Positions 1-64,000 of a stretch of DNA of 64,000 nt are shown here, piece by piece. Numbering within the stretch: position 1 is the stretch's first letter; each line of letters starts with the position of its first letter. Source of the stretch: an uncultured Methanosarcinaceae archaeon (GTDB taxonomy: Archaea > Halobacteriota > Methanosarcinia > Methanosarcinales > Methanosarcinaceae); contig CAVSHT010000004.1 of NCBI GenBank assembly GCA_963727895.1, forward strand, positions 160,001 through 224,000, read 5' to 3'. Below the pieces are notes generated by a model. It ran no database searches. It worked only from the letters and a program-made list of their open reading frames with translations, and was not told the DNA's origin. The position numbers were made by a program, and so were the translations under genes.

Positions 1-9
1 CGTAATTTT

Positions 10-966
10 GTGTACAAGATTACAGCTGTTCTTGTGCTTATCATTTACATACTTATTTTTGAATATCTGATGATTCGTGAGAATCAGTTTGAAAATGCAA
101 ATCCAATAACTGCTCTTTACTGGGCCACATCTACCTATGGCAATGTTGTCTTTAATTCCCAAGCAGGAAGACTTTTTTCAGTAATTGTACAGATTTCAGG
201 CATCATATTGATTTCGGGATTTCTTGTAACTTACATTGTTACTCCGTGGATGGATAGAGTTATCAAGTTCAGGCTACCTAGAAAAGCTTCTCAAGCCATG
301 AAAGAGCATGTTATTATCTGTGGATACAATCAACTGGTTGAAACCCTAATAGATGAGTTGGCTGATCAGGAATTGCTATTTGTTATAATAGACGAAGACG
401 AAACTGTAATTCGAGAGCTTTCTTATAAAGGCATTCCGTGCATTTTTGGAGTTTCAAGTGATAAACAGACACTTATTAGTGCCGAAATCCAAAAAGCCAG
501 ACTCCTTATTGCTAATAAGTCTGATGAAATAAACGCTAACATAATACTTACCGCTAGAGAGTATCAGAACCTCAGTATAATTGGCATTGTAGAAGATAGA
601 GCTAACTCAAAATATCTCAAATATGCAGGGGCTGATACCGTTGTCTCTCCAAAATCAATGTTAGGGCAATTTATCGGAAAAAAAGCTATGGATAGGCTTG
701 TGAACAGAGTAACTGGAGCGACTGAAATATTTGAGGGGGTTCATGTAGTAGAATTTCCTGTTTATCTGAAAAGTCCCCTTATAGGTAAATCGGTCAAAGA
801 GGTTTCCAGCCAGCAGAATATTATAGGTGCAAAAATTGTAGGAATCTGGAAAAGTGGAACTCTTTCTTTTGATCCTAAAGAGGAAGATATAATCCAGGAA
901 AACTCAGTTATACTGGCTGTAGGGACTCGTGAAGGACTTTCAAAACTGAAGAAATTGACGCACTGA
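10..966 (+). CDS. Potassium channel-like protein with TrkA-N/TrkA-C (RCK) domains; may start upstream of the window
   Basis: Two TM helices with pore-like segment ALYW..YGN; Rossmann-like HVIICGYNQ; YAGADTVVSP; C-terminal SPLIGKSVKE TrkA-C domain. The frame is open back to position 1. Confidence 0.85.
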   Translation: MYKITAVLVLIIYILIFEYLMIRENQFENANPITALYWATSTYGNVVFNSQAGRLFSVIVQISGIILISGFLVTYIVTPWMDRVIKFRLPRKASQAMKEHVIICGYNQLVETLIDELADQELLFVIIDEDETVIRELSYKGIPCIFGVSSDKQTLISAEIQKARLLIANKSDEINANIILTAREYQNLSIIGIVEDRANSKYLKYAGADTVVSPKSMLGQFIGKKAMDRLVNRVTGATEIFEGVHVVEFPVYLKSPLIGKSVKEVSSQQNIIGAKIVGIWKSGTLSFDPKEEDIIQENSVILAVGTREGLSKLKKLTH

Positions 967-1087
967 ATCGATAGCTTGAAATACATTATAAATTTTAAAT
1001 GTATAAATAAAAAGTTTCTGAGTTTCACATACCAATCTTTTTAGTTAAACTTTAAAAATATTGATTTTGAAGATTCTGGAGTCAAAA

Positions 1088-1765
1088 ATGGAATCAAAAG
1101 GGCATCTTGTCGTACTTGGGTATGGAGATGTGGGTAAAAGTATTGTAAGTACTCTCTCTGGAGGACCATTTCGTTTTGTAGTCGTGGACTCTAACGAAAA
1201 AGTCTTTGAAAACGTTGACTTTGAACATGTAGTCGGTAACGGAGCAGATGAAGAGATATTAATTGCCTCTGGAATGAAAACTGCTTCTTTTGTATTTGTA
1301 GCCCTCAATGACGATACCAGTGTTATCTTTGCAACTCTTATTTGCAGAAGTCTGAATCCTGAACTTACAATTGTGGCAAGGGCAAATTCCGTAAAATCTA
1401 TTGACAAGATCTACAAGGCAGGAGCAGACTATGTAGGTTCTCTTTCCATAGTAGCTGGCCAGATGCTTGCCAAAATGACTGCAAATTGTATGGGAAAAAG
1501 TTGCAGAATCGATGAAGATATAATGCTTTATGAGGGAATAGATATCGAAAAACACCGCGTTGACAAAGGTTCTCTCCTTGATAACATGTCAATAGAAGAA
1601 CTTGACCTTGAAGGAAATATCGGGTGTACTGTAATAGGAATTGAACGCGGAAAACTCGTTATAACAGATATTAAAAGACAGACAATTATAAAGCCAGGAG
1701 ATATTATTGCAGTTGTGGGGAGCAGCAAGCAAATTTCCGAGTTTAAGAAAATGTATGTTAATTAA
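1088..1765 (+). CDS. TrkA/KtrA-type RCK domain protein
   Basis: HLVVLGYGDVG NAD-binding motif, IVARAN, KAGADYV, TrkA-C domain; ATG at 1088. Confidence 0.85.
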   Translation: MESKGHLVVLGYGDVGKSIVSTLSGGPFRFVVVDSNEKVFENVDFEHVVGNGADEEILIASGMKTASFVFVALNDDTSVIFATLICRSLNPELTIVARANSVKSIDKIYKAGADYVGSLSIVAGQMLAKMTANCMGKSCRIDEDIMLYEGIDIEKHRVDKGSLLDNMSIEELDLEGNIGCTVIGIERGKLVITDIKRQTIIKPGDIIAVVGSSKQISEFKKMYVN

Positions 1766-2034
1766 ATAGCTTTTTTAAATTTACTTAACTGGTTAAAACT
1801 TATTTAAGTTCTAATTAAAACTTAATTAATTTTATTGAATCAACAAAGATGACACTATTGATTCCTGAATTCATTATTTATATATAGGCTAACACGGTAA
1901 ATTTGAATTCAAAGTTGAAAACCATGAAAATATTGAGTTAGCATTTGCATGATTGCGTTTTACATAATTTTTTATACAATTACTTGTTATAATTCATAAA
2001 CTAACTCAAAATAACAGAATAGTGGGAATGTTAA

Positions 2035-2443
2035 ATGAGTGATGATCAGATTAGAGTAGGTCGTAAACATCAGCGAATTAGTACCTCTAGTCATCGTGTA
2101 TTGGGTTATTTTGTAGAGATGTCACACGACGGATTAAACGAACATAAGGTAATTTCAGCGCCTGATCAGTATATGCTTGATAATAAAATTAATTTGCAGA
2201 AAAGTAAATGGCGAGAGAAATGGGTAAAAGTTTCTACTAGACGAGAATTAGATCCAGAGAGAGAAGCTAATTTAGAGGAAGCTAACAGACGAACTGAAGA
2301 AGCCACAAATGTCTTAAAAGATATGGAAAATATTTTACTTGATTCTCTTAAAAGTACCAATGCAATTACTGGGAAATGCTAAAAAAGAAAAAAATATTTT
2401 CCAAACAAATGCCTATTAAACCTCATGCTCAAATTAAAATAAC
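2035..2443 (+). pseudogene. N-terminal fragment of an Mrr-like restriction endonuclease (frameshift near 2368, cut by IS1)
   Basis: YFVEMSHDGLNEHKVI..NKIN.Q..KW..KW N-terminus; the shifted frame continues WEMLKKKKIFSKQMPIKP up to the IS1 end. Pairs logically with the C-terminal fragment at 19132. Confidence 0.55.
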
Positions 2444-3198
2444 GGCATTGATACTTAAACATAGTTATATACTATTAGAAAGTATATTTCTTAGAAAGTA
2501 TATTTCTTCATGAACTGCCCCAGATGCAATAGTTCCAGTCACAAAAAGAACGGTATAGTTGGTGGGCGTCAACGCTACAAATGCCATGATTGTGGATATA
2601 ACTATACAGTAGAGTTAAAATCAACTGCTTTTTCCGCCTCTGTTAAAAAACAGGCTTTACAACTTTACCTTGAAGGATTGGGCTTTCGTTCAATAGGAAG
2701 AGTTTTAGGGGTGAGTCATGTTTCTGTCCAAAGATGGATAAAGAAATTTGGTCAGTAGTTAGAGGACCTAAAAAGTGAAAATGAGATATCTATTGTTGAA
2801 ATAGATGAAATGCACACTTACATAGGTAACAAAAAAATATTGCTGGATCTGGATTGCTGTTGATAGAGTTGGGAAAAAGTTCATCAACTGCTCTTTTGGT
2901 AGCAGAGGAACGGAAACTGGAAAACTATTCTGGGAAAAATTGAAGAAAAAAGAGATTGGAGAAGTGATGACCGATTACTGGAGGGCATATGCAGAGTTTC
3001 TTCCAGAAACGATTCATACTCAATCAAAAGCAGAAACATTTACAGTTGAGGGATATAACAGCATATTGAGGCACTTTTTGGCAAGGTTGAGAAGAAAGAC
3101 AAAGTGTTATACGAAGAGTCTTGAAATGCTAAAGTACTCGGTTATTCCATTGATGAAATACAGAAATAAAGAACTAGATATATTTGAGTAACAATGCC
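2444..3198 (+). mobile_element. IS1-family element (copy 1, defective)
   Basis: IRs GGCATTGATACTTAAA / TTTGAGTAACAATGCC; InsA zinc ribbon CPRC..CHDC; GAG>TAG at 2756-2758; A7 instead of A8 at the slippery site; short duplication upstream of the ATG. Confidence 0.95.
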
Positions 3199-3592
3199 TA
3201 TTCTTAATTCAACTGGCTTTAGAAAGCAGTGTTATTTGTACGTTGAGGAGATGATTTTGCCTTTCTGAATCAAGGACAAAACAGTTACTATTTAATTTTG
3301 ATTACTTTGCGCTGTTTCTCAAATTAATTTTTTATCATTACTCTTGATTTATTTTATAAAAAATATTCTGAAAATACCTCTGTTATACATAATAATAAAT
3401 ATGCAATTATCTAAATACTGTTATACAAAACTTTCAAATTAACTACATAAATTTATCTTACGTTTCATTCATTTAAAATTTTTAATGATATTAAAAATTT
3501 AGCTATTATTAAATATAACTGTCATAGAAAAAATTCAAATTATAAATTTAATTTTAAAGCGATTATGATATATATTCAAATATCATTGAATT

Positions 3593-3704
3593 ATGCAGAT
3601 TGAGAGTAGGGTTTCTTCTTAATCTTTGGGTTGGATCGCAGGTAGGAATCCTTGAATAGGGACTTGGAATTCCTACCATCAATCTCTATACTATACATTT
3701 TTTT
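3593..3704 (+). ncRNA. Candidate small RNA (copy A of a two-copy element)
   Basis: 40-nt identity with 12771-12810 (inverted); hairpin 3641-3677; upstream ATATATAT box; T7 tract at 3698-3704. Confidence 0.5.
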
Positions 3705-3957
3705 AAGTTATTACTTCATTTTGTTAGCATTTTTATAACCAACTTTTAAAAATATTTTTTTAGAATATATATTTTTCTTATAGTGTGCCCACGTTTAATA
3801 AAGCTTATGATTTGTCATAGATTCCTGCATATTCCCGATCATCGGGTTTTAGGGTCAACTATACTTCTTGATCAAATTTTTCAGAAAATTATTTTCTCCG
3901 GAGTAATTTTTTGATCGGGGTAACAAAAATTCTAGATAACAGTATGGAACAGAATTG

Positions 3958-4772
3958 GGTTCCGTTGCAAAAAATTTCAAAATAAGCATGTAAATCTATA
4001 GACAATGAACAGAAGTTAAAATATTCAAGAAGATGTATCAATATTATAGAACTATTCCAAATAATTGATTAATATATTTAGCTTCATTAAGACCAGAGTA
4101 ATTTAGATTCTTGACTTGTCCTTTTTTAATCATATTCATCGCTTCAATTCCTTTTAAAGTTTTATTAGCAGATCGAAAAGACTGAAATCCTAACATTGGA
4201 TTAACTATTCGTTTAATGGATCTATGATCCTGTTCTATAATGTTATTCAAATACTTGATTTGTCGAATGCCTACGTTTATAGGTAGTATTTTATCATTTT
4301 TCAGTTTATTTATAGCAGGTGGATAAGCTGGATTTTTGTCAACTGTGATTACTCTTGGAATTTGATTATGATTAGAATTCAAAGCTTTCTTAAAGAAACG
4401 TTTTGCTGCTTTTTGGTCTCGTTTTGCACTTAACATAAAATCAATTGTATCTCCATTTGAGTCAACTGCTCGGTAAAAATATTTCCATTTACCTTTAACT
4501 CTGATATAAGTTTCATCAACTCTCCAAGAGTCGTTTGTTGGTCTTAAATGCCTTCTGACCTTCTTTTCGATTTCAGGAGAGTATTGATGTACCCATCTCA
4601 TAATATGGTTGTATGGTTGACTATTACTCCCCTTTCTGCCATCATTTCCTTTAAATTTCGATAACTTAATGGATATTTTAAGTACCATCTAACATTCAAT
4701 AAAATAATTTCACCCACAAAATGCTTCCATTTAAGGGATTAGATAGCATGTCATTATCCTTTACTTCCCTTT
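3958..4772 (-). mobile_element. IS6-family element; frameshifted transposase, left end replaced by IS21
   Basis: IR GGTTCCGTTGCAAAAAA at 3958; DDE motifs WRVDETY, ITVDK, NNIIEQDHR; ATG at 4749; 2-nt insertion near 4603. Confidence 0.92.
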
Positions 4773-6221
4773 TGTCAATGCCGGTTTACTTTTCCCCATT
4801 TTGTCCTGATTAATTTTCCCCACCTTGTGATATAAAGTTTACTCAATTTTTCATGAACTTGTTAAAAATTACTGGTATAGATTTCCTGTTTTTATACCCT
4901 GTTTTTTCCTTTCTTTCAGCCTGTAACTTTCCCCTTTGATATTAATCGTCGTAGAATGATGGAGAAGCCTATCAAGCACAGGTTCCATACTGTTACAGCC
5001 GCTATTACATGGTCCTTGAATATCTCTCCCATTCTCCATACGACTTATTCGATGTTAAGATCATTGAATTCCTTTCATAACGTCTTGAGATTAGCTGAAA
5101 TAAACAGTGAGTTCCTTCTTCGTCAAATGGGAGATATCCTATTTCATCAATAATCAGCACTTTATACTTTATCAAGTCCCTGAGTTTCTTTTCAAGCATT
5201 CCTTCTTGATTTGCTGTTTTCAACCTTTCAATAAGGTTTCCTGTATTGGTAAAGTAAACCGAAATCCCCGACTTTACTGCTTCGATTCCAAGAGCAATTA
5301 CAAGGTGAGACTTGCCAACACCTGGTGGACCAAAGAAAACAACATTCTCTGAATTATGAACAAATCTCAAGGTTGCAAGGTCTTCGATTATCTTCTTATC
5401 AATGGATTTCTGAAAATCAAAATAGAATTCCTCAAGAGTCTTTTTAACAGGAAAAACTGCACTTTTCATCTTTCTCTCAATTGCAACAGCTTCTCTGTGT
5501 TTCTTTTCCTGTTCAAATAGATAATCAAGAACTTCCATTGTTGTCTTGTTGTCCCTTACAACAATTTCAAGAAAGTTGTCAAGGAGCTCTTCAACAGTAT
5601 TCAGTTTCAGGTATTGCAGATTGTTGTGAAGCCTCTCATAGGTGAAGTTGTTCATTCAAAACCTCCCTGGCTAAATATTTCATAGACATCAAGAGACCTT
5701 TTTTCAACTTCAGGACCTGAGGATTTCAACGGAATCTGTGAATTTTTCTTGCATTTTGAGTTCTCTTTAAGAATCTCACTCAGTAAACCCTGGAAATGTT
5801 CCTTTTTCCTTGAAACTCTGCAGTTACCTGGGAGAATTGCATGTTCACAGATCTTTTCATAATCAACATAGATCTCTAATTTTTCTTCAAAAATATGAAT
5901 CTCTGCAGTTCTTCCTGCATACCTGTAAGGAACAGAATACTTATTTCCAAGAAATGAAATATAACAGTCTCTGGAGACCTTTCTGGTCTCCTTCTTAACA
6001 ACTTTGTAAGGAGGAACCTGACCCAGAGGGTTCAGGTCCTCCTCCTTAAAGCATTCAAGAGGGATTTGATAGGTTGTTCCATGGACAGTTGAATTTACTC
6101 TTTCTAACCAACTGTTAACTTGGCCATTCAGTTCTTCAAGAGAGGTAAACCTTCTTCCAAGGAAGAAATCCCTTTTGACGTAACCTACCGTATTTTCAAT
6201 TTTACCTTTTGTTTGAGGCCT
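4773..6221 (-). mobile_element. IS21-family remnant (istA 3' part 5652-6221 plus frameshifted istB ~4870-5655)
   Basis: TGTCAA terminus with repeated TTTTCCCCA; IstA PQTKGKIEN; IstB Walker A GPPGVGKS, IIDEIGY, and LDRLLHH..KGESYR in a shifted frame. Confidence 0.9.
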
Positions 6222-6375
6222 AAAAGGACAAGTCAAGAATCTAAATTACTCTGGTCTTAATGAAGCTAAATATATTAATCAATTATTTGGAATAGTTCTA
6301 TAATATTGATACATTTTCTCGAATATTTTGATTTTTTCATTATCCATAGATTTACATGCTTATTTTGAAATTTTT
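6222..6375 (+). mobile_element. IS6 3'-end fragment
   Basis: Near-identical to the 3' end of the IS6 transposase (KGQVKNLNYSGLNEAKYINQLFGIVL*) and its downstream region; the IR is decayed. Confidence 0.85.
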
Positions 6376-6442
6376 GAACTTGTCCGTTTTGTCCGTTTAT
6401 ACCGCATAGGATAAAATATACAACTACCGATAAATAGTTATT

Positions 6443-6652
6443 ATGGGAGGGGAGTTGAAACTGGAAAACAAAACGATAGAAACTGCGATAGCTAATGTGC
6501 TAAAAAGGTTGAACATTGCATATGTGGATGATACCACGTACAAACGGCTTGTTAACATTGGCTTACAGTATGATTATATTGAAAGTGAACTTTTAGAACA
6601 GATGCTTGAAACCGAATTGGTTATACTTAGTGGGGATTCTGAAAGCTTTTGA
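6443..6652 (+). CDS. Small acidic hypothetical protein
   Basis: 69-aa ORF lying between two IS6 end fragments; no recognisable motif. Confidence 0.45.
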   Translation: MGGELKLENKTIETAIANVLKRLNIAYVDDTTYKRLVNIGLQYDYIESELLEQMLETELVILSGDSESF

Positions 6653-6757
6653 AGTTGGGGTGTAATTTCATTTTTCTTATTTCTTTATTGTTTGTACTCT
6701 CAAATTAATTAGTTGATACTATCAAATTGTAAAAAAGCCGGATTTTATGCAATGGAA

Positions 6758-6838
6758 CTCATTTTCTTGAATATTTTAACTTTTGTTTATCATTCATAGA
6801 TTTACATGCTTATTTTGAGATTCTTTTGCAACAGAATC
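6758..6838 (+). mobile_element. IS6 right-end fragment
   Basis: Repeat of the IS6 3' non-coding region ending TTTTGCAACAGAATCC. Confidence 0.7.
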
Positions 6839-6920
6839 CTTAAAGGAGCTAATTATTTTCAACAGTATTTGTATATAATTTAAGATAATTTTTATATACA
6901 TTCTCTTTGTACATATTAGT

Positions 6921-7058
6921 ATGAAGTTTTTTAAATTTCCACTTTCGGTTTGGGTATATGTAGGCGGCGCTATTGCTTTGGGTGCTATAGGTCTAGTAAT
7001 TAATCACATAAGATCAAATAAAGTAAAATCTAAAAGAAAGGTCTCAAAACAAAACTGA
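6921..7058 (+). CDS. 45-aa single-TM small protein with Lys/Arg-rich tail
   Basis: MKFFKFPLSVWVYVGGAIALGAIGLVINHIRSNKVKSKRKVSKQN; TTTTATATA box ~23 nt upstream of the ATG (leaderless spacing). Not in the ORF track. Confidence 0.55.
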   Translation: MKFFKFPLSVWVYVGGAIALGAIGLVINHIRSNKVKSKRKVSKQN

Positions 7059-7346
7059 AAGTTGACATGCTTCAGAAGCAGAAAGCAGGATTTTTAAAAT
7101 TGGAATTATCAAGCTTAAAATGCAGTATTTTTGGTTCCGTTGCATAAATTTTCTTCTCACGCTTTGAGGCCATAATTGGCACCTTTATGTCCTATTTTTC
7201 TGAGTAATAAGAATGATTAATTGGTCATCGGTTAAGGAATCTGTTACCGTTAAAATAACTATTGAAATCCTTTATGCGTCTCGATTTCCATTTATAGGTT
7301 TACAGAAAAGGCAATGAAAATAACGCATTTCTTATAGATCATATTT

Positions 7347-7496
7347 GGTTCTGGTGCAAAAAATCTGGCTATTTTACAAAATTAATCAAATTCTTCACAT
7401 TTTGGAAAGTTAAACAAAATCTCACCAAAAAATTTGGCACAAAAAAGTAATTATTATATCCTTAAAGTCCGAGACGAAAATTTTTGCAACACAACC
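7347..7496. mobile_element. 150-bp IS6-type MITE (copy 1)
   Basis: IRs GGTTCTGGTGCAAAAA / TTTTTGCAACACAACC; inverted near-identical copy at 9272-9421. Confidence 0.85.
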
Positions 7497-7539
7497 ACTT
7501 TTTCTATATTCAGGAGCAGCTTCTAATATCTTTTTCACC

Positions 7540-8493
7540 TTATTTTGAAATCCAGTTTATATTCTTTTGAGCCATGAATCGATTAAAAGTGCTATAGTTG
7601 AATCCTGATACCCATTTTTGAATATGGTATCCAATTATAATTACGATCAAACTAGCAATAAAAATAACACAGAATTCCATAGGTCCAGTAACACCTAATT
7701 TATTATTAAGATATTTTACAACTGAAAGAAGAGGTTGATGAATCACATAAGTTGCGTATGACGACTGAGCTATATAATATATAACTTCTTGAACACTTAG
7801 AGGAATTTGCGAAAGATATGAGTGGGTTATGTTTAGTAAATTATATCTTCCAGCAAAAATCCCAATTAAAAAAACAGGATAATATAAATAGAATCTAGGA
7901 TCAAAAATATGGTACAGATAACATACAATATATATGCTTAAAGAAATAATGAATATTTCAATATCATCTCTTGCGTATTTTGCGATTATTGCATAAATAA
8001 CATAGTATACCATAATTGTGCCGACAAACCAATCTATATGTCCACCTCCTATATCCATATCAGCTTTAAAAAACCCATGAATTCCTGTCAGTTGATACAA
8101 TAATCCCATAAAACTAAAAAAATTTTCAGTATAAGGAGCAGGGTTAATATGAAAAATCCCAAATATAATGAACTCAAATAATAATCCAATCCACCATATA
8201 GGATAAATTCTGGTGACTCTTTTTTTAAAGTATTGAGTTATACCTTCCTTAGTTTCAAGACTTTTATATCTGCTAGAAAGAGTGTATCCAGAGGCAAAAA
8301 TAAACATTGAAAGCCCTATATACGCAAAAGTAGGACCAAAATATGCATAATGAAGTGATGGATATACATCCATCGAAAAATTTAAAAAAAATCCTAAATG
8401 AGATAATATGATTAATAAAATAGCACACTTTAGAATATCAATTTCTATAAGCTTTTTTGTATTGTAAGATGTTACAGGGTCAAACTTAGACAT
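7540..8493 (-). CDS. Acyltransferase-3 (OafA/YrhL-like) membrane O-acyltransferase
   Basis: IDILKC.AILLIILSH, FIFASGY, YFKKRVTRIYP, WFVGTI..YY, SYATYVIH motifs; multiple TM helices. Confidence 0.85.
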   Translation of the reverse strand: MSKFDPVTSYNTKKLIEIDILKCAILLIILSHLGFFLNFSMDVYPSLHYAYFGPTFAYIGLSMFIFASGYTLSSRYKSLETKEGITQYFKKRVTRIYPIWWIGLLFEFIIFGIFHINPAPYTENFFSFMGLLYQLTGIHGFFKADMDIGGGHIDWFVGTIMVYYVIYAIIAKYARDDIEIFIISLSIYIVCYLYHIFDPRFYLYYPVFLIGIFAGRYNLLNITHSYLSQIPLSVQEVIYYIAQSSYATYVIHQPLLSVVKYLNNKLGVTGPMEFCVIFIASLIVIIIGYHIQKWVSGFNYSTFNRFMAQKNINWISK

Positions 8494-8908
8494 CTTCTCA
8501 TTCTCCTTAGTAGTACGGAGTAAAATAATTTCTGATCAGATATGTCACCAAAAATCTTAAATCAGTGTCATTAGCAAAGTTTTAGTCTTTTAATCTTCGT
8601 GTCCACAGACCTCCTGCAGTAACAACACTCAATGAAAACTCCCGAGGAATTCCATATTTCCATTGGACTTTGATAGTTGAATGATGAATACTCAGTATTC
8701 TCTTCAAATTGTATGGGTAAAAGTAAATTTCATGCATTTGCTGAAAATTTAAAAATTTAACCAAGTCTAAAAAACAACCTCAAACGATGCATTCAACTTT
8801 ATAACTGTACGATAAAATTGTTGTATATTTTTCGAGTTGGAAACTTCTCCATTGAATTTGAAGAGGATACCAAATTTGCGACACCGCGAAGAAAAAGAAA
8901 AGGAACAA

Positions 8909-9151
8909 TTATCTGCGCTTTACTGTTTTCTGTGCTGATTTCTGTGCTGTTTTCTGTGCTGCACGCTCAGCCTTAACTCTTGGTGCCTTCTTTGAATTTT
9001 GTTCTTTATGTGATCTAGCTTTATCAAAGATCGATGCCTTTTCCGGAGAATATGTTATCATTTTCTTTCTATTTGCATCATCATTCGCCTTTTTAGATTT
9101 CTTTTTGGTTTCAGTTTATTCTTTGCCTAAAATCTTTCTCAATATGCCCAT
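8909..9151 (-). pseudogene. Small basic protein with in-frame TAA at codon 12 and three 12-bp AQK(T/S) repeats
   Basis: GGAGG upstream of the ATG; MGILRKILGKE*TETKKK...AAQKTAQKSAQKTVKRR. Confidence 0.45.
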
Positions 9152-9271
9152 TTTCTAAACCTCCTTTGCTTTCTTATACATACCTATTTCCATTAATTAG
9201 CTTATTTTCTAAGAGCGTGTTTTAAAATTCATTCTCATAAAGGTTTTCATTTGTATTCGGTTAAAATATGA

Positions 9272-9421
9272 GGTTGTGGTGCAAAAATTTTCGTCTCGTA
9301 CTTTAAGGATATAATAATTACTTTTTTGTGCCAAATTTTTTGGTGAGATTTTGTTTAACTTTCCAAAATGTGAAGAATTTGATTAATTTTGTAAAATAGC
9401 CAGATTTTTTGCACCAGAACC
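9272..9421. mobile_element. 150-bp IS6-type MITE (copy 2, inverted)
   Basis: Reverse complement of 7347-7496 with two substitutions. Confidence 0.85.
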
Positions 9422-9482
9422 GAATACTGCAATGGATAAAGGTCCGCAATTTGATTGGGACCAATTAAAAATCGGAGTTAAC

Positions 9483-10472
9483 TCAAGAAATAATGATATT
9501 AGCAGTCCCTTGAAGATCTATTACTTCATAGGATTCCACTGCTCCTTTAACAAGGCCTTCTCCACCAATAGTTGTTTTACTAGTTGTTCGGATCGCTATA
9601 GTCTTAAATTCTTGTGCTGAATTATCAAGATTAATGTCAGGCACTAACAAAGTCAGTGTTATAGTATGAGAATCCGAAACACTTTGTAAGGTCACTGTCA
9701 CTATCGTACCTATTTCCGTTTTTTGTGTTCGGATTTCATCTCCTGTAAAACTGCGCATACCTTTTGAATCCTCATAGCTGAAAAGAGGTTTACCTGTGAT
9801 GCTAGTTGTCGAATAGCTTATATGTACATCTTTATGCTTTTTTCCAGTTCCATTTAGAACAAATTGGTTTGGTTCATTGATTTTGCTGTCAGAAGTCATA
9901 TTCTGTCCTTTAATCTTTTTTGAAAGGTTGTTTGATGAGATAATATTGTTACAATTAAATGCCGTACCAATTAAATTAGTTATAACATACGATTCAGCTT
10001 GCCCAATACGAGCCGAAGAAGGGAGGGAAGCAGCTTTGTAAGAAGTTGTAATACCGATTGTATGAAACGACGCTGAGGTATTTTTCTTATTTAATAAATT
10101 AACTTTTGGAAGTAAAAAGGTAAATAATGGCTGAGGTGGAGCACCTGGTATAGGTTTTAAAGTGCCCAGAGTGATACTAACCAAAGTACCGAGTTCTGGT
10201 ATGTCGACGCAATGTATTTCTTTATTGGTAAAATGAAATGTCCCAAATTTTTTATTATTATATACAAGATTTGACACTGCACCTGGACCCATAGGTGTAT
10301 ACATCACGCTGATACAATTGCCACTCAAGTGATATTGATATGGATTAATGAATTTTATTTCTGTCGTTTGGCATGATGGAGCCAAAGAAGATGCACCTGC
10401 TGACGCAGCTGTTAGTGATACTACAAATAAGACAACCAGCAAAATAGCCAGTGTTCTTTTTTCTCTGCTCAT
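9483..10472 (-). CDS. Secreted protein with two tandem beta-rich domains of unknown function
   Basis: Signal peptide MSREKRTLAILLVVLFVVSLTAASAGA; internal repeat (EI....ELGTLVSITL / EI....EIGTIVTVTL; TFLLPKVNL / TLLVPDINL). Confidence 0.75.
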   Translation of the reverse strand: MSREKRTLAILLVVLFVVSLTAASAGASSLAPSCQTTEIKFINPYQYHLSGNCISVMYTPMGPGAVSNLVYNNKKFGTFHFTNKEIHCVDIPELGTLVSITLGTLKPIPGAPPQPLFTFLLPKVNLLNKKNTSASFHTIGITTSYKAASLPSSARIGQAESYVITNLIGTAFNCNNIISSNNLSKKIKGQNMTSDSKINEPNQFVLNGTGKKHKDVHISYSTTSITGKPLFSYEDSKGMRSFTGDEIRTQKTEIGTIVTVTLQSVSDSHTITLTLLVPDINLDNSAQEFKTIAIRTTSKTTIGGEGLVKGAVESYEVIDLQGTANIIIS

Positions 10473-10589
10473 AAAAATTCATCCCTTGTCAACTACTTTC
10501 AGTGTTTTTGTCACTTGTAATTCACTTTCAATCACTAATAAATAAAAATGTTGTGATGTAAAACTGTGAATGTATTATGAAAAAACATC

Positions 10590-11331
10590 GGTTTTGATAA
10601 TTAATTATAGTTATATACTATTAGAAAGTATATTTCTTCATGAACTGCCCCAGATGCAATAGTTCCAGTCACAAAAAGAACGGTATAGTTGGCGGGCGTC
10701 AACGGTACAAATGCCATGATTGTGGATATAACTATACAGTAGAGCTAAAATCAACTGCTTTTTCCGCCTCTGTCAAAAAACAGGCTTTACAACTTTACCT
10801 TGAAGGATTGGGCTTTCGTTCAATAGGAAGAGTTTTAGGGGTGAGTCATGTTTCTGTCCAAAGATGGATAAAGAAATTTGGTCAGGAGTTAGAGGCTCTA
10901 AAAAGCGAAAATGAGATATCTATTGTTGAACTGGATGAGATGCACACTTACATCGGTAACAAAAAAAATATTGCTGGATCTGGATTGCTGTTGATAGAGT
11001 TGGAAAAAAGTTCATCAACTGCTCTTTTGGCAGCAGAGGAACGGAAACTGGAAAACTACTCTGGGAAAAAGTGAAGAAAAAAGAGATTGGAGAAGTGATG
11101 ACAGATCACTGGAGAGCATATGCAGAGGTTCTTCCAGAAAAGAGTCATACTCAATCCAAAGCAGAAACGTATACTGTTGAAGGAGATATAACAGCATATT
11201 GAAGCATTTTCTAGCAAGATTGAGAAGAAAGACAAAGTGTTATACAAAAAGTCTTGAAATACTAAAGTACTCGGTTATTCTATTGATGAAATACAGAAAT
11301 AAAGAGTTAACTATGTTTAGTTAACAATGCC
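10590..11331 (+). mobile_element. IS1-family element (copy 2; insB frameshifted, variant left end)
   Basis: insA 10640-11074; A8 slippery site; 2-nt insertion near 11184; right end TAACAATGCC. Confidence 0.93.
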
Positions 11332-11334
11332 TCC

Positions 11335-11655
11335 TTTTACTTTAATGTAAGTTTCATCAGCTCTCCACAAATCGTGTGTTGGTCTTAAATGTTTTCTGAT
11401 CTTCGTTTCTATTTAAGGGGAATATTGATTCATCCATCTCATTATTGTACTGTGATCAACTTGAATTCTTCTTTCTATCATCATTTCCTTTAAATTTCTG
11501 TAGCTCAATGGTATCTTAAGTACTCATCTTACGTTCAATAAGATAACTTCACCTACAAAGTGTTTTCATTTAAAGGAATTAAATAGCATATTACTGCTTT
11601 TTATTTCCTTTTTATTTTAGTATATCCCTAGCAGATATTTTTTGCGACGGACTCC
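11335..11655 (-). mobile_element. Decayed IS6 5' fragment
   Basis: Translates in pieces as the IS6 transposase N-terminus (MLFNSFK*KHFVGEVILLNVR...DETYIK); degenerate IR TTTTTGCGACGGA. Confidence 0.75.
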
Positions 11656-11791
11656 TATATATCAATAATATATTTCAATGCATGTATATATATAACATGA
11701 GCTCTATATATAAGTATTAAAAGATATACTGTTATAGTATTTTCTATTTTTAGAGTGATTAAGCTACTGAAAAATAACATGAGGAATATTT

Positions 11792-11980
11792 ATGGAGTTT
11801 ATAGATTCTTCGATAACATTTAAGCAAAAAAATTTAGTAATAAAGTCTCTTAATTATATGGAGAGGCATAAAAAAATTAGTCAGTGTTGCAAAGAACATT
11901 GCAAAAAGAGCTGGACTGACTTATCCTTTGATGAGGCAAATAACTTAATCCAGATGCTTGACAAGATGGCTTGGAGGTAA
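11792..11980 (+). CDS. Small hypothetical protein
   Basis: 62 aa; GAGG upstream; TATA-rich region upstream. Confidence 0.45.
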   Translation: MEFIDSSITFKQKNLVIKSLNYMERHKKISQCCKEHCKKSWTDLSFDEANNLIQMLDKMAWR

Positions 11981-11991
11981 CTATTCTGATT

Positions 11992-12040
11992 GGTGCAAAA
12001 AATCTGATTTTGTAACAAAGCCAGATTTTTTGCACAACGG
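11992..12040. repeat. Collapsed IS6-MITE-like palindrome
   Basis: GGTGCAAAAAATCTG...CAGATTTTTTGCAC; both arms match the end of the 150-bp MITE. Confidence 0.6.
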
Positions 12041-12078
12041 AAAAAGGACTAATAGGATGCAAAACAAACAGTGATATC

Positions 12079-12324
12079 ATGTTACCTGAAAAAATGGCTC
12101 GGCAAATGTACGCGAAGAATCGTGAAAAGATAATTCAACATGCACGAAACGCACGGCGTGGATACTTTATTGTGAATTTTTATAATAATTATGATGTGAA
12201 AATAAGCTCTGAGAAAGATGATAAATCAGAGTTCAGCTTTCTCATACCTAGCGCGCTTGAATTTCTAGATGTTAAGTTTAACAAAGCATTGACTGATTAT
12301 CTTACTTATGGTAAAAATTATTAA
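12079..12324 (+). CDS. Small hypothetical protein
   Basis: 81-aa ORF with ATG start; no motif recognised. Confidence 0.5.
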   Translation: MLPEKMARQMYAKNREKIIQHARNARRGYFIVNFYNNYDVKISSEKDDKSEFSFLIPSALEFLDVKFNKALTDYLTYGKNY

Positions 12325-12449
12325 TAAGCCTTTGACTCAGGCGAAATAAGGAAGAATGGACACAACGTCTAAGAGGAAACTATAGTCACAAAAAGGTAGT
12401 GTATCAATTTTTCTGTAAATTTACCCTACGGTTTATGCATAGGTTTTGT

Positions 12450-12600
12450 GGTTCCATTGCAAAAAAAATAGTTCTGCAATTTGACACTATAATTTTCACC
12501 TTTTTCATATCAGTTTCTCCTGTATAAAAATGATTAACTTTCCGAATTGTGATGGTTTTTACTGATTTTGTGAATAAGCCATATTTTTTGCAACGGAACC
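12450..12600. mobile_element. 151-bp IS6-type MITE (second family)
   Basis: IRs GGTTCCATTGCAAAAAA / TTTTTTGCAACGGAACC; interior differs from the 7347 MITE. Confidence 0.8.
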
Positions 12601-12699
12601 CGGAGTTCAAAATAAGGTTCAGTATAAAGCATGGCTGACCTGGAAAAGGTTATAACATGCTTGTGCAACGAATTGATTGAACCTAAACAGGAGCAGAAG

Positions 12700-12829
12700 A
12701 AAAAAATTCAGAATTTCTGGAGATCAATTTAGAAGTAGATGGTAGAGTTTTGAGTCCCTATTCTCAAATCCCTACCTGCGATCCAACCCAAAGATTAAGA
12801 AGAAACCCTATTACTCTTAATCTATACAT
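12700..12829 (-). ncRNA. Candidate small RNA (copy B of the two-copy element)
   Basis: Inverted homologue of 3593-3704; hairpin 12741-12776; TATA-like box ~12845-12853; T7 tract on the minus strand at 12700-12706. Confidence 0.5.
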
Positions 12830-13014
12830 TTATAATAGCACGGTTATATATATCATCATTGATATCAAAAATTGTTTCTAATTTAAAATTGCAATATAAT
12901 TAAATAATTATATTACATAACATATTTTAATGGTGTAAAAATAAAATGCATTAAATTATATTTCGTTTAAAAACAATTTATTAGATAACTTATTTAATAT
13001 AATTTATAATATTG

Positions 13015-13185
13015 CTATGTGCTGGAGTTGGGAAATCGAGATGGGGTATCACCAAAGTAAAAGAATCTCCTTGAGGTTGCTGATCTTTCTTCGAACCTTT
13101 GCTTGGGGGAGCATAACTTCGGGAGACTGTATTGGGGGATACAGTAGCTACAGCACTTCTGGGCTTCTTCTTGCATTACATCTTT
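13015..13185 (+). ncRNA. Candidate multi-hairpin structured RNA with GGG(G)A loops
   Basis: GC-rich island in AT-rich DNA; closing stem GTGCTGGAG/CTACAGCAC; hairpins TGCTT-GGGG-GAGCA and ACTGTATT-GGGG-GATACAGT. Confidence 0.5.
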
Positions 13186-13609
13186 AATTTGACATAAGTT
13201 GTCAATTTATATAGTGATTCCTTACAAAAACACTTTCTGTCGGCATAGAATTTTTTGGAAAAATGAAACTATCAAAAATCAAAGAATGTAGTCTATAAAT
13301 TACAGTTGTAACAAAATATAACCATGTGGCTGATTTATTCATCATAATATTTATGTTTCTGTCAAATTAGGGTTTCATATTCAAGACTCTGTATCAAATT
13401 TAAAAATGAAAATTCAAGGATTTTATTCATGAAATATCTGAAAATATGTCCAAAATGAAATGCTAACCTGAAATTGCATTCAGATGGTGAGACTCAGTGT
13501 GATATTTGCAGTTACTGGACAAAAGTAGGTACAACAAAACTTGATCCAATTATTTTACGGATGAGGAGTTTGCATGAAGAATACCTAGATTTTTGATATC
13601 TTCTGGTCG

Positions 13610-13822
13610 TCATTGATTTTGTGAATGTTCACCACGGACTTTTTTTAACTGGTAAATACTGGATCTACTCAGCCCTGTCTTTTTTGTGATCTCAGTTTGT
13701 AGCATATCTCTATCAACATATAGCATGAAAAGTTTAAGTTTTTTAATAGATTTCAAATCCAATCCGGTTTCTTCAATCTTCGTACCGTTCAAAACCTCTC
13801 GATAAGCATCGGCTACGCTCAT
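13610..13822 (-). CDS. Small helix-turn-helix protein coupled to the recombinase gene
   Basis: QTEITKKTGLSRSSIYQL HTH; its ATG overlaps the recombinase stop (TGATG). Confidence 0.65.
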   Translation of the reverse strand: MSVADAYREVLNGTKIEETGLDLKSIKKLKLFMLYVDRDMLQTEITKKTGLSRSSIYQLKKVRGEHSQNQ

Positions 13823-14389
13823 CACCTTAAAATTCCCCACTCAGTAAGTCTCTTTTCAATATCTTTCATTTCATAATCTGTAAAACTTAAACTCTGATAG
13901 TGCCTTAATGACGTTACTGGGTCGTGTCCCTGTCTACTGTAAATCTCAATTTCCGGTATTCCAGCTTTAAGCATCCATGACTCTATTGTTTTCCTGGGAG
14001 TCTTCGGGCCGACTTTCGGGCTTATATCTGCTTTCTCAGACCACCTGCTAAGGTTATCCCACCAACTTGTACGATCTGGAGGTCTTCTACCTTCCTGAAA
14101 TGCCTTAATTAGATATGGAAAAGTAGTGGGAAGTTTGTCAATAGTGCGCTTTGGTGCTTTCTGTTTAACCTTCTTCTGAGCTTCCTTTGGGAGTATAATT
14201 TGATTCCTGCTCTCAATGTACCATGATGGATTATAATATAATCTTTGTAATTCGACATAGCGAAGTCCCGTAATTGTGTTAAGTTCAAAAATAAGCTTAA
14301 ACTTTGCAGGTATCGCCTTAACAAATCGATCATACTCTTCGACAGTTAACACTTTTAGTGCCGTCTGCTGTTATTAATCCATTTTCTAT
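13822..14389 (-). CDS. Minimal tyrosine recombinase/integrase (5' end apparently damaged)
   Basis: TGLRYVEL, KTPRKT, GHD...SLRHY catalytic motifs; the upstream frame ATA-ENGLITADGTK joins after a one-base shift near 14353. Confidence 0.8.
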
Positions 14390-14408
14390 AAAAATCCCTT
14401 CAAAAAAT

Positions 14409-14447
14409 AGTATACCAACGTTCTATAAATACGTTGGTTTTTATACT
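14409..14447. promoter_or_regulatory. Palindrome spanning the recombinase TATA box
   Basis: ACCAACGT-TCTATAAAT-ACGTTGGT with outer AGTATA/TATACT arms. Confidence 0.5.
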
Positions 14448-14759
14448 TTGTTTTCTAACCCAGTATTAAAAAGATATTTAATTTTTACTCGTTGCTGCCA
14501 TTTTTGCTCTGGCACCATAATCAGAAATACGAACTTTCGAAGTTAAAAACGTTCATATATCAAAAAAGTACAAAGTACGTATACTTTCTTCTTTGGGTAC
14601 TGTGTTGATGAGGTTTAATCTCTTTATAGAGATCACCAAATGCCGAAAATTTATCCAAGACCCCATAGACTACATGTACTCTACTCTTCGAATAGGGCTA
14701 AGTTCCAACTGCGAATAAAATCTACTAAAGATCTATAACACCTAATGGCGATTATATAT

Positions 14760-15030
14760 ATGAACATTGAGCAGAAAAAAATAATAGAAAAATCGATTTT
14801 ATTTAGTGTCATATTTATTGTCTCAACTATATTTATATACTACATTTTTTTTTGCACAATTTGTGCCAACTTCTTATTCTCATACAGTGGAATATGCAAA
14901 TGGAACAAATGGAACAAATGTAACAACGTATGTTGACTCCGCAACAGATTTATATGAAAATATTTTTGTCCTGGTTTCAGGCATCATCGGTTGTGCTTTA
15001 GGAATTATATCTACTAGAATAATTAAATGA
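14760..15030 (+). pseudogene. Small two-TM membrane protein, frameshifted at a T-run near 14845
   Basis: ORFs 14745-14936 and 14806-15030 join into TM-loop-TM at the T9 run. Confidence 0.45.
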
Positions 15031-15122
15031 CTGATTGTACTAAACTCCCAATTGACTTAAGTGATCTATAACTGTCATAGTCTTTTTTTCAAAAAGACTT
15101 ATATTTTCCATTTAGTAACACC

Positions 15123-15981
15123 GGTTCCGTTGCAAAAAATCTCAGAATAAGCATGTAAATCCATAATCAATAACCAAAAGTACAAATATTCAAAAAGATG
15201 TGTCAATATTATAGAACTATTCCAAATAATTGATTAATATATTTAGCTTCATTAAAGCCAGAGTAATTTAGGTTTTTGATTTGTCCTTTTTTAATCATAT
15301 TCATAGCTTCAATTCCTTTTAAAGTCTTAATAGCTGTGTTAAAAGACTGAAATCCTAACATTGGATTAACTATTCGTTTAATGGATCTATGATCTTGTTC
15401 TATAATGTTATTCAAATACTTGATTTGTCGAATGCCTACGTTTATAGGTAGTATTTTATCATTTTTCAGTTTATCTATAGCAGGTGGATAAGCTGGATTT
15501 TTATCAACTGTGATTACTCTTGGAATTTGATTATGATTAGAATTCAAAGCTTTCTTAAAGAAACGTTTTGCTGCTTTTTGATCTCGTTTTGCACTTAACA
15601 TGAAATCAATTGTATCTCCATTTGAGTCAACTGCTCGGTAAAAATATTTCCATTTACCTTTAACTCTGATGTAAGTTTCATCAACTCTCCAAGAGTCGTT
15701 TGTTGGTCTTAAATGCCTTCTTACCTTCTTTTCGATTTCAGGAGAGTATTGATGTACCCATCTCATAATATGGTTGTATGGTTGACTATTACTCCCCTTT
15801 CTGCCATCATTTCCTCTAAATTTCTATAACTTACTGGATATTTTAGGTACCATCTGACGTTTAATAAAATGATTTCTCCTTCGTAATGTTTCCACTTAAA
15901 GGAATTAGATAGCATATTATCGTTCTATTGATTTTCTCCTTATTCAATTGAATCCTTATTATGATTTTTTGCAACAGAACC
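15123..15981 (-). mobile_element. IS6-family element, full length, frameshifted transposase
   Basis: IRs GGTTCCGTTGCAAAAAA / TTTTTTGCAACAGAACC; same 2-nt insertion as the 3958 copy. Confidence 0.95.
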
Positions 15982-16144
15982 AAACAATATCTCTCCAGAT
16001 ATATGCGGTTTTTAACTTTTCAGAAAAACTCTCAATAGATAGAACATGCTCCTGTAAATATAAATATTATACTATAATTATAATACTCACCGAATAACAT
16101 AGAGATATTTCCAAATTAGAAATAGAAATGGGGGATGGGAACAT

Positions 16145-17362
16145 ATGACAAAAAAGAGTATTTTATACTTAGTATCCTTTACTTCAGCAATCCTTGTTTG
16201 TTTTTTAATCATCGGCTCATCGGCTACCCTGGCAACTAACGAACAAAATGTATCACATAAAGATTCATCAAACAATAGTAAATTTCCGTATCCGCGTGGT
16301 ACAGTCCCACCATATGGATATATGGGATGCGAAGCAGATAACACATGCATATCAGGTAACGCAAAGCTTGTTCACTTTGGATGGACAGCTTCTATAACTC
16401 CACAAGAATTTGTTGATAATGTTACAAAAGCCAAAAAGTTGGGGGTTTCAAATTATCTAATCGTTCCCGGTGGTCCAGAAATGAGTAGCGAAAATTTCTG
16501 GAAAGAAGTCAAAGAGCTGGGAGTTACTGATAAAGATTTCTTTGGGGTTTATTTCCCTGACGAACCAACCGATCCTGCTAAAATCATTGCCATGCATGAA
16601 GCTATGAAAAAATATTTCCCCAATACTGTTGCTGGCGATTATTTAGGTGATATGGCAAGTAATGGAAGTACAAAATTTATTCCAGGCCTGGATATTGCCT
16701 TTTTTACCGGATATACGATATTTCATGACCGTCCACACGCCTGGACTTATGGCAACCTTATTACTAATGAACCTGCCTGGAAAAAAGCAGGAAAAACAGT
16801 GTACTTAACAACAGAAACATTTGGGAATGCCTGCAAAATAAATTCATCCAATCCAGACTTAAATACTTCACAAAAAGTGAGTGATCGACAGACAAGTCAG
16901 ATCGTTATGGGTATTTTGGGAGGGGCTCAGGGTGTTTTCTCATATGCAAATAAATATGCAAAAGATACTCCTTGCGATACTGGATGGGCTAGCTTCAGGC
17001 CAAGATATGAACAGGTCTGGCCCTGGATAATAAACGGAAACAGGACACTTCTGACAACAAAAGTAACCAGCGGCAGAACAAACATAAATTCAGATCCTGG
17101 TGGCACAATTTCTGCAGTTACAGCTTACATCTTTACCGATGCAGACGGTAGGAAATTAGTTGCATCATCCAGTATGCTCGATTTTATTGAAGCAAATGGT
17201 GTGGTGAATAAGGCAACAATTACCGGCGTGCCAAACGGAATATATGATGTCTTATGGGAAAACAGAACCGTGAATATTACCGATGGGGCAATTAAAGACA
17301 CCTGGAAACCATATAAGTATCATTTTTACCAGTTAAAAGTAAATGATACTGGTAAAGAGTAA
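16145..17362 (+). CDS. Secreted protein, possible glycoside hydrolase-like TIM barrel
   Basis: N-terminal signal/TM segment; FFGVYFPDEP, VYLTTETF, ILGGAQGVFSY pattern; beta-rich C-terminus. Confidence 0.6.
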   Translation: MTKKSILYLVSFTSAILVCFLIIGSSATLATNEQNVSHKDSSNNSKFPYPRGTVPPYGYMGCEADNTCISGNAKLVHFGWTASITPQEFVDNVTKAKKLGVSNYLIVPGGPEMSSENFWKEVKELGVTDKDFFGVYFPDEPTDPAKIIAMHEAMKKYFPNTVAGDYLGDMASNGSTKFIPGLDIAFFTGYTIFHDRPHAWTYGNLITNEPAWKKAGKTVYLTTETFGNACKINSSNPDLNTSQKVSDRQTSQIVMGILGGAQGVFSYANKYAKDTPCDTGWASFRPRYEQVWPWIINGNRTLLTTKVTSGRTNINSDPGGTISAVTAYIFTDADGRKLVASSSMLDFIEANGVVNKATITGVPNGIYDVLWENRTVNITDGAIKDTWKPYKYHFYQLKVNDTGKE

Positions 17363-17534
17363 ACTCTTAATGTTACCAAAGATCCTTTTCAGATCTCCTT
17401 GAGATTTACCAGTTCTTTCGTAGGGAGTTGCAGATATGTCCCTGCCAACTTTCAGTATAATTTTTGAAAGCTAAACATTTATTAACACTTGAGGATGTAA
17501 TGATTACTACAGGTAAAATCAGGAGGTTATTAAA

Positions 17535-17891
17535 TTGAATGCAGAACAGTACATTGAGAAACAAGAACACAACCAAAAGAGCGATGAAGAAGAAGTTGAA
17601 CGAATAAAGGCAGAACTCGAGATGGCCACAGAGAGAATTGCATACTTTGAAAATATAATAAATTCCGCAGCTGAATTAAGGAAATTAGCAGAAGTTAAGA
17701 TTCTCGAGACGGAATCTAAAAAACTGGATACAATCACCAATAAATTGTCTTCACAAATTCAAAGTATTGGCGAACTGGTAAGAAAAGCAGAAAGCCGACG
17801 AGAAGAAGCGGTGAACAAACTGCTTGATGCAGAAGTCAGATTGATAATGGTAGAAAATAAGATATTACATGCAAAAGTTGCAAATTTTTGA
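17535..17891 (+). CDS. Coiled-coil hypothetical protein
   Basis: GGAGG RBS, TTG start, E/K/L-rich heptads. Confidence 0.65.
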   Translation: MNAEQYIEKQEHNQKSDEEEVERIKAELEMATERIAYFENIINSAAELRKLAEVKILETESKKLDTITNKLSSQIQSIGELVRKAESRREEAVNKLLDAEVRLIMVENKILHAKVANF

Positions 17892-18059
17892 AGATAGATT
17901 TACCGCATGTATTGTTTAAAAATACATTAATGGCAAATTTTTAGAGTTCATCAGAAACAACGAACTAAACTAAAAACACAGATAATAAACAGTAATTTAA
18001 AACATATTTCCTCCTATATATGTAAATCAGGCATAGAGTATGTTCTTGGCTAACTTGAA

Positions 18060-18180
18060 GGCTTTGTAGAAAACCTATCTAAATCAATTCCAGGAAACTG
18101 GAAAAGAAACAAGTAAAAATGTATCAGGCATTTGTTTTAAATTAATAAAAGGTTTTAGTTCAGAGGATTCCTACAGAGCC
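18060..18180. mobile_element. 121-bp MITE-like element
   Basis: IRs GGCTTTGTAGAAAACCT / AGGATTCCTACAGAGCC (14/17 match); GAA on both flanks. Confidence 0.6.
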
Positions 18181-18391
18181 GAAATTTCCATAAATAACCT
18201 TACAAAAGGAACGCTTTTTGACTTTATAATAAAACCAAATTTTGTTTTATCATAATAAAACAACAGTTTCAAGAATTCACATGTATCAGTTTGACTTAAC
18301 TTTTACTTATCAAACTTTGCTTAAATTTAGAAGAGTGTAGTTTGCCTGTATATTTTTTCTCTGTCAAAGTGTTTTTCGTGAGAATAATTTA

Positions 18392-19131
18392 GGCATTGAT
18401 ACTTAAACATAGTTATATACTATTAGAAAGTATATTTCTTCATGAACTGCCCCAGATGCAATAGTTCCAGTCACAAAAAGAACGGTATAGTTGGTGGTCG
18501 TCAACGCCACAAATGCCATAATTGTGGATATAACTATACAGTAGAGCTAAAATCAACTGCTTTTTCCGCCTCTGTTAAAAGACAGGCTTTACAACTTTAC
18601 CTTGAAGGATTAGGCTTTCGTTCAATAGGAAGAGTTTTAGGGGTGAGTCATGTTTCTGTCCAAAGATGGATCAAGAAATTTGGTCAGGAGTTAGAGGACC
18701 TAAAAAGTGAAAATGAGATATCTATTGTTGAAATGGATGAGATGCACACTTACATCGGTAACAAAAAAAATATTGCTGGATCTGGATTGCTGTTGATAGA
18801 GATGGGAAAAAGTTCATCAACTGCTCTTTTGGTAGCAGAGGAACGGAAACTGGAAAACTACTCAGGGAAAAAGTGAAGAAAAAAGAGATTGGAGAAGTGA
18901 TGACCGATCACTGGAGAGCATATGCAGAGTTTATTCCAGAAAAGATCCATACTCAATCCAAAGCAGAAACGTATACTGTTGAAGGATATAACAGCATATT
19001 GAGGCACTTTTTGGCAAGGTTGAGAAGAAAGACAAAGTGTTATACGAAGAGTCTTGAAATGCTAAAGTACTCGGTAATTCCATTGATGAAATAAAGAAAT
19101 AAAGAACTAGATATAGTTAAGTAACAATACC
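18392..19131 (+). mobile_element. IS1-family element (copy 3)
   Basis: Both IRs; insA 18442-18876; A8 slippery site; insB with premature TAA at 19092-19094. Confidence 0.95.
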
Positions 19132-19947
19132 GAAATTCTAATACCAAACAATCAAATAAAGATAATTTATGATGAAGTTATATATAAAATAACTCTCAGA
19201 ACGCTGCATGAGCTTTTTGAATCTGATCTGGCAAGCGCGATTGATACCATTTCTTTCAATGGCTGGGTAAAATCAATAAATAAAGCGACAGGTAAAGAAG
19301 AAAACAACTGCATTTTAAGCATACAAGCAAAGAAAGAAGAATTCATAGACATAGACTTATCAAACGTTGATCCCAAGACCTGCTTTAAGAGCTTAAAGGG
19401 AGTTGCAAGTAGCAAATTAAGTACTCTAACACCGATTCAGCCGATTTTACAAATTAGCAGAGAGGACAAACGATTTGTAGATAGCTATGAAGTCGAGGAT
19501 AAAATTGATAATTCAACTAATCTCGCTGCAATGGACTGGGAAGAATTTGAGCACTTGATTAGGGAACTATTTGAAAGAGAATTCAAAGTCAATGGTGGAG
19601 AAGTAAAAGTAACGCAAGCCAGTAGGGATGGCAGTGTAGATGCTATAGCTTTCGACCCTGACCCTATTAGAGGCGGAAAAATAGTAATTCAAGCAAAGAG
19701 ATACACAAATCCAGTTGGAGTTTCAGCAGTAAGAGACTTATACGGAACTATTTTAAATGAAGGCGCAACAAAAGGAATACTGGTAACTACTTCAGATTAT
19801 GGGTCCGATTCATACGATTTCGCAAAGGGTAAACCATTAACACTATTGAAAGGTTCAAACCTATTATACCTTCTTGAAAAACATGGAACCCATGCAAAAA
19901 TTGACTTGCGAGAAGCAAAAAGAATATTGAAAGAAAATAGTGAGTAG
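19132..19947 (+). pseudogene. C-terminal part of an Mrr-like restriction endonuclease
   Basis: Frame open from the IS1 end with no start codon; MDWEEFEHLIRELF, SRDGSVDAIAFD, IQAKRY, VSAVRDLYG, KGILVTTS (Mrr_cat PD-(D/E)xK). Confidence 0.85.
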
Positions 19948-20249
19948 TCACCAGATATTCTTGATAGATAACATATTCTTTACTTTTTACCCTCATATAA
20001 TTGAATTTGATACTATGCTGTGTTTCCTTTATGTGAAGCTTTGCCTCTAATCTAGAACATGAGCTTTCAAATGCTTTTTCCCATTGAGGTTGCTGCTTAT
20101 TAATTACGTCCTTTTCTATGCCTATTGTCTCCCTTTAATTAAAATTTATTTAATCCTGTTGTATCCAACTGATTGTTTTTTTTAGAGAAATTTATATTAC
20201 TTAGAACATCTCTCATAAATAAGCAATTTTTGCATTAAGATGTGATAGT

Positions 20250-20689
20250 ATGGAGAGTTTGTCTACAGGGATAGAAGGGTTGGATACGTTAATGGATGGA
20301 GGTTTCCCTAAAGGAAAAAGTATTCTGGTCACAGGTCCTCCAGGTGCCGGGAAAACTATTCTTGGGATTCATTTTCTTCACAGAAGCTGCGAAAGAGGAA
20401 AAAAGTGCATACTTATCCTTACAAGAGAACTTACGGAAGATATTCTCAGTCAATCCAGAAATCTCAATCTTGACCTCAAACCTTTTCTGGCAAATGGACA
20501 GCTCAGTATTAAAAATATCTTTGAAGACAAAATAAATAAAATCAAAAGCGCTTCCAAATTTCGGAAAGGACTCTGCGCTGTGGATACAGATATAATAGAA
20601 TACCTCAGTTCCATATCTTCTGAAGTAGATTTAATGGTTATCGACAATATCGGAGTAATGGCTATAAATCACGATATAAGAGAATTTGC
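20250..20689 (+). pseudogene. KaiC/RAD55-like ATPase truncated by IS6
   Basis: STGIEGLDTLMDGGFP; Walker A GPPGAGKT; MVIDN; runs into the IS6 IR at 20690. Confidence 0.85.
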
Positions 20690-21546
20690 GGTTCTGTTGC
20701 AAAAAATCATAATAAGGATTCAATTGAATAAGGAGAAAATCAATAGAACGATAATATGCTATCTAATTCCTTTAAGTGGAAACATTACGAAGGAGAAATC
20801 ATTTTATTAAACGTCAGATGGTACCTAAAATATCCAGTAAGTTATAGAAATTTAGAGAAAATGATGGCAGAGAGGGGAGTAGAAGTTGATCACAGTACTA
20901 TCATGAGATGGGTACATCAATACTCTCCTGAAATCGAAAAGAAGGTAAGAAGGCATTTAAGACCAACAAACGACTCTTGGAGAGTTGATGAAACTTACAT
21001 CAGAGTTAAAGGTAAATGGAAATATTTTTACCGAGCAGTTGACTCAAATGGAGATACAATTGATTTCATGTTAAGTGCAAAACGAGATCAAAAAGCAGCA
21101 AAACGTTTCTTTAAGAAAGCTTTGAATTCTAATCATAATCAAATTCCAAGAGTAATCACAGTTGATAAAAATCCAGCTTATCCACCTGCTATAGATAAAC
21201 TGAAAAATGATAAAATACTACCTATAAACGTAGGCATTCGACAAATCAAGTATTTGAATAACATTATAGAACAAGATCATAGATCCATTAAACGAATAGT
21301 TAATCCAATGTTAGGATTTCAGTCTTTTAACACAGCTATTAAGACTTTAAAAGGAATTGAAGCTATGAATATGATTAAAAAAGGACAAATCAAAAACCTA
21401 AATTACTCTGGCTTTAATGAAGCTAAATATATTAATCAATTATTTGGAATAGTTCTATAATATTGACACATCTTTTTGAATATTTGTACTTTTGGTTATT
21501 GATTATGGATTTACATGCTTATTCTGAGATTTTTTGCAACGGAACC
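20690..21546 (+). mobile_element. IS6-family element with intact 234-aa transposase (20756-21460)
   Basis: Both IRs; uninterrupted DDE transposase ORF. Confidence 0.96.
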
Positions 21547-21890
21547 GAAAGGTCAGTACGGTTTATAGGAAAAGGTTTGCTATTGAATCTTCCTACAGGA
21601 TGAGGAATATAGTTAAGCCAAAGACCTCATCAAAAAACGCTATTATCAGGTATTTTTATGCAATGATATCTTTTCTCCTAAAAAATACATGGTTATACAT
21701 TCAGAAAAAACATTTTACAATCGTCAAGAGAGGACCACAGGTGATAGATGAGGATAAATTCAGATTTGAAGTATTTATACTTCTGATTGAGGAATGGCTC
21801 AGACAGAAGTTAAGAGTAAGGACAATAGTAAGGTGTTTGAGATAAGTGGAGGAAAAGGAAAAGTGGAGGAAAGATTTTAGCGAACTACTG
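21547..21890 (+). mobile_element. ISH3-family 3' remnant
   Basis: YRKRFAIESSYR...IRYFY...LLKNTW C-terminus; terminal ..CTACTG (CAGTA-type IR). Confidence 0.75.
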
Positions 21891-22375
21891 AACTTCGTCA
21901 TTTCACCGTATTTTTGAACTATTTCTCCGTCTAATTCTTCCATGAAATTCGGGTTTTGTGATATGAAATATCTGAAATCTTCAGCAACAATCAAATCATT
22001 ATAAAAGTTACAAATTTTTATCGACAGATTGTAATCCAATTTGGGTAGATCATGTTGGTATATAAAATATAAACCAGTTTTTATGTTGTAAAATGGATAA
22101 GGAGGGTAATGCGGTGTTGGAGTGTTCCCGATATTTTCCTTACAAAATGTTGTAGATTTTTCCTCGGTGTAAAGTTTATAAGCAGTGAAAAAATATGGAG
22201 AATTCTGTATAGTTTTAATGTCTAGCTTAAAAGCTTTGGCAACATTTTTTGTTTCGTTTTTTAATTGGGTTTTAATCGCATTTTGTGAACCAAGATACGA
22301 CCAATACCCTCCCACACACGCTCCTATTAATACAAGAATTGCGAGTATGAAATCTGTAAAAGAAAATTCTGACAT
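21891..22375 (-). pseudogene. Hypothetical membrane-anchored protein, 3'-truncated by the ISH3 remnant
   Basis: N-terminal TM helix; the ORF reads into the IS end. Confidence 0.55.
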
Positions 22376-23196
22376 AAAAATATTAAAGTTATTGTATATT
22401 TAAAAAACTACTGATATTTATTAGAAGACAAGTTAAAGAGAATAACAACAACATTTAAGTAAAGATATTATAAACAGATCTTTTGGAGATCTAAACGTTT
22501 CATGGTAAGAATAACGCAATAACGCCCAAATGGTGAACAACATCAAGACCAAATAAGCAACTAAAGATTAGAGTACTTATTGAGCTTATTACGAATGTAT
22601 TGTAATTAGCTACAAAAAGTGCAACAAAAAAGCCTATGATTTAAATTATTCTAATATCTCCATTCTTTTTTACAAACAATTTAAACTCATCCGCAATAGG
22701 AACTGGATCTATTTTTTTAGTATTGATGTTGGGATATAAAACTCTAACTTTCTCAACGAGCCACCGAAAATACACAATGTTTTGAGATATATTTAAAACC
22801 CCGACAACTACACAATACCCCCAGGATAATTTTTATATAATAGTAATGGGTAATAAGAATCCGGTTGCTTATGAGAAAATACTAAAAGCCTCATTTCACA
22901 CACCAGATTCAAAAGGATTATTATGAAGGATAAGTTTCATCCCCTTCTTCTTGTCCGTTTATAATCGTTTTCTCGTAAGCAACTATCCTTTCCATATTTT
23001 TATAAATCTAAAATTCAGGTATTCCTTATTATAGTCCTGATTGTAAGAAATTCACTTAAATCTCTTAACTGCCCTGTTCTCTCATATATCTGTGTAAATT
23101 TTCCATATAATCTGCTTTTTTTTCAACTTGAATTCAATATAAGACCGAAGAATAAGACCTATTATTTAAATATCGACAGCTCTATTTAGTATCAAG

Positions 23197-24327
23197 ATGA
23201 TCGAGGACGCACTGAGGGTTTTTAAGGAACTTGACTCTAAAGATTTTAGAATTCTTACTGGCATTGAAACCGGTATGAAACATTTTGAATGGGTTCCAAT
23301 AGACGAACTAAACAAGTATACTCGACTGCCTATTGAAAAATTAGAATATAAGCTAAAAAAGCTTGTCCGGAATAAGCTTGTGGTAAGGAATACTCAGCCT
23401 TATGAAGGTTTTCAGATTTACTTTGAAGGATACGATGCCCTTGCTCTCAATGCCTTTGTCAAGCGTAAGAGTATCAGTGCAATAGGAGATGAAATTGGAG
23501 TAGGAAAAGAATCAGTTGTTTACGAAGCGATATTGCCACCTGAGCTCGCAATTGGAGAACCTGTCCCTGTTGTAATCAAGCTCCATAGAGAAGGAAGAAC
23601 AAGCTTCAAGCAAATAAAACGAGTACGTGAACATCTTGGGGAAAGGGAACACTTTTCATGGATCTACGCAGCCAGACTTGCTGCCCAGCGAGAGTACGAC
23701 ATAATGACTACTCTGTATCCTAAAGTCTCTATCCCGAAACCTTTTGACCATAACAGGCATGCAATAGTTATGGAACTTGCAAAAGGCAGCCTTCTCTCAA
23801 AAACAAAACTTACTGATCCAGCATGGTATCTTGATGAAATACTTAAACAGGTGAAAATTACTTATTCATTAGGAATTATCCATGCCGATTTAAGTGAATA
23901 CAACATCTTTGCTTCAGAAGACGGTGTCCAGTTAATAGACTGGCCTCAGTATATTACTCCAGAGCATCCTCATGCTGACGAAATTTTAGAACGAGATATT
24001 TCAAATGTATTGACTCATTTTTTCCGGAAATATGAAATTAAAAGAGATCTTGATGAAACTATCTCTGAAATTAAGAGTGGAATAGGCAAACAAAGTAATA
24101 AAGAAGGTTCAGAAGACAGGGATGAAGTTACTGTAGAAAAATCGGATTTTGAAGAAACTTCAGAAGAAGATTTTGAAGAAGTCTCAGTAGAAGATTTTGA
24201 AGTCGAAAAATTTGATGCAGAAAATTTAGAAGCTAAAGAATTTGAAGCAGAAGAAATTGAGCAAGAAGATCTAGAAAAACAGGATTTCAATAAAAATGAC
24301 TCGAAAAAGGAGACTTCAAAAAAATAA
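23197..24327 (+). CDS. rio2: RIO2 serine/threonine kinase with acidic C-terminal tail
   Basis: Winged-helix N-terminus (GYDALAL); IGVGKESVVY; IHADLSEYNI; IDWPQ. Confidence 0.95.
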   Translation: MIEDALRVFKELDSKDFRILTGIETGMKHFEWVPIDELNKYTRLPIEKLEYKLKKLVRNKLVVRNTQPYEGFQIYFEGYDALALNAFVKRKSISAIGDEIGVGKESVVYEAILPPELAIGEPVPVVIKLHREGRTSFKQIKRVREHLGEREHFSWIYAARLAAQREYDIMTTLYPKVSIPKPFDHNRHAIVMELAKGSLLSKTKLTDPAWYLDEILKQVKITYSLGIIHADLSEYNIFASEDGVQLIDWPQYITPEHPHADEILERDISNVLTHFFRKYEIKRDLDETISEIKSGIGKQSNKEGSEDRDEVTVEKSDFEETSEEDFEEVSVEDFEVEKFDAENLEAKEFEAEEIEQEDLEKQDFNKNDSKKETSKK

Positions 24328-24415
24328 CATATTTTCTTAGTTCTTCAGGTCAAATTATAACAAATAAGAGTAAAATAATAAAAAATAAGAGTTAACCATT
24401 CGGGTATGGAATAAC

Positions 24416-25995
24416 TTAACTGAGAGCTTTTCTTATTTTTCCCATTTTGGTGATGGTTGAGCATACAAGCTGGGAAACTTCTTCATCCATGCAGCTTTCT
24501 TGACTTCCTAATTGAAATAAATCAGACTGCATCATTTCCACAAGGAGGCGGTATGAAGGTTCAGGTTTGGTCTTAATATCAAAAGTATCATTTAGAATTT
24601 CGATGTCTTTGCGAACTTCCTCCTGACATTTCTTAGATAAGAAACGGGAAGCTACATTGAGATCCAGATATCTATATGCAAAATTAAGGTCACCTTCAAG
24701 AGAGGGGAAATATCTTGTGAGCAAGTGTTCACAGGCATTTTCTCCTAATTTTTCTCTTGCTGCTTCAAGGGCACGACCTGTACCTATGAATTCAGGAGGC
24801 AAGCCTATCGAATAGAGCGCACCAGTAAACTTGATTGCCCTTGGAAGTTGAAGGTTTTCAGCAGGGATGCTGGCTTCAAGATCATTTCCTATATCAGTGC
24901 GGCAGAGTTTGATCAGGCTTGAAATATCAGGAGCGCTTCTTGAATAGCCGCCTGTACCTTTATGCATAAGACGATCGCGTTGCTGGGGAAGAAGAGCAGC
25001 TATCTGATTTATTGTAGAAGCCAGTTGTCTGAGTGTCTGGCTGTAACTCGTCCCAAAGATCCCTATCAGGTTTATTATTTCTTCTTTTTCTTCAGCGGAA
25101 GAAAATTCAGGTATTTCAGGAAGCCTGTCTTTTGCAAGTTTTACCAGGGCTTCAGCATCTCCTTTTTTATGGCTGTACCTGAGAGCAGACTGGAGAGTAA
25201 TCGTCCCGACTCCCTGATATTCCCTGAAAAAGTTTTCTGCATTTTTTAAATCAAGGTGCCCTCTGAAAGGAAGCGTTCCTGCACCGAATATGATGCCAGT
25301 TTGGGTTTCGAGTTCGGAATTTAGCTCGCAGACTCCATTTATTGCGTATTTGCATGACAGTGTGCTAGTAACATGTCCAAAGGATAGAGCAGAATCGGAT
25401 TTACCCAGAAATATCCTGAATTTTTCGGGAACTGCTCCAAAGTTCTCTTCCCAGGCAAAAATCGTATTCTTTGCAAGTTCTTTTGCTTGTAGAAGGGCAG
25501 GAGCATCCTCAATAAGAGGAACTATTCGCGGTGCCTCCATTGAGAACCCGAATTCCTTTTTTGCAAGCTCACTTACGTCTACCATTGCTGCTGAGCTTCA
25601 ACTATTTCCTTGACAGTGTCTGTCATTGGATGGATGAACTCGTTGATTGCCTGGACATCTGAGTATTTAAAGGCATTGTAGTTAGCCTCAGCAATTGACA
25701 TCATAACCATGAGCTGCCTGAATCGATTTTCTTGAACTGCGCTAGGAGCTCTTGGAGTGAGGAAAATATCCTTTCCGGGCACAAGGTCTGTCTCTTCTAT
25801 AAGTTTTGACACGATCTGGACATTTTGATGGTAAGGGGTAGCTTTGCCCTCATAATCCGGCATGTACTCGTCACAACCGAATACTGTTGCAGCCTCTATA
25901 GCTTCTTCCGGCTCTTCCTGTGTAGAAATATATTTTGATGCTGAATCTGGGTGCTGAGTACACATTATCTTTGGAAATACAGTTTTTCTGCTCAT
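24416..25995 (-). CDS. ppcA: Archaeal-type phosphoenolpyruvate carboxylase (one frameshift near 25586, possibly an assembly error)
   Basis: MCTQHPDS, DYEGK, RIFLGKSD, GTLPFRG, LPRAIKFTGALYSIGLPPE. Confidence 0.92.
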
Positions 25996-26541
25996 GAAAT
26001 TAAATCCTCACTGCTTACAGCTTAACCTTAATCTAGCTGAGATCGTTATTGATTTTAGTTTGAAGTCCACTACTGATTTTTTTTACTTCAGCTTTCATTG
26101 AATTTATTACTAAATTTGTAATTTTTTACTCAACAGATGAGATATGAAAAATAAATGGGGAAGATAAATTAAATTAGTGTTAACCATTAATTTTAAGCAA
26201 ATCAACATCGATGCATATTGTATACTATATAATAAACGTTTCCGTTTACAATAAGTTGACATTAAGATATGAAGATCACAAAGCTAGTATGACTGTTCAA
26301 AACTACTATGATTTCAGCGTTATCAGATTTAAGTAAAAATTATTCGGTAAGTAGCTTAAATTAAAATTATAAAAATAAAGTTAAAAAGTATGAGACCCGA
26401 AAAATTTGATAGAATTTTTTGCTCGATTGAAGACTATATCAAGTTTTTTCATAAAAAACAAAAATAGATTAAGGAAAGCCAGATAAATATTGGAAGGATA
26501 TCATATTACAGTGAATAGGAGACTTGGAATTCTTGAATCAT

Positions 26542-27276
26542 TTAAAACCTTTTAATTATTCTGATTTCATGGTATCCGCAGTTTCTGCATTTAAAATATC
26601 TGATTTTCTTTCTGAAAAAGTAGTTTAATACATCAATATTTCTGTATTCTTCTACTGTATGTTCTTTCCCACATTCTTCACAGGTATCCTCTGTTGAATG
26701 AATTTGCTTTTTCTCATAGTGATGATCTACAGATTGAGGTTCGATTTTTATGTATTCATACCCACAGTTTCTACAATGCCAGTATTGTGTTAGGGTTTTC
26801 GTATAGGCATCAGCTTTACTCTCTTCTTTTACAAGGGGAGGTTGAAATTCCTCAAAAACGAAATGTTTCTCGCATTTTTCGCAGTAAGAATCCGTACAAT
26901 AATTCATTGTAGCCCTGTAATAACCAAACATGTAAAGAAAAACAACTTCTGATATAATTGTAAGATATTTTCCGGCTGATAAAAAAAAGTTTTCAGATTT
27001 TAGAGAGAAATAACCAGGAGCAAACATCAAAAATAGGAATAACAGCATTGATAAAAGAAGGAGTTTCGAGAACAAACTGGTCCTTTTTTGAATTTTTTCG
27101 ATTCCAAGTTTATTTGCCAGGTTTGTAGCTTCTTCCCTACTTTCAGGACTATATCTTGGATTTAATCTCTGGCTCATTTCTACAATGTCATTTTCAGGGT
27201 CTATTGTGTAGCTGATACCTTTATATGAAACCTGATATGATCCTGATGGAAACCTTATGCGTTTGTCTTTTGCCAA
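26542..27276 (-). CDS. Membrane protein with two TM helices and four CxxC zinc-ribbon motifs
   Basis: CEKC, CRNC, CEEC, CRNC following two hydrophobic helices. Confidence 0.7.
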   Translation of the reverse strand: MAKDKRIRFPSGSYQVSYKGISYTIDPENDIVEMSQRLNPRYSPESREEATNLANKLGIEKIQKRTSLFSKLLLLSMLLFLFLMFAPGYFSLKSENFFLSAGKYLTIISEVVFLYMFGYYRATMNYCTDSYCEKCEKHFVFEEFQPPLVKEESKADAYTKTLTQYWHCRNCGYEYIKIEPQSVDHHYEKKQIHSTEDTCEECGKEHTVEEYRNIDVLNYFFRKKIRYFKCRNCGYHEIRIIKRF

Positions 27277-27651
27277 TAGATCAGCGGTCCGTTTCTGGTT
27301 AGATTAACTGTTATTAATAACTATTTTTATATAACTCCATATATAAAAAAGGTTTTTCCAATCCAGTCCACTCCTTTTTAAAAAAATTTAATTACAAACT
27401 TTTAAGAGAATACTATCATAAATGAAATCTTGTATAGTCTAGTTGCACAACACAAACCTTTTTTGAAAAGATTTGATTTTAATCTTGCTGGTAGAAACTT
27501 TAACCACAAATTTATTCGGTGATATCATGCGATGAAACAATTGAAACTCAAAACTGGCGTTCAAGAAGACTAAAAAATCTAAAGTTAAATGAAATCAAAA
27601 CTAAGAGTCAAAAACTGCTGTCTAATATAAAAGTTATTTAAAAATTAAAGA

Positions 27652-27723
27652 AGCCAAGGTCCGGATTTGAACCAGGACTGAATCGCTCTGCTGGCGATTG
27701 CGTGACCGCTTCGCCACCTTGGC
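27652..27723 (-). tRNA. tRNA-Cys (GCA) with atypical A33
   Basis: GCCAAGG/CCTTGGC acceptor stem, U discriminator, anticodon arm ATCGC-CAGCAGA-GCGAT, TTCAAAT T loop, TTTATATA box upstream. Confidence 0.93.
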
Positions 27724-28178
27724 ATTTTGTATAATCTAATACAGTAAATGAGTATATAAATTTTTAGATTTAAAGGATATTTTCATTCACACAACCAGTT
27801 AATTATAATATAATTTTAGAATTTGAGTTGTTATTAAAACGCTTAATTGTGTCAAGAAGTAGGCTTTTGAATAAGAACACTTGTTTTTAATTCATGAAGA
27901 GGACTAGTCAATAGAGAAATATTGTTCCTCTTTCTCGTTAAAAATAAAGTAAAAGTTAATTTATTATTAGATTATAGTGGGGTCAATTTAATAAGTTGGA
28001 AGAGTGGAGGCTTTTGTTTCAAAAACATACTAAATAAATTAATATACTATGGCATGGTAAGTTTACATGTAAATTTATTATGTACATGTAAGACGAAGAG
28101 GATTTAATTATATAATTTTATGTGAAAATTATTAACTAATATATATTTATTACTAAAAATAAAAAGAAGGATCTGCTT

Positions 28179-28559
28179 ATGACCCGAGTGATGATTGTAG
28201 AAGATGCTGAATTTATGCGAATAGCAATCAAGGATATTCTTTTTAGACATGGGCATGAGGTAGTTGCTGAAGTAGCTGATGAAGAAGAAGCCGTTCAAAA
28301 ATATCTGGAAGTAAAGCCGGATCTCGTTTTAATGGATATAATGGTGCCGGGAAATGTGCCAGATAACATATATTGGAAAACGTTATTTAATGAGTTTCTC
28401 GTTATAGACCATAAAGCAAAAATGGCAATGTTTTCTTCTCTTGGCCATCAGATTTTGATAACGGAATCCATGAAAATAGGCTCGATGGGTTTTATAGTAA
28501 AGTCTTTTGAGTCTGATGGAATATTAGATCTGCTTAGAATAATTGCCGAGCCTAACTGA
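28179..28559 (+). CDS. CheY-like single-domain response regulator
   Basis: VMIVEDAEFMR; KPDLVLMDI (phosphoacceptor Asp); FIVK. Confidence 0.85.
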   Translation: MTRVMIVEDAEFMRIAIKDILFRHGHEVVAEVADEEEAVQKYLEVKPDLVLMDIMVPGNVPDNIYWKTLFNEFLVIDHKAKMAMFSSLGHQILITESMKIGSMGFIVKSFESDGILDLLRIIAEPN

Positions 28560-28671
28560 GTTTTTGAATAAACAGGAACTTAATATAAATGAATAAGACT
28601 CAATAAAACTCTCAGCAAGCTCACAATAAAAACGCAGGGTTTGGCACTTAAATATGGTTTTCTCCTAATAA

Positions 28672-29154
28672 ATAACTATGGTTAATTATCAAAGTCGATA
28701 TTTGGTCAGGAGTTAGAGAACCTAAAAAGTGAAAATGAGATATCTATTGTCGAACTGAATGAAATGCATACTTACATCGGTAACAAAAAAAATATTGTTG
28801 GATCTGGATTGCTATTGATAGAGTTGGGAAAAAGTTTATCAACTGCTTTTTTGGTAACAGAGGAACAGAAACTGGAAAACTACTCTGGGAAAAATTGAAG
28901 AAAATAAACATTGGAGAAGTGATGACCGATCACTGGAGAGCATATGCAGAGTTTCTTCCAGAAAAGATCCATACTCAATCAAAAGCAGAAAAATTTACAG
29001 TTGAAGGATATAACAGCATATTGAGGCACTTTCTGGCAAGATTGAGAAGAAAGAGACAAAGTGTTATACAAAGATATTGAAATGCTAAAGTACTCGGTTC
29101 TTCTATTGATGAAATATAGAAATAAATAACTAGATATATTTAGTTACCAATGCC
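28672..29154 (+). mobile_element. IS1-family partial copy (5'-deleted, decayed)
   Basis: IS1 sequence from ~28699 to the right end at 29154; short inverted left-end-like segment at 28672-28697. Confidence 0.88.
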
Positions 29155-29591
29155 AATTAATTTATTTTAAGCCAATGACCAGAAATTTTTCTGTTTATTC
29201 TTACAAAAAAGTATCTGTTAGATCATACTTCTTCTTTAAATATCATTTAATCATGTTGTGCTCATAGGAAAACTGTATTATTAAGAGTTTACAAGAATAT
29301 TGACAGGTTCTTATCCCGAAAAAAATAGTTTTTGAGAAAACTTGAAATTTCATATTTTATAGAAGTTCTTTTAATTTTTTTATTTAGAAAAATAGGTTTA
29401 TATATAATTTATTCAATTTTACGACTGTCTGATGGTAAATAGCCAACAGACAATAAAAACAAAATGGACTTACGCAATCGTGCTGGAAATTAGTAGAATA
29501 AAGTTTTCGAGCCGCTTAAGTCATAGTCATGAAAGACTTATCCGTGTTTTTTCTTGTACCTCATATGCGCTCGTCCTTAGGAGCATTTTAT

Positions 29592-30452
29592 ATGAAAAAA
29601 TATTTCTTGCTTATGGTGGTTTTACTAGTATTAGGTATACTATTAATGCCTACAACTCTAGCAGAAGGCAATGTAAAAGTTAATGACTTCTCTTCTAATG
29701 TTACAAATGGAACTGTTACATTATATACCAGATTTACTGGCAACGTTTCTGGAAATATTACTAATTGGAAGTTTATATTTACAAATTTAGTAACAGGAAA
29801 TACTACTTACAGTGGTGGAAACGATAATGTAAACATAACAACTCACCACAATATTAAAAGACCTGGTGTTTATAATGTTACATTGCTGGCATGGGGACCC
29901 GATGGAAATGACTCACTTACAAAGGTAGCCTATGTAACTGCCAATATGAATAACTCAAGCACACCAGTTGCAGATTTCAATGTGTCTTCCACTTTGGGAA
30001 ATGCACCATTAAACGTATCATTTACTGATAATAGTAGAAATGCAACTTCCTGGTACTGGAATTTCGGAGATGGAAATAATTCGACCGAAGAAAATCCAAC
30101 TCATAACTACACTGCAGACGGGAACCATACTGTTATCCTGGCAGTAAACAATACAAATGGTTGGAGTGCAAAAACTCAAAACATAACTGTACAAAATGGA
30201 CTCCCTGTAGTTGATTTTAGTGCAGATAATTCCACTGGCTCTGTACAATTTACAGATTTATCTCAAAATGCAACCTCATGGTCCTGGGACTTCGGAGATG
30301 GAGAAATCTCAACTGATGAGAGTCCATTACATACTTATTCCGCAGCTGGAAACTATACAGTAACACTTACAGCAAGCAATGAAAATGGGTCTGTCTCAAA
30401 AGCTAGTACAGTATATTTAACAGACGACGACATTGATAATGAAGATGACTAA
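29592..30452 (+). CDS. PKD-domain cell-surface protein (no C-terminal anchor)
   Basis: Signal peptide; WYWNFGDG, WSWDFGDG, HTYSAAGNYTVTLTASN PKD motifs; paralogue of 33210-34580. Confidence 0.9.
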   Translation: MKKYFLLMVVLLVLGILLMPTTLAEGNVKVNDFSSNVTNGTVTLYTRFTGNVSGNITNWKFIFTNLVTGNTTYSGGNDNVNITTHHNIKRPGVYNVTLLAWGPDGNDSLTKVAYVTANMNNSSTPVADFNVSSTLGNAPLNVSFTDNSRNATSWYWNFGDGNNSTEENPTHNYTADGNHTVILAVNNTNGWSAKTQNITVQNGLPVVDFSADNSTGSVQFTDLSQNATSWSWDFGDGEISTDESPLHTYSAAGNYTVTLTASNENGSVSKASTVYLTDDDIDNEDD

Positions 30453-30689
30453 AAGTAACAAAGTAGCGCATGAAAATATTGCTATTAATGACAATGCACC
30501 TGCCAGATAACGGAAAAAGGATACGAATTTCCTTCAGTTCTTATTGATGACAGGACAATGAGCATTGACATAGAACTCTTTGAACATTCAAAATATCTGG
30601 TAAGGCATATAAGATGTCAGACCAGAAGAATTATCTTTTTTATACCGTTTCAACTTTCGAGAATCTTTACGCGAGATTATTTTTTAACC

Positions 30690-31235
30690 TTATTTTCTGT
30701 CAAAAAAGATATTCTTCCCGGTTACACTCAACGGAATTCCAAAAACAACATCTGCATCCAGCAAGCCTGAAACTCTAGCTGCTGCGCCAATTGAGTACAT
30801 TACTCTGTTGTCAATGCAGAAATCCTTGGCTTTTGCAACGGCTGCACCTATAGCGATTCCCAGGTCTACATATTTGAGCATGCAGTTTGGACCCTTAAAA
30901 TCTACATCTACTTTCTGCTGGTTCAGCATCTCAGCACAGGTTTCAAAACCGCAGGCTCCACAGTTCAAACCTGCAGCTCCACTGGATTTGACACCAATGA
31001 GGACAACAGCTCCTGCATTTCGAAGATTTGCAGCGTCCCTTTTCAGAAAAGCAAAGCTTGAACCCTTTTTATCTGCTAACTTTTCCATACATGAGGCAAG
31101 AGCTTCAATGTCTTCTTTTTCAACAAGGGCAGTTATTATATCATCTACTCCTTTGGCTTTTGGTGCAGTCCGTGCAGCCAGAAGTATGCTCTTTGCAAGT
31201 GTATCAAGAACTTCGGATTCAGGATTGAGAATCAT
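30690..31235 (-). CDS. DUF2148 ferredoxin-like domain protein
   Basis: AARTAPKAKG, LNCGACGFETC, DLGIAIG, DNRVMYSIG, KNIFFDR. Confidence 0.88.
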   Translation of the reverse strand: MILNPESEVLDTLAKSILLAARTAPKAKGVDDIITALVEKEDIEALASCMEKLADKKGSSFAFLKRDAANLRNAGAVVLIGVKSSGAAGLNCGACGFETCAEMLNQQKVDVDFKGPNCMLKYVDLGIAIGAAVAKAKDFCIDNRVMYSIGAAARVSGLLDADVVFGIPLSVTGKNIFFDRK

Positions 31236-31322
31236 GCTCAGGTATTGGAATTGTCTGGGTTTAAGTATTTCGCAACTTTTGAAAATGGCTGGGTTAGAAC
31301 TTTTAAAAAAGCTCATAATCTC

Positions 31323-32564
31323 TTAAAACCTAAAAGATTCCCCGTTTGCGGGCGCATATGCATCCACGCCGATTTCTTCCGAAATCCACTCTGCAAAGCT
31401 TTCGGTTTTGTCTCCATGCATTACAAAAACTCTTTCAGTACCTTTCTTGCAGAAATCCTTTACAACCTTTTTGAGCTCGCTATCTCCGCTGTGGGCGGAA
31501 AAATCATACTGCTCTACTCTGGGCTTGAGCGTAAGAATATCTCCTCTGGTCTCAATAAGTCCGTGCTCAAGAGCCAGCCTGCCGTTTGTGCCTTCAACCT
31601 GGTAGCCTGTAAGCAGGACTTTTGATTTGGGATCTTTGTAAAGCCGGCTCAAGATAATAAAGTACAGGTCCACCATTCAGCATTCCGGCTGTAGTAACAA
31701 TAACTGACGGTTCTTTAAGGACTGAATCCCGATGCTGGTCTTTTACGGAAACCGCACGTCCAAAAGCCCTATCAAGAAGCTCAGGATTTTTAAGATATTC
31801 AGGATATTTTTTAAGGATCTTGTACACATCTCTGCCCATGCCGTCCACATAAGCCCTGATTCCGTGAGCATCAAGGAGCATAAGTATCTCCTGAGTCCTG
31901 CCTATTGCAAAGGCAGGGATAAGAGCAGTGCCTCCCCTATCCAGGTTTCCAGGACCGATTCGATAAACCTTTCTTCGGTTTCTTTTCGCGGGATATGGTC
32001 TTCCCCAAAATACGTGCTCTCAAGAATCAGAGTATCGGCTTCGGGAAATTCAGCAGCCCCGGGCACAAGCCTTGTTTCCTCAAGGTTGAAATCTCCGGTA
32101 TAAAACAGACTTTCTCCGGATTCGGATTCAAGGAAGATACCAGAAGCTCCAGGGATGTGGCCTGCATCATAAAAGCAAATCTTGTACCCATAGCTTTTGA
32201 AAGGCTTATTATAGTCTATTTTTTGTGTTCGCCTGCAAGTTTCTGGAGGTCATCAGGATCAAAAGGAGATACGCCTGACAGTGTGCTTTCTGCAAGTTTC
32301 AGGGTATCTTTGCCGAGCAAGGTAGGTAAACTCTGCAGTCGGCGGGGTCATAAAAACATCAGGATTCTGGTACATCAGGTTGGGTACAGCCCCGCAGTGA
32401 TCAAGATGCCCATGTGAAACAAGCACGACCTTCGGTTCCATGCTATTGAGAGGATATTCTGGAATATCTCCTGTTTTTATCCCGTAATCGAGCAGAACCT
32501 CCCCATTTACAAGCAAACCCGAACGTCCTACTTCCCTGCATCCGCCTTTAAAAGTAAGCTCCAG
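31323..32564 (-). CDS. Beta-CASP metallo-beta-lactamase fold ribonuclease (several frameshifts; probable CTG start)
   Basis: GGCREVGRS, SHGHLDHCG, AGHIPG, TTAGMLNGGP, TGYQVEGT, FSAHS, VMHGD spread over different frames. Confidence 0.85.
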
Positions 32565-33209
32565 AATAAAACCTCTGTTAAAATCTATTAAATATCTTAA
32601 ATATAATATTTGTTATAATATTTGTTAAATACTTCTATGGGGAATGGCAGTCAAAGATTTTTGCAAGATTCAGATATTTTTAAAATAATAAATAAATACA
32701 TTTCGTAAGTTAGCATTGTTAAGCTAACAAATAACACAAAAAAGTGAGAGTGTATAAAAAATATCAGGAATAAACAGTCGTGATTAATGTTAAAACAAAG
32801 TGGCAAAAAATTTTTAGCTTTTCCGTAAAAAGGGATCTGTTATATCTTACTTTTTCTTTTAATCCTTTTTAATCATATTGAGACTCATAGGAAAACTACG
32901 TTGAGAGTTCACAGGATACTTGAAGGATTTATATCCAGAAAAAAATAGTTTTTGAGAAACTTTAAAATCTCATATTTAATATAAGTTCTTTTAAGTGTTT
33001 TGATTTGAAAAATAGGTTTATATATTATTTATTCAAATTTGTGAATGTCAAATGGTGAATAGCCGACAGACAATAAAAAATGGGACTTACGCAATTGGGC
33101 TGGAAATCAGTAGAATAAAATTTTCAAGCCGCTTAGGTCATAATTTATGAGAGACTTATTTGCGCTTTATCTTGTACCTTATGTGCGGTCGTCCAAAGGA
33201 GAATTTGAT

Positions 33210-34580
33210 ATGAAAAAATGGTTCTTGCCTACGATGGTCTTATTAGTATTAGGTATACTATTAATGCCCACAACTCTAGCAGAAGGCAATGTAAAAGTTA
33301 ATGACTTTTCTTCAAATGTTACAAATGGATCTGTTACCTTATATACCAGGTTTACTGGTAATGTCACAGGGAACATTACTAATTGGAAATTTACATTTAC
33401 AAATGTAGTAACAGGAAACACTACTAACAGCGGTGGAACCGACAGTGCAAACATAACAACTCACCATAATATTAAAAAACCTGGTGTTTATAATGTTACG
33501 CTGCTAGTATGGGGACCCGATGGAAATGACTCACTTACAAAAGTAGCCTATGTAACTGCCAATATGGGTAGTTCAAACACACCAGTTGCAGATTTCACTG
33601 CATCGTCTACTTCTGGAAGTGCACCATTGAATGTAACCTTCACTGATAATAGTACAAGAGCAACTGCCTGGTACTGGAAGTTTGGAGACGGAAACAGTTC
33701 AACCAAGGAGAATCCAACTCATAACTACACTACAGATGGAAAATATACTGTTATCCTGGCAGTAAAGAATGCAAATGGCTGGAGTGCAAAAACTCAGGAT
33801 ATAACTGTAGGAAGTGGGCTCCCAGTAGCTGATTTTAGTGCAGATAATTCCAGTGGCTCTGTACAATTTACTGACGCATCTCAAAATGCAACCTCATGGT
33901 CCTGGGACTTCGGAGACGGAGAAACTTCAACCGATGAGAATCCAGTACATACTTATTCCGCAGCAGGAAACTATACAGTAACACTTACAGCAAGCAATGA
34001 AAATGGTTATGTCTCAAAAATTAGTGAAATAAATTTAACAGAAGATAACATTGCTAATGAAGATAGTAGTAGCAGTAGCAGCAGTAGTGATAGTAGCGAT
34101 AGTAGCGATAGTAGCGATAGTAGCGATAGTAGTGACAGCAGCAGCGGCAGTGGCAGTGGTACCGGTAGCGCCAGTATAGTTAGTTCTACTTCAAGTTCCG
34201 CTTCAGATTCTACTTCAAGTTCTACTTCAACAATATCTGTGAATGGAGCAGATAACGCAACAGAAGCTGTAAATGGAACAGATAACGTAACAGAAGCTGT
34301 AAATGGAACAGATAACGTAACAGAAGCTGTAAATGGAACAGATAATGTAACAGCAGCAGTGAATGAAACAGATAATGTAACACAAGCTGTAAATGAAACC
34401 GAATCTAATATTCAGGATATTAATAACGACAGTACAGCAACAAATACTGAAATGCCTGAGCAGACAGAGAGTTCAAATAATTCTACCCAAAACACTTCTG
34501 GAAGCACAAGTACACCTGGCTTTGAAATGATTTACGGAATAGCCGGACTTGTTGGAGTAGCACTCTACAGAAGAAGATAA
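33210..34580 (+). CDS. PKD-domain surface glycoprotein with PGF-CTERM anchor
   Basis: PKD motifs; Ser/Asp and sequon-rich repeats; C-terminal TPGF + TM helix + RRR. Confidence 0.92.
   Translation: MKKWFLPTMVLLVLGILLMPTTLAEGNVKVNDFSSNVTNGSVTLYTRFTGNVTGNITNWKFTFTNVVTGNTTNSGGTDSANITTHHNIKKPGVYNVTLLVWGPDGNDSLTKVAYVTANMGSSNTPVADFTASSTSGSAPLNVTFTDNSTRATAWYWKFGDGNSSTKENPTHNYTTDGKYTVILAVKNANGWSAKTQDITVGSGLPVADFSADNSSGSVQFTDASQNATSWSWDFGDGETSTDENPVHTYSAAGNYTVTLTASNENGYVSKISEINLTEDNIANEDSSSSSSSSDSSDSSDSSDSSDSSDSSSGSGSGTGSASIVSSTSSSASDSTSSSTSTISVNGADNATEAVNGTDNVTEAVNGTDNVTEAVNGTDNVTAAVNETDNVTQAVNETESNIQDINNDSTATNTEMPEQTESSNNSTQNTSGSTSTPGFEMIYGIAGLVGVALYRRR
34063..34400 (+). repeat. Coding repeats: (GATAGTAGC)n Ser-Asp tract and ~5 x 30-bp VNGTDNVTEA units
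   Basis: Directly visible tandem repeats; each 10-aa unit carries N-x-T sequons. Confidence 0.9.
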
Positions 34581-34622
34581 GAAAAATCAATTGTAATTAA
34601 ATATTGATTTAGTAAATCAAGT

Positions 34623-34654
34623 CTGACAAAAAGGTTCATTCACCTTTTTGCCAG
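34623..34654. terminator. Hairpin between the convergent PKD gene and topA
   Basis: CTG.CAAAAAGGT-loop-ACCTTTTTG.CAG followed by T tracts. Confidence 0.5.
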
Positions 34655-34873
34655 ATTTCATAGCTATTTTTTCTATTTTTCAAAAAATTTGTTTCTGAAG
34701 TTTTCTTGTTTTTTGAATTCAACATTGATAAATACAGTAAGTCCAAATAACTATTAAGATAATTTTTTGCATTTTTGCGGTTCAGAAATGCATTTCATCT
34801 GATGAATCAGAGATTTAGATTCAAACCTCTAAAAGCAGGTAAAATAAAAAACCGGTGTCATTAAGAGTTATTT

Positions 34874-37130
34874 TCATGCATCTCCAATTGCACCGTTACA
34901 TGAAACCTGCCAGTTTTTAATTTTCTTTACGCTCATCTTTATTGTTTTTGCAAGTTCTACAGGATCAGCTTCTGCCAGAGCTTCTACACTTGTAATCCCG
35001 GCTTCTTCCAGCTTTCCTGCTGTCGCTTTTCCCACGCCTTCCAAGTCCTGAATTGATTTGGGCCTTTCTTTTTTAGGTTGTTGAGCCTGCTCTTCCTTTT
35101 GAGTTTTCTGCCATTCTATAAAATTGCAATGAGGGCATCCAAGATCCCAGGGTCGTTTTCCCGAATTGATTATGCGGATATGATGCAGTCCATGTGCTTC
35201 ACAGGATTTGTCAGTAACTATAATCTGTCCGCTTCTTGGCAGAGGAAGGGAAAATGTACAGTTAGGATAATTATTACAGCCTATGAAACGGCTTCCTCTC
35301 TTGGAACGCCGGATCATAAGCTCATTTCCGCATTCAGGGCAGACACCAATTATTTTGTCTTCCCTCAGACCTGCTTGAAGAGATTCTACTATTTTGTCCC
35401 GGTTTTTATCAAGTTCCGAAAATACTTGCTTTAGTATATCCCTTGATTCTTCCAGAACGGCAATCTCTTTAATCTTGCCTTCTGCAATCAGGTCCATGTT
35501 TTCTTCCAGAAGCTGTGTCATGTCCGGCTTTGTAATAGTGGGAGAATACTTTTCAAGAGTATCCATAACTGCAAAAGAAGTGTTCGTAGGCTGAACCGGG
35601 TTTCCATGAATATAAGCCCTTGAATAGAGTTTACTGATTATTTCGTGCCTGGTTGCCTTTGTCCCAAGACCTAATTCTTCCATAATATTGATAAGTCTAC
35701 CCTGCCCGTAACGTCCAGGAGGCTGGGTTTCTTTATCCAGCATCTCTTTTTTAATCACTTTCAGGATATCACCTTCATGAAGTTCGGGAAATAGCCTGTC
35801 TTCAGGCGCATTGTAAGGATAGTACCATCTCCATCCCGGTTCCACAAGCCTTGCTCCGTTTGCTCTTAATTCTTCTCCATTGATGTCAAGTCTCAAACGC
35901 ATGGTTTCCCATTCGCTTGGTCCGGCAAAGGTAGCAAAAAAACGCCTGACTACAAGTTCATAAACTTTCCATTCTTCCTCTTTTAAGTCATCTTTTTTTG
36001 CGAGGGAAGCAGGATAAATAGGCGGGTGGTCGGTGGTTTCTTTTTTTCCTCGCGTAGGAATGAGTTCGGCTTTCTCAAGCAGGGCGTCTGCGTATTCTTT
36101 AAAGGGGCCTTCTTTGAAAATCTCAATCTGTGCCCTCAGGTCAAGGGTATCGGGATAAACCGTATTGTCAGTCCTGGGGTATGAAATGTAACCGTTCGTA
36201 TAGAGAGATTCAGCTATGCGCATTGCGTTTGCGGGACTGAGCCCGATTGAGTTTGCTGCGCTTATGAAACCTGTGGTGTTGAACGGAGTTGGAGGCTGGT
36301 CAGTCTTTTTTCCTTTTTCGATTTCCTTTAATTCGGCCTGTTTTCCCAGTTTCTTGAAGGCTTTTGCTGCGTCTTCTTTGTCCAGAAAACGGCGAGTTGA
36401 ATGTTGAACTGAAAAAAGTTTCTCCTTCTGCATTTTGAAGTTCGGCATGAATCTCCCAGTAAGGAGTCGGAACGAAAACATTTCTTTCTTTTTCTCTGTC
36501 AACAATAAGAGAAAGGGTTGGCGACTGTACTCTGCCTACGGAAAGGAACATCTTTCCAAGCCTGCCTGCGGCAAGAGAAATATAACGGGTAAGAGCTGCG
36601 CCCCATACCAGGTCAATGACCTGCCTTGAATGGCCTGCGTCCGCGAGATTAAAATCGACATCTGTTGGGTTTGAAAAAGCGGCTTCTATTGCTTTTGGGG
36701 TTATTGCACTGTAGCGGACCCGGTCAAAAGGAGCATCTGGATTTACCTTTTTTATAATATTAAGGGCTTCGACACCTATCAGTTCTCCTTCCCGATCGTA
36801 GTCCGTAGCAATTGTGACCCTGCTTGCCTCTTTTCCCAGGCTTCTAAGGGCAGTTACGATCTTCCGGTTGATAGGAGTTGTTATGATATCGGCGTCGATA
36901 AGGGCTTTAGCTTCCACTTTCTGCCAATTATTGTACTCCTTGGGAAAGTCGATTCCTACTATATGGCCCGACAGCCCTACAACCACAGTCTCCTGACTAT
37001 TCCCATCGGACACGATCTCATACCGGTATACGTCCACTCCGCTGACTCTATCCTTCTTAGGGTTTTTTGGAGCCAGAATCGCAGCTATCCTCCTTGCTGC
37101 TATATTTTTTTCCGTTACAATAAGGTGCAT
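34874..37130 (-). CDS. topA: DNA topoisomerase I (type IA); one homopolymer frameshift near 36415
   Basis: Toprim LIVTEK, ATDYDREGE, SVGRVQSP, catalytic GYISYPRTD, zinc ribbons, C-terminal HhH. Confidence 0.95.
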
Positions 37131-37316
37131 TTAAAACTCCGGTATAATTTTTTTATATTCTATGGAGGAACACTGGCGTACCCCAAAACTCCTGCCAGTC
37201 TGAGACAAAGCCTGCCTCCTAATTCTTGAAGTTTCCTTTTGCAATATAAATTTTTGGATCGAATCTCCAAATATACTGTCATCCGTAACTAAAATTAGGT
37301 TCAGAGCTCTTTATCC

Positions 37317-37339
37317 CAAGCCTTTTAAAAAAAGGCTTG
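37317..37339. repeat. Intergenic palindrome CAAGCCTTTT-AAA-AAAAGGCTTG
   Basis: Perfect 10-bp arms; degenerate look-alikes near 27453 and 63341. Confidence 0.6.
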
Positions 37340-37466
37340 AGCGAAAATTATTTATTCACCCAGCAGCTTCTCTTGGATCCATTTATTCATTCCAATTTAT
37401 TCCTTCTCAATTAATCCTTCTTAAATTAGTCTTCTTCATAATCCTTCTTATCTCCGGCTGATGTTC

Positions 37467-37958
37467 TCAGGGTTTTCCATCACCTTCAATCAGCCTAAAA
37501 GCAAGTTCTACGGCTTCTTCAGGACTTTTTGCTCTGTGCACGCCTTCGATTTTCCAGCCTGGTTCGAGTACGACTACAGGTTTTCCCATCTTCAGGCCAA
37601 GGGCTATCTCCGAAAGTGTTCCGTATTCTCCATTAACTGCAATCAATGCATCCGAAGACTGCGCTATAAGAGCATTTCTGGCATGCCCCATCCCGCTGAC
37701 GACTGCGATATCTATCCAGAGATTTGCTTCCTCTCTCAGGACTCCGGGCAAAATTCCCAGGGTTATTCCTCCTTCCTGCTTTGCTCCGTATGCTGCGGCC
37801 TCCATGACTCCGCCCAGACCTCCGCAGAGCAGAACCGCCCCTCTTTTTGCGACTTCTCTTCCCACCATTTCTGCAAGGGCCCTGACCTCACTGCCACAAG
37901 CCCCTGCGCCTATAACTCCTATCTGTTTTCTGGCCTCTGTTTTCACTGGTGCTCTCAT
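37467..37958 (-). CDS. TIGR00725/LOG-like Rossmann-fold nucleotide-binding protein
   Basis: IGVIGAG, CGGLGGVMEA, GMGHARN, GEYGTLSE. Confidence 0.88.
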   Translation of the reverse strand: MRAPVKTEARKQIGVIGAGACGSEVRALAEMVGREVAKRGAVLLCGGLGGVMEAAAYGAKQEGGITLGILPGVLREEANLWIDIAVVSGMGHARNALIAQSSDALIAVNGEYGTLSEIALGLKMGKPVVVLEPGWKIEGVHRAKSPEEAVELAFRLIEGDGKP

Positions 37959-38045
37959 TACGCAAACACCCTTTTCTTTGCTTCAGGTCTTTGATACGGA
38001 TCTCCTGTCTCCAGTGAGTCAGGGCTTGATAGCTTTCAAAAATGA

Positions 38046-38570
38046 TTAGATATAATGGCTCTGAATTTCCACAATCTCAGTACTGTTCTTTGCAGTTGCA
38101 TATTCTTCAAGCGGTTCCTTATTGAGTTCGAGAAAACTGTGCCCCCAGTTAAACTTGGAGAGAACTTTTTCAGCCTGTTCTTTATGCCCTAAAATGTAGA
38201 GAGCTGCTGCAAAGGCTTCGGCTGAATTGAGTTTGAAAGGCCTTCCGAAATTCACAGGATTGCCTGCAAGCAGATAGGGAAGAGCCCTATGCTCAAGGTT
38301 CAGCTTTCGCAAGTTCGGGAAAAACTCTTTCCACTTCTTCCCAGGAACAATCGAGTACGATAATCCCTTTTCCGAAATCATCGGCAGGAGAAAGAGCTTT
38401 TTCTGCAGTGGGTCCAGAAGGATCGCTGATCTGGGCAGTCTTGATATCCTGTCGTAAAGACGGGCAAGGTCAAAGCGAGCCAATTTCCTTCCAGTACACT
38501 TTTTCGGGTCACATTGCCCGGCATGGTAGATATAAAGGGGAATATCCCGTTGATTTGTCGGATTCATCAA
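38046..38570 (-). CDS. tsr3: rRNA aminocarboxypropyltransferase Tsr3 (two compensating frameshifts)
   Basis: [41 protein letters not shown]; the conserved DCSW motif lies in the alternative frame. Confidence 0.92.
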
Positions 38571-39226
38571 TTATCCTCTGGAATATAAGATTTTATTTAA
38601 ACAGTGTTCCTTATTTACCTGTTTCCTTGTTTCCTGCTTCCTTGTTTACCTGTTTTCTGTGTATCTGCTTTTGTGTACGGTACGGCTTTATTTTTAACTA
38701 GAAGACTTTTTTGAAAAATAATAATAAGTTAGCTTATATATAATGATCAATATATAATTAATTATCCCACTGCTTCGTCTTTGGTCAAGTTTGAAGATGG
38801 ATTAATATTGAAATTAATATTTTAATAATATCCTATCTTAGTGATGTTGAGTGGTAAATAAACAGTTTACTTTAGCTTATGTCACTCCGGTAATTCGTGA
38901 TGGAAAAGATTCATTCAGTTAATAATCTTTAACAACAGAGTTCTGTGGGGTTTATTAAAGATAGGGTAGATAACATAGCGGATTCCATCGATTAATTGAC
39001 CCGGAAAAAAGAGATTCTTCTTCTTTGTGGAGGAGGAAGTCTATATTCTCTTTGATTCTAGTTATTTATGAGCAGTTAGTAAATCATCCAGAAACATGAG
39101 GTTTCGTATAGGATAAATTATACCTCTTTTACGGTGCTCATGTAAATTCTTAACATTCTAGCAGAGGGAGTATGGATTAAGAAGCTATATATTTGGGGAG
39201 GATGGACTATATGGAACAACCAGTTG

Positions 39227-39778
39227 ATGTTCGAACAGTCAACTAATTATGATAACAATGTCAGCTATGAAATACTGCAGGTGCCCTGGTGGGTTGTTCT
39301 CTTGGAGGGGATAATTGCCATTCTTTTAGGTTTATTCCTTTTATACAGGCCTGCAGCAACTACTGTTTTACTCATACAGATCCTTGGTATTTTCTGGTTA
39401 GCAGAAGGAATTCTTTCTGTTATTGGGGCATTGATATTTTCTGGAAATAGGGTATGGAAACTGCTTTCGGGTATCTTGAGCATTATTGCAGGAGTCGTTA
39501 TATTGATTTACCCAATTTACAGTTCTTTAATAGTTCTTACTTTGTTCATTATCTTTATAGGAATATGGGCTATTATCAACGGGGTCGTAAAAATTGCTCT
39601 AGCCCTTAAAGGAGGAGGATGGGGAATAGGGATTATTGGTATTCTTACAATAATTATAGGTCTGCTACTCCTAACCAATTCTCTGGTAGGAGTCCTGTTT
39701 TTGCCATGGATATTCGGTTTTCTCCTTATTCTCGGGGGAATAGGATCACTTATATGGGGATTAAAAATACGAACCTGA
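39227..39778 (+). CDS. HdeD/DUF308 family membrane protein
   Basis: WWVVLLEGIIAILLG followed by six Gly-rich TM helices. Confidence 0.85.
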   Translation: MFEQSTNYDNNVSYEILQVPWWVVLLEGIIAILLGLFLLYRPAATTVLLIQILGIFWLAEGILSVIGALIFSGNRVWKLLSGILSIIAGVVILIYPIYSSLIVLTLFIIFIGIWAIINGVVKIALALKGGGWGIGIIGILTIIIGLLLLTNSLVGVLFLPWIFGFLLILGGIGSLIWGLKIRT

Positions 39779-39813
39779 TAACGGATATTACAGGATAAGG
39801 GGGATACTTTATT

Positions 39814-40194
39814 ATGGAAAGACCTATTGGTGTCACGATTTTGGCTTTTATAGCCGTAATTCTGGCTTTTTTAAATGCTATTGTAATGCTCCGATTTCTC
39901 GGCTTTTTACCTTTTTTAGGATTTATTGAAGGCCGTATTTTCAGTCTTTGGTATGCACTGCTGTACGGTCTGCTCGTCTACATATGGGTGTGGCTGGCTC
40001 AGATGCTCTGGCAAATGGATCAGCAAGCCTGGATGTTTTTGGCCATCATTACGATATTCAATCTTTGTATTGATTTTGTAGTACTAGTTACAGGAGGCTC
40101 ATGGTATGATGTAAAATTTTCAGTTCTCGTGAATACCCTCGTTATTATCTATATCATGCTGCCAGGTGTGAGGGGGGCATTCGAGACAGACTAA
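39814..40194 (+). CDS. Four-TM hypothetical membrane protein
   Basis: RPIGVTILA N-terminus and YIMLPGVRGAF C-terminus. Confidence 0.75.
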   Translation: MERPIGVTILAFIAVILAFLNAIVMLRFLGFLPFLGFIEGRIFSLWYALLYGLLVYIWVWLAQMLWQMDQQAWMFLAIITIFNLCIDFVVLVTGGSWYDVKFSVLVNTLVIIYIMLPGVRGAFETD

Positions 40195-40402
40195 GGAGCG
40201 AAGATAAAGGGTGTGGTATAGATCACAATTGTCCTCAAAAACATTATAGAACGCTTTATGACAGGTACATCTGGAGATAAAAAAGAGAATTTTTCTGTCA
40301 ATCAAAGATCTTTCTGTCAACAAAAGTTCTTAACTTGATTTGTTATAAAATTCATAATATTAAGAATGATAAAATATATATTTATTATTATTTACAATAG
40401 AA

Positions 40403-40681
40403 ATGATGAGATCTTCTCTAATCACAATTCTTTTGTCATCCGAAAAAAGGACTGAGCTACTCCTCCTTCTCAAGGAAAAGCCCAGGGCCATTGATGAGAT
40501 CAATAATGAGCTTGATACAAATTCAGTTGCGATCCTCCCCCAGCTTAAAAAATTAAAGGAAAATGGGCTCGTGATTCAGCAGGATAAAATATATGATCTT
40601 TCCCTTCTCGGAAAAATTATTGTCCGAAAAATGGAATCTCTTGTAAAGGCTTTCAGGCAGCTTGAGGAAGACTATAATTAG
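40403..40681 (+). CDS. Winged-HTH (ArsR-like) regulator, possibly truncated
   Basis: SEKRTELLLLLKE..ILPQLKKL..Y.LSLLG; Methanosarcina proteins of this type usually carry an extra C-terminal domain. Confidence 0.75.
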   Translation: MMRSSLITILLSSEKRTELLLLLKEKPRAIDEINNELDTNSVAILPQLKKLKENGLVIQQDKIYDLSLLGKIIVRKMESLVKAFRQLEEDYN

Positions 40682-40875
40682 AGCAAGTATTAGAATTAGA
40701 AGACTAAATCTCTGTATTAAATATCTGTAAAACTGAGGCTTCAGAAAATCTGTTTTCTGAAACTCCTAATTTGGCAGACTGTAGAAGTATTGAAAACTAT
40801 AGAATATAGTCCATGTTGCCTTTAATAATCTATGTTGCCTTTAATTCATTTTATTGCTATCGAAAAATATTGAAT

Positions 40876-41451
40876 TTAGTCCTGTATTTCAAGCTGTTTT
40901 CGAGCTTTTTCTCTTACTTCTGCAAAAATATCATTTCCTTTTGCATCGATCCCTACAATAAGCGGTCCAAATTCTTCGACTCTGAGTACCCAGACTGCCT
41001 CAGGCATTCCAAGGTCAAACCAGTGGACAGCTTTTACTTCTTTGATTAACTCTGCAGCGAGAGCTGCACATCCTCCTGTATAAGCCAGATAAACACATCG
41101 GTTCTTCAGAACATTGGCTATATCTTTCATTCCGCCTTTACCAATAATTGCCCGAACTCCGTGAGATTTCAGGAGAGAAGGTGTCATTTTTGACATCCTG
41201 CCACTTGTTGTAGGACCTGCGGATATTACTTTCCAGCCGTTTTCGTTTTTCTGCATTAAGGGACCACAGTGGTAGACTACTGCTCCTTCGAGGGAAAAAG
41301 GAAGTTCTTCGTTCTGCTCTCCCATTTCGAGAATTCTGGCATGGGCTTCGTCTCTGGCTGTCAGGACTTCTCCTGAGATATAGACAATATCTCCCGCAGT
41401 GAGTTTTTCGATATCCTCTTTTTTAAGTGGAGTTTTTAGGTGATATTCCAT
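40876..41451 (-). CDS. Fe-S fumarate/tartrate hydratase beta subunit
   Basis: TARDEAH, YHCGP, GPTTSGRM, IIGKGG, LGMPEA. Confidence 0.93.
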   Translation of the reverse strand: MEYHLKTPLKKEDIEKLTAGDIVYISGEVLTARDEAHARILEMGEQNEELPFSLEGAVVYHCGPLMQKNENGWKVISAGPTTSGRMSKMTPSLLKSHGVRAIIGKGGMKDIANVLKNRCVYLAYTGGCAALAAELIKEVKAVHWFDLGMPEAVWVLRVEEFGPLIVGIDAKGNDIFAEVREKARKQLEIQD

Positions 41452-42293
41452 TATTCATCCCCCCTGAAAACTACTGAAGCATGACGATTTGCCCAACACT
41501 GAATGTTCACTGCAACTGGGAGGGAAGCTGTGTGACAGTGAGCTGTTTTTAAGTGCACTGCAAGGACAGTTGTGCTCCCGCCAAGACCCATACAGCCAAT
41601 CCCAAGAGCGTTTATAGCCTCAAAGATTTCTCTTTCCAATCCCTCCATAGGAGCGTCAAGAGGCTCAAGTAAAGCTTCTTTTGCGAGCCTAGCTGCGGCA
41701 TCAAAAGAACCGCCAATTCCAATTCCTATTGTTAAAGGAGGACAGGGCATTCCTCCAGCGTTTACTACGGTCTCTAAAACGAAGTTTTTGATGTTTCCGG
41801 TTTCAGTTGGATTAAACATACGCAGTGAACTCATATTTTCTGAACCTGCACCTTTAGGTGCAGCAGTGAGCTTTAAATGGTTTCCGGGAATAGGTTTCCA
41901 GTGAATATCTGGGATTCCAGTTCCAGTATTATTTCCGCTATTTTTTCTGGTTAGAGGATCAACGGCGTTCGGGCGGAGAGGAATTTCGGTTGTTGCAATG
42001 GTTACCGCCTCTCTAATTGCTGCTTCCAGATCAAAACCTGCTTGAAACTCAGTTCCAATTTCCGCAAAAAAGATCATAATGCCCGTGTCCTGACACATGG
42101 GAACTCTGTATTTTTTAGCAATTTCAAGGTTCTTTAGGATTGCCTTAAGCTGCGATTTTGCAACCTGATTTTCTTCTGAAGTCTCAGCTTTCCTGAGAGC
42201 ATTCACTACATCTTCAGGAAGCTCGATTTCTGCTTTTCTTAAAAGGTCTGCAACAGACCGGATAAAGCTTTCACGACTAATTTTTGAAGACAA
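41451..42293 (-). CDS. Fe-S fumarate/tartrate hydratase alpha subunit
   Basis: PMCQDTG, KGAGSEN, PCPP, HTASLPVAVNIQCWA. Confidence 0.93.
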   Translation of the reverse strand: MSSKISRESFIRSVADLLRKAEIELPEDVVNALRKAETSEENQVAKSQLKAILKNLEIAKKYRVPMCQDTGIMIFFAEIGTEFQAGFDLEAAIREAVTIATTEIPLRPNAVDPLTRKNSGNNTGTGIPDIHWKPIPGNHLKLTAAPKGAGSENMSSLRMFNPTETGNIKNFVLETVVNAGGMPCPPLTIGIGIGGSFDAAARLAKEALLEPLDAPMEGLEREIFEAINALGIGCMGLGGSTTVLAVHLKTAHCHTASLPVAVNIQCWANRHASVVFRGDE

Positions 42294-42740
42294 AGAATCA
42301 CCAAAAACGGAGCATACAAAATAGAATCTGAGAGAAGAAATTATAATTTCTTAATACTTGTGAGAATAAATTCAAAGCTTTTGAGAGTTACACGCCTGAT
42401 TTCAAATAAAGTTTGCCCTCTATGCGTTTCTCTATGGAAAATTTATTATTCATTTTTTAACTTTTGAAGAGTAAAAGCCAGATTGTCTTTGAAAATCTTA
42501 AATATAAATACCTGAGTGATTCATTAATCCAAAAAAATTCTAAAGAAAAAATGTAATATATGTACAACACATAAACTATGCAACAAAATATGAGATGACC
42601 CTCATGATAAAATTTAAGAAAATTATAAAATATGCGGTTTTGGGCAGTTTCATTGGAGTACTTCTGGTTTATCTCAAGTTTAAGAGAGTAAATATTAAAG
42701 AGTAAACTTCAAGGAAATTTGGGGAGAGAATCTTAATTTT

Positions 42741-43480
42741 GTCATTGATACTTAAACATAGTTATATACTATTAGAAAGTATATTTCTTCATGAACTGCC
42801 CCAGATGCAATAGTTCTAATTACAAAAAGAACGGTATAGTTGGTGGGCGTCAACGGTACAAATGCTCTGATTGTGGCTATAACTATACAGTAGAGCTAAA
42901 ATCAACTGCTTTTTCCGCCTCTGTTAAAAAACAGGCTTTACAACTCTATCTTGAAGGATTGGGCTTTCGTTCAATAGGAAGAGTTTTAGGGGTGAGTCAT
43001 GTTTCTGTCCAAAGATGGATAAAGAAATTTGGTCAGGAGTTAGAGGACCTAAAAAGTGAAAATGAGATATCTATTGTTGAAATGGATGAGATGCACACTT
43101 ACATCGGTAACAATAAAAATATTGCTGGATCTGGATTGCTGTTGATAGAGTTGGGAAAAAGTTCATCAACTGCTCTTTTGATAGCAGAGGAACGGAAACT
43201 GGAAAACTACTCTGGGAAAAAGTGAAGAAAAAAGAGATTGGAGAAGTGATGACAGATCACTGGAGAGCATATGCAGAGTTTCTTCCAGAAAAGATCCATA
43301 CTCAATCCAAAGCAGAAACGTATACTGTTGAAGGATATAACAGCATATTGAAGCACTTTCTGGCAAGGTTGAGAAGAAAGACAAAGTGTTATACGAAGAG
43401 TCTTGAAATGCTAAAGTACTCGGTTATTCTATTGATGAAATACAGAAATAAAGAACTAGATATATTTAAGTAACAATACC
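42741..43480 (+). mobile_element. IS1-family element (copy 4; slippery A-run interrupted)
   Basis: insA 42791-43225 and insB open; AACAATAAAAAT in place of A8; left IR begins GTCATTG. Confidence 0.95.
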
Positions 43481-43771
43481 TGAAAATTTGTTTGAAAAGG
43501 TGATCAGGGAACTTGATACTTGAACCTGTTAAACGCCCTTTTTTGTAAGTTTGAATTTCACACTGACGTGAAAAAAGTACTGTCAAGTCTACGGATGCGA
43601 AGGAATTATTCCAGATACTGCTGAGTCTATAAAATGTCTAACATCCATCAACTTGATAGAACCTCGAGCATTTCATCTTTACAATTACAAGTATAATAAA
43701 AGTCTTAAAATTAAAAGATCTCAATAAAAATTCAATTTTCTTTTTCAACATTCAAGGAACCTGCATAATAT

Positions 43772-44902
43772 ATGACAAACGTACTGACTCTAACACCAGG
43801 GACATTTCTTCAGAGTAGTTTTGATAAAGTCGGCAATGGCCGGAAATATGAAGAAGTAGAGCTTAAAACAACAGGAACGAAAAAAACATTTACGGCTGAA
43901 ACTCCTATTCAGCTGCATCCTGGCACGACCATAAGTGGAGATGAAAAAGCAATCATCCAGCTAATACCATATGCTTCGACTTGCCTCTGGAAGCCGCAGG
44001 TGCCAGTTTTCAGTTTTTCTGGCGAAAATTATCTGTTTGAAGGGTTCACGTTTGATGGGCTGGCTGATAAACAGAATGTGCTTCATGGGAAAGGTTACCA
44101 TAACCTATTTGGAGGAAACAAAGCTTCAAAAGTCAAAATCCAGAACGTGAAAATTCAAAATTCAATGGGTGATGGTGTAAGGATTCTGGACTCTAAAGAC
44201 GTAACCGTATCTGAAAACAAAATATACGGCATCGGGCATGACGGTTTCTATTGTGAAAGGTGTGTTGACGTAGAAGCTTCAGGAAATGAAATCTATACAA
44301 GGATCAATTCAGGTCTGCGCTCAAAAGGTTCCAGAAGTGTAATTTTCCGAAACAACACAATAAGGAGCACTGCAAAGTACAAACCTCGTACAGGTCCGGG
44401 TATTCAGGTTGAAAACTCCAGGGCAAACGAAACTACATCGAATGTTCAGATAATCAATAACATTATTGATGGGTGCCAGAGTCCAGGTATCTGGGCGGCT
44501 GGTCATACTGCACCTGCCTTAGATGCAGCAACCGGTCTTATAATTAAAGGAAATACCATTACAAACTGCGGACAAATGCCTGTATTTAAAGATAAAGAAA
44601 CTGCTGATAGGCTTTCAGCCGTTGCTGGAATATGCCTCGATGGATGGACAGAGGTAGATATTCAGGAAAATATCCTGGATGGAAACTGTAACGGCATCCG
44701 AATAGGAACCTACATAACTACTTCTGCAGGGTCTGGGTATGTTGTGCGCTTGAAAAACAATGAAATAAAGAATACTGTGGCTCCTTTCAATAAGGACGCA
44801 TACGCAGGGTATGCAATCGCTGTTACAGTGCCTGATAAATTCAATGTTATAAATGAAGGAAACATGTTCAGCGGAAACTTAAAAGATGTCTTTGGAATTT
44901 AA
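43772..44902 (+). CDS. Right-handed parallel beta-helix (pectin-lyase-like) protein
   Basis: Repeated V.I.NN.I units; GKGYHNL, GDGVR, GHDG, NSGLR, GPGIQ. Confidence 0.82.
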   Translation: MTNVLTLTPGTFLQSSFDKVGNGRKYEEVELKTTGTKKTFTAETPIQLHPGTTISGDEKAIIQLIPYASTCLWKPQVPVFSFSGENYLFEGFTFDGLADKQNVLHGKGYHNLFGGNKASKVKIQNVKIQNSMGDGVRILDSKDVTVSENKIYGIGHDGFYCERCVDVEASGNEIYTRINSGLRSKGSRSVIFRNNTIRSTAKYKPRTGPGIQVENSRANETTSNVQIINNIIDGCQSPGIWAAGHTAPALDAATGLIIKGNTITNCGQMPVFKDKETADRLSAVAGICLDGWTEVDIQENILDGNCNGIRIGTYITTSAGSGYVVRLKNNEIKNTVAPFNKDAYAGYAIAVTVPDKFNVINEGNMFSGNLKDVFGI

Positions 44903-45277
44903 TTAAAAACAGGTTTTGGGGACGGGCACATTAAAACAATAAAGTAAATTAAAACAATAAAAATGAAAATATCCATAATAAAATGATACCTGTCTAGATC
45001 TAGTAGATAATAATGAAAATTCTGATACCTTTGTCATTGACAGTACAAGCCTCATTTCTAAGCTTCCTGTATATTCCACAGTAGCGCTTGTCACAAGCTT
45101 TTGTACATGTATATGAATTGTTTTGATATCCAGAACATTTTAAAGCGTATTCACATTTAATATCAAACATATACCTATCCCCTTTTAAATTTCAATGTCC
45201 CCATCTCATTTTCAAGCCTACTCCAAAGATAAAAATTACTTTTCTAATGCTCAAATATTAAAAAAGAAAACAGCACA

Positions 45278-45420
45278 ACTGGCTAATGTAAACACTTAAA
45301 CATCAGCCAGTTAAGATTTATTTAAGTTATACTCAACTTTTAACTACACAGTTATACGTTTTTATTGCTAGTACCATAGTTAGGGGTGTAAATGCTTAAA
45401 CATCAGCCACTTAGGATCAA
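45278..45420. repeat. Two ~33-bp direct repeats; the first forms a hairpin (possible terminator of the upstream minus-strand gene)
   Basis: TGTAAA..CTTAAACATCAGCCA.TTA.GAT near 45287 and 45387; AACTGGCT..AGCCAGTT arms. Confidence 0.55.
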
Positions 45421-45432
45421 TATTTCTCTGCT

Positions 45433-45840
45433 TTAGCGGTAGTATTTATGATAATTGTTGTAAAAATTGTTATAACCTCTGTACCAGCCGTTATATTTTG
45501 AATACCAGCTGTTATATTTTGCAAACCACATTATATACATTATGTACCAGTTGTCATAAGATTTGTCGTGTTTCTTGTGGCCCCATTCATTCTTTTGTCT
45601 GTCCCAATTATTCCTTTGACGATCCCAATCGTTCTTTTGGCGGCCCCATTCATTCTTTTGTCTGTCCCAATCATTTTTTTGGCGGGACCAATTGTTTTTG
45701 TCTCCAATATTCTTTCCGTTGTCTTTACTGTTGTCTTTCCTATACGTGTTATTCGGAGCTGCGCTTACTGACGCAACTGTTACTGACAGTACAAAACAGA
45801 CTGCCAGGAGAATTCCCAATATCTTTTTGATTTTCACCAT
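45433..45840 (-). CDS. Secreted Trp/Tyr heptad-repeat protein
   Basis: Signal peptide; five W(S/D/G)RQ(K/R)N(D/E/N) heptads, then YxxW/F heptads; GAGGT RBS. Confidence 0.75.
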   Translation of the reverse strand: MVKIKKILGILLAVCFVLSVTVASVSAAPNNTYRKDNSKDNGKNIGDKNNWSRQKNDWDRQKNEWGRQKNDWDRQRNNWDRQKNEWGHKKHDKSYDNWYIMYIMWFAKYNSWYSKYNGWYRGYNNFYNNYHKYYR

Positions 45841-46875
45841 ATACCTCACTCCAAATATCTGCTGTTCAGATAGCCTTACTTTATTTTCTTGATTACTTCG
45901 CTGACTCGTCTCAGCTTGACAATCCTAACATGAACTCGATAAAATATAAGCATACGTATAAATAAAAATATATAAAAGTAAAATTATTATTTAAATATAG
46001 CTTTTAAACGATTTATAATAAAAAATAATAGTTTTTGAGAGTTCAATATATAATTTAACATTTAAAAATGACCAATTATTAAATTAAAGGTTTTAAAACT
46101 ATTATTTTATTATGGTTATTTACATAATAAATCTATAACCTTCTTGCCTGCTCTCTAATAGCTTTTAATTCACTTTTCTACAAGAATTGTTCTATATTCA
46201 GAAACAATAGTAGGATATGGACAAAGGCAGTTGTTAATGGGCTTGAGTTTTTAGTACTGAAAAGTACAGTAAATGAAATAAAAGCACAAGAGAAAGTACA
46301 AAAAAGTAAAATTGGAGTACAAATGAAAATTACGAAAACTCAAAGTGCAGGCATTAGAATAGAAAACACATATTTGAGACAGTGTAAAGAGAACTTGCAA
46401 AGTCTCATGAAGATAAGAATACAATTCAAAGTCATTATGATAATTATATGCAATAAATGCAGACTTTAATTCCGCAGAAAGCAATTGAGATCTAGAAAAA
46501 AGAAAAGCCTTCCTGGAAATTTTGAGAATCTCTATAAGGAATATTATTCAAAAACTGCAATAAGAAAAAGATTATTTAAATTGCAGGAAACTCGCTCCCA
46601 CAAGATCCTGCAATTCAGTGTCGACTTATATGTTCAAGTTTTAACGATGTTCTTAATTTTTAGTATTTTTCGGTTTTATATTGACTTAATTCACTGTAAT
46701 CTTGACTCTATATAAAAACTACCAAATTCACTAACAGTAGATTGAAATAGGCAAATCTATCCAATAAGTGATAATACTTTTTGAATTCTTATTAACTTTG
46801 ATTTTTGACTGAATATTAAGGATTTTTACAAAGCCGAAAAAAGGACAATAATTTAGTTTACATTTATAGATATTT

Positions 46876-49541
46876 TCAATGAGCTATTGAAATCCCTGAG
46901 ATTACAAAACCAATTAAGGAAATTACTGCTGAGTATCTTTGTAATAACGTATCTAATTTTGATTGTTTTAGTTCATCCAATCTCCGAGAATATTCCTCAT
47001 AGATCTCATTATTATCATTGGAAAGCTCATGTATTAAGATTTTTATTTCATCCAAGCGCTCTAGAATAGTATTGTTGGTATTGCTAACTAAACATAGTTA
47101 ACTCTTTATTTCTGTATTTCATCAATATAATAACCGAGTACTTTAGCATTTCAAGACTCTTCGTATAATACTTTGTCTTTCTTCTCAATCTTGCCAAAAA
47201 GTGCTTCAATATGCTGTTATATCCTTCAACAGTATACGTTTCTGCTTTTGATTGAGTATGGATCTTTTCTGGAAGAAACTCTGCATATGTTCTCCAGTAA
47301 TCTGTCATCACTTCTCCAATCTCTTTTTTCTTCAATTTTTCCCAGAGTAGTTTTCCAGTTTCTGTTCCTCTGTTACCAAAAGGATCCATCAATATTTTTT
47401 TGTTACAGATGTAAGTATGCATCTCATCCATTTCAACAATAGATATCTCATTTTCACTTTTTAGGTCCTCTCACTCTTGACCAAATTTCTTTATCCATTT
47501 TTGGACAGAAACATGACTCACCCCTAAAACTCTTCCTATTGAACGAAAGCCCAATCCTTCAAGGTAAAGTTGTAAAGCCTATCTTTTTACAGAAGCGGAA
47601 AAAGCAGTTGATTTTAGCTCTACTGTATAGTTATAGCCACAATCAGAGCATTTGTACCGTTGACGCCCGCCAACTATACCGTTCTTTTTGTGACTGGAAC
47701 TATTGCATTTGGGGCAGTTAATGAAGAAATATACTTTCTAATAGTATATAACTATGTTTAAGTATCAATGCCGTATTGTTTAAACCATTTAGCTTCTCAG
47801 CCTGAATGGAATCAAATTTTTCGTTAGAGAGTGTACTTAGACTTTCTGTCTCACTCAGTTTTTCCAATTCCTCTTTCATGATTTAGAGATCTGATATAAC
47901 ATCAGCTGAGTTCAGTTTGATTTTGGAAATATCAAAGCTTATGCAATTCAACTTATCTTTAACGCAAATAATTTCATCGAAGATGCGATCAAACTTTTGA
48001 AGTTTTTCATCTAATTTTTGATCCAACTCTTGCTCTGAAATTACTTTCATCATGGGAATCTGCCCAATCACAAAAAGTAAGGCATCATATTGTTTTGCCA
48101 GATTTCTTTCTTGTTTCATTGCCTCAATCTTGTTTAGAATATATCTATTTTCAGGAAGATCTGCTACTTTCATTTTTAATAAATAGGCAACGTCCTCTAT
48201 TTTTTGTGTCATCTCTTCCTGACTGCCAATTTCCCATTTTTGGACTTCCTTACAGACAGCATGTGCAGCTTTTTCGACTTCAGTTCCTATTGATTCCTTG
48301 TAAGTAGCTCTTGCTTTTTCCTGAATCTTTTCAATAAGCTCTTTTAGATTTCTATCCAAAAGAGGTAGTCCTTTTCTCAGAAATTCTGTCGCAAACGGTG
48401 CTTTTTCGTCAGTGTCTTTCATTAGTTCTGCAGCATGATCACAGTATTTCCTATAGAAATTGAGCTCACCTTTCATCGACTGTAAGTCTAAATTTTCCAA
48501 ATTCTGGACTTCTTTTAATGCTTCTGCGAGGTTTTCAACAGCTTCAAAAAGCTGTTTTTTACCCTCTGAGCCTTCAATTGCAGCTTTAGCTTCTTCCAGA
48601 TATTTGTTCACTTCTTCTTTAGCTTCCTGTTTTTTGAAAATTATTGTATGGAATGAGCGATAAAAAGGAAGACAAAATTGAGCAGGATTATCGTAAGGTG
48701 CTTCCTTTACTGCAATTTCAAAATATCCAATTGCCTTTTCCAATTCCTTTTTGTAATCTTCATCTGTTTCTGCCTGGGAAGCCATGAATATTGAAATTCT
48801 TCCAAGAGAATGATTTGAGAAGGATCTCACAGACCTGTCTTCATCATTAGTCAGTCTAATTAATTCGTTCCATGCCTGTTGTTTATCTGGCACTTGAGAA
48901 TAAGCAGAACCAAGAATTAAAGCAGCATTACGCCTCACATAGCTGTATTCATCATTGGTCAACCTATGTAAATCATTCCATGCCTGTTGTTTATCTGGAA
49001 AGTAGGAATACGCAGAACCAAGAGCAAAGGCAGCACTAGACCTCATATAAATATTTTCATTACTGGTTAATCTAATTAAATCATTCCATGCCTGTTGTTT
49101 ATTAGGCACTTGAGAAAAAGCAAAACCAAGGGTAGAGACAGCAATAGACCTAACATCACTGTCTTCATCATTAGTTAGTCTATGTAAGTCATTCCATACC
49201 TGTTGTTTATCTGGCACTTGAGAATAAGCAAATTCGAGAGCTCTGGCAGCTTTATAACTCACATAATTGTTTTCATCATTAGTCAGTCCATATAAATCAT
49301 TCTATGCTTGTTGTTTATCTGGCACTTGAGAATAAGCAAATTCGAGAGCTCTGGCAGCAATAGACCTAACATCACTGTCTTCATCATTAGTCAGTCTATG
49401 TAAGTCGTTCCATGCCTGTTGCTTGTTTGGCATGGATGAAAAAAAATCCTTTAATTCCACTAATGCATACATACGATCTTGTGGATCCTCGCTTAGACAT
49501 TGGTTGTGAATTTCTCTTGGTCGACCAACTGCCAACACCAT
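46876..49541 (-). pseudogene. HEAT-repeat protein gene (TAG 49302-49304, TAA 47883-47885, IS1 insertion)
   Basis: Repeats of QVPDKQQAWNDL.RLTNDE...VR..AA; the frame resumes beyond IS1 and ends at TGA 46876 after a hydrophobic tail. Confidence 0.85.
47077..47772 (-). mobile_element. IS1-family element (copy 5, defective) with 8-bp TSD GTATTGTT
   Basis: Both IRs; TSD at 47069-47076 and 47773-47780; ATG>ATT, TTA>TGA and an internal deletion. Confidence 0.95.
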
Positions 49542-49675
49542 GAATATAATAAAAGGTAATGGTTAAAAATTTTCCTTTTTGGTTTTCAAGAGTAGAGAAT
49601 AAAGTTCATGTAAAATCTACATATTCTGAAGACATAATTTTAAGAAAACCAAAAATTAGTGAACTACTGATTAAT

Positions 49676-50305
49676 CTACATTTCATCCAAATATCTCTGC
49701 AGCTTATCCGCAAGTTTGCCAATATGAATACCGTCAACAAATGCATGATGAACCTGGACTGCAAACGGCATCATAAATTTGCCTTCTCTTTCATGATATT
49801 TTCCCCAATCAAATATGGGTTGCGCTTTTTCCCTGTTTCCGAAATCCGTGTGCGAAATATGCGTAAACGTTATCCACGGCAAGGCAGAGAATTGATATAC
49901 ATAGTTTTCTACAGGTCCTTTAAAATGTTCTTTTTGATTTTCTGTCGTTACGGTTGCTAGTTGTACAAACTTCTCAATCGTATCCTTCATGGGAACATTT
50001 ACTACCTTAAATAATTCGGTTTCTTTATCCAGATATGTAAATGACGTATCAATGGACTCATATAACACAACTTCACCATCAAGAAAACGATACCGAAACT
50101 CTTCGATTTCATTTGCGCATTTCGTAACGGCAAATATAAATGCCATTGTAAATGACCAGTTATTTTCTTTAACGTGCTTTTTAAAATTCGTTACATCAAG
50201 TTCAAAACTCACACAATATTGAGGCTATACTGCATTCCTGTATATTTGACAATAATCTTTTCTTTTCCAGGTTTCAAAATCCACTGTTTTGTATCTGTTT
50301 CCCAC
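49676..50305 (-). CDS. Type A chloramphenicol acetyltransferase-like protein with in-frame TAG at codon 27
   Basis: GTG start after AAAGGTG; VDFETWKRK N-terminus; SALPWITF; PIFDWGKY; catalytic VHHAFVDGIH. Confidence 0.85.
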
Positions 50306-50507
50306 GTTTACACCTTTGTTCAACAAAATATATATTACAATATAACGCCATTGATACAGTATCCCTGAACTCAGGTTATGGAATAAAAAGACCTAGAACA
50401 CGGCAAGTCCGATGAACATCCTAAAAATGATAAAATGAATTAAAAAAGTTGCAGCTAGAAGAATAAAATTCTGAATTGAAATTCTAAATTGAATTATCAA
50501 TATGGCT

Positions 50508-51386
50508 TTAAACTTCCAGTCCTTCTTTTTTAAGGAAATAGTCAATCAGCTTTCTCGCAATGCTTATTTTTCCAGGCAAATCAGGCAGATTTTCAACCGA
50601 AAACCACTGAGCATCTTCGATTTCAAATCCATCGGGCTGAATGTCCCCTGAATGATATTCCGCAGTAAACCCGATCATAAGAGAATTTGGAAACGGCCAG
50701 GCCTGTGTCCCGAAATAATTGATATTTCTGACTTTAATTCCAACTTCTTCCCTGATTTCCCTGACGACTGCAGCTTCGGCTGATTCCCCTGGTTCAATGA
50801 AACCGGCTATCAAACCGTACCTTCCTATCGGAAAATTCGGTGACCTTGCAAGTAAAACTTCATGTCCTTTTCGGATAAGTACGATCACAGCAGGTGAAAT
50901 TCTCGGAAAGAAAAGCTCTCCACATTCAGGACACTCTTTTCCCCTTTCTCCTGGTTTTTGCAGGGTTTTTGTCCCGCAGCGACTGCAAAACTGGTTTGTT
51001 CTGTCCCATTCCATAATCTGGACTGCTTTATTTACAAGCGCAAAGCAATTTTCACTAATTTCCGAATACGCTTGCCTGAGATCTACAAACTCCATTCCTT
51101 CAGGCGACTGTGCGTCTTCAGGAAGCTCTACGGAATAGCAATGAGTTCCTTCAAGCGTTCCAAGATACTGTTCCCTTATTCCCGAAAGCCCAAGCTCCCC
51201 AAAATCTAGCAGTTTTGGAATTGCTCCAGGGTTTTTATTAAGCTTGAGGAGAACTTCACGGCCCCGGAAAATAAACCAGAAAACTTTTTCTGTCCTTTCA
51301 GCCGGCGGTTCAATGCCTATGATAAATTCTGGGAAGAATTCCGAACAAATGGGATTTTCCCTGTTTACTGGAGTCATAATGTTCAT
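50508..51386 (-). CDS. nudC: NAD(+)/NADH diphosphatase NudC
   Basis: FCSRCG..CPEC zinc finger; FPRISPAVI; Nudix box GFIEPGES.E....RE..EEVG; QAWPFPNS. Confidence 0.93.
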   Translation of the reverse strand: MNIMTPVNRENPICSEFFPEFIIGIEPPAERTEKVFWFIFRGREVLLKLNKNPGAIPKLLDFGELGLSGIREQYLGTLEGTHCYSVELPEDAQSPEGMEFVDLRQAYSEISENCFALVNKAVQIMEWDRTNQFCSRCGTKTLQKPGERGKECPECGELFFPRISPAVIVLIRKGHEVLLARSPNFPIGRYGLIAGFIEPGESAEAAVVREIREEVGIKVRNINYFGTQAWPFPNSLMIGFTAEYHSGDIQPDGFEIEDAQWFSVENLPDLPGKISIARKLIDYFLKKEGLEV

Positions 51387-51415
51387 ACTTATTGTTTTTG
51401 TTCTATATATGATTA

Positions 51416-51523
51416 CAGGAACATTTTATTTCAGGAACATTTTATTTCAGGAACATTTTATTTCAGGAATATTTTATTTCAGGAACATTTTATTTCAGGA
51501 ACATTTTATTTCAGGAACATTTT
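51416..51523. repeat. 16-bp tandem repeat (CAGGAACATTTTATTT) x ~6.7
   Basis: Six full units (one with a C>T change) plus a partial unit, directly upstream of the nudC TATA-like box. Confidence 0.95.
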
Positions 51524-51664
51524 TAAAAAAGAAAACGTCTGTAAGTCAAAGTAAATTAAAAAAAGCTTCATTTTCTAAAAAATATCTAATGAAAAATGAA
51601 ACAGGAGTATGCTTGAAAGCAAACCCTATTTCTAATATTTACCTGTGATCTCTTCAGTTAATAT

Positions 51665-54346
51665 TTACCTGTGAGTTCTCCATTCCAGATACTTCACAAA
51701 CTCCATAGCTATAAGCGTGGTTGAAGCCAGCGGAATTACCATAGCCCAATCGAAAAGCGATAATGGAACAGTCCTGAAAGCCATTTGCATAATCGGAATA
51801 TAGATTGCGGCCAGCTGCAGGATTACTGTACTCAGTACAGCATAGATAAGGGCTTTATTGGTAAAAATTCCCAGGGAGATTACTGAATATCTTTCTGAAC
51901 GCCAGTTAAAAGCGTTGAACATCAAGGAAATAACTACCAGAGTAAAGATTAGAGTCTGAATCTTTGGAAGAGGCACTCCTTTATTAAGAGAATCATAAAG
52001 GACCCAGAGAGATTGGATCGCAATCAAAGTTCCTAATCCAAGGCTCACTACAATTATTCTCTTGGAAACTAATCCTTCTTTTGCTTTATTTGGCTTCTGT
52101 TTCATAAGCCCTCTGTCAGGAGCTTCAAGGGAGAGTGCCATTGGAGGCAGACCATCTGTTATAAGGTTAATCCATAGGATCTGGACTGTAATAACAGGCA
52201 GAGTCTGCCATGCAAGCACTCCGACAAGCACGATGATAACCAGGCCGATATGACAGGTAAGACCGTAAGCAATGAAATTTTTTATATTTTTCAGGATATT
52301 CCGGCCTTCTTCTACTGCTGACACGATGGACGCAAAATTGTCGTCGGTCAGAATCATACTTGAGGCTTCTTTACTGACATCTGTGCCTGTAATACCCATT
52401 GCAATGCCCATATCTGCGGCTTTCAGAGCAGGAGCATCGTTTACCCCGTCTCCGGTCATTGCGACTATGTATCCTTTTTTCTTGAGAGCTTCAACTACTC
52501 TCAGCTTATGTTCGGGATAAACCCTTGCATAGACAGAAACTTTCTCCACGATATCGTCAAATTCTCTATCGCTAAGAGTTTCTAATTCGGTTCCTGTAAG
52601 AACAAGATCTCCTTCCCGGAAAATTCCAAGTTCCCTTGCAATTGCAAAAGCCGTAGTCTTGTGGTCGCCGGTAATCATTATAGTCCTGATTCCTGCACTG
52701 GTACAGGTGGCAATTCCAACTTTGACTTCTTCTCTTGGGGGATCGCGCATACCCATAAGCCCTGCAAAAACCATTTCTTTTTCAGCTTCTTCTGGGGAAA
52801 TAGCTTCTGAAACCTTGCGGTAGGCAAATCCCATAACCCGAAGTGTCTGATTTGCCAGATCGTGTAGGACATTGAGGATTTCCTGCTTTTTATCAGGAGT
52901 TAACTCTTCTTCACGCCCTTCATGGAAAATTTTCGTGCAGGAAGCAAGGATAACCTCAGGAGCACCCTTGGAATATGCATAAAGTCCATCTTCTGAACTG
53001 TTTAAGGTAGTCATCATCTTCCTTTCGGAAGAGAAAGGAACTTCTCTTTTACGTTCATGTTTTTCCTCAAGAGCAGTTTTCCAGAGACCTTCTTTAGCTG
53101 CTGCGACTACAAGAGCGCCTTCTGTAGGGTCGCCTGTGATATCCCACGCATCTTCTTTCTCAACTAATCCGGCATCATTACAAAGAGCTCCTGTAACCAG
53201 TAGTTTGTGAAGGTGTATATCTTCAGAAACAGGAATGTCTCCATTGAAAAAATCTCCTGTGGGTTTGTATCCTTCACCTGTAACTTTTAAGAGAGTTCCA
53301 TTTACGTACACCTTTTCAACAGTCATTTTGTTCTGAGTAAGTGTTCCAGTTTTATCAGTACAAATGATGTTGGTGGAGCCGAGTGTTTCTACAGATGGCA
53401 GTTTTCTTACAAGGGCATGCCTTTTCACCATTCTTCGAACGCCAAGAGCAAGTCCGACTGTCACAACTGCAGGAAGAGCTTCCGGAATTGCAGCAACAGC
53501 AAGGGCAACTCCCCAGAGAAACATTTCAAAAGGATCAAAACCTTCTATGATTCCGAGTATAGCTACAAAAGCCACAACTATAAGGGTTGCAGTCCCTAGC
53601 CAGCGCCCGAACTGGTCAAGTTTTTCCTGAAGAGGGGTTCTTTCTCGTTCAATATTTTCAAGAAGCCCAGCCAGCTTCCCGAAAGCCGTATTCATGCCTG
53701 TTGTAGTAATAACGGCTTTTCCCCTTCCGTAAGTGACTGAAGTGCCGGTATAAACCATATTTTTCCTGTCCGGCTGTGGGGTTTCAGTAGGAAAAGTATT
53801 GGTACTTTTTTCTACAGGAACAGATTCTCCGGTAAGAGAGGATTCATCTATTTTTAGGGAAAGAGCCTCAAGAAGCCTTGAATCTGCAGGAATTCTGTCT
53901 CCTGCTTGCAAAAGCAAAATATCGCCAGGGACAAGAAGTGAAGAAAGAACTTTTCCTTCTTTTCCATCCCTTATAATCAACGCTTCGGGACTTGTCAATG
54001 ATTTCAATAGTTTGATTGACTCTTCGGCCCTGTATTCCTGAACAAAACCGAGCACGCCGGCAAGGACTACAGTAAATAGGATCACAAAAGCGTCAACAAG
54101 CTCTCCGAGGAAAGCGGAAACCATTGCTGCAACAATTAAAATTATTATCAAAAAACTCTTGAACTGGGAAAGAAAAAGTTTTACAACCGAAGTTTTTTCT
54201 TCTTCTTTAAGTTCGTTTTTTCCGTATTTTTCAAGCCGTTTTTCCGCTTCTTTCGAACTCAGCCCGCTTTCTTCGGACGTGTTCAGGGTCTTTATAACCG
54301 CATCTGCGGCTTCGTCATAATACATCCAGTTTTTATCTCCAGTCAA
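51665..54346 (-). CDS. P-type IIA (Ca2+-type) cation-transporting ATPase
   Basis: TGES, IPEAL, DKTGTLT, KGAPE, TGD, GDGVNDAP, WINLITDG. Confidence 0.95.
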   Translation of the reverse strand: MTGDKNWMYYDEAADAVIKTLNTSEESGLSSKEAEKRLEKYGKNELKEEEKTSVVKLFLSQFKSFLIIILIVAAMVSAFLGELVDAFVILFTVVLAGVLGFVQEYRAEESIKLLKSLTSPEALIIRDGKEGKVLSSLLVPGDILLLQAGDRIPADSRLLEALSLKIDESSLTGESVPVEKSTNTFPTETPQPDRKNMVYTGTSVTYGRGKAVITTTGMNTAFGKLAGLLENIERERTPLQEKLDQFGRWLGTATLIVVAFVAILGIIEGFDPFEMFLWGVALAVAAIPEALPAVVTVGLALGVRRMVKRHALVRKLPSVETLGSTNIICTDKTGTLTQNKMTVEKVYVNGTLLKVTGEGYKPTGDFFNGDIPVSEDIHLHKLLVTGALCNDAGLVEKEDAWDITGDPTEGALVVAAAKEGLWKTALEEKHERKREVPFSSERKMMTTLNSSEDGLYAYSKGAPEVILASCTKIFHEGREEELTPDKKQEILNVLHDLANQTLRVMGFAYRKVSEAISPEEAEKEMVFAGLMGMRDPPREEVKVGIATCTSAGIRTIMITGDHKTTAFAIARELGIFREGDLVLTGTELETLSDREFDDIVEKVSVYARVYPEHKLRVVEALKKKGYIVAMTGDGVNDAPALKAADMGIAMGITGTDVSKEASSMILTDDNFASIVSAVEEGRNILKNIKNFIAYGLTCHIGLVIIVLVGVLAWQTLPVITVQILWINLITDGLPPMALSLEAPDRGLMKQKPNKAKEGLVSKRIIVVSLGLGTLIAIQSLWVLYDSLNKGVPLPKIQTLIFTLVVISLMFNAFNWRSERYSVISLGIFTNKALIYAVLSTVILQLAAIYIPIMQMAFRTVPLSLFDWAMVIPLASTTLIAMEFVKYLEWRTHR

Positions 54347-54468
54347 TCAGACAAGCACTTTGAGTTTAAAAACGTCCATAACTTGCCAGTTTTAAATATA
54401 ATATTTGAGGTGGTAATTAATATTGATAGAATATAGAACTTGGGATATACAAAAATTAATAATGATCG

Positions 54469-54485
54469 GGTTCTGTTGCAAAATC
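54469..54485. mobile_element. Solitary IS6-type inverted repeat
   Basis: GGTTCTGTTGCAAAA at the left edge of the AT-rich islet. Confidence 0.6.
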
Positions 54486-54896
54486 CATAAAAAAGATGCA
54501 GTTGAATTTCTGTTTTAAGCTTTAATTTTACAAAATAGGAGGTATTGGCAGGCCGACAAGTTGGGGTATCGTTGGGAGTTTTTATTATTAACAGTGGAAG
54601 AAGTTAAAGGAGGAAAATTTTTTCATGTAACAAATAGATCAGTCGACCCGCCGAACTTTCATAGGATTAAAAGTATAAAAAACTATTGATAATTAATATT
54701 CAGTAACTATCTTACTGACAATTTTACATCCAATAATATAGTTATCGTCAGTAACCCAGCTATTTCCATAACCTATAAACTAGTAAAGTTCACAAACGTT
54801 TTCATCAAAACCACGTCAAAATTTACTGAATTTTAAAAATAATAAAAAATCAACAAAGTTATATAGTTACAAAATTGTTATGACCTTGATTCAACC

Positions 54897-55064
54897 ATGA
54901 TAGATAAAACCCTCAAAATTGCCTCTATATTTGCTCTAGCGATAATCTGCTTGCTGGCAGTTGGATATGCTATTTTTCCAGATATCACAGTAGTTTTATC
55001 CGGATCAGCCCTTTCAAATTATCCGGATAGCAATATATTAAGGTATCCAGGTATTATGCCATAA
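54897..55064 (+). CDS. 55-aa small membrane/secreted protein
   Basis: MIDKTLKIASIFALAIICLLAVGYAIFPD...; one strong hydrophobic helix. Not in the ORF track. Confidence 0.45.
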   Translation: MIDKTLKIASIFALAIICLLAVGYAIFPDITVVLSGSALSNYPDSNILRYPGIMP

Positions 55065-55306
55065 CTTAAATGAGGAATGGATAAACAAGAAGATAAGAAT
55101 AACTATAGAAAGTTAATTGTAGTCACAACTATAATTACATCGTTTTTGACTGTTCATAAACCTACATATTTTTCGTTCAAAAACTTATACATTTTTATAT
55201 ATTAGCGAATCCGTGTATTCTAACACTTAAAATAAAAATAATTAGTATTCAACTTTTATTATTATATCAAGTGTATAAAATTAAACTTGAATATAGGAGT
55301 ATTTTT

Positions 55307-56122
55307 ATGAACGTTCCCAAAAAAACATTGATTTTAATGATACTTCTTGTTGTTATGGCAAGCCCTGTACTTGCAGCAAATGATCATCAAGAAAATGATC
55401 ATCATGGTCATCCAAAAGTTCCTGCTGGCATACCATCCACTGTAAAGAATGGAATGGTAAATTCATATTCAACCAACTGGGCTGGTTATGATGTAGTCAC
55501 TTCTACAGGTGAAGTAACCAGTGTGAAGGGGTCATGGATTGTACCTGCAGTTAACTCAAAAACTGGAAATTCATATTCAGCTAACTGGATTGGTATTGAT
55601 GGTGATACATCAAGCACTGTTGAGCAGATAGGAACTAGCAGCGATAACCCTTCCAAGAATGTTGCGAGCTACTATGCCTGGTATGAATTCTACCCTGAGC
55701 CTTGCTACAAGTTTGATGATATACAGGTAAAGCCAGGAGATAATATGTCCGCAGAAGTCAAGTTTAAAGATGGAGTATGTTATGCAAATATTACTGATGT
55801 AACAACTGGACAGTCAGACAATGAATCCCATCCAGATGCAGGTTATGAAAAGAAATCTGCCGAATGGATTGTCGAAGCTCCCTGGTTCAATAGAATACTG
55901 CCGTTAGCAAACTTTGGAACTACATCCTTTGGATCTGATTATACCTTTATTGATGGTACTTGCTCTGCCACAATTAATGGTGTTTCTGAAAATATCGCTT
56001 CATATGGATCTTCAGTGAATAGCATCACTATGGTAAATAGTAAAGGGCAAGTAAAAGCACAACCTTCTACACTCAGCAGCAGTGGTACGAGTTTTAACGT
56101 AGCCTGGAAACGAGCTAGCTAA
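55307..56122 (+). CDS. Secreted G1-family glutamic endopeptidase
   Basis: AGGAG RBS; signal peptide; STNWAGY, WIGIDG, EQIGT (catalytic Q), AWYE, SAEWIVE (catalytic E), LANFG. Confidence 0.9.
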   Translation: MNVPKKTLILMILLVVMASPVLAANDHQENDHHGHPKVPAGIPSTVKNGMVNSYSTNWAGYDVVTSTGEVTSVKGSWIVPAVNSKTGNSYSANWIGIDGDTSSTVEQIGTSSDNPSKNVASYYAWYEFYPEPCYKFDDIQVKPGDNMSAEVKFKDGVCYANITDVTTGQSDNESHPDAGYEKKSAEWIVEAPWFNRILPLANFGTTSFGSDYTFIDGTCSATINGVSENIASYGSSVNSITMVNSKGQVKAQPSTLSSSGTSFNVAWKRAS

Positions 56123-56207
56123 CCTTCTTTTTATTTATTTTTTTACAGTATATTAAAAATTCTGTATTCCGAGTTTTGGGATGAACGTATTAATAATTAC
56201 ATGCAAG

Positions 56208-56816
56208 TCACAAAAGTTTCCCTCGAACAACCAGTAATTCCTCAAAAGAAACCTTTTTTCTAGCTATAACATCAGCTTCAAATCCCAGTTTTTCCATTTT
56301 TTCCTTAACCTCATCAAGTCCGGTAATAGAAGAAATAAGCACAAGAATTTCTCCTCTGGGCTTGAGATAATTTTTTACTTCATCAAGAAATCGATCTAAA
56401 GTATCCCTTCCGCTGATTCCGCCATCAAAAGCATAATTTAGCCAGCCAGGAACTTTTTCCTCTTTTGATGTGGGCAAATAGGGTGGATTAAAGAGTATGA
56501 GGTCAAACCGAGCTTCAGGACTTCTGAGTCTGAGCCCTTCAAAAAGGTCTGTACGGATAACCTCAACAGCATTTATTTTTGCACAGCGAGAAGCATGGGG
56601 ATTGATTTCCGTAGCTATTAACTGAATATCTTTCAGGTTTGCAAGAAGCACAGCTGAAACAAAACCTGACCCTGTTCCAACTTCAAGAACGCGCATTCCT
56701 GATTTTGCTTCTATAAGGGCTGCGTCGGCAAATAGAAAAGAGTCTTCTGCAGGTTCATAGACAAGATCCATATTCCCAAGCTTGATCTGGGCTTTTTTGT
56801 ATTCGATTTCTACCAT
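56208..56816 (-). CDS. HemK2/MTQ2-family protein methyltransferase
   Basis: VYEPAEDS, LEVGTGSG, FNPPYLP, GGISGR. Confidence 0.92.
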   Translation of the reverse strand: MVEIEYKKAQIKLGNMDLVYEPAEDSFLFADAALIEAKSGMRVLEVGTGSGFVSAVLLANLKDIQLIATEINPHASRCAKINAVEVIRTDLFEGLRLRSPEARFDLILFNPPYLPTSKEEKVPGWLNYAFDGGISGRDTLDRFLDEVKNYLKPRGEILVLISSITGLDEVKEKMEKLGFEADVIARKKVSFEELLVVRGKLL

Positions 56817-56835
56817 AATTTCAAGTTATTTATTT

Positions 56836-57592
56836 GGCATTGTTACTTAACTATATCTAGTTCTTTATTTATTTATTTATTTATTTATTTATTTCATCAA
56901 TAGAATAACCGAGTACTTTAGCATTTCAAGACTTTTTGTATAACACTTTGTCTTTCTTCTCAATCTTGCTAGAAAATGCCTCAATATGCTGTTATATCCC
57001 TCAACTGTAAATGTTTCTGCTTTTGATTGAGTATGACTCTTTTCAGGAAGAAACTCTGCATATGCCCTCCAGTGATCTGTCACCACTTCTCCAATCTCTT
57101 TTTTCTTCATTTTTTCCTAGAGTAGTTTTCCAGTTTCTGTTTCTCTGCTACCAAAAGAGCAGTTGATGAACTTTTTCCCAACTCTATCAACAGCAATCCA
57201 GATCCAGCAATATTTTTTTTTGTTACCGATGTAAGTGTGCATCTCATCCATTTCAACAATAGATATCTCACTTTCACTTTTTAGGTTCTCTCACTCTTGA
57301 CCAAATTTCTTGATCCATTTTTGGACAGAAACATGACTTACCCCTAAAATTCTTCCTATTGAGCGAAAGCCCAATCCTTCAAGATAGAGTTGTAAAGCCT
57401 GTCTTTTTACAGAAGTGGAAAAAGCAGTTGATTTTAGCTCTACTGTGTAGTTATATCCACAATCATGGCATTTGTAGCGTTGATGACCACCAACTATACC
57501 ATTCTTTTTGTGACTGGAACTATTGCATCTGGGGCAGTTAATGAAGAAATATACTTTCTAATAGTACATAACTATGTTTAAGTATCAATGCC
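56836..57592 (-). mobile_element. IS1-family element (copy 6, defective) with 8-bp TSD ATTTATTT
   Basis: Both IRs; TSD at 56828-56835 and 57593-57600; ATG>ATT, TTA>TGA, TGG>TAG; expanded (TTTA)n near 56864-56894. Confidence 0.95.
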
Positions 57593-57644
57593 ATTTATTT
57601 TTCGGGTTATTTACTGTTCGTAGTTTTTTATTGTTCTTGGTTAT

Positions 57645-58481
57645 TCATTGTTTCTTTGATTCTTCATCTAGAATTAACTTCTTTAAATCAATTATCTGAT
57701 TTGCAATCCATGCAAGCTCTTCAGGATTCAGGTTTTCAGCGCGTTTGCTCAGCATATCCTCAGGAAGGCGAACAATTACTTCTTTAATTCTGGGAATTTT
57801 GAGCAAATAATTTGTGTTCAGGATTGCATTTCTCAATTTTTTCCTACGCTGGCTGAAGACTGCGCCTACAAAATCCATAAAGAAAGCCTGGTCTTTGACT
57901 TCGAAAGGTGCTGGGCGAGGAACAAGTTTAATCACTGCAGAATCAACTTCAGGTGCTGGTTCAAAAGCGTTTTTTTGAACTTTCATCAAAATAGATGCGT
58001 CAGCAAAATAACAGGTGTCAACAGTAAGGCGCGAGTAATCTTTGCAGTTAGGCAGGGAAACCATTCTGACTGCAAATTCGTACTGGTACATGAGAACACC
58101 AAGTTTGAATTTATAGCGAAAGAGCTTGAAAGTGATATCAGAAGAAATGGAATAGGGAAGATTTGATACAACCTTATCAAACTCCGGAAAATCAACTTTC
58201 AGGGCGTTACCGACAATAATTTCAATATTTTCTACTTCATCAAAACGGTCGTGTAGGACTCTGACCAGAACAGGATCAAGTTCAATTGCAATTACTTTTT
58301 TTGCTTTCCTTGAAAGCCTTTCAGTTAGGTTTCCAACACCTGCACCTATTTCAAGTACAATATCTTCAGGCTCAAGATCGGCAGCAGCCACTATTTTATC
58401 CAGATAGCTTTCGTCAACTAGGAAATGTTGATCAAAAGTACCTCCTGTTATATTATATTTTTTAAGAAGAGAACGAACCAG
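57645..58481 (-). CDS. rsmA: 16S rRNA adenine dimethyltransferase (probable CTG start)
   Basis: DQHFLVD, LEIGAGVG, VVSNLPYSIS, MYQYEFA, F.PAPEVDS; GGAGG 9 nt before an in-frame CTG. Confidence 0.93.
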   Translation of the reverse strand: MVRSLLKKYNITGGTFDQHFLVDESYLDKIVAAADLEPEDIVLEIGAGVGNLTERLSRKAKKVIAIELDPVLVRVLHDRFDEVENIEIIVGNALKVDFPEFDKVVSNLPYSISSDITFKLFRYKFKLGVLMYQYEFAVRMVSLPNCKDYSRLTVDTCYFADASILMKVQKNAFEPAPEVDSAVIKLVPRPAPFEVKDQAFFMDFVGAVFSQRRKKLRNAILNTNYLLKIPRIKEVIVRLPEDMLSKRAENLNPEELAWIANQIIDLKKLILDEESKKQ

Positions 58482-58626
58482 AGATGAAAACCTCCTGAGT
58501 AAATCACATATGTTTGTCTTTCAAATTTGAAGCCAAATCAGTATATAAATTAAAGGGATAATCAAAAGTTGAAAAACTTAACAATTAAAGCATTATTAAA
58601 AAATGTGGAACTTGGGGATTCTTCTC

Positions 58627-59358
58627 TCATTCAGCTTTCTGGCGGCGTGCTGGAGTTGTGAACAGCCTGTACTTAATGAAATCATCCTTAAGTTCTTCTT
58701 CAATTCTATGGGCAAGGACTTTAGTCGGGTCATGAAGACTTGGAATTCTCTCCCGAATATCCTGAAAACTCTTGAATTCTCCCTTTTTGCGCTCATCGAT
58801 TATAGACCACATGAGCTTTTTGCCTATTCCTGGGAGGAGATCAAGCATATGCAAACGGGTAGTAATGGAGTGAGCATCATTGAAAAACTTTACAAAGCGT
58901 GGCTCCTGATATCTAACACAGGCTTCAAGGATAAAGGGCAATTCAAGGTTAGCCCCGGTCGTAAGATCAGAATGACCTATTCTTTGTTTTACGTGATCTA
59001 TTTCATTCCGATCTCCTGATCCGATGTAAACCCTTGATTGTATCTGAGGGATCACGCCACTTTTTGGAATGAGCTCTATAAGAGTAAATTTTTTATCTCC
59101 CACCGCCTGAACAAGAGGTTTCTTTTGGTATGCGGCTGGACCGTCAACTGATTTTCCATATGGTAAATAATCAAGAACCCAGGCATACTCTTCTCGTTCC
59201 TGCGAATTTTCAATGGATTTTCCTGATGAGCGCGGAGCTCTTTCAGATTGCCTATTTGATTGCGATATACCTGTCGGACGCCTGCCGCCATAAGAAGGTT
59301 TTTCAGCAGCTGATCTGCCAGCGTACGTTCTACCTGATTGCGACTTCTCTACTCTCAT
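58627..59358 (-). CDS. DUF655 family RNA-binding-like protein
   Basis: EEYAWVLDYLPYG; RLHMLDLLPGIGKK; conserved position between rpoF and rsmA. Confidence 0.9.
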   Translation of the reverse strand: MRVEKSQSGRTYAGRSAAEKPSYGGRRPTGISQSNRQSERAPRSSGKSIENSQEREEYAWVLDYLPYGKSVDGPAAYQKKPLVQAVGDKKFTLIELIPKSGVIPQIQSRVYIGSGDRNEIDHVKQRIGHSDLTTGANLELPFILEACVRYQEPRFVKFFNDAHSITTRLHMLDLLPGIGKKLMWSIIDERKKGEFKSFQDIRERIPSLHDPTKVLAHRIEEELKDDFIKYRLFTTPARRQKAE

Positions 59359-59704
59359 CAGCACCCATCCTATCAATAAAATATGAAATCCATCGAAGAT
59401 ATGTTTCAGGACCTATGTGATCCTTATTATACGCCTGGCTTACTTTTATTCAGCCCGGTATCTATCCTATTAGTCAGACATGTTGACTATTTGCAAATTA
59501 TTAATAATTAGTAGTCTGTAAACTTCAGACCACCTTTTAACCGGTATCCCCTGACTCAATATATTCCTAACTCAAAGAATCCTCTGTGCCTATATTTAGA
59601 TCAGGGTACTCCCTGATAATTCAAGTACGTTAAGTTTCGGATACTTCTCTTATAAATAAAAAGATAAAAACTGCTATATAGCTTATTCCCTTATCATTTT
59701 AGTC

Positions 59705-60058
59705 TTATTCAAGAGTCTCCTGCACATAATCAAGAATTGTATCAAGTTCTTCATTGTTTAAGGTATATTTTTCTTTAGCGTATATTGATCGGACTTCATC
59801 TCTGGATTGAGGAAGAATATCTGCAATCCTGACAGCAATTGCAGGCTTCATTTTTTCGAGTTCTAGCAGCTTATTAACCAGTTCTCTAGATTTTTCTGCG
59901 CTGACCTTTGAGAACTGTTCGGCATGATGCAAGGCTTTTCTAAATCCATATTCAACTTCGAGCCCCCTTTCTCTGCGCTCTTCAGCGATGTTGATAAGTA
60001 GTTCTCTGACTTCGGCCAAGGTCAATAATTCTTCACTGAGGACTTCCTTAACTATCAT
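59705..60058 (-). CDS. rpoF: RNA polymerase subunit F (Rpo4)
   Basis: LTLAEV; AVRIADILP...DEVRSIYAKE; synteny with rpl21e. Confidence 0.93.
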   Translation of the reverse strand: MIVKEVLSEELLTLAEVRELLINIAEERRERGLEVEYGFRKALHHAEQFSKVSAEKSRELVNKLLELEKMKPAIAVRIADILPQSRDEVRSIYAKEKYTLNNEELDTILDYVQETLE

Positions 60059-60537
60059 TGGAATACACTCTTTATGACTTAAAAACTGTAGCTAGTTGCT
60101 ATTTCCTGCTGAGTAATCTACTCGATCACTCTTCAATTCTTCATGAGTTCCTGGCTGCAAGCAAATTTGTACCTGTTATCTATAAATCTGAACTAGCCAA
60201 AGGACAATGCATCCTGTACACTGTCAAGCTTTATCCAGACTGCCTACATACACTAGATTCTATTGTTTAGTAATCTGAAACTAGTCCGAATAATTTTATC
60301 CTGATCTGGTCAGGTATATGTCTACAAACAATATATAATTATAGATATTCCCACCTAGAGATAAAATCTCGGATATTTAAAATCAGTTTTTTCTAATTTC
60401 CCTATCGTCAGCAGGTTTTCAAGGACATTACGTTTATTACGCTTAATTACAGCCCCCACTCTTGCAAGTTACCAAATAACTCTGACCAAAGCTCGAGCTT
60501 ACGGTAGAAGCCTGCATACTGTAGTCTCAGATAAAAG

Positions 60538-60559
60538 AGTTAGGTTTTACAACCTAACT
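60538..60559 (-). terminator. Hairpin downstream of rpl21e
   Basis: AGTTAGGTT-TTAC-AACCTAACT perfect 9-bp stem followed by a T-rich tract on the minus strand. Confidence 0.55.
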
Positions 60560-60574
60560 ATCTGAATAAGGGAA

Positions 60575-60910
<336 letters not shown>

Positions 60911-61031
60911 TTATACAGTTTTCTCTATATGAGATGGATATTATTGAAATAAGTCCTTAGTCAGGGAAAAAGTTCCTGACCCGTCATATTAAATAAATAC
61001 CCAATATTAAATAAATTTGATTCGATTAAAT

Positions 61032-62327
61032 TTAAATATCGACCTTGACAACATCAAGATCTTCTACAAGTGCAGGAATACTTAATAGTTCAGTCAGGCT
61101 TGGTTTAGTCCTGCCTTCATCTCCGGAAACAAGCTCTTTTACATACAGTCCGCCTTCGCAGTTTACTGTTATGTATGCGTAACCTTCATCTGTCAGCTCA
61201 TCAAGTTTAATGCTGTGTACGTGCCTTTTCCTGACAAGGTCAGCACGCCTGTGAAGCACACGCCTTGGAGTCTGCTGTGAGATTTCGATGTCACTTAAAG
61301 CGTCAATGCTGGATTTAAGCTTTTCCTCCGAAACAGGCTCTTTAAATGTAACTTTAAGCTTATAAGTTTTATCCGCTTTTGAGCTTTTTAGAGTCTCAAT
61401 CATACCCTTTCCAACGAAAGAAAGTTCTCTTACCTCAACTTTTCCGGCAGCTTTTTCGTTAATTTTCTTCATGAGTTCTTCAAGGTCTGTGTTGCGCCTT
61501 TTGGGAGATTTTGCTTCAACTACAAAAGGTCTGCCACTTCCAAGCATCAGGGCATCAATATCTTCTCTTCCTGAACCATGAAAAGCCGTATCAATTGCCT
61601 GAAAAGCCTCTACTACGGGATCTTTTATAAGCTCGTCTACGGATTCAGGATACTGTTTTCCTGTAAAATTACAGCTTTCGCAGCCTTTACCCTTACATTT
61701 CCGGCACGGCCAGCGGGTCTGTGGGATTCCTCTAATCAATTTGCGGTAGCGACCTAAAACATATACTGAGCGGACCTGAAGTTCAAGTTTGTTTTTTGCA
61801 AGGTCAAGGGTAATTGTGATATCAGGATTTTCAAAATCAACATCTTTCTGAACTTTTTCGGCAATTCTTTTGCCTACTTCCCTGTTAAGCTCGGTTTTAA
61901 GCTGTTCAGCATATGCAGTTCCGACTTCAGCCCACAGGATTTCTTCGTTTTCACTCAGAAGCCCACTAACCTTTGTGCCTACAAGGAATGTCGAATATTC
62001 AAGACCTTCAAGAGCTTTTACGGCTTCATCTACCCACTCGTCCAGTCTTTTGAACAGGTCAAGGCAAACCCAGCACTGTTCGTCTTCGCCCCCTATTCCA
62101 AGCGTCTTTCTTGCAAATTCACTGCAAAGGATAAGTTCGTTAAGAAGAGAGTCGTTTTTCTCAGTTTTGTAAATTCGATCCCCTTCGAGGACAAGGGCGA
62201 GTTTCAAGGCCTGACCACGTTCTTTGTTGCTCAGGCCAGTAGACAGTTTCGCAAACTGTCGGCCCAGGCAGTTATTACATATAGGGCCTTCATGCAGAAT
62301 CTTTTTTGAAGTTTCAAGTACATCCAT
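61032..62327 (-). CDS. pus10: tRNA pseudouridine(54/55) synthase Pus10
   Basis: C..CLGR; GRYRKL.RGIPQTRW; HGSGREDIDA; QQTPRRV.HRR; GGLYVKEL.SGD.GRT.PS. Confidence 0.95.
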   Translation of the reverse strand: MDVLETSKKILHEGPICNNCLGRQFAKLSTGLSNKERGQALKLALVLEGDRIYKTEKNDSLLNELILCSEFARKTLGIGGEDEQCWVCLDLFKRLDEWVDEAVKALEGLEYSTFLVGTKVSGLLSENEEILWAEVGTAYAEQLKTELNREVGKRIAEKVQKDVDFENPDITITLDLAKNKLELQVRSVYVLGRYRKLIRGIPQTRWPCRKCKGKGCESCNFTGKQYPESVDELIKDPVVEAFQAIDTAFHGSGREDIDALMLGSGRPFVVEAKSPKRRNTDLEELMKKINEKAAGKVEVRELSFVGKGMIETLKSSKADKTYKLKVTFKEPVSEEKLKSSIDALSDIEISQQTPRRVLHRRADLVRKRHVHSIKLDELTDEGYAYITVNCEGGLYVKELVSGDEGRTKPSLTELLSIPALVEDLDVVKVDI

Positions 62328-62666
62328 TTTCGTTCACTATCTTAATTATTTGTTTGGAAATATGCCTGAGTTGGTAATCAGGAAGCAAAGATTAAATACT
62401 GGACAAATGGCGCTTGCCTTAAAGACCTATACTTTATTGACAGCACCTCTTAAGGCAAATCTTCGGAAAATGTAAATACCCGAAAAAATATTCGGGAAAA
62501 TTAAATCTGGATAAATTTCTGTTCAGATACAGGAAATGAGATATAACTTTTGTGTTGAGCAGGAGTTTCTTTACAATCTTTACTATTATTCACCTCTGGT
62601 TATATCTCATTATATTCAATGATTCCTGTTGCAGCTTAGTTCTTATAAACTCATTTTAAGTTTCCA

Positions 62667-63302
62667 TTAATCCTTGACCGTGCTATCCGCTTCTCCGGGT
62701 AGTTCTCCTATTTCTACTTCAGCTCTATCCAATTCATTATGGACAAGGGTTATACAGTGATTGGAATGAAGAGAAAGAGGACCTACTGAGATAATTTTCG
62801 CTCCTGCTTCGAGGATCTGTGCTTCTTCTTCTTCAGTAACTCCCACATGATCTCCTAGAATAAAAACTGGGTCCTGGATTTCACTTGCGAGTGTTCTTAT
62901 GTCTTCTCCGTCTTCTCTCAGGTAAAGTAGGTTGCGGCCCTCAAATTTTGAGAGCAAAGAAGCTAAGTCTCCTCTTTGAATCCATACGCCTGGAGTGGAA
63001 CGGGTATCTTGTTCAGTTGCGTCTTTTTTAAGAGCTTTCTGGATAAGTGAACCACTACTTCGCTCATCCGGGTTGAGGTATCTCAGGTGGAGTCCTTCAA
63101 AACGGATAATTTTTCCAGGGTCAGGTTCTCCTAAAAGAAGCAGGTGTACATTTACGTCCCTGCGCATTCCGAATGAGAGAAACAGGGCAGAACTCACGCA
63201 GCGGCAAAGAATATCCATTCTTCCTGCAGAACCTGGAAGGTCATTTAAGGAAATATCACCGCTTGTCTTTGCCTTGTGCCCTATAATAACAATATCGCGC
63301 AT
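62667..63302 (-). CDS. trmY: tRNA (pseudouridine(54)-N1)-methyltransferase TrmY
   Basis: LNDLPGSAGRMDILCR; LNPDERS; STPG; FILGDH; ISVGP.SLH. Confidence 0.95.
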   Translation of the reverse strand: MRDIVIIGHKAKTSGDISLNDLPGSAGRMDILCRCVSSALFLSFGMRRDVNVHLLLLGEPDPGKIIRFEGLHLRYLNPDERSSGSLIQKALKKDATEQDTRSTPGVWIQRGDLASLLSKFEGRNLLYLREDGEDIRTLASEIQDPVFILGDHVGVTEEEEAQILEAGAKIISVGPLSLHSNHCITLVHNELDRAEVEIGELPGEADSTVKD

Positions 63303-63519
63303 GGGCACTATATTTATGCAAGGAATATAAAAGATGTATGCAAACCTTTAAAAAAGGCTATCAGAAAATTTTTTAGAAAAAGATATTTATCAAAAAATTC
63401 TGTATGAAATATATATGCGTGTTTCAAGATAAGCTCAATAATTAAGAGAAACCAAAGACTGAATGTACATACAAACAATAGGACCTTAAGGTTATTAAGA
63501 ATAACAGGATCGGACAACG

Positions 63520-64000
63520 ATGAAGATACTAGCAATTTCTGATCCCCATGGGGATTATTCAAAAATAAAGAAAATGATGGAAGAAGCAAAAGATTTCGAC
63601 CTTGTAGTTATTGTTGGGGATATTACCAATTTCGGGCCCGATGAGAAGGTTGAAGAATTAATGGAAATGTTTGACAAACCTGTACTTGCAATTCCTGGAA
63701 ATTGCGATAATAAAAGCATCTTAAAAGCCCTTGATCTTTCAAAAGCCATAAACCTGCATGGAAAAGCTGAACAGATAGGAAATATAAGGTTTATAGGATT
63801 AGGAGGCTCAAATCCAACTCCTTTTAATACTCCCTTTGAGCTGTCAGAAGAAGAAATTGAAAAAACTCTTGAAGAAATGGTTTGCTCTGCAGAAAATAGC
63901 AAAGATTGTGGAACCATAGTGCTTCTAACTCATGCCCCTCCTTACGGTGCAAGGGATGAACTTCCGTCTGGACACGTGGGTAGCAAAGCTATCCAGAAAT
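63520..64000 (+). CDS. Calcineurin-like metallophosphoesterase (runs off the window)
   Basis: MKILAISDPHG, VGDIT, PGNCD, THAPP, GHVGS. Absent from the ORF track because it has no stop in the window. Confidence 0.92.
   Translation, partial: MKILAISDPHGDYSKIKKMMEEAKDFDLVVIVGDITNFGPDEKVEELMEMFDKPVLAIPGNCDNKSILKALDLSKAINLHGKAEQIGNIRFIGLGGSNPTPFNTPFELSEEEIEKTLEEMVCSAENSKDCGTIVLLTHAPPYGARDELPSGHVGSKAIQK

Follow-up and report, generated by a model that had tools for sequence, protein, structure and literature searches.

Two repeated elements in a Methanosarcinaceae genome as probable sRNA41-family genes for a two-hairpin RNA acting in trans

The small RNA sRNA41 (spRNA41) of Methanosarcina mazei Go1 masks ribosome-binding sites in polycistronic ACDS mRNAs (PMC5867862, PMC9170634), and its expression responds to nitrogen supply (PMC5867862); the work is that of Buddeweg et al. 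2018 (Mol Microbiol 107:595), cited here through PMC5867862, PMC9170634, and the supplements of PMC11456600. Those supplements list sequences and RNA read counts for spRNA41 and for two further Go1 sRNAs, sRNA145 and sRNA146, with RNA rpkm values of 725-1471 for spRNA41 and 7,282-17,345 for sRNA146 and translation efficiencies of 0.1-0.4. In the same source, Ribo-seq curation classes small ORFs of both spRNA41 and sRNA146 as translated, among them the spRNA41 sORF at 3812414-3812479 (curated ‘yes’), and the introduction states that the small protein sP41 was verified by LC-MS in 2015. Another M. mazei sRNA, sRNA154, is described as acting via its loops, with one loop covering a ribosome-binding site (PMC5867862).

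The window analyzed here, 64,000 nt of contig CAVSHT010000004.1 from an uncultured Methanosarcinaceae archaeon, carries two copies of a related element, A on the plus strand and B on the minus strand. A sequence-only reading of the window had noticed them by 40 shared nucleotides at 3607-3646 (+) and 12771-12810 (-). The block indeed occurs exactly twice in the window, with 0 mismatches, whereas none is expected from 100 shuffles. The conserved RNA core spans 3594..3690 (+) in copy A and 12728..12826 (-) in copy B, scoring 87.6 and 120.6 bits, respectively, with our covariance model R1. Homology between A and B at the element is confined to ~95 nt, and no terminal inverted repeats surround the copies, as the reading had held. 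Its description of a two-copy element fits the window but not the genome, which holds six copies in an assembly that is 84% complete.

An archaeal BRE/TATA-type box precedes each copy, ATTATGATATATAT at 3562..3575 (+) for A and ATGATGATATATATA at 12845..12859 (-) for B, and is invariant in all six genomic copies. In copy A it ends ~21 nt before the conserved RNA start, and its position and homology to the Go1 genes mark it as a putative promoter. The motif ATGATATATAT within these boxes (A, 3565-3575; B, 12857-12847) had been placed 20-25 nt upstream; it is present in both copies, but lies 31 nt before the 40-mer and ~21 nt before the conserved AGAUU RNA start. Oligo-T runs are present as well. 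Oligo-T termination is established in archaea, and on this basis the T7 runs reported downstream of both copies, which we find at 3698..3704 (+) and 12700..12706 (-), are probable terminators. Each gene would thus consist of the invariant box, an RNA core of ~95 nt, and, 10-25 nt beyond this core, an oligo-T run. We infer transcription in this organism and the RNA ends; in public RNA data, the reads of the only two runs holding part of the region fall on the IS genes rather than on the sRNAs.

In the predicted RNA fold, a 10-bp hairpin at the 5′ side (SL1) is joined to a long one at the 3′ side (SL2) by a single-stranded, G/U-rich linker, CUUUGGGUUGGAUCGCA, and both loops contain AAUAGGG. SL1, AGAUUAAGAG / CUCUUAAUCU, had been overlooked in the sequence-only reading. 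In copy A (+), 3597-3606 pair with 3616-3625 around loop UAGGGUUUC, the linker CUUUGGGUUGGAU occupies 3624-3636, and SL2 extends over 3641-3677 with its loop AAUAGGGA at 3655-3662, followed by the 3′ tail. In copy B (-), 12823-12814 pair with 12801-12792 around loop UAAUAGGGUUUC at 12813-12802; the linker CUUUGGGUUGGAU lies at 12793-12781, SL2 at 12776-12741 with loop AAUAGGGA at 12762-12755, and the tail AUCUACUUCU at 12740-12731. Copy A is the weakest of the six copies, as its loop 1 is 3 nt shorter and its tail deviates in the six-copy alignment.

Following the shared block, the upper stem of SL2 differs in sequence between A and B, yet pairing around AAUAGGGA is kept, as had been noted from the two copies. 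Family-wide covariation bears this out. In the family alignment 97.0% of cells are paired, as compared to 38.7-49.7% with the partners slid, and 10 pairs are changed on both sides versus 3.8 ± 1.2 in shuffles (the observed value is reached by 0/500), with the proviso that pair counts from an alignment fitted to the model lean towards structure. In the upper SL2 stem, UA is replaced by CG at two pairs (15 sequences each); in SL1, AU is replaced by GC at one pair, in four sequences. Pair counts, shuffles, and slid controls together show that the two-hairpin secondary structure is conserved in the family.

By BLAST, 51 of 59 genomes from the genus contain homologues, with 1-14 matches per genome; beyond the present genome, copy B is matched best in genome G051, at 91% identity. 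Head-to-tail dimers are present in at least 12 genomes. Of the 16 Methanosarcinaceae genera sampled, three have matches to model R1, and the RNA family is confined to Methanosarcina and two sister genera. No Rfam family matches either copy at the gathering threshold, the sole match in the window being sRNA154 elsewhere; at an E-value threshold, 12600-12900 gives only chance-level snoRNA matches (11.9-17.4 bits against cut-offs of 40-55). The catalogued sRNAs of M. mazei do match. Aligned by eye, Go1 spRNA41, sRNA145, and sRNA146 follow copy B across its entire core; spRNA41 is ~88% identical to it (~11 differences in 95 aligned positions, counted by hand) and, in the same comparison, identical in both loops, the linker, and the 3′ tail. 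By sequence, the copies are thus homologues of all three. We found no statement in the accessible published texts that unites sRNA41, sRNA145, and sRNA146, but they appear to be one multi-copy family. The proposal of an independently transcribed sRNA family of ~110-130 nt with its own promoter and oligo-T run gains from the invariant box, the covarying structure, and Go1 homologues that are catalogued and abundant; the match to known sRNAs, which the sequence-only reading had listed among its refuting outcomes, upholds the nature of the element at the cost of its novelty.

Dissimilar wider flanks, a further claim of the sequence-only reading, hold for A versus B, but copies B, C, E, and F have another 300-640 bp upstream in common. 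This segment includes a second conserved RNA-like gene, which beside copy B lies divergently at 13021..13185 (+) with a TATA-like box at ~12993-13009 and hairpins with UUGGGGG loops. This partner element has indels that are not in threes, is a homologue of Go1 sORF_294, and resembles spRNA12; of the 36 locus records searched, which represent 35 distinct loci because L007 repeats L004, 19 have it adjoining the sRNA. A type I toxin-antitoxin arrangement was considered and rejected: the ORF is not conserved and there is no overlap between the sRNA and the divergent element. Beside copy B, a MITE-like repeat has inserted, and IS1-like ORFs lie 0.4-1.1 kb from four of the six copies.

We consider it highly probable that both elements are sRNA41-family genes, separate transcription units for a two-hairpin RNA that most likely acts in trans on mRNA translation initiation. 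Our analysis shows the copies, the promoter box, the covarying structure, the homology to Go1 sRNAs, and the complementarity to candidate targets. The RNA would base-pair over translation-initiation regions of mRNAs, and pairing would block ribosome access, as in the published mechanism of Go1 sRNA41 on ACDS (cdh) operons; we likewise infer any regulatory effect.

The invariant linker and both AAUAGGG loops are collinearly complementary to the start region of disaggregatase-related β-helix genes, which encode secreted enzymes of the cell surface. When start regions of this genome were ordered by cofold gain, two β-helix genes took ranks 1 and 2 of 2,966, and cognate sRNA/β-helix pairs from other genomes gave the same fold in 13 of 13 cases. 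In one of the genes of this genome (C3), loop 2 (AUAGGGA) is complementary to UCCCUAU at -32..-26, the linker CUUUGGGUUGGAU to AUCCAACCCAAAG at -21..-9, running into the Shine-Dalgarno sequence GGUGAU, and loop 1 AAUAGGGUU to AACCCUAUU at +21..+29. For the invariant loops and linker, the β-helix start regions are by far the best fit in this genome. The ranking lends no support to the published ACDS target, for which the published test was biochemical. The four cdh start regions come in at 692, 933, 1587, and 1882 of 2,966; their gains are -7.0 to -4.2 kcal/mol, and the background averages -5.25. The method is crude, however, and a single cdh operon is present in the 84%-complete assembly. An 8-bp match of CCUCUUAA to UUAGGAGG in cdhA and cdhC was drawn by hand. 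The C/U-rich stretch UUUCCUCUUAAUCU, a possible Shine-Dalgarno partner, sits in the 3′ arm of SL1 and is paired according to covariation. As a tentative model, somewhat short of an even chance, the family could be a multi-copy trans-antisense regulator of disaggregatase-related secreted β-helix genes that clamps the ribosome-binding site through three collinear contacts. We did not find a link between sRNA41 and disaggregatase-related genes in print.

Could the main product instead be the 21-aa hydrophobic protein sP41, the RNA being merely its mRNA, possibly leaderless? Copy B has an ATG at -6 and a 21-codon frame, MYRLRVIGFLLNLWVGSQVGI (12764..12829, -), identical at 18 of 21 positions by hand translation to the Ribo-seq-curated Go1 sORF, and this frame may be translated, as reported for sP41. 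The hydrophobic peptide that the sequence-only reading had offered as an alternative thus has a published counterpart, LC-MS verification included (PMC11456600, introduction), but its ATG frame is absent from copy A. Across the family, an in-frame start at -6 is found in 20 of 47 copies (ATG in 16); another four offer only a TTG at +3, and the remaining 23 have a start codon in neither place. The G051 copy, the closest to copy B outside this genome, lacks one. ATG and 21-codon frame occur together in just 3 of 45 full-length copies. Ten copies contain 1-nt indels that shift the frame or early stops, yet the nucleotide sequence downstream is still conserved; the C-terminus varies, giving frames of 4 to 42 codons. 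As the family does not conserve the frame, coding cannot account for its conservation, and selection must be preserving something other than the 21-codon frame. In SL2, changes compensate one another at the RNA level. The start of the Go1 sORF lies 4 nt before the annotated 5′ end of the sRNA, its translation efficiency is 0.1-0.16, and peptide fragments gave 0 matches in the 11 supplement files of PMC11456600 that were searched. On this evidence an mRNA for sP41 is an improbable account of the family.

The repeated AAUAGGG(A/U) motif in both hairpin loops, the head-to-tail dimers, and the abundance of the homologues in Go1 (supplements of PMC11456600) are also what a decoy for an RNA-binding protein might display, comparable to CsrB/RsmZ with their repeated GGA motifs in hairpin loops. 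Such a role is very unlikely. A CsrA homologue was not found (0 PF02599 matches in the 84%-complete assembly, whereas three control bacteria respond), nor was any conserved partner protein gene beside the copies, and the loops and linker have a collinear complementary mRNA partner, which explains their invariance without a protein. A reading of the copies as mere pieces of a mobile element or passengers in one, an IS or MITE interior lacking its own function, is scarcely credible, even though the window region is rich in IS genes and, as described above, IS1-like ORFs and a MITE-like repeat lie nearby. Terminal inverted repeats are lacking, A/B homology stops at the element, the IS1-like ORFs vary in orientation and distance, and promoter, structure, and covariation are kept across three genera.

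The sRNA41-family assignment rediscovers a catalogued archaeal sRNA and is ordinary by itself. The multi-copy nature of the family, tandem dimers included, bears on single-gene deletion studies, since paralogues could mask a phenotype, and the unconserved sP41 frame is relevant to the ongoing question of which ‘spRNAs’ are genuinely coding. If true, the β-helix model would account for the linker and twin loops being the invariant parts of the RNA and would link a nitrogen-responsive sRNA to enzymes thought to govern the switch between aggregates and single cells in Methanosarcina. Control of aggregate dispersal is poorly understood, according to the review PMC12369344, and the fit, if real, would provide a testable handle on it.

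Go1 sRNA41 is the closest described relative. It shares with the copies the ~95-nt core, the two hairpins and their loops, and the 21-codon frame as on copy B, and it is a separate gene with its own promoter, as predicted for the copies; it differs in that one gene is named in Go1 versus six paralogues here, neither the ATG nor 3 nt of loop 1 is present in copy A, and the reported ACDS targeting is not prominent in the calculation for this genome. sRNA145 and sRNA146 appear as paralogues within the family, ~170 nt apart on one strand, similar to clustered and tandem copies across the genus, and their SL1 variant AGAUUGAGAG/CUCUCAAU gives a compensatory pair; sRNA146 is annotated longer, at 183 nt. 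sRNA085 of Go1 has the same architecture, with an SL1 of CGAUUAAGAG/CUCUUAAUCG type, a linker GGGGUUGAAUC, and a second, long hairpin, but its loops are AAGGGGUUU and CAGAGGUGGCA and it is single-copy. Its type scores weakly with R1 (24.6-38.1 bits) and is the only R1 match in five model-searched genomes without the canonical family. sRNA154 (Rfam RF02906; 22862-22995 in the window) is likewise a Methanosarcina sRNA described as working through loops and has a nitrogen link, but is unrelated in sequence and has an Rfam model, which the sRNA41 family does not. In Escherichia coli, two loops of OxyS contact two sites of the fhlA mRNA, the ribosome-binding site and a site inside the coding region. 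This geometry resembles that predicted here for the loops and linker on β-helix mRNAs; OxyS, however, is bacterial and unrelated in sequence, and the model for the sRNA41 family predicts three collinear sites, the central one a linear duplex of 13-15 nt.

The RNA-like element is real, and its main interpretation as an sRNA family is right. The 40 identical nt reported by the sequence-only reading at 3607-3646 (+) and 12771-12810 (-) occur exactly twice in the window, with 0 mismatches and none expected by chance. They lie in the cores of copy A (3594..3690, +) and copy B (12728..12826, -). The hairpin described 3' of this block (SL2) differs between the copies in its upper stem and keeps its pairing around AAUAGGGA; the upstream box ATGATATATAT and the downstream T7 run are likewise present at both. 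An additional 5' hairpin (SL1) had been overlooked. It is formed by AGAUUAAGAG paired with CUCUUAAUCU, its loop again contains AAUAGGG, and a G/U-rich single-stranded linker separates it from SL2. The description as a two-copy element holds for the window but not for the whole genome, which has six copies according to BLAST, nhmmer and the covariance model R1. In a BLAST search of the window's own genome (3.67 Mb in 19 contigs, 84% complete) with copy A as the query, copies A and B lie at 163.6 and 172.8 kb of contig C4, a third at 383.4 kb of C4, a fourth and fifth at 165 and 281 kb of C9, and a sixth at 184 kb of C5. An nhmmer profile recovered the same six (E 2e-43 to 6e-34) plus two chance-level matches, and R1 found them together with one weak cousin at 24.6 bits.

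The family is widespread in the genus, with BLAST matches in 51/59 genomes and in 35/39 of those of good quality. There are 1-14 matches per genome, frequently clustered at a spacing of 450-700 bp, and abutting head-to-tail dimers were found by R1 in at least 12 genomes. Across 151 genomes of the taxonomic family, R1 had a match in 42 (33/34, 2/2 and 6/6 in the individual genera); the remaining 13 genera of the sample had no match. A distant cousin with the same architecture and other loops lies at locus L039 (G000:C9:341212-341314, -; G000 is the window's own genome) and matches the sRNA085 type of Methanosarcina mazei Go1. This cousin type is the sole R1 match in five searched genus genomes that lack the canonical family.

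R1 was built from an alignment of 36 copies (A3) with a hand-written structure. For pair counts, 47 matches from 35 loci were realigned to R1 (A4), with L007 excluded as a duplicate of L004. In A4, which is biased in favour of the structure because it was fitted to R1, 97.0% of cells hold standard pairs, versus 38.7-49.7% with the partners slid by 1-3 columns. Two-sided changes occur at 10 of 28 pairs, compared with 3.8 +/- 1.2 in shuffles, and none of 500 shuffles reached the observed value. Most covariation is in the upper SL2 stem, where UA is replaced by CG at two pairs (15 sequences each). In SL1, AU is replaced by GC at one pair (4 sequences), and the outer helix UGGAU/AUCUA has double changes at 2 pairs. 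These counts bear out the compensatory changes claimed for the hairpin, and the slid-partner controls, together with the independent observation made from the sequence, argue that the covariation signal is real.

The alternative that a small hydrophobic peptide is what is conserved was weighed on the same 47 copies. The proposed peptide frame is that of the curated sORF on spRNA41 of Go1 (3812414-3812479), which encodes the small protein sP41; hand translation, using the 15 upstream nt printed in the supplements of the Go1 Ribo-seq paper (PMC11456600), gives MYRLRVIGFPLNLWVGSKVGT. The introduction of that paper reports that sP41 is translated, and its supplements place the start of the sORF 4 nt upstream of the annotated sRNA 5' end with a translation efficiency of 0.1-0.16; peptide fragments had 0 matches in the 11 supplement files searched. 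By analogy with sP41, copy B could be translated. The frame itself is poorly kept. An in-frame start at the sP41 position is present in 20 of the 47 aligned copies (16 ATG, 1 GTG, 3 TTG), 4 further copies, copy A among them, have only a TTG at +3, and 23 have neither start codon. Ten copies (L003, L005, L012, L020, L024, both of L034, L027, L030, L032) carry 1-nt indels or early stops, and their downstream nucleotide sequence is still conserved. Frame length ranges from 4 to 42 codons, and an ATG together with a 21-codon frame is found in only 3 of 45 full-length copies. Thus, selection acts on the RNA rather than on the peptide.

None of the protein genes near the sRNA recurs constantly across the 35 loci; PAS-domain sensor ORFs are nearby in 10, a decarboxylase gene in 6 that form one orthologous cluster, and IS1-like ORFs in 4, all from the window's own genome. 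The window region is rich in IS genes, with IS6-like, IS21-like and IS1-like transposase ORFs and an integrase-like ORF, all named from their translations. IS1-like ORFs lie 0.4-1.1 kb from 4 of the 6 sRNA copies in varying orientation, which may reflect an insertion preference for AT-rich intergenic regions beside them. IS1-like ORF pairs are seen at window 2491-3210 and at L002, L003 and L006. Copies B, C, E and F have 300-640 bp in common upstream of the promoter. This block holds a second conserved RNA-like gene (window ~13021-13185, +) with UUGGGGG-loop hairpins, divergent from copy B and with a promoter-like box at about 12993-13009. This partner gene adjoins the sRNA in 19 of 36 locus records searched, which represent 35 distinct loci because L007 and L004 are the same. 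Its indels do not come in multiples of three, and its homologue in Go1 is sORF_294, which has 53 codons and is scored 'yes' for Ribo-seq; it is also similar to spRNA12. Between it and the remainder of the conserved block, at about 13184-13374, is an inserted repeat of ~190 bp that looks like a MITE, given more than 10 additional copies found by BLAST on other contigs. Two sediment metatranscriptome runs contain 5% of the sampled words, and the window positions covered by their contigs, 4.0-4.9 kb and 10.4-11.7 kb, are those of IS genes. There is no depth in bins 3300-3636 (the first 43 nt of the copy A core) and 12736-13072 (most of the copy B core), and depth is low in bins 3637-3973 and 12399-12735, which contain the remainder of each core; these depths say nothing about sRNA expression.

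A candidate mRNA target came to light in an RNAduplex scan, which first exposed a site on contig C3 that complements the linker perfectly over 13 nt. Exact matches to the 13-mer AUCCAACCCAAAG number six in the genome, five of them in sRNA genes and one at C3:313569 (-). One mismatch away are copy E, a site at C9:426928 (+) and five unrelated sites. The C3 and C9 sites are located immediately 5' of the Shine-Dalgarno sequence GGUGAU of genes that encode secreted right-handed beta-helix proteins bearing a signal peptide (PF13229, Beta_helix, E = 5.7e-13; PF12708, Pect-lyase_RHGA_epim); in other genomes, full-length relatives contain PF06848, the disaggregatase-related repeat (E = 7e-88). Both mRNAs have the loop-1 complement AACCCUAUU at +21..+29, and the C3 gene has the loop-2 complement UCCCUAU at -32..-26, so that its three boxes follow the order expected for antiparallel pairing with the sRNA. 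Aligned to the antisense of the C3 region, copy B scores 53, versus a mean of 23.1 (sd 3.9, maximum 40) in 500 shuffles. RNAduplex over 47-nt start windows was unusable for ranking, being dominated by long loop-rich artefacts, and cofold gain was used instead. Over 2,966 start regions of this genome, each combining an SD-like motif with an ORF of 70 codons or more, the mean gain is -5.25 kcal/mol (sd 2.77). With copy B, the C3 gene ranks first of 2,966 (-23.6 kcal/mol) and the C9 gene second (-19.7), followed by the next best start region at -16.5; with copy A, the gains for the C3 and C9 mRNAs are -17.7 and -21.4 kcal/mol. The ranking did not reproduce ACDS targeting in the four start regions of cdh (ACDS operon genes, published sRNA41 targets) in this genome, which gain -7.0 to -4.2 kcal/mol (ranks 692, 933, 1587 and 1882). 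This is not taken to count against the published biochemical result. A chance-level match of the nhmmer sRNA profile (E = 1.2) lies at G000:C3:313498-313585 (+), on the strand opposite to the 5' region of the best-ranked candidate; birth of the sRNA family from that region by inverted duplication would fit.

The target box is widespread in the genus. When 2 mismatches are tolerated, 55/59 genomes contain the 18-mer ATCCAACCCAAAGGTGAT (reversed control, 0-1 per genome), and 39 of 40 sites examined (32 loci) precede genes or duplicates of the beta-helix family; the 2-mismatch site in L065 is unrelated. Main genes account for 31 of the 39 and tandem duplicates ~140 nt upstream, with an ORF of 28-46 codons, for 8. 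A duplicated 5' module of RBS box, start codon and AACCCUAUU box is seen at L041-L043, L054, L057, L062-L064 and L038 (G000:C9 about 426.8 kb). The Go1 counterpart of the main gene is MM_1118, and the 14-codon sORF_128 upstream of it, marked as translated by Ribo-seq, appears to be a tandem duplicate. Cognate sRNA and target fold into a duplex of linker with RBS and of loop 1 in 13/13 genomes with both sequences, with gains of -8.5 to -18.9 kcal/mol (mean -14.65). In a sister genus the linker reads GGGGUUGGA, and distant gene homologues have UCCAACCCC or UCCAAUCCC before the Shine-Dalgarno sequence, giving one co-varying position and one wobble between linker and box. In the sister genus g13, the 322-aa target as a query found no protein homologue at E <= 1e-10 in 3 genomes. 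Two g13 loci, L114 (G084:C1 about 2593283) and L116 (G096:C86), have a TATA-like box and tandem units that join a complement of the sRNA linker to SL1-arm-like sequence (GAUCCAACCCCAUGGAUUGAGAGGAAA); they might act as a sponge or a target leader, or might be a rearranged copy.

Three-site pairing of the sRNA41 family with disaggregatase-related mRNAs is a prediction, and several observations weigh against it. The beta-helix genes are highly conserved throughout -20 to +100, so that conservation of the boxes is inseparable from general conservation or gene conversion. Genomes G020 and G021, the two inspected among the five with only the sRNA085-type cousin, have kept the RBS box and lost the downstream AACCCUAUU box; in G004 and G018, with the sRNA, there are genes that have lost the AACCCUAUU box as well. 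On these sequence comparisons, sRNA-target co-evolution is ambiguous. The predicted duplex also requires SL1 to open. In the Go1 nitrogen data MM_1118 shows no significant change (RIBO log2FC -0.47, padj 0.46). A literature search, to which the target lists of the primary sRNA41 paper were external, returned no paper joining 'disaggregatase' with 'sRNA', and judged by title or abstract none on MM1118 or disaggregatase is about sRNAs.

No Rfam family matches the element at either the gathering or the E-value threshold. The single Rfam match within the window is sRNA154 (RF02906, 22862-22995, +, 94.8 bits), known from M. mazei as a nitrogen-fixation sRNA and situated 10 kb from copy B; it puts the organism within M. 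mazei or close to it. A search with short motifs taken from the element returned three sRNAs catalogued in the PMC11456600 supplements, all on NC_003901.1: spRNA41 (3812382-3812475, -, 94 nt), sRNA145 (3870821-3870917, -, 97 nt) and sRNA146 (3871088-3871270, -, 183 nt). All three share with the window element the hairpins SL1 and SL2 with their loops, the linker between them and the 3' tail, and a hand alignment of spRNA41 with copy B shows about 11 differences in 95 positions. The Go1 RNAs are abundant, with rpkm values of 725-1471 for spRNA41 and 7,282-17,345 for sRNA146 in the same supplements. In Buddeweg et al. 2018 spRNA41 goes by the name sRNA41; according to excerpts of PMC5867862 and PMC9170634, it is down-regulated under nitrogen limitation and masks ribosome-binding sites, repressing translation of the ACDS complexes. 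The window element belongs to this already described sRNA41 family and is therefore ordinary as a discovery; worth passing on are the kinship of sRNA41, sRNA145 and sRNA146, the lack of conservation of the sP41 frame, and the prediction that the sRNA pairs with disaggregatase-related mRNAs at three sites.

Follow-up and report, generated by a model that had tools for sequence, protein, structure and literature searches.

The bacterial RNAs CsrB, RsmY and RsmZ are protein-titrating small RNAs (sRNAs) in which GGA or A(N)GGA motifs recur many times, both in hairpin loops and in unpaired stretches. The LhrC RNAs of Listeria reportedly possess redundant, C-rich UCCC sites that pair with Shine-Dalgarno (SD) regions, and RosA is said to be G-rich. 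The mode of action is known for very few small RNAs of archaea, and to our knowledge none is reported to act by displaying a protein- or ribosome-binding motif many times over; our literature searches likewise returned none. Passages of PMC4132741 describe LhrC as a multi-copy sRNA family, and passages of PMC8216469 describe RosA of Bacillus subtilis as a sponge RNA for the sRNA RoxS.

In the window, that is, the whole stretch of 64,000 nucleotides of Methanosarcinaceae DNA that was analysed, positions 13019 to about 13260 on the plus strand constitute a transcribed copy of a multi-copy family of non-coding small-RNA genes, each of which possesses its own archaeal promoter. We refer to the product as the G-loop RNA. 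A preliminary description of the locus had drawn it as five helices with G-runs in several loops and had proposed that it might serve as a decoy for an SD-like or GGG-binding protein; every string quoted there was found in place when the sequence was checked.

The RNA gene and its fold

The gene occupies an island with a GC content of 0.38-0.46, against 0.12-0.23 in the flanks. Its promoter (12968-13016, plus strand) consists of an upstream motif, TAAAAACAATTTATTAGAT in the window copy and GAAAACAATTTTTGATAT in the family consensus, and a TATA-like box, TTATTTAA (12990-97, inside the conserved block ATTTATTTAATATAA), which can also be delimited as TTTAATATAA (12993-13002). The first transcribed bases follow the TATA box by 17-25 nt, a position at which CTATGTGCTGGAG stands in the family alignment. 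When 42 distinct copies were aligned, the promoter DNA ahead of the island, including the TATA-like box noted in the preliminary description, was among the best-conserved parts, and family conservation extended to ...CCTCTGGGCTTCTTCTT (13172 in the window), where it ended. The plus-strand transcript of the window copy can accordingly be divided into a single-stranded 5′ tail (13019-13055) with the G-run motifs UUGGGAAAU (13028-36) and AUGGGGUAU (13041-49); a core of 117 nt (13056-13172), delimited by the RNAalifold consensus, the covariance-model hit, covariation and the minimum-energy fold; and a 3′ extension (13173-13264) that runs into an inserted element and stops just past a T6 tract (13251-13256). 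The locus therefore presents the features of an independent archaeal sRNA gene, namely a correctly spaced BRE/TATA promoter of its own, a body that is conserved yet non-coding, and a closing oligo-T tract.

Contigs from RNA libraries of two studies cover 13019-13259 (244 nt, 10 differences) and 13027-13264 (238 nt, 11 differences), starting where the promoter predicts and ending just past the T6 tract. These contigs give neither strand nor level, their depth is low (2.3-4.2), and the libraries could contain DNA; their extent is consistent with a discrete transcript of some 240 nt, and their matching ends are a weak hint at one. The transcript anticipated in the preliminary description is thus represented in two data sets, its strand being read from the promoter and the family alignment. 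Within 12500-13700, the stretches 12828-12991 and 13279-13360 are without RNA-contig cover, which is not a sign of silence.

Two ORFs cross the interval, one of 56 aa on the plus strand (13017-13187) and one of 53 aa on the minus strand (13015-13176), and either could make the locus a small-protein gene. Among 44 copies, however, an ATG-initiated ORF of at least 40 aa is kept in only 9 on the plus strand and 6 on the minus strand; the ATG of the window copy is present in 26 and replaced by ATA in 14, and in many copies the minus-strand ATG is directly followed by TAA. The indels between the two loops are not multiples of three, with the loop-to-loop distance falling into the three classes modulo 3 in 20, 13 and 9 copies. 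Since no ORF is conserved on either strand and loop spacing is free modulo 3, the locus is best read as a non-coding RNA gene on the plus strand, in agreement with the non-coding character first assigned to the GC-rich island. Coding on either strand was rejected on these grounds (few ORF-bearing copies among the 44, non-triplet indels), and we regard a small-protein gene as extremely improbable.

The consensus fold obtained with RNAalifold from the 44 copies is a Y-shaped three-way junction, not a row of five hairpins. In window coordinates, helix P1 pairs 13061-13082 with 13151-13169; P2 pairs 13088-13094 with 13118-13124 and 13100-13104 with 13109-13113, enclosing a GGGG loop at 13105-08; and P3 pairs 13126-13133 with 13138-13145 around a second GGGG loop at 13134-37. 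The tips of the P2 and P3 arms are identical, each forming a U-UGGGGG-A hexaloop. Two of the helices drawn earlier, TGCTT-GGGG-GAGCA (13100-13113) and ACTGTATT-GGGG-GATACAGT (13126-13145), reappear here as the tip hairpin of P2 and as P3 and are found in nearly all copies with compensatory changes. The other three, namely the closing stem 13019-27/13148-56 and the small hairpins GAT-GGGGT-ATC and AATCTC-CTT-GAGGTT, had to be given up: tested jointly on the MAFFT alignment A1, they were 71.1% paired, whereas shuffles averaged 70.1 and 15 of 500 did equally well. The partner of AATCTC..GAGG is instead the 3′ strand CAGC..CCUCUGGG..UUCUU, which closes the three-way junction, and the CTTCGG motif is part of helix P2.

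A covariance model of the core scored the window copy at 119.5 bits (model R1) and gave 115 matches, 89 of them distinct, in the collected loci. Across these 89 sequences, 94.6% of the cells assigned to pairs were paired, compared with 40-62% when the structure was slid along the alignment, and double changes occurred in 28 of 36 pairs, compared with 7-18 after sliding and 15.1 ± 2.1 in shuffles, none of 500 of which reached the observed count. Because this alignment had been fitted to the covariance model, the count was redone on a plain MAFFT alignment, which was 97.4% paired against 45-61% slid. Compensatory changes thus uphold the consensus structure across homologues, as expected of a structured RNA family, and the covariance and covariation check suggested in the preliminary description sustained the family while replacing three of its five helices.

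The fold of the single sequence 13015-13185 is no stabler than that of shuffles (z = -0.37 on the plus strand, -0.97 on the minus strand); for the core alone z is -1.30, its minimum-energy fold being the same three-way junction. These values are uninformative, and thermodynamic stability was dropped as an argument, so that the evidence for structure is comparative rather than thermodynamic. P1 of the window copy contains a U-U mismatch (13072/13160), and, judged by this feature, the copy may be decaying.

Copies, neighbours and the zinc-ribbon gene Z

Region 12953-13185 has four more copies in the same genome at 68-76% identity, and the covariance model finds seven matches there. At least one family copy (E ≤ 1e-10) is present in 52 of 59 Methanosarcina genomes, with up to 12 per genome. 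When the covariance model was run on 151 genomes of the order, 16 had matches, including 11 of 12 Methanosarcina genomes and all four of one sister genus (g17), and there were none in 21 other genera. When named genomes were scanned for exact patterns, 32 loci came up; their titles read Methanosarcina, Methanosarcinaceae, Methanosarcinales or Methanobacteriota (the last being unclassified archaeal MAGs), except for two loci from one record titled only “metagenome.” The G-loop RNA region has no counterpart in Rfam: a search of the whole window at gathering score left it empty, and a relaxed search of 12400-13500 at E ≤ 10 added just three chance-level matches to unrelated families. The single Rfam gene of the window is sRNA154 (22862-22995), by which this genome is assigned to Methanosarcina.

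The flanking genes are heterogeneous and ordinary, encoding among others polyprenyl synthase, LysE, DUF711, CNNM and TPR proteins and PAS/HisKA_2 kinases. This survey scanned 81 of 157 candidate ORFs, the longer ones from the longer loci. Six flanking genes encode HisKA_2 sensor-kinase domains, possibly at orthologous loci. In the sister genus, the gene is arrayed in tandem: four to six units, composed of promoter, RNA and several T6 tracts, follow one another with no Z between them.

Z is a small zinc-ribbon gene that accompanies a minority of the copies. Downstream DNA of at least 300 nt is available for 85 distinct copies. In 15 of them an intact ORF for this 46-aa protein (MKHLKICPKC...) begins 52-102 nt past the core, and in 13 of these 15 no T5 tract separates the RNA from Z. 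The remaining 70 lack a Z within 450 nt; a tract of at least five T occurs within 60 nt, mostly within 20 nt, in 52 of these. A cis-regulatory leader or riboswitch would be expected directly upstream of its regulated gene in every case, an arrangement seen in only these 15 of 85. Most copies are therefore stand-alone sRNAs ended by oligo-T, and a minority are leaders of Z; the concern that homologues might be nothing but 5′ leaders, raised in the preliminary description, does not apply to the family.

It does describe the history of the window copy. A genome search located a Z pseudogene at 13429-13557 on the plus strand (70% identity, one in-frame TGA, RBS CAAGGAUUUUAUUC), in which the TGA at 13456-58 replaces the second Cys of CPxC. 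Between the RNA and this dead gene lies a MITE-like insert of 185 bp (13185-13369) whose terminal inverted repeats, TAATTTGACATAA (13185-97) and TTCTGTCAAATTA (13357-69), are 13 nt long and 92% complementary. The insert has 10 copies in this genome and is absent from the copy in the closest relative and from a paralogue. The window copy is thus a former Z leader, orphaned by a nonsense mutation and by the insertion of an element that now supplies its T6 stop.

Z itself is found in 75 of the 151 genomes of the order, including 48 of 48 in the family, 26 of 27 in a second family, and every searched genome of Methanosarcina (12/12) and of the sister genus g17 (4/4). With 75 against 16 of 151 genomes, Z is much older and more widespread than the G-loop RNA. 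A comparison of Z with solved structures gave nothing below E = 0.4, and its N-terminus was not found in the searchable supplement files of PMC11456600.

To characterize Z leaders in genera that lack the RNA, we collected 20 loci, 18 from other genera and two from Methanosarcina for comparison. A pattern search found 14 other-genus Z ORFs, and in 13 of them a G-run precedes the AUG at -11 to -14, the ribosome-binding position. The 14 leaders come from six genera and, being partly orthologous, are not independent. Examples are AGUAGGGGUAUUCAA-AUG, UUAGGGGAAAACGUAAA-AUG and GGUGGGGGUAUAUA-AUG. As a background, GGGG occurs at -18 to -5 in 5.3% of 1015 long ORFs, a figure derived with crude start calls from this one genome, which belongs to a genus other than those of the 14 leaders. 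Two to four further G-runs, such as GUUUGGGGAGUGGGAAAC, lie within 150 nt in these leaders. The G-run GUUUGGGGAGUGGGAAAC recalls the tail motif GGAGUUGGGGAAUAG of the G-loop RNA. Similarly, the G-runs of the RNA resemble the RBS of Z in other Methanosarcinales (UAGGGGAA, AUGGGGAG and GUGGGGGUAU, 7-10 nt before the AUG), and those Z leaders of this genome that are not behind a G-loop RNA carry UAAGGGAAUCAAUUAGGGAAUCAA. Given the G-run at the RBS of Z in other genera, the motif repeated in the RNA is also the mark of the Z translation start region across the order.

Methanosarcina Z genes behind a G-loop RNA have a canonical AAGGAG site 55-100 nt past the core, and a factor bound to the G-runs would therefore not obviously occlude the RBS of Z. 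The 3′ end of 16S rRNA in this genome is GGAUCACCUCCUAA, and, on complementarity, GGGGG could pair with CCUCC through one G-U pair.

The exposed G-runs and their possible partners

The island contains six runs of at least three G (13030-32, 13043-46, 13105-09, 13121-23, 13134-38 and 13161-63), one more than originally counted; their placement in loops was correct for the GGGG of P2 and P3. Conservation of these loop G-runs, proposed at the outset as a test, is evident: GGGG is present in the P2 loop of 70 and in the P3 loop of 80 of the 89 distinct copies, and the stems covary around the loops. In divergent copies, the stems are rewritten (GUGCU...AGCAC, CUGCAG...CUGCAG) and the GGG(G) core is kept.

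The tail presents a comparable picture. At least two GGG runs lie within 45 nt ahead of the core in 63 of 85 copies, and the mean number of tail runs is 1.87, compared with 0.16 in DNA lying 76-120 nt upstream and with 0.09 in downstream DNA. Individual copies have from 0 to 4 tail tracts, whose usual contexts are UU-GGG(G)-AA and YU-GGGG-UA, and the tail itself differs in length among copies through indels that are not multiples of three. Since the tail usually carries two YU-GGG(G)-RA motifs and the arms end in two identical hexaloops, four to five G-runs should be exposed per molecule. A genome-wide count of the loop 8-mer (TTGGGGGA, 86 occurrences compared with 48 expected) gave no lead to targets. 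The paired hexaloops were also considered as an ANTAR-type arrangement; a search for PF03861 was without a match, as was its control search.

A second, divergently oriented RNA lies on the minus strand at 12726-12823. This partner RNA (about 98 nt) forms two hairpins, has its own TATA box (GATATATATAAC), and displays the loops AAUAGGGU and AAUAGGGA, in keeping with the GGGA-type loop attributed to it in the preliminary description as “copy B” (MFE z = -3.38). An alignment of 34 copies indicates that its promoter and body are highly conserved. It is located about 190 nt upstream of all four strong G-loop RNA copies of this genome, and its promoter has the GAAACAATnTTT motif in common with that of the G-loop RNA.

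Taken as a whole, the locus suggests to us a trans-acting, multi-copy sRNA that would offer several binding sites at once, as decoy or platform, to a factor recognizing G-runs, a tentative reading to which we give slightly less than an even chance. The G-runs would be the working parts of the RNA. The factor recognizing them would probably be a protein, with Z as one candidate, or else the 30S subunit, and binding would draw it away from mRNAs such as those with a Z leader, much as CsrB and RsmZ do, with unrelated parts. Four observations favour this decoy reading: only the short GGG core is fixed, with variable flanks and stems; the motif is redundant, since each molecule repeats it four to five times and each genome has many such genes; an unrelated neighbouring RNA displays the same kind of loop; and the motif coincides with the ribosome-binding region of a conserved small zinc-ribbon gene. 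The SD-like half of the initial decoy proposal has therefore gained ground through the Z leaders of other genera, and its decoy half, having come through the refutation tests set for it at the outset, continues as a plausible conjecture.

A more specific version would make this an archaeal circuit of the Csr/Rsm type, the first of its kind. Z would bind the G-runs of its own RBS and leader and so regulate itself; in Methanosarcina, the leader would have been elaborated into the Y-shaped RNA and multiplied to 5-14 stand-alone decoy genes per genome, with the partner RNA as a second decoy sharing a promoter motif. As a complete scheme, we consider this speculative and rather improbable.

Other explanations of the same features have to be weighed against the trans-acting decoy. 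The G-rich sites might pair with C/U-rich strands, such as CCUCCU-type seeds like those of sRNA41 or the anti-SD sequence of 16S rRNA, so that the RNA would be a base-pairing regulator or sponge, comparable to RosA acting on RoxS or to a mirror image of the LhrC RNAs. A multi-copy family that repeats one short motif in loops and single strands would suit such a role, as would the 16S 3′ end given above and the three sRNA41 (RF02905) copies in this genome, each with a single-stranded CCUCCUAAAU that, read from the sequences, would form 7 bp with UUGGGGG, including 2 G-U pairs. Nevertheless, duplex energies with the 5′ regions of sRNA41 were no better than those of dinucleotide shuffles (118, 236 and 287 of 300 as good), and sRNA41 was rejected as a pairing partner. 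Furthermore, the invariant part is just GGG(G) with variable flanks, which is short for a seed; the loops are of 4-6 nt and closed by stable stems; and GGAGG, the better anti-SD partner, almost never occurs in them. We regard base pairing as an unlikely explanation. The G-runs might instead serve the tertiary fold of the RNA itself, through a G-quadruplex or docking between tail and loops, and most copies do have at least four tracts of at least three G. Long helical inserts between the tracts, the confinement of two of them to hairpin loops of 4-6 nt, and the variation of the tail from no tract to four speak against this role, which we judge very improbable.

The origin and dispersal of the copies permit two further readings. 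According to one, the RNA acts only in cis, as a regulatory 5′ UTR of Z (riboswitch-like or an SD-like standby site), and the stand-alone copies are functionless, decaying remnants. The 15 leader copies, 13 of them with no T5 tract before Z, the window copy as such a unit with a dead gene, and the G-run-rich Z leaders of other genera agree with this. It leaves unexplained why 70 of 85 copies lack a nearby Z, 52 of them having an oligo-T tract of their own, why stand-alone copies retain promoter, pairing and loops, including arrays of four to six complete units, and why Z is so much older and more widely distributed than the RNA; in addition, covariation across stand-alone copies implies selection on the RNA itself. 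We therefore regard an exclusively cis-acting leader as quite unlikely. According to the other reading, the family is a selfish dispersed repeat, a promoter-bearing mobile cassette whose spread accounts for the copy number and whose structure serves its own propagation. The neighbourhood of the window copy is indeed a modular mosaic, in which module A occurs 6 times in this genome, module C 10 times and module U 24 times, and the copy sits among a split integrase, an IS240 transposase and the MITE. However, a virus or plasmid origin was rejected, as phage records, plasmid records and IMG/VR contigs gave no match; flanks across the family are mostly ordinary chromosomal genes, with 3 of the 81 scanned ORFs transposase-like; and some copies are syntenic across species, adjoining polyprenyl synthase. 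Selfish spread is accordingly an improbable account.

Comparison with described small RNAs

The G-loop family is new in the sense that Rfam 15 has no entry for it and that the searched texts did not reveal it; individual members may already carry an sRNA number in the 2009 M. mazei catalogue (Jager et al.). Passages of the review PMC3432209 and of the sRNA162 paper PMC3510493 do not mention such a family, and the loop sequences were not found in the paper texts searched. One preprint (10.1101/2025.10.28.685009) proved unrelated, its “sponge” referring to lipid droplets.

The family offers a well-delimited object of study, with a covariation-backed fold, two identical hexaloops that can be mutated, a candidate partner gene, and copies that form a natural series from leader to stand-alone gene, all in methanogens amenable to genetics. 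The family is also an example of a 5′ leader turned into a set of free-standing RNA genes, and the annotation of Methanosarcina gains at least two RNA families and one MITE that it had lacked.

Among RNAs of the same genus, sRNA154 (RF02906) and sRNA41 (RF02905) of M. mazei are comparable in being intergenic, having their own promoter and measuring 100-250 nt, and sRNA154 lies only 10 kb away in the window. Unlike these Rfam families, whose models do not match the region even at E ≤ 10, the G-loop family is present in more copies, some of which serve as a 5′ leader as well. LhrC resembles it in having several near-identical genes per genome, some in tandem, and a short motif placed in loops and in a single-stranded stretch; in the G-loop RNA, however, the sites are G-rich and SD-like, and the polarity is reversed. 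Like RosA, the G-loop RNA could neutralize a C-rich regulator. The target of RosA, RoxS, is C-rich, whereas a C-rich partner of the G-loop RNA finds no support here, the sRNA41 duplexes being at shuffle level.

The closest parallel in presumed action is with CsrB, RsmY and RsmZ, which likewise are small RNAs with paralogous copies that repeat a short, G-containing, RBS-like motif in loops and single strands. The protein of that system, CsrA (PF02599), was not found when all six frames of this 84%-complete genome were searched; the control search was positive in E. coli, B. subtilis and T. maritima. The motif of the G-loop RNA is GGG(G), in the context YU-GGG(G)-RA, rather than A(N)GGA, and its four to five sites are arranged on a three-way junction and a tail rather than on a string of many hairpins. 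It is, moreover, archaeal and without Rfam similarity, and its protein binding is putative. The G-loop RNA is therefore CsrB/RsmZ-like in action, if at all, and is not a member of that group: a short RBS-like motif, displayed repeatedly by an RNA of different build.

The divergent partner RNA and its promoter

Upstream of the G-loop RNA, a many-copy Methanosarcina small RNA, lies a divergently oriented partner of ~98 nt (12726-12823, minus strand), which has its own TATA box and folds into two hairpins, both carrying AAUAGGG loops (MFE z = -3.38). This partner represents a second RNA family, which is uncatalogued. Six copies were identified in the window's genome, including a further one in the window itself (3597-3688, RNA on the plus strand), and many occur across the genus. 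The partner RNA is sometimes arrayed in tandem without the G-loop RNA, for instance at a collected locus with five matches (L127).

Both divergent RNAs carry the upstream motif GAAACAATnTTTnnTAT in their promoters, immediately 5' of each TATA box, at 12968-12986 on the G-loop RNA side and at ~12860-12880 (minus strand) on the partner side. This motif may be the site for a regulator common to both RNAs.

Neighbours and tandem arrays of the G-loop RNA

Among the 81 flanking ORFs scanned, six that adjoin G-loop RNA copies encode PAS/HisKA_2 sensor kinases (L012, L014, L018, L023, L040 and L105), a count that may not be independent because these loci may be orthologous. Tandem arrays of the G-loop RNA, comprising 4-6 complete units (promoter, RNA and T6 tracts) with a period of 450-600 nt, were found in the sister genus, the only other one of the searched genera with this RNA, and in one Methanosarcina genome (L123 of G157:C1, positions 3400-6200; L124; L125).

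Protein Z, repeats and mobile-element remnants

The former downstream gene of the G-loop RNA (13429-13557, plus strand, a pseudogene) belongs to the Z family of 46-aa zinc-ribbon proteins, which is also represented at loci L131-L150 and is characterized by the motifs CPxC...CxxC and YWTK.GTARLDSI. All 48 genomes searched within the window's taxonomic family contain Z, as do 26 of the 27 from a second family of the order; Z genes often number 2-7 per genome and often lie in tandem. G-runs are abundant in Z leaders, and outside Methanosarcina one of them occupies the RBS position.

Between the G-loop RNA and this former gene sits a 185-bp MITE-like element (13185-13369; 10 copies in the window's genome) with 13-nt terminal inverted repeats, TAATTTGACATAA and TTCTGTCAAATTA; this insertion supplies a T6 tract. 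Another dispersed repeat of ~70-100 bp (12520-12620) has 24 copies in the same genome; one RNA-library contig, at a depth of 145, bears it. Mobile-element remnants flank the locus at 13610-14352 and 15209-15766 (minus strand) and at 10640-11074 and 18442-18876 (plus strand). They comprise a split gene, in which an AlpA-like HTH ORF of its own comes before a tyrosine-integrase fragment, one IS240-type DDE transposase, and two HTH_23 proteins of 144 aa that are paralogous to each other.

A known small RNA in the window

The window also contains sRNA154 (RF02906; 22862-22995, plus strand), a full-length Rfam match scoring 94.8 bits against a gathering score of 88.
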